From: Candidatus Hadarchaeales archaeon
Lineage (GTDB): Archaea > Hadarchaeota > Hadarchaeia > Hadarchaeales > Hadarchaeaceae
Direction: 5' to 3'
DNA: 33,254 nucleotides
Assembly (NCBI GenBank): GCA_038872135.1
Contig: JAVZGN010000012.1
Span: forward strand, 1 to 33,254
Shown piece by piece: positions 1-33,254 of this stretch. The stretch's first letter is position 1; every line of letters starts with the position of its first letter. The notes beneath the pieces are model-generated. The model saw only the letters and a program-made list of their open reading frames with translations, was not told where the DNA came from and did not search any database. The position numbers were made by a program, and so were the translations under genes.

Positions 1-2
1 TC

Positions 3-908
3 GGTTTAGATGATCTGGATGATGGTGCAACAGTCGATGTGGGTGGCCAACAGGTTGTGTTTACCACAGACGCCCACACAGTAAAACCCATCTTCTTTCC
101 GGGCGGGGATATCGGAAAGCTCTCTGTCTGCGGAACTGTGAATGACCTAGCCGTGATGGGAGCCCGTCCCCTCGCCATCTCCTCGGCGGTTGTAGTTGAG
201 GAGGGTTTCTTGGTAGAGGATTTTAGAAAGATATGCCGTTCCATGGCTACCGTGTGTTCGGAGATCGGCTTGCCATTGGTCACGGGGGACTTTAAAGTCA
301 TGGAAAAAGGGGCATTGGACAGCATAGTGATAACTACGACTGGACTTGGGCTGGCAAAAGAGGTTAAAACCGACAGCATGCTGAAGCCAGGACAGAAAAT
401 CATACTCACAGGAACAATTGGAGACCACGGGGCAACTCTTCTCGCCGTCCGTCATGGTTTTGACATAGAAAAAGAGCTTTGCTCCGATGTGGCCCCCATT
501 TGGGAAACTATTGAAGCCGCCATGCAGGCCGGAGAAGTTTCTGCAATGAAAGATCCAACAAGGGGAGGTTTTGCCGGGGCTTTAAATGAAATGGCATCAA
601 AATCGGATGTTGGAATAGTGGTCTGGGAAGACAGGATTCCCATTCTAGAACCAGTTTCGGCATTATGCGAAACCCTCGGAATCGACCCGCTCTATCTGGT
701 GAATGAGGGGAAAGCCATAATCGGAGTGGATGAAAAAGACGCCGAATCCATCCTAGCGGCCATTCAGAAGACAAAGTATGGAAAGAACGCCGAAATAGTT
801 GGGGAGGTTTTAAAAGATTACCCTGGAAAAGTAATTTTAGAAGCTAGAAATGCTGGGCGGAGGATTCTTCAACCACCAGAGGGAGACCCCTACCCGAGGA
901 TTTGCTAG
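3..908 (+). CDS. hypE: Hydrogenase maturation carbamoyl dehydratase HypE (5' end outside window)
   Basis: The frame is open from the window edge (GLDDLDDGATV...). Motifs FTTDAHTVKPIFFPGGDIGKLSVCGTVNDLAVMGA, MKDPTRGG and NEGK are present, with the diagnostic C-terminal PRIC. Confidence 0.96.
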   Translation, partial: GLDDLDDGATVDVGGQQVVFTTDAHTVKPIFFPGGDIGKLSVCGTVNDLAVMGARPLAISSAVVVEEGFLVEDFRKICRSMATVCSEIGLPLVTGDFKVMEKGALDSIVITTTGLGLAKEVKTDSMLKPGQKIILTGTIGDHGATLLAVRHGFDIEKELCSDVAPIWETIEAAMQAGEVSAMKDPTRGGFAGALNEMASKSDVGIVVWEDRIPILEPVSALCETLGIDPLYLVNEGKAIIGVDEKDAESILAAIQKTKYGKNAEIVGEVLKDYPGKVILEARNAGRRILQPPEGDPYPRIC

Positions 909-1594
909 AGGAATTTTTTAACAATCAAGTTGTCTTTCGTGGCCCCGATTTTTTCCAGGACTTCTAGTGCCCACCCTATCTCTCCCGCCTCAGCAACTCT
1001 GTGAGCGTCGCTACCTATGCTTAGGAGGACTCCCTCTTCTAAGCACATCTGTAGAAGCTCGATGTTTGGAGCCTTGTATTTGATATTTATTTCAATCGCT
1101 ACCTTTCGTTCTGCTAACAACTTAACGAAGTTCCTTACTTCTTCAGATGGAAGATATGGGAAAAGATCTGAGTGATAAAAGAAGGGGTGAGTCAAGATAT
1201 CGGGCTTATGGGTAAGAATGCAGTTAGTTGCCCTTGCAAGGTATTCCTTAGCCATTTCGTCTAGCCGACGGGTTTTCAGCGTATGAATACCCACAATCAA
1301 GAAATCCAACTTCCGGATAATGTTGTCGTCAATATCGAGGTTACCGTCGTCTGAGGCAATGTTGGCTTCCATTCCAATCAGAAACTTGGTGTCAGTTTGG
1401 TCCTGGAGAACTCTTGCCCCACTAATCATTTCTTCTATTCGATTCTTTTTTATCCCCACCGCCAATCCAGGCCCATGATCAGAAAGACCGCCTAAAACTA
1501 CCCCCTTTTTTGTGATGGTGTCGATCATCTCTTTCTGTGTGGCAACTCCATCCGAATATGTGGTGTGCAGATGAAGGTCAAACCTAGGTAGCAT
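905..1594 (-). CDS. PHP-domain metallophosphoesterase (YcdX/HisK-like)
   Basis: PHP metal motifs DLHLHTTYSDG, SDH, GMEAN, GIH, THP, EIN and GSDAH. Start moved to ATG 1594 (MLPRFDLHLH), which lies about 25 nt downstream of a BRE/TATA element. Confidence 0.88.
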   Translation of the reverse strand: MLPRFDLHLHTTYSDGVATQKEMIDTITKKGVVLGGLSDHGPGLAVGIKKNRIEEMISGARVLQDQTDTKFLIGMEANIASDDGNLDIDDNIIRKLDFLIVGIHTLKTRRLDEMAKEYLARATNCILTHKPDILTHPFFYHSDLFPYLPSEEVRNFVKLLAERKVAIEINIKYKAPNIELLQMCLEEGVLLSIGSDAHRVAEAGEIGWALEVLEKIGATKDNLIVKKFL

Positions 1595-1613
1595 GTGTAA
1601 ATGTAGAATTGGG

Positions 1614-1630
1614 TAGATATAAGCGTTTTT
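1614..1630 (-). promoter_or_regulatory. Putative BRE/TATA promoter of the PHP gene (probably leaderless mRNA)
   Basis: The minus strand reads AAAAACG-CTTATATC about 25 nt upstream of ATG 1594. Confidence 0.55.
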
Positions 1631-1650
1631 GAGTGGGATCCTGGGGTGAG

Positions 1651-1760
1651 TTTTAACTATTTTTATCATTTTTTCACCTAAATTGTCAGAAATAGTTAAA
1701 AATAGTAAAATAGAAAACTTTATATTTAGTTAAAAATAGTATAAAATGGTTAAAATGGAA
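1651..1760. repeat. AT-rich array of roughly 10-bp-phased A4-5T(A/G)GT repeats, with inverted copies
   Basis: Exact 15-mer TAGTTAAAAATAGTA at 1693-1707 and 1727-1741. Cores at 1693, 1703, 1727, 1737 and 1747, degenerate ones at 1711 and 1756. Inverted AAAAATAGTTAAAA at 1651-1664. Confidence 0.85.
1713..1726 (+). promoter_or_regulatory. BRE/TATA promoter of the HTH-HNH / ATPase operon
   Basis: GAAAAC followed by TTTATATT (1719-1726), about 25 nt upstream of ATG 1746. Confidence 0.7.
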
Positions 1761-2456
1761 ATCGGCGAAAAAATGTATAGGATCGGTGAAGCAGCCGCGC
1801 TTTTAGGCGTCCACCAAAACACCATAAGGCGATGGGAAAAGGAAGGCAAAATTAGAGTGGTTAGAGCCCCCGGTGGCCACCGAAAAATCCCAGAAAGCGA
1901 AATCAAACGCCTTTTTGGTCCCCCATCTTTACCATCACAACCCTCAGAGCTTTCCAGAGAAGATAAATTAAAGGCTTTCATAGACTTTGTTTTTTCATAC
2001 TGTCAGGATGATCTTGAACTGATTAAAAAAGCAGTAATAATAAGAGATAATTTTACCTGTACAAAGTGTGGTTCAAAAGAGATGCTGACTATACACTATC
2101 TCGATGGCACGATGAGAAATGATCCAGAAAATCTCATCACCCTCTGCCAGAAATGTTATGATAACTTTCACGGGAAGATTTCGCCTCCACCACCATCTCC
2201 ACAGGTAATTTCCCAACCGATAAGCAAGCAAGCAGTATTAAACGCTCTTGCTCCTACTGGCATGGCGCAAAAAACCGCTTATGGCGAGCTTCTCTCAGTT
2301 GCGTTAGCGATGAGAAAGTTTGGCGTCGAGGAATTGGCTTTTAGGGCAAAAACTCCGAAAATTCTGGCCGAAAACTTTTGTAGAAGAATGCAAGAGCTGG
2401 GATATGTAAAATGTGAAAATAATATCTTTGAATTGATAGTAGAAGTGATTAAATGA
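1746..2456 (+). CDS. Multidomain DNA-binding protein: MerR-like (IS607 TnpA/BldC/Xis-type) HTH, degenerate HNH zinc finger, probable C-terminal winged helix
   Basis: N-terminal YRIGEAAALLGVHQNTIRRWEKEGKIRVVRAPGGHRKIPESEIKRL. Central RDNFTCTKCG...TIHYLDG...ENLITLCQKCYDNFH. C-terminal VEELAFRAKTP...RRMQELGYVKCENNIFEL. The domains are joined by Pro-rich linkers. The start could instead be 1755 or 1773. Confidence 0.8.
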   Translation: MVKMEIGEKMYRIGEAAALLGVHQNTIRRWEKEGKIRVVRAPGGHRKIPESEIKRLFGPPSLPSQPSELSREDKLKAFIDFVFSYCQDDLELIKKAVIIRDNFTCTKCGSKEMLTIHYLDGTMRNDPENLITLCQKCYDNFHGKISPPPPSPQVISQPISKQAVLNALAPTGMAQKTAYGELLSVALAMRKFGVEELAFRAKTPKILAENFCRRMQELGYVKCENNIFELIVEVIK

Positions 2457-3334
2457 CTCTGTGGGAAGAAAAAATCACCAGGGACCTTCAGTATGAAAAT
2501 TATCTCAAGAAATGGGGACTAAAAGAAGACCCATTCTCTCCATCTTTGCCCAGCCCAGAAGCTTTCGTCCCTATTCAGAAAGAAAATCTTGTGCGAATAA
2601 AAGAGCTGCTCGGGGAAGGAAAGACCGGACTCCTCACTGGAGAGTTGGGCATGGGAAAAACCACCATCTGTGAGTTTCTTGTCGCTGTTCTCAGGGAAGA
2701 AAATCTTCTCACAACCGATCAGAGCAGGCACATCATCCCAGTTTTTATCCACACTCCTGCCTACTCGTCTATCGAAACACTGCTAAAGGGGATTCTCCTC
2801 TCCCTCCAACTCAACAACCAAATTGAACCTCCACAGATGTTTGAAGTTTTGAGGAGATGGTATTTGGAGCACCCGGAAAAGCTGGCGCTGATTTTCGACG
2901 ACCTCCCTCAGGCTCAGGCCCCTCCGATGGCGTTCGGCGAATTTTTACGCGTTCTTTCGGATTTGCCGCAGATTTCATTGCTTTTAAACGGTGAAACAGA
3001 AAATATGCGGCGATTTCTGGATAAAAATCCGGCTTTAAAGAATAGAATTCAATTTCATGCCAGAATAAGGCCAATGACAGAAATGGAGGTAAGAGATTTG
3101 CTTATCTTTAGGTTGAAATTGGGTGGCTGTTCAGACTTTAGCCTTCTCACACCTGAAGCCATAAGGACAATTTACAGGTTTAGTGGGGGGAATCCAAGGC
3201 GGGCGCTGAAGATCGCGAGCAACTCTCTAAAGCTGGCTGCAACTTTGGATTCTCACATCACATCAAAGATCGTGAAAATGGCGAACAGAAGACCATTACT
3301 CGCGAGGCTGCTTCGGCGGGTGGAGGAATTCTGA
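2453..3334 (+). CDS. ExeA/GspA-like (AAA_22) AAA+ ATPase
   Basis: YLKKWGLKEDPF N-terminal signature, Walker A GELGMGKTT (2639-2665), Walker B LIFDD (2888-2902), arginine finger ALKNRI and sensor-2 SGGNPRRAL. ATGA overlap with the upstream gene. Confidence 0.85.
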   Translation: MTLWEEKITRDLQYENYLKKWGLKEDPFSPSLPSPEAFVPIQKENLVRIKELLGEGKTGLLTGELGMGKTTICEFLVAVLREENLLTTDQSRHIIPVFIHTPAYSSIETLLKGILLSLQLNNQIEPPQMFEVLRRWYLEHPEKLALIFDDLPQAQAPPMAFGEFLRVLSDLPQISLLLNGETENMRRFLDKNPALKNRIQFHARIRPMTEMEVRDLLIFRLKLGGCSDFSLLTPEAIRTIYRFSGGNPRRALKIASNSLKLAATLDSHITSKIVKMANRRPLLARLLRRVEEF

Positions 3335-3351
3335 GGAGAGAAATCCTTTTT

Positions 3352-3372
3352 TACTTCCAAAAAATGGAAGTA
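3352..3372. promoter_or_regulatory. Perfect inverted repeat TACTTCCA-N5-TGGAAGTA, putative operator
   Basis: 8-bp arms at 3352-3359 and 3365-3372, between a TATA-like TTTTTTA and the GGTGA ribosome-binding site of the next gene. Confidence 0.6.
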
Positions 3373-3384
3373 TGGTGAAGAGCC

Positions 3385-3780
3385 ATGAGAGATGATGTTT
3401 CTCCCGAAGTCTGGCTGAAAAAAGATCTCGTGGCCCAGAAGCTTTTGGAGATGTCCCACCTCAAAAAAGAAACACTTCTTCCGCTCATGTACTATACGAG
3501 GGAAAATGGAATAACCTTTGAAAAAATCGCCAAAAAGATGAAAATAAGACAGCCAAATGCTTGGAAAAGGTATCAAAAAGCCAAAAATGAGATTTTACGC
3601 TCTTTTTGCACTCTAAAGCTAGCTCTCCACGCTGGCGTGTTGGATGAAAAGGTCGCCGATTTGATCAAGGACGACCTCTTAGATTACCTCGGGTTGCTCA
3701 GAAATGAGGTTGATGAGAGCGAAGCAAAGTACAGGATGGAGAAGAGAATGATCGAGCTGATAAACAGGCTCAAAAAATAA
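3385..3780 (+). CDS. Small all-helical protein with sigma70-region-4-like HTH
   Basis: TFEKIAKKMKIRQPNAWKRYQKAKNEI HTH pattern. GGTGA ribosome-binding site upstream of the ATG. Confidence 0.7.
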   Translation: MRDDVSPEVWLKKDLVAQKLLEMSHLKKETLLPLMYYTRENGITFEKIAKKMKIRQPNAWKRYQKAKNEILRSFCTLKLALHAGVLDEKVADLIKDDLLDYLGLLRNEVDESEAKYRMEKRMIELINRLKK

Positions 3781-3903
3781 CTGCTCTTCCAGAGGCCTAT
3801 CAGAGGACGCATGCTCGATTACGGTAACGAAAGGGGGGTGCTCGGATAAATTGGAGTGAAAAATCCAAGAGTGGCAAGAGAATTATTGACTAGCTGAAGA
3901 TTC

Positions 3904-5028
3904 CTATATCGCCTTTTCCAGCACCTCTTCCATTTTTGTTGCTACCCTATCCCAGGAATATTTCTCTATAACATTTTTATGGCCAGCCTCGGAAAGCTTT
4001 TTCCTCAGCTTTTCATCAGATGCCATTTTTTCCAATTTTTCTTTCAGCTCTTCAACATCCCTTGGCCGGAACAGCACTCCAACCCTTCCATTTTCAGTAA
4101 CCTCTCTTAAGGCAGGTATGTCGGCGCAGAGGGTTGGAACTCCTGCAGCCATCGCCTCCACAACAGCAATGCCGAATCCTTCGACAGTCGAGGGGAGGAC
4201 AAAGATATGAGATGACTTGAGTAGCCGAATCTTTTCTTCATCGCTCACAAAACCGGTAAAAACAACCTTTTTTGAGATTCCAAGTCCCCTGGCCATTTTT
4301 TCTAGTCTTTCCCTTTCGTATCCCACCCCCACGACATAAAGCTCACAGTCAATCTTCAGCTTGGAAAATGCGAGGAGGAGATCATCGAGGTGCTTGTACT
4401 CTATGAGCCGGCCGACATAAATCACTCGCAACTTTTTTGATTTTTCTGCTTTAACACTATCGAATAGGTTAAGGTCGACTCCGTTTGGGATAACCTCGAT
4501 ATTTCCTGGAGACACACCTGCGGCGACCAATTTCTCTTTGGTTGAATTTGAAACCGCCACTATTTTTGAGTAGGGGATGGCAAGGGAGAGTTTTTCAAAC
4601 GCCATCATCGCATATCCCCCAATCCCATAGTTTGCAATCCACTCCTTTGTGAAGAAGACATCGTGGATCGTCACCACAACAGGTGAATCAAAAATCCTCG
4701 CCCCCATCCACAGAGGAGGAATGGGAAAGAAATGCTGGGGAGCATAGACATCAAATTTTCCAAGCCCGGCGGTTTTTAAAAACCCGAACCCCATAAATGA
4801 AAGTCCATCAACAAACTTCAATAGGGTGGCCTTTTTTCCAGGGGTGTATATCCTGTGGATATACATGTTTTCATGGGTTTCAAATGCCGGCAGACCCTCC
4901 ACTTTTCTTGTGATGACGTGAACTTCATGATTTTTGGCAAGCCTTTTTCCAATCTCATACATCCTTCTTTCTCCTCCGCCGGGAAGGACGGGATAGAAGA
5001 AGTCGGATCCTATAAGAATTCTCATCAT
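3904..5028 (-). CDS. Glycosyltransferase family 4 (GT-B)
   Basis: N-terminal GGGE loop, VIPNGVD, YVGRLIEYK and EGFGIAVVEAMAAG (EX7E motif). Confidence 0.93.
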   Translation of the reverse strand: MMRILIGSDFFYPVLPGGGERRMYEIGKRLAKNHEVHVITRKVEGLPAFETHENMYIHRIYTPGKKATLLKFVDGLSFMGFGFLKTAGLGKFDVYAPQHFFPIPPLWMGARIFDSPVVVTIHDVFFTKEWIANYGIGGYAMMAFEKLSLAIPYSKIVAVSNSTKEKLVAAGVSPGNIEVIPNGVDLNLFDSVKAEKSKKLRVIYVGRLIEYKHLDDLLLAFSKLKIDCELYVVGVGYERERLEKMARGLGISKKVVFTGFVSDEEKIRLLKSSHIFVLPSTVEGFGIAVVEAMAAGVPTLCADIPALREVTENGRVGVLFRPRDVEELKEKLEKMASDEKLRKKLSEAGHKNVIEKYSWDRVATKMEEVLEKAI

Positions 5029-6530
5029 TTTCCCCTCCTCATGACGTCGGTAAGGAAATATCTAAGCAACCTTGCCATCAGCCCCACATCATCAATCGAC
5101 TTTAACTGCTTAAGTCGCTTTTTCACACTTTTCAAGGACAGCTCTTTTACAAGCCTGGCAGAATAAAACTCAAAGTTTGCTCTCTTCAGCCAGTACATCA
5201 GGTCATCCTTGCTCATCGTCTTTATATCCATCGTCGGCATCAGCACTTTATAGGAGCTCCAGTCTGGTTCGCTTTCCAAATAACCTGCATCCTTTGCAAG
5301 CTCATAGAGTCTTGTTCCTGGATATGGGGTGGCGATGAAGAAACTCGCAAAATCCAGGTCGAGCCACTTCGCAAACTCTATCGACTTCCTCACAGTTTCG
5401 GGGGTTTCCCCCGGCAACCCGATGATGAAGAATCCATTGGTCCATATCCCCAGTTCATTTGCCCATCCAACTACCTTCTTCGCATGCTCGGCAGAAATCG
5501 GTTTTCCAATGACATTGTTTCTGAAGTGGGGATCCCCGTGCTCCAGTCCAAAGCACAGCCAGTAGCATCCCGAGTCCCTCATCTTCTTGAGCAGGTTTTG
5601 ATTGAGGGTGTTTATGTGGACGCCGTTGGGGGTTGCCCAGCAGACATCTAGCCCCCTCTCAATCATGCCGTCGCAGATCTTCTCCATCCTCTTTGGGTCA
5701 AGCGTGAGGTTGTCGTCTTCAAAGTGAATCTCCTCCACACGGTATTTTGTGACGAGATGCTCAAGCTCCTCGAGAACATTTTCAGGAGACCTAGGGCGCC
5801 ACGCGTACCCCCAGATGGTGTGGATGGAACAGAAGATGCATCTTCTAGGACAGCCGCGGCTGGTGATAACGCTGGTAAAGCGAGACTTCCTCTCCGCCGC
5901 CCCATGCCCACCGGCAGCTTTAAAATACTCCTCCATCGGTAAGAGATGTCTTGCGGGAAAAGGAAGGGAATCGAGATCGCGGATGAACTCTCTAGGGGGA
6001 TTCATGATAACTCTGCCCTCTCGCTTGAATGCTAGCCCTTTCACTTGACTGAAATCAGTTTGCCCCTTTTCGAGAGCCTCCACAAGCTCTAACAGCGTTA
6101 TCTCCCCCTCCCCCATCACCACAAAGTCAACATTTTTGTCAGCAAGGGTTTTTTCCGGCAACACAGTTGGGTGAGCGCCCCCAAATACAGTCTTGATTTC
6201 GCTATCTACCTCCTTCACAATTTTTGCAACTTCATGAGCGTTTGCTGCTTGGGATGAGAAGAGGCAGCTGATTCCGACGAGGTCCGGCTTCCACCCAGCT
6301 ATCCTTCTTTTTATCTCTTCTTGTGGAAGGCCAACTCTCAGGAATGTGTTACCGCCTCTTTCAACAAATGTTTGGTTTCTCCAGCCCTCTCCGACAGCGT
6401 CTAGAATCGCCACCTCCTTTCCATTTTTCTCCAAGAAGCTGGCAAGGTAGGCTATGCCGAGGGGGGCTACAACCCTCGGTTTTTCAAACGGTAAAATGGT
6501 CATGGGCGGAAAAATGAGCAGAACCCTCAC
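5025..6530 (-). CDS. Cobalamin-binding radical SAM protein (class B)
   Basis: N-terminal B12-binding domain (PLGIAYLAS, PDLVGIS, GGAHPT, VVMGEGE), SRGCPRRCIFC cluster motif and ATPYPGT. Start moved to GTG 6530, which follows a GGAGG site. Confidence 0.9.
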   Translation of the reverse strand: MRVLLIFPPMTILPFEKPRVVAPLGIAYLASFLEKNGKEVAILDAVGEGWRNQTFVERGGNTFLRVGLPQEEIKRRIAGWKPDLVGISCLFSSQAANAHEVAKIVKEVDSEIKTVFGGAHPTVLPEKTLADKNVDFVVMGEGEITLLELVEALEKGQTDFSQVKGLAFKREGRVIMNPPREFIRDLDSLPFPARHLLPMEEYFKAAGGHGAAERKSRFTSVITSRGCPRRCIFCSIHTIWGYAWRPRSPENVLEELEHLVTKYRVEEIHFEDDNLTLDPKRMEKICDGMIERGLDVCWATPNGVHINTLNQNLLKKMRDSGCYWLCFGLEHGDPHFRNNVIGKPISAEHAKKVVGWANELGIWTNGFFIIGLPGETPETVRKSIEFAKWLDLDFASFFIATPYPGTRLYELAKDAGYLESEPDWSSYKVLMPTMDIKTMSKDDLMYWLKRANFEFYSARLVKELSLKSVKKRLKQLKSIDDVGLMARLLRYFLTDVMRRGK

Positions 6531-6612
6531 TTCACATCCCTCCAGCCGTGATTCCCAAAATGATTTTTTTCGTTCATTCCACCAGAGAGAGTTCACCGGC
6601 AAGGAAAAAACG

Positions 6613-7281
6613 CTATCCCTTGGGCAAAACCGCTAACCTTAGCTTTAAAAGCTCTATCGCTATCCTCACACCGCTGAAGATGGTGGTCCCCCTAGCCCTC
6701 GAATAGGCTGTGAAGTAGCATTTCACAGGAGCCTCCTTTATCTTCAATTTTTTCATGGCAGCTTGGATGATTATCTCGGATGAAACCACATATCTGTTGC
6801 TCCTTATCTGAATTTCCTTGAGAGCCCTGGCACCAAAAGCCCTCAGTCCAGATTGCGAGTCCACGAGAGGTCCGCCGAGGAGCCTCGTGAACATGTTTAG
6901 AGCAAAATTGCCAATTCTCTTGTTGAGTGGGATTCCAATGAATTTGCGTGCACCGATAACAAGGTCTGCACCGTCCAGTTCCCCCACAACCCTTTTCACA
7001 TCTTCTGGGTCATGCTGGCCGTCAGCGTCAAATGTCACCACAACATCTGCTTTCAGTTCTTTTGCTTTTGAAATGCCGGTCCTGAGTGCGGCTCCAAGCC
7101 CCATGTTTTCTTTGTGAGAAATAACTACAGCTTTTTTAGATTTTGCAATCTCTGCTGTGCGGTCTTTCGAACCATCATCGACTACAATTATGTTTTTCCA
7201 CCCATTTCTGTGTAGCCCGTCTATCACGCCTCCAATCATCTTCTCCTCATTGTAGGCAGGAATGACGATCCACACATTCAT
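6613..7281 (-). CDS. Glycosyltransferase family 2 (DPM1/polyprenol-phosphate glycosyltransferase-like)
   Basis: IVIPAYNEE, VVDDGSKD, DADGQH and DSQSGLRA motifs. Confidence 0.93.
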   Translation of the reverse strand: MNVWIVIPAYNEEKMIGGVIDGLHRNGWKNIIVVDDGSKDRTAEIAKSKKAVVISHKENMGLGAALRTGISKAKELKADVVVTFDADGQHDPEDVKRVVGELDGADLVIGARKFIGIPLNKRIGNFALNMFTRLLGGPLVDSQSGLRAFGARALKEIQIRSNRYVVSSEIIIQAAMKKLKIKEAPVKCYFTAYSRARGTTIFSGVRIAIELLKLRLAVLPKG

Positions 7282-8201
7282 TTTCCGTCTACCCCGAGCA
7301 ATTTTTTCACCCCATCTCTGAGAGAGATCTTGGGTGTAAACCCCAGCAGTTTTCTAGCTTTTCCGATGTCTGCAACGCTATGTCTGATTTCCCCGGTTCT
7401 TGCGGGCCTGTGGATTGGTTTGAGATCGGTTCTTCCAGAGAGGGTCAGGAACATCCTGCAGAGCTCATTTATGCTTGTGGCAACCCCAGTCCCGACATTG
7501 ATAATTTCCCCGGCACAATTAGATTCCACAGCGAGCTCTGTTGCACGAGCAGCGTCTTCTACATTGATGAAATCTCTTGTCTGGTTCCCATCACCGAAAA
7601 TTATTGGGGGAAGCCCCCGTCGAATCCTGTTCATGAACTTTACCATCACTCCGGCGTAAGGTCCGCCCTTCTGCCCTGGACCGTAGATGTTAAAGTATCT
7701 GAGAATTCTCACGTCAAGACCATCTTTTTCGTGAGCTTTCAAGCAAATCTTTTCAGCTTCAGCTTTCGAAGCCGCGTAGGGTGAAAGAGGATGAAGCTCG
7801 ACATCTTCTCTGATTGGGAGCTTTTCCTGCTCTCCATAAACTGCGCAAGAGGATGCCAGAATCATTTTCGCTCCTACCTTTAGGGCTGCTTGGAGGACTT
7901 CTGCAGTCCCTTCAACATTCACCTTCCTCGTTATTTCGGGATTTTTGAAGGAAAATGGAACACTGATGATCGCCGCCTCATGGATTATGACATCGACTCT
8001 TCGGGCAGCTTTTTCTAAAGACCTTTTGTCTAGGATGCTCCCCTTCACAAATGTAAAATTTTCGTTTCTGAGATGTTTTTTTATCCTGCTCAGGCTTCCG
8101 GTGGAGAGATCATCCAGCACCACCACCTCATTGGATTTCAGCAGGTTTTCTGCGATGCGGGAACCAACGAAACCGGCACCACCCGTTATCAGCACTTTCA
8201 T
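7278..8201 (-). CDS. NAD-dependent nucleotide-sugar epimerase/dehydratase (UDP-glucose/GlcNAc 4-epimerase-like)
   Basis: TGGAGFVG Rossmann motif, SSCAVYG, YAASK catalytic motif, RYFNIYGP and QTRDF. Start moved to ATG 8201. Confidence 0.92.
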   Translation of the reverse strand: MKVLITGGAGFVGSRIAENLLKSNEVVVLDDLSTGSLSRIKKHLRNENFTFVKGSILDKRSLEKAARRVDVIIHEAAIISVPFSFKNPEITRKVNVEGTAEVLQAALKVGAKMILASSCAVYGEQEKLPIREDVELHPLSPYAASKAEAEKICLKAHEKDGLDVRILRYFNIYGPGQKGGPYAGVMVKFMNRIRRGLPPIIFGDGNQTRDFINVEDAARATELAVESNCAGEIINVGTGVATSINELCRMFLTLSGRTDLKPIHRPARTGEIRHSVADIGKARKLLGFTPKISLRDGVKKLLGVDGK

Positions 8202-8254
8202 CGCATCAGATTTTACTTGCCTCCATCTTAAAATATGCTGGAGAACATCTAAGT

Positions 8255-8674
8255 ATGGTTGAGATGCGGACATATGTGAAGGAATTTACATTCACCACGA
8301 GGAATCGAAGGGAGATAGTTGACCTCACCGACCGGATAACTGAGATAGTGAATGAGTCGAAAATAAAGAATGGAATGCTTCTGGTTCAGCTGCCCCACGC
8401 AACAGCCTCCCTCGTGCTCAATGAAGGGGAGGAGGGGCTTGAGCGGGATATACTGGAAAAGCTTGACGATCTCGTCCCAGTCAGGGGAAACTACCACCAC
8501 GACATGATTGACGACAATGCCCACGCCCACATAAAGGCAGCGATTCTTGGCTCTTCAAAAGTGCTACCCATAGTGGACGGAGAAATTTTAAGAGGGACTT
8601 GGCAAAATTTTCTCGTCGTGGAGGAAGATGGCCCTAGGACCAGGAGAGTTGTGGTCTTCATGATTGGTGAGTGA
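8255..8674 (+). CDS. yjbQ: YjbQ/UPF0047 family protein
   Basis: PHATASL, YHHDMIDDNAHAHIKA, GTWQ and EEDGPRTR motifs. Confidence 0.92.
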   Translation: MVEMRTYVKEFTFTTRNRREIVDLTDRITEIVNESKIKNGMLLVQLPHATASLVLNEGEEGLERDILEKLDDLVPVRGNYHHDMIDDNAHAHIKAAILGSSKVLPIVDGEILRGTWQNFLVVEEDGPRTRRVVVFMIGE

Positions 8675-8675
8675 A

Positions 8676-9227
8676 ATGCCAAGAATGTATCTTGACATCG
8701 AAACAACATCAAAAAAGGCCGACGACGGAATGATAATCGCAATAGGGATAATGAAAGGCGATACTCCGGAGATAAGGTTCATCGACTCTCTTGAAGAGGA
8801 GAAAAGGGCCTTGCAGTGGCTGAACAGGGAGCTTGAGGGCTGCGATGAAATAGTCACCTGGTATGGTTCTGGTTTCGATATTCCATTTCTGGTAACAAGG
8901 GCGGTGTTTCACGGGATTGAGCTGAAACTCGTGAGAGTCCCGATGCTTGATCTCTGTGAATGGTCTCGAGGTGTTTTGCTTCTCAACAGCTACAGCCTCG
9001 AGGCCGTGGCGAATTTTTTGGGAATAGATTGGTCAAAGGAATTTTATGGTGGAGATATCCTCGCCCTCTTCAAGTTGGCGAAGAAGGGAAATCTTGAAGC
9101 AAGGAAGCTCATCGTGGATCACTGCAGGGAGGATGTTGTTGTGCTCAAGAAGGTCCACGAAAAGCTTTCATGGCTTGTGGAAGACTCCGGGCGGGGATCG
9201 AAACGAAGGTCATCGAGAGAAGAATAA
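8676..9227 (+). CDS. RNase H-like (YprB/RNase_H_2, DEDDh) exonuclease-domain protein
   Basis: ExoI YLDIETT, ExoII VTWYGSGFDIPFL and ExoIII HCREDV motifs. Confidence 0.85.
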   Translation: MPRMYLDIETTSKKADDGMIIAIGIMKGDTPEIRFIDSLEEEKRALQWLNRELEGCDEIVTWYGSGFDIPFLVTRAVFHGIELKLVRVPMLDLCEWSRGVLLLNSYSLEAVANFLGIDWSKEFYGGDILALFKLAKKGNLEARKLIVDHCREDVVVLKKVHEKLSWLVEDSGRGSKRRSSREE

Positions 9228-9763
9228 AGGCATGCTCTCTTTGCAGACTGCATAAACACAGGCAAAATGCTGTTCCAGGAGAGGGGCCGGTGCCATCGAA
9301 AATAGTGTTGTGCGGAGAGGCTCCAGGCGCAAGCGAGGACAGGGCGGGCAGGCCATTTGTTGGAGCGGCGGGGCGGTTTTTGAATGGGCTTCTTGAAATG
9401 GTAAAAATAAAAAGGGAAGAAATTTTCATCACAAATGTTGTGAAGTGTAGACCGCCAGGCAACAGGACACCTCGCGAGGATGAGGTGAGTGTCTGCGCTT
9501 CAAACTATCTCGCCCCTCAGCTCGAGAAACTTAAACCGCGCCTAGTCGTTGCCTTGGGAAGAACTTCCGCCGGTGTATTTTTAGGTCGCCCCGTAAGGAT
9601 GGAAGAGGATCATGGGAAAATTTTTGAATGTGATTACGAAGGAGTAAAATTCAAGCTTTTTGTCACCTACCATCCTGCAGCAGCGCTATATGGTGGGAGG
9701 GTTCAAGAGATTTTGAAAAAAGATTTTCGCAAGCTTGGTCTATTGCTGAGAAATCTTCGCTGA
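9170..9763 (+). CDS. udg: Family-4 uracil-DNA glycosylase with [4Fe-4S] cluster
   Basis: CSLCRL, GEAPG, GRPFVGAAG, TNVVKCRPPGNRTP and TYHPAA motifs. The start is uncertain (58-nt overlap with the upstream gene). Confidence 0.93.
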   Translation: MACGRLRAGIETKVIERRIKACSLCRLHKHRQNAVPGEGPVPSKIVLCGEAPGASEDRAGRPFVGAAGRFLNGLLEMVKIKREEIFITNVVKCRPPGNRTPREDEVSVCASNYLAPQLEKLKPRLVVALGRTSAGVFLGRPVRMEEDHGKIFECDYEGVKFKLFVTYHPAAALYGGRVQEILKKDFRKLGLLLRNLR

Positions 9764-9820
9764 TCTTTGGCTTCACCCGGCTCTAAAGTATTTACGCTTT
9801 CCTTCAGAAATTCTCTCACA

Positions 9821-10576
9821 ATGGTTGAAATAATTCTCCTGCCGATCGGCTTCGCGATTGCGGTTCTTTACTCAATGATTGGACTGGGCGGTGGAAGCCT
9901 TTTTGTCCCGCTCCTTGTGCTTGGGTTTGGTCTTCCAACTCAAAAGGCCATTGGTGTTAGCCTTTTTGGAATAGCCTTCATGACAGTCGCCGCGACCTTG
10001 GTGTATGCGATTCAAAAGAGGATAAACTACAAGGTTGGGCTCCTGCTCGATACACTGGATGTTCCCGGCGCAGTTCTCGGCGCATACCTCACAACTCTTG
10101 TAGCACCCCTCCTCCTCGGTGGGATGTTTGGGGCGGTTCTCATGGTTATCGCCTGGTTAATAATCTTTCAAAAGGGTTCGAAAGGAGAAGGTAGAAGATT
10201 TGCCGTAACCCACAAGGTTGTTGGCTGCTGTCTCCTCGGAAGCTTTCTCAGCGGGGTTGTCTCGGGGATGTTTGGGATAGGCGGGGGAGTTGTCGATGAA
10301 GCCGTGATGATTCTTTTGCTCGGGATGTCCATCAGGATTTCTGCGGGGACCGCCATGTTTGGGATGGCAATCACAGTGGTCGCCGCGCTTCTCCCCCACT
10401 GGATTTTTGGAAATGTTTTGCTGGATTATGCGGCGCCCTTAGGCCTTGGGTGTATCCTCGGCGCACCGATTGGGTCATTTTTCTCCGCTAGGATAAAGGC
10501 GACCACCCTCAGAAGAATTCTGGGAGTAGTTCTTGTGATAATCGCCATTAGAATGCTGCTTTTGCCCGCTCTTTAG
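9821..10576 (+). CDS. TauE/SafE family (sulfite exporter-like) membrane protein
   Basis: Polytopic hydrophobic protein with two repeats of G(L/I)GGG (MIGLGGGSLFVP and MFGIGGGVV). Start moved to ATG 9821. Confidence 0.88.
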   Translation: MVEIILLPIGFAIAVLYSMIGLGGGSLFVPLLVLGFGLPTQKAIGVSLFGIAFMTVAATLVYAIQKRINYKVGLLLDTLDVPGAVLGAYLTTLVAPLLLGGMFGAVLMVIAWLIIFQKGSKGEGRRFAVTHKVVGCCLLGSFLSGVVSGMFGIGGGVVDEAVMILLLGMSIRISAGTAMFGMAITVVAALLPHWIFGNVLLDYAAPLGLGCILGAPIGSFFSARIKATTLRRILGVVLVIIAIRMLLLPAL

Positions 10577-10620
10577 GATGAAAAGCTTTTTCAACTTCAG
10601 GGGAGAGTAGGGTGAGAAAG

Positions 10621-10983
10621 ATGGCAAAAATAATGGCTGTTGAGGATAGGAGCGAAACGCTTGTTCTTATGGAAAAGATTTTGAAAAGGGCTGGTTTCAA
10701 GTTCGTCGGTTGTTTGAGCGGGGAGGAGTGTCTGAAACTCTATAAGAAGGAAAATCCAGATCTAGTTCTTCTCGATATCATCCTTCCGGGAATCGACGGT
10801 TACACCGTGTTTGAAAAAATAAAAGAGATCAACCCGAACCAAAAAATTGTATTTGTTTCAGCGCTGGATATCGGGCCCCAAGCCGTTAAAAAACTCTGGA
10901 AATTTGGCATGCCCCCATACATCTCAAAGCCGTTCGATCCCGATGAACTCGTGAATAAAGTGAAGGAAATCCTTAGGAAGTGA
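10621..10983 (+). CDS. Stand-alone response regulator receiver (CheY-like)
   Basis: VED acidic pocket, phosphoacceptor in DLVLLDI, FVSA and KPF. No output domain. Confidence 0.92.
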   Translation: MAKIMAVEDRSETLVLMEKILKRAGFKFVGCLSGEECLKLYKKENPDLVLLDIILPGIDGYTVFEKIKEINPNQKIVFVSALDIGPQAVKKLWKFGMPPYISKPFDPDELVNKVKEILRK

Positions 10984-11849
10984 AAACAATGTTTCCCCTC
11001 TTTCAGATAGATTATGCGATAATCGTCATTGCGATTTTGGGAATGCTGGTGTTCATTGAGCTGGTGATGATTGTGAACTCCCTGAGATACACCCGGCAGC
11101 TTCTGAGAATAAAGGACAAACATGAGGCAGAGCTCAGGAGGGCCCACGAAAAACTGAAATCGGTCGACAGGCTGAAGACAGAGTTCTTGAACATGGCCGC
11201 TCATGAGCTGAAGACCCCGCTCGTCCCGATGGTCGGCTACCTACAGCTGATAGACAAAAACAAGCTGGATCCAGAGGATAGAGAAAATCTGGAGATCGCT
11301 ATAAGAAACACAAAGAGACTGCAGCTTCTTGTTGGTGACATCTTGGATATAGCTAAACTTGAGTCGAAGGTCATGAAATTCAACATGCAGGATATCCAGC
11401 TAACTAACATCATAAGGGACACCGTTGCAAATGCTATGGCTTTCGCCAAGGAGAAGAAAATTTACATAAAGACAAATGTCCCCAAGGAACTCCCAATTGT
11501 CTACGGTGATCCAAACAGGATTGCTCAAGTTTTAACAAACCTCCTCAACAACGCCATAAAGTTCACCGACAGAGGGGGAGTGACCGTCAACGCAAGGAGG
11601 GATGGAAACTTCGTCAGGGTGGAGGTCGTGGACACAGGGATAGGGATGGCTAAGAAGGATATTCCAAAGCTCTTCAAGAAGTTCTCGCAGTTGGACTCTT
11701 CCGGGAGCAGGAAATATGGGGGAACGGGGCTCGGCCTAGCAATTTCAAAGGAGATTATCAAGGCCCACAAGGGAAAGATATGGGCGAGCAGCCCTGGCCC
11801 AGGAAAAGGCTCCACATTTACATTCATCCTTCCGATAAAGCCAAAATGA
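10980..11849 (+). CDS. Membrane-anchored histidine kinase (HisKA + HATPase_c)
   Basis: One N-terminal TM helix, H-box AHELKTPL, N-box NLLNNAIKFT, DTGIG, F-box LFKKF and GGTGLGL. Confidence 0.95.
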   Translation: MKTMFPLFQIDYAIIVIAILGMLVFIELVMIVNSLRYTRQLLRIKDKHEAELRRAHEKLKSVDRLKTEFLNMAAHELKTPLVPMVGYLQLIDKNKLDPEDRENLEIAIRNTKRLQLLVGDILDIAKLESKVMKFNMQDIQLTNIIRDTVANAMAFAKEKKIYIKTNVPKELPIVYGDPNRIAQVLTNLLNNAIKFTDRGGVTVNARRDGNFVRVEVVDTGIGMAKKDIPKLFKKFSQLDSSGSRKYGGTGLGLAISKEIIKAHKGKIWASSPGPGKGSTFTFILPIKPK

Positions 11850-11876
11850 TTTAAGAAATGGTGTGAGATATCTTTT

Positions 11877-12000
11877 GGGCTGGCGGCCACAGCGGCGGGG
11901 TCACACCCGGTCTCGTCAGATCCCGGAAGTTAAGCCCGCCAGCGATTCAGGTTGTACTGTGGTGCGAGAGCCCACGGGAAGCCTGAGACGCTGCCGGCCC
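11877..12000 (+). rRNA. rrf: 5S rRNA
   Basis: Terminal helix GGGCTGGCGGC / GCTGCCGGCCC, with conserved CACACCCGG...CCCGGAAGTTAAGCC and GTACT...GCGAGAG...GGGAA. TATA-like TTTAAG about 25 nt upstream. Ends approximate. Confidence 0.95.
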
Positions 12001-12044
12001 GCTTCTGAGAAAGTTTTTAGATGTAAGTGAAACTGTTTATTGGT

Positions 12045-12122
12045 GCCCTGGTGGTGTAGCCCGGTCTAACATGGAGCCCTGTCGAGGCTCCGCCCCGGGT
12101 TCAAATCCCGGCCAGGGCGCCA
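12045..12122 (+). tRNA. tRNA-Asp (GTC), CCA encoded, no intron
   Basis: Acceptor stem GCCCTGG/CCAGGGC, anticodon arm GAGCC-CTGTCGA-GGCTC, T-loop TTCAAAT and discriminator G followed by CCA. Confidence 0.97.
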
Positions 12123-12145
12123 AACCCAAAGTTCCAGGAGTGATG

Positions 12146-12160
12146 AGAAGTATTTATAAG
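12146..12160 (+). promoter_or_regulatory. BRE/TATA promoter for tRNA-Lys and probably the rpo operon
   Basis: AGAAG-TA-TTTATAAG. No other TATA-like element is visible between tRNA-Lys and rpo5. Confidence 0.65.
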
Positions 12161-12209
12161 GAAAGATTTTCAACTTTTATGGCGAAGCCGAGGAGGAGCA
12201 ACCGCTTTT

Positions 12210-12284
12210 GGGCCCGTAGCGCAGTCTGGCTAGCGCACCGGCCTTTTAAGCCGGGTGTCGTGGGTTCGAATCCCACCGGGCCCG
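12210..12284 (+). tRNA. tRNA-Lys (TTT), CCA not encoded, no intron
   Basis: Acceptor stem GGGCCCG/CGGGCCC, D-stem GCGC/GCGC, anticodon arm CCGGC-CTTTTAA-GCCGG and T-arm GTGGG-TTCGAAT-CCCAC. Confidence 0.97.
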
Positions 12285-12319
12285 CTGGGCGGAGATCCTC
12301 GGCAAATGGAGGATCCCCG

Positions 12320-12565
12320 GTGGCCGAAGAAGAAATAGATGTCCTGCGGCACGTGCTGGTGCCAAAGCATGAAATAGCTTCAAAGGAGGAAGTGGAAGAG
12401 TTGATGAAAAGATACAAGATTCAGCCCCACCAGCTTCCAAGGATAAGAGCGTCAGATCCAGCAGCTAGAGCTATAGGCGCACAGCCCGGACAGATCGTGA
12501 AAATAACGAGAGAAAGTAGAACTGCAGGGAGGGCGATAGCCTACAGATATGTGGTGGAGGGATAG
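12320..12565 (+). CDS. rpo5: RNA polymerase subunit Rpo5 (H)
   Basis: [20 protein letters not shown] and [10 protein letters not shown]...YRYV motifs. GTG start after GGAGG. The longer ORF in the track overlaps both tRNAs. Confidence 0.96.
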
Positions 12566-12567
12566 TT

Positions 12568-15500
12568 GTGGTTGACACTTGGCCGGTTGTTGAGGCATTT
12601 CTGAGGGAAAAAGGTCTTGTTCGTCAACATCTCGACTCCTACAACCAGTTCATAGAGAAAGGACTCCAGCAGGTCATAGATGAGGTCGGCGGGATAGATC
12701 TGGATATAGAGGGAATTGATGTGAAATTTGGGAGGATACGCCTCGAAGAGCCTAAGGTCATTGAGGCCGATGGCTCTCCAAGAGATCTCTGGCCAAATGA
12801 AGCTAGGCTCAGGAATCTGAGCTACACGGCCGCGATGAGGCTTGAGATGAGCCTCGTGAAAGGTGGGAAGCAACTGCCGCCAAAGGAGGTCTACATTGGA
12901 GATTTCCCGGTGATGCTAAAGTCAAAAATCTGCCGCCTCTACAACTTGAGTGATGAAGAGCTGATAAAGGCCGGCGAGGATCCTCTAGACCCGGGAGGCT
13001 ATTTCATCATAAACGGCTCCGAGAGGGTTGTTGTTGCTCAGGAAGATCTCGCTTCCAACAGCATTTTGGTGGAAAGAGATGAAAGGGTTGGCACAGAAGT
13101 TGCGAAAGTCTTTTCAACCCACCGCGGTTTCAGGGCTTTTGTTGTTGTGGAAAGAAAGAGAGATGGACTCTTGAGAGTTTCATTCCCGGCCATTCCCGGT
13201 CAGGTGCCACTTGTTGTATTGATGAAGGCGCTGAAGCTGGAGAGGGATGCAGACATTGTGAAAGCTGTTTCTGAAGACCTTGAGATTGCAAGGGAGCTGT
13301 TTGAGAATCTTCGGGAGGCAGCCGAGATAAGGACAAGGGATGACGCTCTCGACTACATAGGAAAGAGAGTCGCGGTTGGACAGCCGAGAGAGTATCGGCT
13401 GCAGCGGGCGCAGGAGGTTCTTGACAAATATCTTCTTCCCCATCTGGGAACAACCCCAGCAGACAGGCTAAACAAGGCATATTTCTTGGGACGGATGACG
13501 GAGCTGGTGATAGAACTAGCTTTGGGAAAGAGGGAAGCCGACGACAAGGACCACTATGCAAACAAAAGGTTGAAACTAGCGGGGGATCTCCTTGAGAGCA
13601 TTTTCAGGATAGCCTTTCTCAACCTCGTGAGGGACATAAAATACCAGCTTGAGCGCGCATACTCGAGAGGAAAGGAGCTTGACCTGACCACGGCTGTGCG
13701 TGCAGATGTTTTGATAGAGAGAATTAGACATGCGCTGGCAACCGGCAACTGGCCGGGAGGAAGAACCGGCGTGAGCCAGCTCCTCGACCGCACAAATTAC
13801 ATCGCTGCGGTTTCTCATCTCCGGCGGGTGGTCTCGCCACTCAGCAGAAGCCAGCCCCACTTTGAAGCGAGAGATCTCCACTCAACCCACTTCGGAAGGA
13901 TATGCCCATCAGAAACTCCAGAGGGGCCAAACTGTGGCTTGGTCAAGAATCTCGCAATAACGGCCGAAATCTCAGTTGGGACTGAAGAAGAAAAGATAGA
14001 GCGGCTACTCTCGAAGCTTGGCGTTAGGAAGATAGCCAGGATAAGTGAGAAGAAGGGCAAGGCAACAGTCTACATAAACGGAAGACTGGTGGGAGTAACG
14101 GACGACGGGGAGCTTCTGGCAAAGGAGATTCGGAAATACAGAAGGAACAACACACTGGACGATCAAGTGAATGTTGCCTACAAAGAGGACACGGACGAGG
14201 TGAGAATAAATACCGATGCCGGGAGGATTCGCCGCCCCCTGATAGTAGTTGAAAAAGGCAAATCACTTTTGACAGAAGATCTCGTGGAAAAAGTAAAGAA
14301 TGGGGAGCTCAAATGGAGGGATCTGGTAGCTAAAGGTGTCGTTGAATATCTTGATGCAGATGAGGAGGAAAATGCATATATCGCCGTCCAAGAGAGCGAG
14401 ATAACCCCAGAGCACACGCACCTTGAACTCCACCCCCTTGCAATTTTGGGGATTAGCACGGCATTGGTTCCATATGCAGAGCACAATCAGTCTCCAAGAA
14501 ACACCTACGGAGCGAACATGGCCAGGCAGGCGCTCGGTCTCGCCTGTACAAACATTCACAACAGAATGGACACAAGAGGACACTTCATGCACTATCCCCA
14601 GGTGCCGCTCATCGACACAAAGATAATGGATCTGGTTGGTTTCAATAAAAGACCGGCCGGCCAAAACCTAGTCGTTGCAATAATCACATATGGCGGATAT
14701 AACATGGAGGATGCAATTATCGCGAACAAGGCTTCTATCGATCGTGGAATGGGCCGCACCACATTCTACAGGACCTATGAGGCAGAAGAGATAAGATATC
14801 CGGGGGGACAGATGGACAAGTTTGAAATTCCAAGCGAGGAGATAAGGGGTTATGCCGATTCAAGCTTCTACAGGAATCTCGGAGAGGACGGTATCATCGA
14901 GCCTGAGGTGGAGGTTAGGGGAGAAGATGTTTTAATAGGAAAGACAAGTCCCCCCCGTTTCCTCGAAGAGATCGATGAGTTCGGAGTTGCCACCACCCAC
15001 GGGAGGCGCGAGAGTTCAATCAGAGTTAGACCGAGCGAGGAAGGAATCTCCGATGCTGTAATAAAGACGACGACATTGGATGGGACAATGCTGGTGCGGG
15101 TGCGGGTGAGAGATCAGAGGATTCCAGAGATAGGAGATAAATTGGCTTCGAGACACGGGCAGAAGGGGGTAATCGGGATAATTCTAGATGCCGCAGACAT
15201 GCCATTCACCGAGAGCGGGATCATTCCAGATATTCTGATAAACCCCCATGCAATTCCTTCAAGAATGTCGATAGGACAGCTCCTAGAGATGATTGCTGGA
15301 AAGGTTGGGGCCATGAATGGGAAAAAGATAGATGGGACTCCATTTAGCGGTGTTCCGGAGGCAGAGCTTAGAAAAGCTCTTGTGGAGAGTGGTTTCAAGA
15401 GCACAGGAAAGGAGGTCATGTATAACGGGATTACTGGAGAAATGATTCCAGTTGAGATTTTTGTTGGGGTTTGCTATTACCAGAAGCTCCATCATATGGT

Positions 15501-15867
15501 TGCAGATAAGATTCACGTGAGATCTCACGGCCCCATCCAGGTCCTCACCCACCAGCCCACAGAAGGCAGGGCGAGAGAGGGTGGGTTGAGATTCGGGGAG
15601 ATGGAGAGGGACTGTTTGATTGGGCATGGAGCAGCGATGCTGTTGAAGGAGAGACTTCTGGATGCTTCAGACAAACATCGTGCTATGATCTGCAGGAACT
15701 GTGGCAGCCTCGCATACAACGATAGAAGAAAGGACAGATACATCTGCATGTACTGCGGCGAAACTGATGTCGATGAGGTTGAGATGTCTTATGCATTTAA
15801 ACTTTTGCTAGATGAGCTGAGATCAATGGGGCTCTTCCCGAGAATAAGAACAAAGCACAGAATATGA
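12568..15867 (+). CDS. rpo2: RNA polymerase subunit Rpo2 (B), unsplit
   Basis: [49 protein letters not shown] and a C-terminal zinc ribbon, all in one 1099-aa frame. Confidence 0.99.
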
Positions 15868-15876
15868 GGTGGGAAG

Positions 15877-19969
<4,093 letters not shown>

Positions 19970-19973
<4 letters not shown>

Positions 19974-20398
19974 CGGTGAAGATAACTGCTGAGGAGATGA
20001 GATTCATCGCTCTCTTTGAGGGATTGGCCGGCGCAAGTGCAAGAGACTGTGTTGTTACCCAGGATGGAAGCACAATTGCTTTTGTCGTTAAACCTGGGGA
20101 CATGGGGCTGGCGATAGGAAAAAATGGGGCAACCATAAGAAAAATGGAGCGGCTCACCGGAAAAAATGTTGAAGTTTTCGAAGCCAGCGATGATTTAATT
20201 ACTTTTTTAAGAAATTTGCTGTTTCCAGCAAAAGTTCTGGCAGTTGAGATAAAGGATACAGCGAATGAGAAAGTAGCAATTGTGCAGGTGGATGCAGCAG
20301 ATAAGATGAAGGCCATAGGGAAAAGGGGGCGCAAGATTCTTCTGGCAAAAAAGCTGATGGAGAGACATTTTGGGATATCCGATATCATTCTTAAATGA
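19970..20398 (+). CDS. nusA: Archaeal NusA (two KH domains)
   Basis: AIGKNG and AIGKRG KH motifs, located after rpl30e. Confidence 0.95.
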
Positions 20399-20437
20399 TT
20401 TATAGTTGAGTGGTGCAGTTTTCTTTGAGGTATTTGG

Positions 20438-20872
20438 ATGAAATCGCCGAGAGGAGAGTTTGCGGCAAGGAAGCTTGCGATGACCAGGGGAAGGTTCAGG
20501 TGGAAGAATCCCTGGTACAAGCGCAGGGTGCTTCACCTGAAGGAGAAGGCAGACCCGCTAGAAGGTGCTCCCCAGGCTAGGGGGATTGTGCTGGAAAAGG
20601 TTGGGATTGAGGCAAAACAACCTAACTCCGCCATAAGAAAATGTGTGAGGGTGCAGTTGATAAAAAATGGTAGGCAAGTTACGGCTTTTGCTCCATGGGA
20701 CGGGGCCATCGGTTTTATCGATGAGCATGATGAAGTTGTGATTGAGGGGATAGGGGGGGCCAAGGGGCGCGCGTATGGAGACCTTCCGGGCGTGAGATAT
20801 CGGGTGGTCTCTGTGAATGGAGTGTCCCTGAGAGAACTTGTGACGGGAAGAAAGGAGAAGCCCACTAGGTGA
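20438..20872 (+). CDS. rps12: 30S ribosomal protein uS12
   Basis: [21 protein letters not shown] and GDLPGVRY motifs. TATA-like TTTATA at 20399-20404 upstream. Confidence 0.98.
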
Positions 20873-21477
20873 TTTCATTGAAGGTTTTTGGCGAGTGGGA
20901 TACAGAGGGAGTGGTTGTGCATGATCCCGGGCTGAAGAGGTATCTAAACCTTCAACCGAGAATAGTTTTTCACCAAGGAGGAAGGCATGCAAAAAAGCAG
21001 TTCAAGAAGTCGGAAGTTCCTATCATAGAAAGACTGATGAACAAGCTCATGCGTTCTGGGCCGGGCGCTAGGAGGTTGAAAGGAAAGGTGATTAGGGGTG
21101 GAGGAGCAACGGGAAAGAAGATGAAAGCTTATAAAATCGTCCAGAGAGCCCTAAAGATAGTTCACGAGAGGACCAAGAAAAATCCAATCCAGGTGCTGGT
21201 CGATGCCATCCAGCACTCCGCCCCTAGGGAGGAGACAACAAGAATAACCTATGGTGGAATAACATATTATGTCGCAGTTGACTCGGCCCCCCAAAGAAGA
21301 CTTGACATTGCGCTGAGGAATTTGGCCGCAGGAGCATATGCTGCATCATTTTCGAATCCAAAGCCAATCGAGGAATGTCTTGCGGAAGAGATAATTCTTG
21401 CGGCCAACAACGATGTGAAAAGTTTTGCAGTTTCCCAAAAAGAAGAAATTGAAAGAATCGCAAAGGGGGCACGTTAG
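20869..21477 (+). CDS. rps7: 30S ribosomal protein uS7
   Basis: [38 protein letters not shown] and ERIAKGAR motifs. Confidence 0.97.
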
Positions 21478-21478
21478 G

Positions 21479-21517
21479 TTTATAAATGCGTGTGAAAAAG
21501 AAAAATGGCAGGAGGTA
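21479..21517 (+). promoter_or_regulatory. Internal TATA box and Shine-Dalgarno site for tuf
   Basis: TTTATAAA at 21479-21486 and AGGAGGT just upstream of ATG 21522. Confidence 0.55.
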
Positions 21518-21521
21518 GAAC

Positions 21522-22784
21522 ATGGCTAAACCGCACTTAAACTTGGTAACAATAGGGCATGTGGATCACGGGAAATCTACAACCATGGGTAGGATGCTCT
21601 ACGAAAAGGGAGTGGTGAAAGACGAGGATATAAGGAAATTCGAGGAGATGGGAGACAAAGGAAAAAGCTTCAAGTTTGCCTGGGTCATGGATGCCCTCAA
21701 GGAAGAGAGGGAGAGAGGGCTGACAATCGACCTAGCTCATAAAAAATTTGAGACAGACAAGTACTATTTCACGATTATCGATGCTCCAGGCCACAGGGAT
21801 TTCGTCAAGAATATGATAACTGGGGCAAGTCAAGCTGATGCAGCAATCCTTGTTGTGGCGGCAGATGATGGAATAATGCCGCAGACAAGAGAGCATGCGG
21901 CGTTGGCCTTTACCCTTGGAGTTAATCAGCTGATAGTCGCCATAAACAAAATGGACCTTGTTGAATACAAGCAGGAGGTTTTTGAGAAATTAAAAAAGGA
22001 AGTTCTTGATCTTTTGAGGGCTGTGGGATATAGAAACGCAGATAAATTTGTGTTTGTTCCAATTGCAGCTTTTCATGGTGAAAATGTGACCAAAAGGAGC
22101 GACAAAATGAAATGGTACACGGGGCCAGTGCTCTATGAGGCTCTCGACAGCTTCCAAGTGCCGGAAAAGCCAATTGATAAACCGCTCAGGCTTCCGGTTC
22201 AGGATGTTTATTCAATAACTGGTGTTGGAACAGTTCCAGTTGGAAGGGTGGAAACAGGGGTCCTGAAAGAAGGGGACACAATCGTTTTTGAGCCAGCGGG
22301 GGTGAAGGGAGAAGTAAAATCAATTGAAATGCACCACGAGAAAATACCGAAAGCAGAGCCGGGAGACAACATAGGATTTAATGTTCGAGGCGTTGATAAA
22401 AACGCGATTAAGAGGGGAGATGTCGTTGGTCACCCAGACAAGCCGCCGACGGTTGTGAGTGAATTTAAGGCGAGAATTGCAGTGCTTCAGCACCCGACTG
22501 CGATCGCTGCAGGTTATTCACCAGTCTTCCATGTTCACACAGCACAGGTTGCATGCAGGATTACTCAGATTTTGAACAAGCTTGACCCAAAAACTGGTGA
22601 GCCAGTTGAGCAGAATCCACAGTTCATAAAGAAGGGGGACATGGCCACGATAGTTGTGACTCCCTCCAGACCTCTCGTGATTGAGAGAGCCTCAGATTTC
22701 CCGCAGCTGAGCAGGTTTGCCATTAGAGACATGGGGATGACGATCGCTGCCGGGGTGTGTATTGAGGTAACTCCCGGGAAGTAG
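21522..22784 (+). CDS. tuf: Elongation factor 1-alpha (aEF-1A)
   Basis: [42 protein letters not shown] and RFAIRDMG motifs. Confidence 0.99.
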
Positions 22785-22786
22785 GT

Positions 22787-22811
22787 ATTTTTATTCTCTT
22801 CTCTCAGTTTT
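22787..22811 (+). terminator. Pyrimidine/T-rich tract after tuf, possible partial intrinsic terminator
   Basis: ATTTTTATTCTCTTCTCTCAGTTTT directly after the tuf stop in an otherwise purine-rich strand. Confidence 0.35.
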
Positions 22812-22822
22812 AGGGGATACAA

Positions 22823-23131
22823 TTGCAGAAGGCTAGGATAAAACTTTCCAGCATCGACCTGCAGAAGTTGGAGGAGGTCTGTGGACAGATAAGGTCAATC
22901 GCAGAACAGGCGGGGATAGAGAAGAGAGGGCCTGTTCCCCTTCCCACCAAGAAGATCAGAATAACAACAAGAAAATCCCCAGATGCAGAGGGGACCATAA
23001 CTTGGGATAGATGGGAGATGAGGATTCACAAGCGGCTTATAGACATTCAGGCGGATGAAAGGGTTCTGAGGCAGTTAATGAGAATACACATTCCAGAAGA
23101 AGTTTCAATTGAGATTGAGTTTAGGAGTTGA
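22823..23131 (+). CDS. rps10: 30S ribosomal protein uS10 (TTG start)
   Basis: [14 protein letters not shown] and [11 protein letters not shown] motifs. Confidence 0.97.
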
Positions 23132-23905
23132 TTTCCGACCACTTTTTATTTCATTAAATATCTCTATTGGCTCTGGGACGGCGATCCCAGTTTTTTTGAA
23201 ATATCTAACCAAGTTCTGGATATCTCTCATGAGCAGGTGGTCGGCCATCGGATTTCTGATGTCGGTAGCCATCGAAAAATCGATGATGACAGGATCTGGT
23301 GTCAGCAGGACATTGTACTCGCTGAAATCTGAGTGCACGAGCCCGGCCCTGTTATAGAGGATGTCCAAGCTCTCGCACAGCTGTTTGAAGACTTTTTTAG
23401 GCGCTTTTGGTGGGACATCTTTCATTTTTGGGTACGGGACGCCATTCTCACCTATGAATTCCATCACCAAGATGTTTTTTTCATAGTCGATTGGCGCAGG
23501 GACCGGCACACCAGCATCGTGAGCCCTCTGCAAATTTTTGTATTCTCTGGAGGCCCACATAAAAACTATTCCTCGTTCATCTTTTGGAATCCTGTGAAAT
23601 CTTGGATCTGCGGCCATGTACCTATACTTTGTTTTAAAGTCTGTCGTGGCGATCCGGTATATTTTAACAGCGACAAAATTTCCATTCTTGTCTAGAGCAC
23701 AAAAGATGTTGGCCTCCTTCCCGGTCGACACGACTCCATAGAAGATATCCATGACACCTCGATTTACCAATTTATATAGAGTGAGAAGCGTTGAGTGGTC
23801 AAAGACCATTTCCATTAGTTTAAAGGTTTCAGAATCCTTCTCAAGCCTTTCAAACTTTCTCTGCTCGAGCTTTTTCAGTAGCTCTGCTTCTCTCCCAGGG
23901 GTCAT
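23105..23905 (-). CDS. rio1: RIO1 atypical serine kinase
   Basis: [34 protein letters not shown] and IIDFS motifs. ATG 23905 overlaps the aIF-1A stop. Confidence 0.95.
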
Positions 23906-24186
23906 TCCCACAGGCCTCTTTTCTTAAGCCATTCTGCCTGGGTCTTCGTGTATCTGAAAATGATGTCACCTCTTTCTTCCCCCTGAACTGGCCATGGCTT
24001 CACGACTACCACATCTCCCTCCCTCACCCACATCCTTTTTCTCATCCTGCCCGGGATCCTGCAGTTTCTTACATGGCCATCCCTGCATCTCACCCTGAGG
24101 CGGTCAAATCCAAACATCTGATCCACAACGCCGAGTATTTCATTACCCTTCGGGATGTAGAGCTTCTGCTCCTCCTCTTCAGGCAT
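23902..24186 (-). CDS. eif1a: Translation initiation factor aIF-1A
   Basis: [32 protein letters not shown] and GDIIFRYT motifs. Confidence 0.97.
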
Positions 24187-24189
24187 CTT

Positions 24190-25680
24190 TCACCCCCTTT
24201 TTCTGTCCCAAAGAAGCCGGTTGACGCCGTTGAGGACAGCTTGGACGCTCGCCATGATTATATCTCCGCTCGTTCCTCTGGCAGTAACGAGCTTTTTTCC
24301 ATCCGAAAGCTTTACTATCACATTCACAACTGCATCGGTGCCGCCGGAAATAGCATCAACGTGGAATTCCTGGAGGCGAATGTTGGATGTCTCCTCGACA
24401 ACCTTTCTGATGGCATTCATTGCTGCATCCACTGGCCCAACGCCGAAGCCAGATTCCACCATATCTTTTCCATTAACTTTTACCCTCACTGAAGCAGTGG
24501 GCGTAATCTTGTTGCCGCTTACTACCGTCAATTCCTCAAGTTTTATTACCTCCTCAAACCTGGCCCCCATGATCGAGTCTATGATTGACCGCAGATCTGT
24601 GTCCGTGACAAGCTTTCCGCTGTCTCCTAGGCGCTTCACTTGGTTGAATATTTCTTGAACTTCTTTTTTTGTGAACTTGAAACCAAGCTTTTTTAGCTCA
24701 TTCTCTATCGCATGTGAACCAACATGCTTTCCGAAGACTATCCTCCGCCTCTGGCCGACCATCTCTGGAGAAATCGGCTCATAGGTTGGTGGATACTTGA
24801 GAACGCCGTGAGTGTGGATGCCAGCTTCATGGGCAAATGCATTCTCGCCGACTATCGGTTTTAGGGGAGAAATCGGAAATTTGGTGAGTTTCTCAACGAG
24901 CTTTGATGTAGGGTAGAGCTGTTTAAACTTTATTCTTGTTTGTTTTCCCAGAAAGCGGTGGACGCCGAGGACAACTTCCTCCAGCGAGGCGTTGCCCCCT
25001 CTCTCCCCAAGGCCATTCACCGTTACATGCACTTCTTTCGCTCCACCCTCAACAGCCGCCAGGGTGTTTGCGGTTGCAAGACCGAGGTCGTTGTGGCAGT
25101 GGGTGGCAAGGGGGAGCTTCAGCTGGCTGGAGAAAAATGAAAACATCTCTTTGGCCCGGTTTGGAGATAGAACTCCGACGGTGTCGCAGAGGCAGGCCCT
25201 GTGAACCCCGATTTCTTCGGCCCCCTTCAGGAGCTCCAGCAGAAACTTTTCATCGGCCCTGCTGGCATCTTCAGCCGAAAATTCAACCTTCAACCCGTGA
25301 TCAATTGCATACTCTGCTGCATCATAGGCCATTTTCTTTACATCGTTTCTTTTCTTCCCAAGCTTGTGGAGGATGTGAATGTCTGAAGATGGAACCACCA
25401 GATGGACGCTATCTACCTCACATTCCAGCGCAGCATCGACATCGGTTCTGAGCGCCCTAGCAAAGCTGCAGATTTCTGCGTCGAGACCCGCTTTCGCTAT
25501 ACTTTTTATTGCTTTCTTTTCTCCCTCTGAGGTTATGGCGGCTCCAGCTTCGATAATGTCCACACCGATCTCGTCCAGCGCTCGAGCGATTTCCAATTTT
25601 TCCACTGGCGTAAGTGCTATTCCTGGCGTCTGCTCTCCATCCCTCAGCGTGGTGTCCAGCACTGTTATTAGATTTTTCAT
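24190..25680 (-). CDS. cimA: (R)-citramalate synthase (LeuA/CimA family)
   Basis: DTTLRDGEQTPG, HCHND and a C-terminal LeuA dimerisation domain. EAGAAITS and VDSVHLVVP match my recollection of methanogen CimA better than LeuA. ATG 25680 follows AGGTGAGG. Confidence 0.82.
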   Translation of the reverse strand: MKNLITVLDTTLRDGEQTPGIALTPVEKLEIARALDEIGVDIIEAGAAITSEGEKKAIKSIAKAGLDAEICSFARALRTDVDAALECEVDSVHLVVPSSDIHILHKLGKKRNDVKKMAYDAAEYAIDHGLKVEFSAEDASRADEKFLLELLKGAEEIGVHRACLCDTVGVLSPNRAKEMFSFFSSQLKLPLATHCHNDLGLATANTLAAVEGGAKEVHVTVNGLGERGGNASLEEVVLGVHRFLGKQTRIKFKQLYPTSKLVEKLTKFPISPLKPIVGENAFAHEAGIHTHGVLKYPPTYEPISPEMVGQRRRIVFGKHVGSHAIENELKKLGFKFTKKEVQEIFNQVKRLGDSGKLVTDTDLRSIIDSIMGARFEEVIKLEELTVVSGNKITPTASVRVKVNGKDMVESGFGVGPVDAAMNAIRKVVEETSNIRLQEFHVDAISGGTDAVVNVIVKLSDGKKLVTARGTSGDIIMASVQAVLNGVNRLLWDRKRG

Positions 25681-25728
25681 ATGCTTCCTCACCTAATACA
25701 TGGTTTTGGACTATTAAACCAATCTTGT

Positions 25729-26757
25729 TTATCGATGTGTACTTAGCATTCTCTTCAATCCGAGGGAAGAGAGGATGCCTGCCCCAAGCAAGGTTCCAAA
25801 TATGAGTGTTATTCCCCTATCGATGAGAGTTGCGCTCACTGCCACCTCAAGTGGCATGCCGAAAAACAAAAATATTGAGGCGAGGGTGGCGTCGACTGTC
25901 CCGATGCCTCCCGGGAGAAGAGGGATGAGCCCAACGATTGAGGGCAAAGTCACGGCCAGCATGAGCATGGTTAAGGGCGGGAAGTGGCCAAGCGCAAGGA
26001 ACACAAACAGTAGCCTAATCATTCCAGAAGCCCACAGGAAGATGGATAAAATAGCAAGCCTGCTAGAAACTCTGAAGTTTCCTAGGATGGAGTCGCAACC
26101 GAGATAAAATGCGCCGATCCATTCCTTAATGGGCTTTCTCCTCACCTTTCTTTTCAGCCCCTTGAAAATTTTTATCGCAAGCCTCTCCAGCCCAGTTGCT
26201 CCAACCTTTCTGTTGACCAAGTGATATAAGGCTGATGCGAGGAGTTCTAGCAAAACGAGCCATCCAGCAACGATCAACACAGCGACCCACAGCTCATTTA
26301 CAGAGAGGGCGAGAGCGATCATGAGAAGTGAGAAGAAGATTGGAAGGTCTATCAAGAGTTCTACTATAATTGTGGCGAAGCCAACGGAGTAGGGAACTCT
26401 CAAAACTTTTTTTGAAAGGTAGCTTCTGGCAATTGGGTCTCCTCCAGCATACGTAAGGGGGGTGATGTTGGTTATGAATATTCCGCTGAGGATTGTTGCG
26501 TAAATTCTATGGATTGGTAATGGATATCCAAGTGTTTTCAGGGAAATCCTCCACCTGGCAGACCATATAAGCAGGCCGAAGAGGTATATACCCATTGCAA
26601 ACGCAACGAAGCAATAGTCTGCGTTTTGAAGGGCAGCAATGATTTTTCCTAGGTTCTCTCTAAATAGGAAGATGAGAAGGAGGGCGATTATCCCAATGAT
26701 GAAGAGAGCGGAAAGGGTAACTCTTTTGAGCCTGCTGGGCCCTGATTTCTGCTTCAT
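25729..26757 (-). CDS. UPF0104 / lysylphosphatidylglycerol-synthase TM-domain (putative flippase) membrane protein
   Basis: Polytopic protein with RW, NITP...GGDPIARSY, PLLPGGIG and ATLIDRGIT motifs. Confidence 0.87.
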   Translation of the reverse strand: MKQKSGPSRLKRVTLSALFIIGIIALLLIFLFRENLGKIIAALQNADYCFVAFAMGIYLFGLLIWSARWRISLKTLGYPLPIHRIYATILSGIFITNITPLTYAGGDPIARSYLSKKVLRVPYSVGFATIIVELLIDLPIFFSLLMIALALSVNELWVAVLIVAGWLVLLELLASALYHLVNRKVGATGLERLAIKIFKGLKRKVRRKPIKEWIGAFYLGCDSILGNFRVSSRLAILSIFLWASGMIRLLFVFLALGHFPPLTMLMLAVTLPSIVGLIPLLPGGIGTVDATLASIFLFFGMPLEVAVSATLIDRGITLIFGTLLGAGILSSLGLKRMLSTHR

Positions 26758-26809
26758 CCCATCAAAATCAGATTGTTCAGGAGGAGAAAAAGATAGAGGT
26801 TGAAGCCAT

Positions 26810-27988
26810 TCATCCCCTCAGAAATGTGATGAGGTTTTTCAGGAGGGATGTTGCGCCAACTCTCCTCAGAAGAGCCGGTACTTTTGGGAAGAGGGCTTTT
26901 ATGAGTTCTCCATGTTTATCAAAATCAAACCTTTCTTCGCAGATTTCTCTGATTTCTTTTTCTTCCAGAATTTTCACAACCGCAGAAATCTCTTCATCAG
27001 ATAATCTCCTCATGATTGCAGCAGCCCTGCGCTCCAGCTCAATCCCCCTGCCGAACCTCTTCATCACAGCGAAGCTGTAGTCTTTTGGAGCGTTCTGCCA
27101 TTTCCTTTTCAGGATAACATCTGCTGCTATCCTTGCAGATGAAAGTCCGAGGTAAATCCCGCCGCCGGTGAGGGGTTTTACCTGGCCGGCCGCATCTCCC
27201 ACCAGCATCACCCCATCCCCGCAAATTTTTCTCAAAAATGGCGGTGGAATTGCTCCCGCGCAAAAGTGGGTTTCCTTTGTGGGAAGAAATTTCGTGGCTG
27301 CCGGATGGATTTTAAGGAATTCACTGAGGAGATTGATGGGATTGCCTTCAACACAGCCGAGGCCAACCCTGCACATCCCCCCCGCTTTTACCCCCCATCC
27401 AAAAAATCCACTGAAAAACCTCCTTCCGAGGTAAATTTCTGCAACATCCTTCGGAAGGTGCCCGCAAATCTCCACCTGCGCGCAGTTGACATAGCTCGCG
27501 GGTTTTCCGTTTTCGATGCTTTTCCACACGACTGATGCAGGGCCATCAGCGCCGACCACCAAAGAAGCCGAAATCTTCCCCGAGGTTCCACCCGTTACTT
27601 TGATCTGCGGGGGTTGTCCACTTTTCACCGCCGAACATCTCGTCTTCAGCAGAAATCTTGCACCAGCTCTTGCAGCTTCCACCGCAAGCGTTCTATCGAA
27701 CTCTGCCCGGTCGATGACATATGCAACCGCTTTTTTCTTTCCGATTTCAACTGGAGCACCCGATGGCGGGTATATCTTTGCTCTTCTGAGTTTTCCCAGC
27801 ACCCACCTTCCCGGCCTGATGCCGATCTCTTTCAGCCCATTAATTCCAACAATTCCTGCGCAACAGACTGGATTTCCAATTTCCGCATGTTCTTCTACAA
27901 CAATAACGTCGATCTCGTTCTCAGAAAGGAGTTTTGCCAGGAAGCAGCCAGCAGGGCCGCCGCCGACTATAACCACATCGGTTTTCAT
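26810..27988 (-). CDS. Geranylgeranyl reductase family flavoprotein (archaeal lipid saturation)
   Basis: DVVIVGGGPAG, PVCCAG, IDRAEFDR, VGADG and LVGDAAGQVKPLTGGGI motifs. Confidence 0.9.
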   Translation of the reverse strand: MKTDVVIVGGGPAGCFLAKLLSENEIDVIVVEEHAEIGNPVCCAGIVGINGLKEIGIRPGRWVLGKLRRAKIYPPSGAPVEIGKKKAVAYVIDRAEFDRTLAVEAARAGARFLLKTRCSAVKSGQPPQIKVTGGTSGKISASLVVGADGPASVVWKSIENGKPASYVNCAQVEICGHLPKDVAEIYLGRRFFSGFFGWGVKAGGMCRVGLGCVEGNPINLLSEFLKIHPAATKFLPTKETHFCAGAIPPPFLRKICGDGVMLVGDAAGQVKPLTGGGIYLGLSSARIAADVILKRKWQNAPKDYSFAVMKRFGRGIELERRAAAIMRRLSDEEISAVVKILEEKEIREICEERFDFDKHGELIKALFPKVPALLRRVGATSLLKNLITFLRG

Positions 27989-28042
27989 CGCTACCCCACC
28001 TTTTTATTTCCATGGTTAGTTAAGTCTACCTAGGATGAAAGA

Positions 28043-28588
28043 ATGCTGGAGACGATAGGATACCTGCTGGCGGGGCTCTTCATAGTTTTGGTTCCCGGGG
28101 CGCTGTTTTCAATAGCCCTCTGGCCGGAGGACTCCATGAGCGTATGGAGCAGGCTTGGAGCAAGTGTATGTTTGGGCTTCATGCTTCTTCTCTACACCGT
28201 CTGGGCGCTAGCGAGCGTCGGGAGCTTCTTCTTCCACACCACCTTCCTCGCAGCGGCTGGTCTTTCCATAGGATTGTTCATAATTTCCCTCCTTCGGGGA
28301 GGGGGGGAGCTGATAGAGGCCTATGCAAGAGGGGCCATAAGAATTTTGCGTGGAGCTAGGGTAAAGATGGGGCGCGTTGGTAGAAGGCTCAGGCAAGCAA
28401 AAAAGCCTGTTCCAGCACCTCCTCTACCATCAGAGGCTCCAAAACCTGAGGTCATGCCCCCTTCTCAGCCACAGCCCCCGGCGCAGGAACCTGGAGCATC
28501 CCCGCAGCTCCAAGAGCAGAAATTGGGGGTACATCCACCGTCACAGCCAGTCCCGGAAAAGCGCGAAGGGCAGCCAGCGGGAGGATAG
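28043..28588 (+). CDS. Hypothetical membrane protein (about 3 TM helices, DUF1616-like start) with Pro/Gln-rich C-terminal tail
   Basis: Hydrophobic N-terminal half with VLVPG...LWP, then a basic segment and a low-complexity tail containing PPSQP twice. Confidence 0.7.
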   Translation: MLETIGYLLAGLFIVLVPGALFSIALWPEDSMSVWSRLGASVCLGFMLLLYTVWALASVGSFFFHTTFLAAAGLSIGLFIISLLRGGGELIEAYARGAIRILRGARVKMGRVGRRLRQAKKPVPAPPLPSEAPKPEVMPPSQPQPPAQEPGASPQLQEQKLGVHPPSQPVPEKREGQPAGG

Positions 28589-28596
28589 GAGGACCG

Positions 28597-28953
28597 ATGT
28601 TCAGATATAAGCAGGCCATTGTTGTTAGGGAGGATCTTGGGATGAGTCCTGGAAAGCTTGCAGCTCAGGTTGCCCACGGTGCTGTTGCAGCCGCGGAAAA
28701 AACCAGGAGGGAAAACCCGGAATGGTTTAAAGGCTGGCTCAGGGAGGGGCAGAAAAAGGTTGTGTTGGCGGCTAAAAATGAGAAAGAGCTAAGGAAGCTG
28801 TGGGCAGAGGCATCTGAGAGAGGGATATCGTGCGAGCTCATAGAGGATGCTGGTCTCACGGAGCTACCGCCGGGAACAGTGACGGTAGTTGGCATCGGCC
28901 CAGCCCCCTCAGAAAAAGTAGATGAGATAACTGGAAAACTTCCTCTTCTCTGA
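28597..28953 (+). CDS. pth2: Peptidyl-tRNA hydrolase Pth2
   Basis: YKQAIVVREDLGMSPGKLAAQVAH, GQKKVVL, DAGLTE and GIGP motifs. Confidence 0.97.
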   Translation: MFRYKQAIVVREDLGMSPGKLAAQVAHGAVAAAEKTRRENPEWFKGWLREGQKKVVLAAKNEKELRKLWAEASERGISCELIEDAGLTELPPGTVTVVGIGPAPSEKVDEITGKLPLL

Positions 28954-28962
28954 GCTGGTCCC

Positions 28963-29937
28963 ATGGATCTCGCCTCAGCTGGAGAAAGAAAAGTTGTTCA
29001 GCTTGCTAGACAAATTTTTAAGAAGAGGAAGTGGGTGGAGGTTGGGATTGGAGATGACTCTGCAGTTGTGAGGCTTTTGGGGAAAAGGGTCGTCCTCACA
29101 ACCGACATGTTTGTTGAGGACGTTCATTTTCTTCCCGGGGCCGCGCCGGAGCATTTGGCCAGAAAGGTTGTTGTGGCAACGCTGAGTGATTTGGCAGCAA
29201 TGGGCGCAAGACCGGTGGCCCTCCTTTTCTCGGTAGGGCTTCCTAGGAGCACCAGCTTTTCATTCGTCAGAAGGATGATGCAGGAGATGAACAGGGTGGC
29301 GCTGGAGAATTCTGCGCCTGTAGTTGGCGGAGATGTAGACGAAAGCGAGAAGATAGTGGTTGCCGGGGCTGGAGTTGGGGAAGCAGGAAAACATATAATA
29401 AGGCGTTCGGGGGCGAGGCCGGGCGACCTAATAGCTGTTACTGGGACCCTTGGGAAGGCAGCGGCCGGGCTGAAGATTCTCCGCGAAAATATCTCAAGAG
29501 GAAAATTTTCGGCACTGGTAAAAGCTCATCTAGAACCGAAGAGCAGGGTAAGGGAAGGCATAGTTTTGGGAGCGAATGCGGGAGTCACAGCAGCGATAGA
29601 CATCAGCGATGGACTTGCTAAAAATCTTCATCAGCTTGCTGAAGAAAGTGGGGTTCAGATAATAATTGAAGAAGAGAAGATACCGGCCGACCCCCTTGTG
29701 ATAGAATTTTCAAGGGAGCTGGGAATCCCCTCAGAAGAATTTGTGCTTTACGGGGGAGAAGATTTCGAGCTGGCGTTCACTTTTCGGAGAGGAGCGCGGG
29801 TGCTGAAAGCTCTGGAAAAGCTTGGAACAAAAGTTTCTGTAATCGGGAGGGTTGTGCGTGGGAGAGGAGTGATTCTCTCGAGGGAGGGGAAGGGTGAGCG
29901 CCTTTTACCAAAGGGATTTGAGCATTTTCTCACATAG
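28963..29937 (+). CDS. thiL: Thiamine-monophosphate kinase
   Basis: GIGDDSA, TTDMFVEDVHF, SDLAAMGA, DISDGL and GGEDFEL motifs. Confidence 0.95.
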   Translation: MDLASAGERKVVQLARQIFKKRKWVEVGIGDDSAVVRLLGKRVVLTTDMFVEDVHFLPGAAPEHLARKVVVATLSDLAAMGARPVALLFSVGLPRSTSFSFVRRMMQEMNRVALENSAPVVGGDVDESEKIVVAGAGVGEAGKHIIRRSGARPGDLIAVTGTLGKAAAGLKILRENISRGKFSALVKAHLEPKSRVREGIVLGANAGVTAAIDISDGLAKNLHQLAEESGVQIIIEEEKIPADPLVIEFSRELGIPSEEFVLYGGEDFELAFTFRRGARVLKALEKLGTKVSVIGRVVRGRGVILSREGKGERLLPKGFEHFLT

Positions 29938-29993
29938 TCTTCCCTCCATAACGTTCAAAACCACTTATGCATCTTAGTTTTGGAGGCAAGTTG

Positions 29994-31499
29994 ATGCAGG
30001 AGATTTCCCCTCATGAAAAAAAGATTCTGGAGGCGCTGGAGAGGTGCGGTGGAAAGGGAAGCGTAGCAGCCATTTCCGTGGCAGCTTCCATGGATCAGTC
30101 GGCTGTGATGAGAGCGATTCTTTCCCTGAAGGAGAAAGGGATGGTAAATGTTGCTGAGAGGCTTGTCAAAAAGATATCGCTGACGGAAGAGGGACAGAGC
30201 TATGTGAAAGATGGGCTGCCTGAGAAGAGGATGCTAAAAGCTCTTGCGTCCGTTGGTGGCGGGACAGTAGAAGAAATGGCAAAGCTGGCGGGTCTGAGCA
30301 AAGAGCTTGCAGGAGTTGGAGTGGCCTGGCTCGTGCAAAAGAAGTGGTGTTTTTTTGAGAAGGGAATGATGAAAATATCGGAGGCTGGGAGAAAGGCTCT
30401 CGCCGAAAAATCTCCGGAGGAAATCTTATTGGAAAGGCTGGCGAAGGCTCCAGCGGATTACTCTGAACTCTCAGGGGATGAGCAACAGATGGCCAATGTT
30501 CTGATCAGGCGGGGTCTGGCTGAGAGCAGAGAGAGTATCACCCGAGAAGTTGAGATAACTCCCGTTGGAAGGGAGGCCCTTCTACTTGGAATAGAGGTTT
30601 CTGATGTCACCGAGCTCACCCGGGAAATGATAGTGAGCGGAAAGTGGAAAAATGTGAGGTTCAAAAAGTATGTTGTTTCTGCACCCGAGGAGCCTGTCTT
30701 TCCAGCAAAGCTTCACCCTCAGCAAAGGGTCATCAGGGAACTCAGAGAAATTCTCCTAGCGATGGGGTTCATCGAGATAAGAGGGATGGCGGTGGAATCA
30801 GAGTTCAGGAACTTTGATGTTCTCTTCCAAGCGCAGGATCACCCGGCGAGAGAAATCCACGATAGTCTCTCCCTTTCAAAGCCTTCGCGGGCCAGACTGC
30901 CCATGCCGCTTGCAAAGAGGGTCGCCGCCGCTCACGAGAAGGGAGCCGCTGGCTCTAAGGGATGGGGATATAGATTCAGCTTTGATATAAGCAGTCGCCC
31001 TGTCCTCTGCTCCCAGACGACTTCTGCCACGGCGAGATATCTGGCATCCCATCCAGAGCCGCCAGCGAAAGTTTTCTGCATAGACAGAGTCTACCGCCAC
31101 GAGAAAATTGATTACAAACATCTGGCCGAGTTCTACCAGTGTGAAGGGATAGTGATGGAAAAAGACCTCAATCTTTCGGACATGCTGGGATATCTCAAGG
31201 AGATCGCCGAGAAGCTTGGGTTTAAGAAGATTAGGTTCAGGCCAGGTTACTTCCCATTTACAGAACCATCTGTTGAAGCAGATATATACTATGAGAAAAG
31301 GGGAGAGTGGATAGAGGTGCTGGGGGCGGGGATGTTCCGGCCAGAGATGCTGGAGCCGATGGGAATAAAATACCCTGTTCTCGCCTGGGGGATTGGTCTA
31401 ACGAGGCTTGCGATGCTGAAGCTTGGGCTGGATGATATAAGAGATCTGTTCAATAACGACCTGGCCTGGATATCGCGGCGTGCAGTGGGAGGTGGGTGA
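29994..31499 (+). CDS. pheS: Phenylalanine-tRNA ligase alpha subunit (archaeal type)
   Basis: N-terminal winged-helix domains, QDHPAREIHD, RVYRHE, HLAEFYQ, YFPFTEPS and AWGIGLTRLAM. ATG 29994 follows GGAGG. Confidence 0.97.
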   Translation: MQEISPHEKKILEALERCGGKGSVAAISVAASMDQSAVMRAILSLKEKGMVNVAERLVKKISLTEEGQSYVKDGLPEKRMLKALASVGGGTVEEMAKLAGLSKELAGVGVAWLVQKKWCFFEKGMMKISEAGRKALAEKSPEEILLERLAKAPADYSELSGDEQQMANVLIRRGLAESRESITREVEITPVGREALLLGIEVSDVTELTREMIVSGKWKNVRFKKYVVSAPEEPVFPAKLHPQQRVIRELREILLAMGFIEIRGMAVESEFRNFDVLFQAQDHPAREIHDSLSLSKPSRARLPMPLAKRVAAAHEKGAAGSKGWGYRFSFDISSRPVLCSQTTSATARYLASHPEPPAKVFCIDRVYRHEKIDYKHLAEFYQCEGIVMEKDLNLSDMLGYLKEIAEKLGFKKIRFRPGYFPFTEPSVEADIYYEKRGEWIEVLGAGMFRPEMLEPMGIKYPVLAWGIGLTRLAMLKLGLDDIRDLFNNDLAWISRRAVGGG

Positions 31500-31500
31500 A

Positions 31501-33138
31501 ATGCCACAGATAACAGTTGGATATAGAGACTTGTGCAGACTTTTGGGGAGACGACTTTCTGTTGAGAAGCTCTGTAAGCATTTACTGTTGATGGGGATTG
31601 AAGCGGAAGCTGTTGGAGACCAGCTTGTGCTGGACATCTCCCACAACAGGCCCGACTTGCTGAGCCCAGAGGGGATCGCTAGGGCCCTGAAAGGATTTCT
31701 CGGAATTGAAACGGGGATGCCAGAATACCGCGTCACACCCTCTAAAGTCATTGTAGAGGTAGACAGGAGTGTTTTTGGGATCAGGCCTTTCATTGCCGCG
31801 GGAGTTGTCGAGGATGTGAAATTAAGTAATGATATCGTTGCTTCCCTCATGCAGGTTCAAGAAAAGCTCCATACATCCTTCTGTAGGAACAGGAGAAAGG
31901 CTTCGATAGGAGTCTATGATCTTGATACTACAACTGAAACCATAAGATATACCTCAGTCTCACCTGATGGCATCAGTTTTGTGCCATTAGATTTTGCAGA
32001 ACCCCTCACACCAGCAGAGATTTTGCAGCAACATCCAAAGGGCATAGCATACTCAAAGCTTTTACAGGGACTTCCCCGATATCCCATTCTAATTGACTCT
32101 CAAGGGAAAGTGCTTTCAATGCCTCCAATAGTCAACAGCGAGGACACGAGGGTGAGGCCAGAGACAAGAAGACTTTTCATCGATGTTACAGGAACAGATG
32201 AGAAAATAGTCAACCGGGCGCTGGTTCTCGTTATGACGAGTCTAGCCGAAAGGGGGTTCTCACTCAAGAGCGTGAAGGTAAAATATCCGGGGAAAGTGAG
32301 GCGCACACCAACATTCGAGAGTGCCAGACATACTGTTGACATTCTGAGGGCCAACAGATATATTGGAATTTCCTTAACTGGAAAGGAAATGGCGGAGATT
32401 TTGGAAAGGATGAGACACAAGGTTCTCGGGCGAGAGGGGGGACGTTTAAAAGTTCTTTCTCCGCCTTACAGGTTCGACATTCTTCATGAAGTGGATTTGA
32501 TAGAAGATATTGCCATTGGTTATGGCTATGACAGGTTAGAGCCAAAGATTCCAAAAGTTGTGACGACCGGCGAGCGACATCCTGTGGAAAGGCTCAGTGA
32601 TGTGGTTAGGGAGATAATGATTGGGCTGGGATTTAGTGAGGTTCTTACATATACCCTCACCAATCAATCTTCAAACTTTGAGATGATGATGACCAGCGGT
32701 GAAGCAGTGGAAATCTCCAACCCAGTCTCAGGAGAGTACACGATTTTGAGAACATCGCTTATTCCATCACTTCTGGCAGCCCTCAGGGAAAATAGAAGGA
32801 ACCCACTACCGCAGAAAATTTTCGAGGTGGGTGACGTTGTTCTCCTCGATGATTCTGTTGAGACGGGAGCGAGAAATGTGCGAAGGGTTGGGGGAGCAAT
32901 GATCGGGGAAGGACTGGGGTTTGCCCGCATTAAGGCAGTTGTGAATGCTCTTTTGAGGGAGCTTGGAGTAGTCTCTGAGATGAGAGGCTGCAGCCATCCA
33001 AGCTTTATTGAGGGAAGAGCTGCAGAAATTATAGTGGGGGGAAGGGTCAGAGGAATTCTTGGAGAGATTCATCCACAGGTAATAGTGAACTTTGAGCTCT
33101 CAGATCCAGTTTCTGCTTTTGAAATAGATCTTGAATGA
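31501..33138 (+). CDS. pheT: Phenylalanine-tRNA ligase beta subunit (archaeal type)
   Basis: NRPDLLSPEG, SMPPIVNS, RFDILHEVDLIEDIAIGYGY and GEIHP motifs. Confidence 0.97.
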   Translation: MPQITVGYRDLCRLLGRRLSVEKLCKHLLLMGIEAEAVGDQLVLDISHNRPDLLSPEGIARALKGFLGIETGMPEYRVTPSKVIVEVDRSVFGIRPFIAAGVVEDVKLSNDIVASLMQVQEKLHTSFCRNRRKASIGVYDLDTTTETIRYTSVSPDGISFVPLDFAEPLTPAEILQQHPKGIAYSKLLQGLPRYPILIDSQGKVLSMPPIVNSEDTRVRPETRRLFIDVTGTDEKIVNRALVLVMTSLAERGFSLKSVKVKYPGKVRRTPTFESARHTVDILRANRYIGISLTGKEMAEILERMRHKVLGREGGRLKVLSPPYRFDILHEVDLIEDIAIGYGYDRLEPKIPKVVTTGERHPVERLSDVVREIMIGLGFSEVLTYTLTNQSSNFEMMMTSGEAVEISNPVSGEYTILRTSLIPSLLAALRENRRNPLPQKIFEVGDVVLLDDSVETGARNVRRVGGAMIGEGLGFARIKAVVNALLRELGVVSEMRGCSHPSFIEGRAAEIIVGGRVRGILGEIHPQVIVNFELSDPVSAFEIDLE

Positions 33139-33252
33139 TCACCTGACTTTTAGGGCGTACTTTCCCGGACGGGTTATATTCATCTTTTTCGCTATGAGAG
33201 ATTCTTCAACATTTCTTATGATCACATAACCTGACCAGTCTGTGGAGAGGGC
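33139..33252 (-). CDS. spt4: Transcription elongation factor Spt4 (RpoE''), 3' part only; not in the ORF track
   Basis: Manual minus-strand translation gives ALSTDWSGYVIIRNVEESLIAKKMNITRPGKYALKVR*, the characteristic archaeal Spt4 C-terminus. Confidence 0.93.
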   Translation of the reverse strand, partial: ALSTDWSGYVIIRNVEESLIAKKMNITRPGKYALKVR

Positions 33253-33254
33253 AG

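Follow-up and report, generated by a model that had tools for sequence, protein, structure and literature searches.

Here we describe a chromosomal module of three genes (p1, p2 and p3) and a phased repeat array in a member of the Hadarchaeales, an archaeal order from the deep subsurface whose members are uncultured and have ~1-Mb genomes. Our leading, though tentative, reading is an autoregulated nucleoprotein switch that would hold an AAA+/winged-helix ATPase, split over two proteins, at a single place on the chromosome, its own promoter; the DNA binding, repression, ATP switch and biological output of the module are what we infer from its parts.

Locus layout and genomic setting

The window, by which we mean the whole stretch of DNA analysed (33,254 nt), belongs to a Ca. 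Hadarchaeum-like MAG (assembly 1.08 Mb, 91% complete). Between positions 1651 and 3780, an array of phased 10-bp repeats lies around a TATA box and is followed by p1, p2 and p3, all on the + strand (Table 1), with the stop codon of p1 and the start codon of p2 overlapping as ATGA at 2453-2456. The same 4-nt overlap is found in 18 of 19 relatives' loci (a 1-nt overlap in L016), consistent with co-translation of p1 and p2. An initial sequence-only reading had placed the array, the three co-oriented genes and the ATGA overlap at these same positions, and the composition that it proposed, with an HTH/dead-HNH protein, an ExeA-like AAA+ ATPase and an HTH protein behind a repeat array, proves correct.

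Table 1. Features of the locus, in window coordinates.
Feature	Position	Strand	Basis or context
PHP-domain phosphoesterase, PolX-type PHP	905..1669	-	PF02811 1.7e-10; divergent from p1, repeat-bearing intergenic region common to both
Two inverted 10-bp units	1651..1670	-	Over start codon of divergent PHP gene (1667-1669)
Three phased direct 10-bp units ATTGTCAGAA, ATAGTTAAAA, ATAGTAAAAT	1682..1711	+	Upstream of TATA box
TATA-box-like element TTTATATT	1719..1726	+	20-30 nt before p1 start; read from sequence
Three phased direct 10-bp units TTAGTTAAAA, ATAGTATAAA, ATGGTTAAAA	1726..1755	+	From TATA box to first p1 codons
p1, 236 aa, three folded domains	1746..2456	+	Family profiles; model pLDDT 89.6
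p2, 293 aa, ExeA-type AAA+ ATPase, base and lid, ending after lid	2453..3334	+	AAA_22, TIGR03015, structure
Palindrome TACTTCC-N7-GGAAGTA	3352..3372	+	Right after T-rich TATA-like stretch; 33 nt before p3 start
p3, 131 aa, all-helical HTH protein	3385..3780	+	Structure model; no family match

Both p1 and p2 are single-copy in the genome, and the trio sits in the core chromosome. Its assigned neighbours are HypE (TIGR02124, 2.6e-110), the PHP phosphoesterase and a GT4 glycosyltransferase, with RNA polymerase B/A'/A'', EF-1alpha, LeuA and PheRS further away. In keeping with what had been claimed from the letters, no recombinase or transposase was found among the neighbours tested against families, a set to which ORFs 5025-8273 do not belong. 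Nor did the tested neighbours include an integrase or terminase, or any secretion or pilus gene (HypE, PHP, p1, p3 and GT4 tested). The composition profile of the window changes sign at 4-8 kb, which we read as coinciding with the minus-strand genes there.

The PHP gene matches PRK08392 (6.5e-38) and the PolX PHP region (9.2e-22). Of 15 wide loci, 12 have it no more than 5 kb from the trio, and in one locus (L055) it overlaps the stop codon of p2, so that it is possibly a loosely linked fourth component; HypE is linked to the trio as tightly, however, and the PHP linkage may therefore be inherited synteny. Elsewhere, the neighbours in family f5 are DNA ligase and topoisomerase VI, and p3 of one genome (G046) shows an overlap with the gene for a MinD/ParA-type ATPase, which lies beside topoisomerase VI. 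A PolX-type PHP gene travelling with the module is an addition to the sequence-only reading, as are the optional HNH domain and the fused AAA+/winged-helix relatives described below.

A phased repeat array at the putative p1 promoter

The repeat unit is approximately ATnGTTAAAA. The 12-mer GTTAAAAATAGT occurs at 1695 and, in the downstream block, at 1729 (1729-1740), with a one-mismatch copy on the - strand at 1656-1667; these 3 matches compare with 0.08 expected, and 3 were reached in 0 of 100 shuffles. Three units in 10-bp register occur at only two places in the genome, 1682-1711 and 1726-1755; because the unit matrix was trained on these sites themselves, only the absence of the array elsewhere is informative. 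The array is short here (6+2 units in about 105 bp), and the intergenic region is only 77 bp, without a separate unwinding element.

Repeats spaced by ~10 bp around a TATA-like element, reaching the start codon, are present upstream of all orthologous p1 genes, with up to 9 units in two genomes (G024 and G013) and 6-9 units spanning 100-300 bp in several. Such a length exceeds what a simple repressor would need, and would also suit a site of the centromere, iteron or filament type. In the 46 family genomes, the strict pattern GTTA-N6-GTTA-N6-GTTA has 21 matches, in 10 genomes, of which 19 are situated upstream of p1 at distances of up to about 2.6 kb, as against 1 match for a reversed-pattern control. 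Phased arrays thus occur almost only at the p1 locus, with essentially one site per genome. We propose the units at 1682-1711 as a binding array for the p1 N-terminal HTH and the element at 1719-1726 as a putative promoter, and the best reading of the whole array is p1's own promoter/operator, co-varying with HTH type, which p1 would bind and repress.

p1, a candidate DNA-binding adaptor

The p1 protein comprises a BldC/excisionase-type winged HTH (aa 10-57), an HNH domain (aa 71-143) that keeps its Zn CxxC pairs (CTKC and CQKC), a disordered linker from the HNH to the C-terminal domain (aa 146-153) and an extended winged helix (aa 159-236). Profile matches include MerR (3.7e-12), HTH_17 (5.4e-11) and excisionase TIGR01764 (5e-11, above cut-off); p1 falls below the cut-off of the BldC subfamily NF033787 (43.7 bits vs 77). 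The modelled N-terminal domain superposes on BldC 6ama/6amk with probability 1.00, at rmsd 1.4-1.9 over 49-55 columns and 35-36% identity (6ama_B: 1.9, 55 columns, 36%), and the p1 of an orthologous locus (L005) matches BldC by sequence at E 3.1e-6; no coiled coil follows aa 57 in the p1 model. BldC is described as binding direct repeats as head-to-tail multimers (PMC5859096), and the phased direct repeats at the p1 locus are consistent with binding of this kind. The C-terminal domain aligns with TFE-alpha (6pln_A; Z 10.5, rmsd 2.0, 71 aligned) and with the winged helix of SSO1545 (Z 7.8).

The HNH domain has the beta-beta-alpha-metal fold, is confidently modelled, reaches 21.6 bits in PF01844 against a cut-off of 21.4 (2.4e-4) and resembles the phage GVE2 HNH 5h0m (E 1.5e-4). 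Aligning an orthologue's HNH to this solved structure identifies the second His of the orthologous VHH as the canonical DH His, the general base; in the present copy it is replaced by Tyr (IHY), so the description of the HNH as dead holds for this copy. Across 20 loci the domain is intact in 8, degenerate in 5 and absent in 7 (H-H being kept in 8 of the 13 HNH-bearing loci), which argues that the HNH, and with it nuclease activity, is dispensable.

The repeat cores vary with the HTH. Where the HTH segment reads VHPNTIR (14 rows), the sites contain 2-8 GTTA cores and lack GACA, with L016 as the exception; where it reads V(C/S)xKTIQ (7 rows), they contain 2-5 GACA cores and lack GTTA, with L019 as the exception. 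In families f2 and f4-g15, p1 has a different N-terminal HTH, with only a weak HTH_3 match (E 0.0072), and the respective sites are TGTAGG-N7-CCTACA palindromes and GTAGAC/GTCAA repeats. Site and site-binding domain have diversified in concert, and the predicted NTPase-docking domain has been conserved; this co-variation falls short of statistical proof, since no more than two or three evolutionary events within a set of related genomes may lie behind it.

p2, an ExeA-type AAA+ ATPase predicted to contact p1

The motifs of p2 include Walker A (GELGMGKT), Walker B (FDD), NGE, sensor-2 (GNPRRAL) and an N-terminal WGLxxDPF, and residues G66, G68, K69, T70, D149, D150, N179, P248 and R249 are invariant in 19 sequences. 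It has no winged helix, membrane part or peptidoglycan-binding extension. AAA_22 is matched above cut-off (2.2e-8) and TniB marginally (5.2e-5; 23.2 bits vs a gathering score of 22.4), and the match to TIGR03015 (1.4e-12) reaches 47.6 bits against a cut-off of 324.5, making p2 a relative of that equivalog and not a member. PHROG 296, "DNA transposition protein", is matched at 2.9e-10, the structural neighbours in the Atlas are ExeA/GspA clusters (TM 0.79-0.83), relatives carry the JGI label "ExeA", and, among the AAA+ proteins of the PDB, Cdc6 7jgr_G is the closest by sequence (1.4e-4). At the DDxxE position, p2 of this sublineage has Gln in place of the Glu found in all 20 other orthologous rows; together with the dead HNH, this suggests that the present copy may differ in activity.

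Two other identities were considered for p2. Against a mobile target selector of the TniB/TnsC/MuB kind stand tested neighbours free of transposase and a single-copy gene syntenic across the order; against Orc1/Cdc6 stand the lack of a winged helix and the position of p2 outside the 8 TIGR02928 matches of the genome (E<=0.001). Two canonical Orc1/Cdc6 genes are found elsewhere in the genome, on C8 and C3.

The nearest relatives of p2 outside the group are 353-391-aa ExeA-like AAA+ proteins with a C-terminal winged helix, whose scores place them with ExeA and not with Orc; these fused proteins have RadA among their neighbours. The p1 profile did not match their winged helix at E<=1e-3, so the idea of a split gene rests on architecture. 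Whether p1 and p2 interact had been put forward as a check of the module, and a contact is predicted: the p1 C-terminal domain and p2 give ipSAE values of 0.70, 0.69 and 0.71, whereas the best of 3 controls reaches 0.01; the partner pLDDT is 87, and at least 91% of contacts are common to the runs. Of 80 solved complexes, 58 score at or above the ipSAE mark used, as do 2 of 110 mismatched pairs; both figures are approximate, since own alignments were used. On the p1 side, the interface (residues 165-181 and 195-207) includes most of the near-invariant p1 columns. The p1 C-terminal winged helix is thus predicted to be the part that contacts p2.

p3 and its palindrome

The third protein, p3, has a sigma-region-4/Tfx-like HTH at ~aa 23-76, followed by a helical hairpin. 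Profile searches assigned it no family and gave no significant sequence match to Tfx/EnfR; its best model reaches pLDDT 90.6, the other four 55-70. In this one confident model of five, which is all-helical without beta strands, aa 23-76 align with the HTH and stem of EnfR 8hno_A (Z 7.2, rmsd 1.0, 52 aligned). Only 14 matches to the family were obtained at E<=1e-3 among 1.84 billion representatives and, judged from these searches, it is restricted to this lineage.

In 26 of 29 rows, the 200 nt before p3 contain TTCC-N7-GGAA, compared with 0.005 expected per 200 nt, and in those 26 it follows a TATA-like element and precedes the p3 start; in its strict form with an A-rich spacer, the genome holds one copy. 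We propose that the palindrome at 3352-3372 is the operator of p3's own promoter. EnfR (TON_1525) is described as a dimer on a pseudo-palindrome in a promoter (PMC10570040). This separate palindromic operator, and the array as a promoter/operator co-varying with the HTH, are candidates that the sequence-only reading lacked.

Conservation across the Hadarchaeales

The order p1-p2-p3 is the same in 19 of 19 same-family loci, and p3 is present in 61 and p2 in 58 of 66 phylum genomes. In f2 and f4-g15 the trio is still linked, with a divergent p3. Two genomes, G043 and G046 (92% complete), have p3 and no detectable p2, indicating that the trio is not strictly interdependent. Identity of the present trio to same-genus orthologues is about 50% for p2 and 37-44% for p3. 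Two further checks had been suggested with the initial reading, for co-conservation and for homologues in mobile elements: the genes are co-conserved and vertically inherited across the Hadarchaeales, and searches of viral contigs, phages and plasmid collections found no relatives. On the sequence evidence, then, the module is vertically inherited, chromosomal and lineage-specific to the Hadarchaeales; being kept in nearly every member of the order, it likely matters to the cell. A domesticated transposon-targeting module, one of the functions first suggested, finds neither a transposon relative nor a transposase among the tested neighbours in its support.

Proposed mechanism and alternatives

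In the mechanism that we tentatively favour, the BldC/excisionase-type HTH of p1 would bind the 10-bp direct repeats head to tail on both sides of the TATA box, and p1 on the array would repress its own operon as well as the PHP gene where that gene is divergent. A flexible linker, in which the HNH is an optional insert (inactive in this copy), would lead to the conserved extended winged helix, which would dock on the p2 base domain and so tether p2 to the array. As p2 oligomerises in an ATP-dependent manner or hydrolyses ATP, the p1 filament may then be stabilised or dismantled. It is possible that the p1 C-terminal domain and p2 are together the split equivalent of the fused AAA+/winged-helix proteins of other archaea. 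Separately, p3 would act as a dimeric Tfx/sigma-r4-like HTH protein repressing its own promoter through TTCC-N7-GGAA. As output, regulation of genes for DNA transactions seems most likely, with the linked PolX-type PHP phosphoesterase as an example; a circuit that had no target other than the p1 array would be purely self-regulating, without evident output.

An array that is essentially unique per genome, upstream of an operon whose promoter is flanked by two phased repeat blocks (up to 9 units), also resembles a centromere. Under this unlikely alternative, the array would be both centromere and operator, p1 the adaptor, and p2 an AAA+ NTPase that positions or tethers the locus through an ATP cycle on DNA, with MuB/TnsC-like filaments or gradients. 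The predicted adaptor-NTPase contact would suit such a role, as would the p3 gene of G046 that overlaps a MinD/ParA-type ATPase gene beside topoisomerase VI. In partition systems, moreover, site and binding domain diversify and the NTPase-docking domain is conserved, the pattern seen here. However, an autoregulated transcription factor accounts for the same sequence features, the array of 6+2 units in the source genome is short, and we know of no ExeA-clade AAA+ ATPase that serves as a partition motor. Slightly less probable again, to us, is AAA+-driven chromosomal partition or tethering with p1 as centromere adaptor and p3 as regulator, which would be a fourth mechanistic class of segregation machinery, in an archaeal order still uncultured.

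About as improbable as segregation is a DNA-processing or repair module of mobile-element ancestry, in which a site- or structure-directed nuclease/adaptor, combining an excisionase-type HTH with a phage-type HNH, would work with a TniB/MuB/ExeA-kind AAA+ ATPase and PHP, the array being only autoregulatory. The canonical, GVE2-like HNH of 8 of 13 HNH-bearing loci is in keeping with this, but absence in 7 of 20 loci and degeneration in 5 make nuclease activity dispensable. Similarly, the p1 excisionase match and the p2 matches to PHROG 296 and, just above cut-off, TniB hint at mobile ancestry, but viral contigs, phages and plasmids yielded no relatives, the tested neighbours no transposase, integrase or terminase, and the module occurs across the order as a single, syntenic copy. 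The DNA ligase and topoisomerase VI neighbours in f5, RadA beside the fused relatives and the proximity of PHP (including its overlap with p2 in L055) would also fit, although HypE is linked as tightly as PHP.

Anti-virus defence or abortive infection, with an HTH sensor, an HNH effector and the AAA+ ATPase, is very improbable: the PADLOC matches are at domain level only (mad1 HTH 9.3e-11, ZorE HNH 2.6e-5), with none better than E 0.03 for p2 and none for p3, and, despite the divergence of the trio from its same-genus orthologues, the module is single-copy at a conserved chromosomal position in nearly all genomes of the order, not in an island, and has repeatedly lost the HNH effector. Least probable of all is an accessory replication origin, at which a winged-helix initiator-like protein would recruit an initiator-clade AAA+ ATPase to an iteron-like, AT-rich array, since, despite the p1 winged helix and the Cdc6 match of p2, the genome has its two canonical Orc1/Cdc6 genes, p2 lacks a TIGR02928 match at E<=0.001 and the 77-bp intergenic region holds no separate unwinding element.

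Significance

The autoregulated switch would make the module a testable case of an ExeA-clade AAA+ ATPase acting on DNA via a detachable, sequence-specific adaptor. Candidate sites are in hand, with natural specificity variants (GTTA and GACA) and a palindrome-binding variant; the p1-p2 interface is predicted, and the natural decay of the nuclease domain shows what is dispensable. If p2 remodels a p1-DNA filament, the archaeal theme of AAA+/winged-helix regulators (Orc1-2 and relatives) would be extended to the ExeA clade; a p2 that positions DNA instead would represent a novel type of segregation motor.

Comparison with known systems

Among characterised AAA+ proteins, ExeA/GspA (COG3267; NCBIfam TIGR03015, PEP-CTERM-associated ATPase) share with p2 the AAA_22 core, Walker A, sensor-2 "PR" and lid, together with the N-terminal (F/W)GLxxxPF-type motif that is a hallmark of ExeA; p2 differs in being archaeal, in lacking a peptidoglycan-binding or membrane part and in its pairing with a DNA-binding adaptor. 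TniB/TnsC/MuB, with their recruiters TniQ/TnsD and MuA, form a related AAA+ clade, and p2 is likewise predicted to reach DNA via a sequence-specific partner; p1-p2-p3, in contrast, is without transposase or element ends and is vertically inherited with conserved synteny.

Phased repeats flanking an operon promoter, a unique site and an adaptor that contacts an NTPase (here by prediction) recall parC-ParR-ParM, archaeal AspA-ParB-ParA and SegAB, plasmid partition loci in which the centromere doubles as operator. Unlike their motors, p2 is AAA+ and not ParA-, actin- or tubulin-like, and the p1-p2 locus is chromosomal.

For the DNA-binding parts, the p1 N-terminal domain is like BldC of Streptomyces and excisionase/Xis-type proteins, and its putative target looks like a direct-repeat array, as that described for BldC (PMC5859096), the unit being 10 bp here and 9 bp, AATTxxxx(C), for BldC. 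With its 68 residues, BldC is a global regulator made of one domain, whereas p1 carries two more domains and apparently has one target locus. EnfR, of the Tfx family (PDB 8hno), has a C-terminal alpha+beta "note-head" domain where the p3 model has a helical hairpin.

Finally, in Orc1/Cdc6, Orc1-2 and PF01637 "archaeal ATPase" proteins such as SSO1545, the AAA+ ATPase works with a winged helix, as p2 would with p1, although the winged helix of the trio is on a separate upstream protein, p1. The non-initiator Orc1-2 is described as an AAA+/winged-helix protein that acts as a regulator (PMC9738581), a precedent for the role that we propose for p1 and p2.

Results

The three linked genes p1 (an HTH-HNH-winged-helix protein), p2 (an ExeA-type AAA+ ATPase) and p3 (a small HTH protein) sit in ordinary core chromosome, with no island around them. 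Within 3-1669, HypE (TIGR02124, 2.6e-110) and a divergent PolX-type PHP phosphoesterase gene (PHP) flank the trio on one side, and a GT4 glycosyltransferase gene does so on the other. The stretch 12568-19684 carries the RNA polymerase genes, of which that for subunit B is undivided (1099 aa) and precedes A' and A'', and beyond them EF-1alpha, LeuA and PheRS alpha and beta. The assembly (1.08 Mb, 34 contigs, the window being contig C12) is 91% complete, and p1 and p2 are each single-copy within it. An ATGA at 2453-2456 is common to the end of p1 and the start of p2.

Genes and putative DNA sites of the trio locus, in window positions
Feature	Position	Strand	Remark
PHP-domain gene	905-1669	minus	divergent from p1
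Two inverted 10-bp repeat units	1651-1670		cover PHP start codon
Three 10-bp repeat units	1682-1711		upstream of TATA-like element
TATA-like TTTATATT	1719-1726		
Three 10-bp repeat units	1726-1755		extend into first p1 codons
p1	1746-2456	+	236 aa
p2	2453-3334	+	293 aa
Palindrome T(A/G)(C/T)TTCC-N7-GGAA(G/A)(T/C)A	3352-3372		directly after TATA-like stretch; 26-80 nt before p3 start across loci
p3	3385-3780	+	131 aa

The trio is widely conserved in the phylum. Matches to p2 as query were found in 49 of 61 related genomes (31/36 in the same family), and profile searches of phylum genomes recovered p2 in 58/66 and p3 in 61/66, the misses being mainly incomplete assemblies or contig ends; a scan of a contig collection with p2 returned a single locus, a duplicate of that in genome G004. 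The p1-p2-p3 order on one strand holds in all 19 same-family loci fetched, 18 of which keep the 4-nt p1/p2 overlap. The window's proteins share only ~50% (p2) and 37-44% (p3) identity with same-genus copies. Elsewhere the arrangement varies: in family f2 and in genus g15 of family f4 (f4-g15), p3 lies on the opposite strand, divergent from p1-p2, and in family f5 (one genus; loci L039 1793-4901, L059, L060 4330-8165) it lies downstream of the topoisomerase VI B and A genes. One f5 genome, G040, carries p1-p2 at 5 kb from p3, in the order DNA ligase-p1-p2-adenylate kinase; profile search did not detect p2 in two others that have p3 (G043, G046), and in G046 a MinD/ParA-type ATPase gene overlaps p3.

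In the 15 wide loci (L043-L057), two neighbours recur at no more than 5 kb from the trio, HypE in 11 loci and PHP in 12, with changes of order and orientation. The PHP product has matches to PRK08392 (6.5e-38) and to the PHP exonuclease/phosphoesterase region of PolX (9.2e-22). In five loci, the window's among them, PHP and p1 point away from each other with the repeat array between them. In the two f2 loci PHP comes immediately after p2, whose stop it overlaps in one of them (L055). Taken with DNA ligase, topoisomerase VI, the MinD/ParA-like gene and RadA, this neighbourhood leans by weak guilt by association to DNA transactions; since HypE is linked as closely as PHP, the linkage may be inherited synteny.

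The 77-bp region between PHP and p1 harbors a phased array in which the 12-mer GTTAAAAATAGT occurs twice, plus once as an inverted copy with one mismatch (three matches against 0.08 expected, with at least three reached in 0/100 shuffles). Every orthologous p1 upstream region has ~10-bp-spaced repeats that flank a TATA-like element and extend up to the start codon, with nine units each in genomes G024 and G013. In genome G031, contig C26 (L020 1-82) breaks off within the array, where the 20-bp double unit ATTGTTAGGAATGGTTAAGG repeats perfectly in tandem over at least eight 10-bp units, and the array there may be longer than its assembled part. The strict pattern GTTA-N6-GTTA-N6-GTTA matched 21 times in the 46 family genomes, in 10 of them, and 19 of these matches lie within ~2.6 kb upstream of p1; its reversed control gave one. 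A weight matrix of the array units found three units in 10-bp register nowhere outside the p1 locus in the window's assembly and, having been trained on p1-locus units, is informative solely for such absence elsewhere. As a candidate second p1 target we considered a weak site of two units upstream of an ATPase gene on contig C15, and set it aside as resembling an ordinary promoter. In genus g8 (G062, L057 11713-14060; also G061, G063 and G066), a gene of 276-280 aa that matches no Pfam family lies between p1 and hypE, either once or in two copies, each copy followed by a GTTA/TAAC repeat-bearing segment resembling the p1 promoter region.

In the p1 model (pLDDT 89.6), three domains are predicted with high confidence and the linkers between them with low confidence; Foldseek with p1 returned nothing at E<=0.001. 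Residues 10-57 form a MerR/excisionase-type winged HTH (MerR 3.7e-12, HTH_17 5.4e-11, TIGR01764 excisionase 5e-11, above cut-off) whose nearest structure is BldC (6ama_B; rmsd 1.9 over 55 columns, 36% identity), also reached by sequence with the p1 orthologue L005 as query (E 3.1e-6). BldC is described in PMC5859096 as forming cooperative head-to-tail multimers on direct repeats. Residues 71-143 are an HNH domain, marginally over the Pfam cut-off, with both CxxC pairs present. Among 20 distinct loci (the window and 19 relatives), 13 have this domain and seven lack it wholly, so that, going by the sequences, it is optional in p1. The H-H pair is retained in eight of the 13; the remaining five have lost the second His, the canonical HNH His by alignment to 5h0m, and read HY (the window), HK, HR, QE or KE. 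Residues 159-236 form an extended winged helix (TFE-alpha 6pln_A, Z 10.5, rmsd 2.0, 71 aligned; Fur DNA-binding domain, Z 10.1), the best-conserved region besides the HTH, and retained in distant families, including those with a different N-terminal HTH.

The repeat core and the HTH vary together. Copies with the HTH segment VHPNTIR (14 rows, one a duplicate) have 2-8 GTTA cores in the upstream 130 nt and, L016 excepted, zero GACA; those with V(C/S)xKTIQ (seven rows) have 2-5 GACA cores and, L019 excepted, zero GTTA. The p1 proteins of f2 and f4-g15 have a different N-terminal HTH (weak HTH_3 match, E 0.0072), and their upstream DNA carries TGTAGG-N7-CCTACA palindromes in f2 and GTAGAC/GTCAA repeats in f4-g15. 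This is what would be expected if the p1 HTH reads the repeats, as it may, making the array a putative p1 operator; given the relatedness of the genomes, few events may account for the co-variation. The GTTA and GACA types do not track genus: G001, of the window's genus, is of the GACA type, and its p1 N-terminal domain is 71-75% identical to copies in genera g4 and g11 versus 55-67% to those of its own genus. The G001 p1 (L010/L052) is of an HNH-less GACA type otherwise seen in g4, g7 and g11, and its p2 and p3 resemble their own genus. These divided affinities suggest that a p1-plus-operator cassette has been exchanged between genera.

The families matched by p2 are AAA_22 (2.2e-8) and TniB (23.2 bits against a cut-off of 22.4); it also matches TIGR03015 (1.4e-12, well under cut-off) and PHROG 296, 'DNA transposition protein' (2.9e-10), and its model falls among ExeA/GspA clusters in the protein Atlas (TM 0.79-0.83). 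All 19 orthologues compared retain Walker A, Walker B (DD), NGE and the sensor-2 PR unchanged. At window 2897-2911 (residues 149-153), p2 has DDLPQ, as do the two relatives nearest to it (83% and 70% identity), compared with DDxxE in 20/20 other orthologous rows; a glutamate with a catalytic or regulatory role may have been lost in this lineage. The top AAA+ sequence match in the PDB is Cdc6 (7jgr_G, 1.4e-4); we rejected p2 as an Orc1/Cdc6 replication initiator, its locus being absent from the TIGR02928 matches and two canonical Orc1/Cdc6 genes lying on contigs C8 and C3.

Structure prediction supports binding of p2 by the C-terminal domain of p1 (p1-CTD). With p1 residues 155-236, p2 gave ipSAE values of 0.70, 0.69 and 0.71 in three runs versus 0.01 for the best of three controls, with a partner pLDDT of 87 and at least 91% of contacts common to the runs. 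The pass mark was met by 58/80 solved complexes and 2/110 mismatched pairs, rates only roughly applicable here as this prediction used its own alignments. Beyond Hadarchaeales, the nearest p2 relatives are 353-391-aa proteins with a C-terminal winged helix, in the phylum's other order and in genomes with proteins named Aenigmarchaeota; more distant ones occur in Thermococcus (401-408 aa, all annotated merely 'ATPase'). These outside relatives score as ExeA-like (TIGR03015, 1e-14 to 1e-29), not Orc-like. Because they carry a C-terminal winged helix, p1-CTD plus p2 may be a permuted, split version of an AAA+/winged-helix protein; the p1 profile gave no match to the fused winged helix at E<=1e-3, so the split-gene idea is a purely architectural one. 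In the small archaeal genomes G070, G245, G188 and G167 (L031-L033, L036; proteins named Aenigmarchaeota), the fused relatives adjoin a PRC-barrel gene, beyond which lie RadA and an OB-fold-like gene on the other strand; the RadA that adjoins fused relatives is in G070.

No family matched p3, a sequence search against solved structures gave no significant match, and Foldseek with its model returned nothing at E<=0.001. Searched against 1.84 billion cluster representatives, a profile of 19 orthologues picked out just 14 proteins at E<=1e-3. The best model is all-helical (pLDDT 90.6; the remaining four, 55-70), and its residues 23-76 superpose on sigma region 4 domains as well as on the HTH and stem helix of Tfx-family EnfR (8hno_A; Z 7.2, rmsd 1.0, 52 aligned). 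EnfR is described as a dimer whose target is a pseudo-palindrome in a promoter (PMC10570040). Upstream of p3, TTCC-N7-GGAA occurs within 200 nt in 26/29 rows versus 0.005 expected per 200 nt, and in one of the three misses (L040) the palindrome overlaps the chosen p3 start; it is retained both where p3 is downstream of p2 and where it is divergent. Lying between the TATA and the point where transcription is expected to begin, the palindrome is more probably a DNA operator than an RNA hairpin, and p3 would then have a putative operator of its own. Loose half-site palindromes in the genome number 15 versus 3.9 in mononucleotide block shuffles, a modest excess, and a regulon search of the genome found no A-rich-spacer palindrome besides the p3 site.

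Discussion

We tentatively read the module as an autoregulated nucleoprotein switch, with odds a little short of even, and leave its output open. On this reading, p1 would multimerize on the phased repeats that cover its promoter and, where PHP is divergent, the PHP promoter as well; its winged helix would retain p2 at the array, and the ATP cycle of p2 would drive assembly or dismantling of the p1-p2-DNA complex. In this scheme p3 would be a separate palindrome-binding autoregulator.

It is also conceivable, if rather unlikely, that the array is a centromere-like site, a reading that its length and uniqueness and the modular adaptor fit as well as they fit a switch. We hold as similarly improbable a module that processes or repairs DNA and descends from a mobile element, toward whose DNA-transaction side the neighbouring genes weakly lean. 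Against such an origin, the mobile-element homologues that the sequence-only reading had set down as counter-evidence did not appear in viral contigs (two pattern-limited scans with the p2 and p3 profiles), nor in plasmids or phages (tblastn with p2). A defence system is very improbable, PADLOC giving domain-level matches for p1 only and none for p2 or p3. An accessory replication origin is the reading to which we give least credence.

The composition proposed from the sequence alone (repeat array, HTH/dead-HNH protein, ExeA-like AAA+ ATPase and HTH protein) stands in all its elements, including the 'dead' HNH, as do its co-conservation as a trio and, as a predicted contact, the pairing of p1 with p2. 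Its description as an undescribed module also holds: no paper on Hadarchaeota together with ExeA came up, and none of the best 12 of 118 matches on archaeal ExeA, AAA+ and winged-helix proteins deals with such a module. The known kinds closest to it are the pairing of a DNA-site adaptor with an AAA+ ATPase and the archaeal AAA+/winged-helix switches, of which the module would be a variant.
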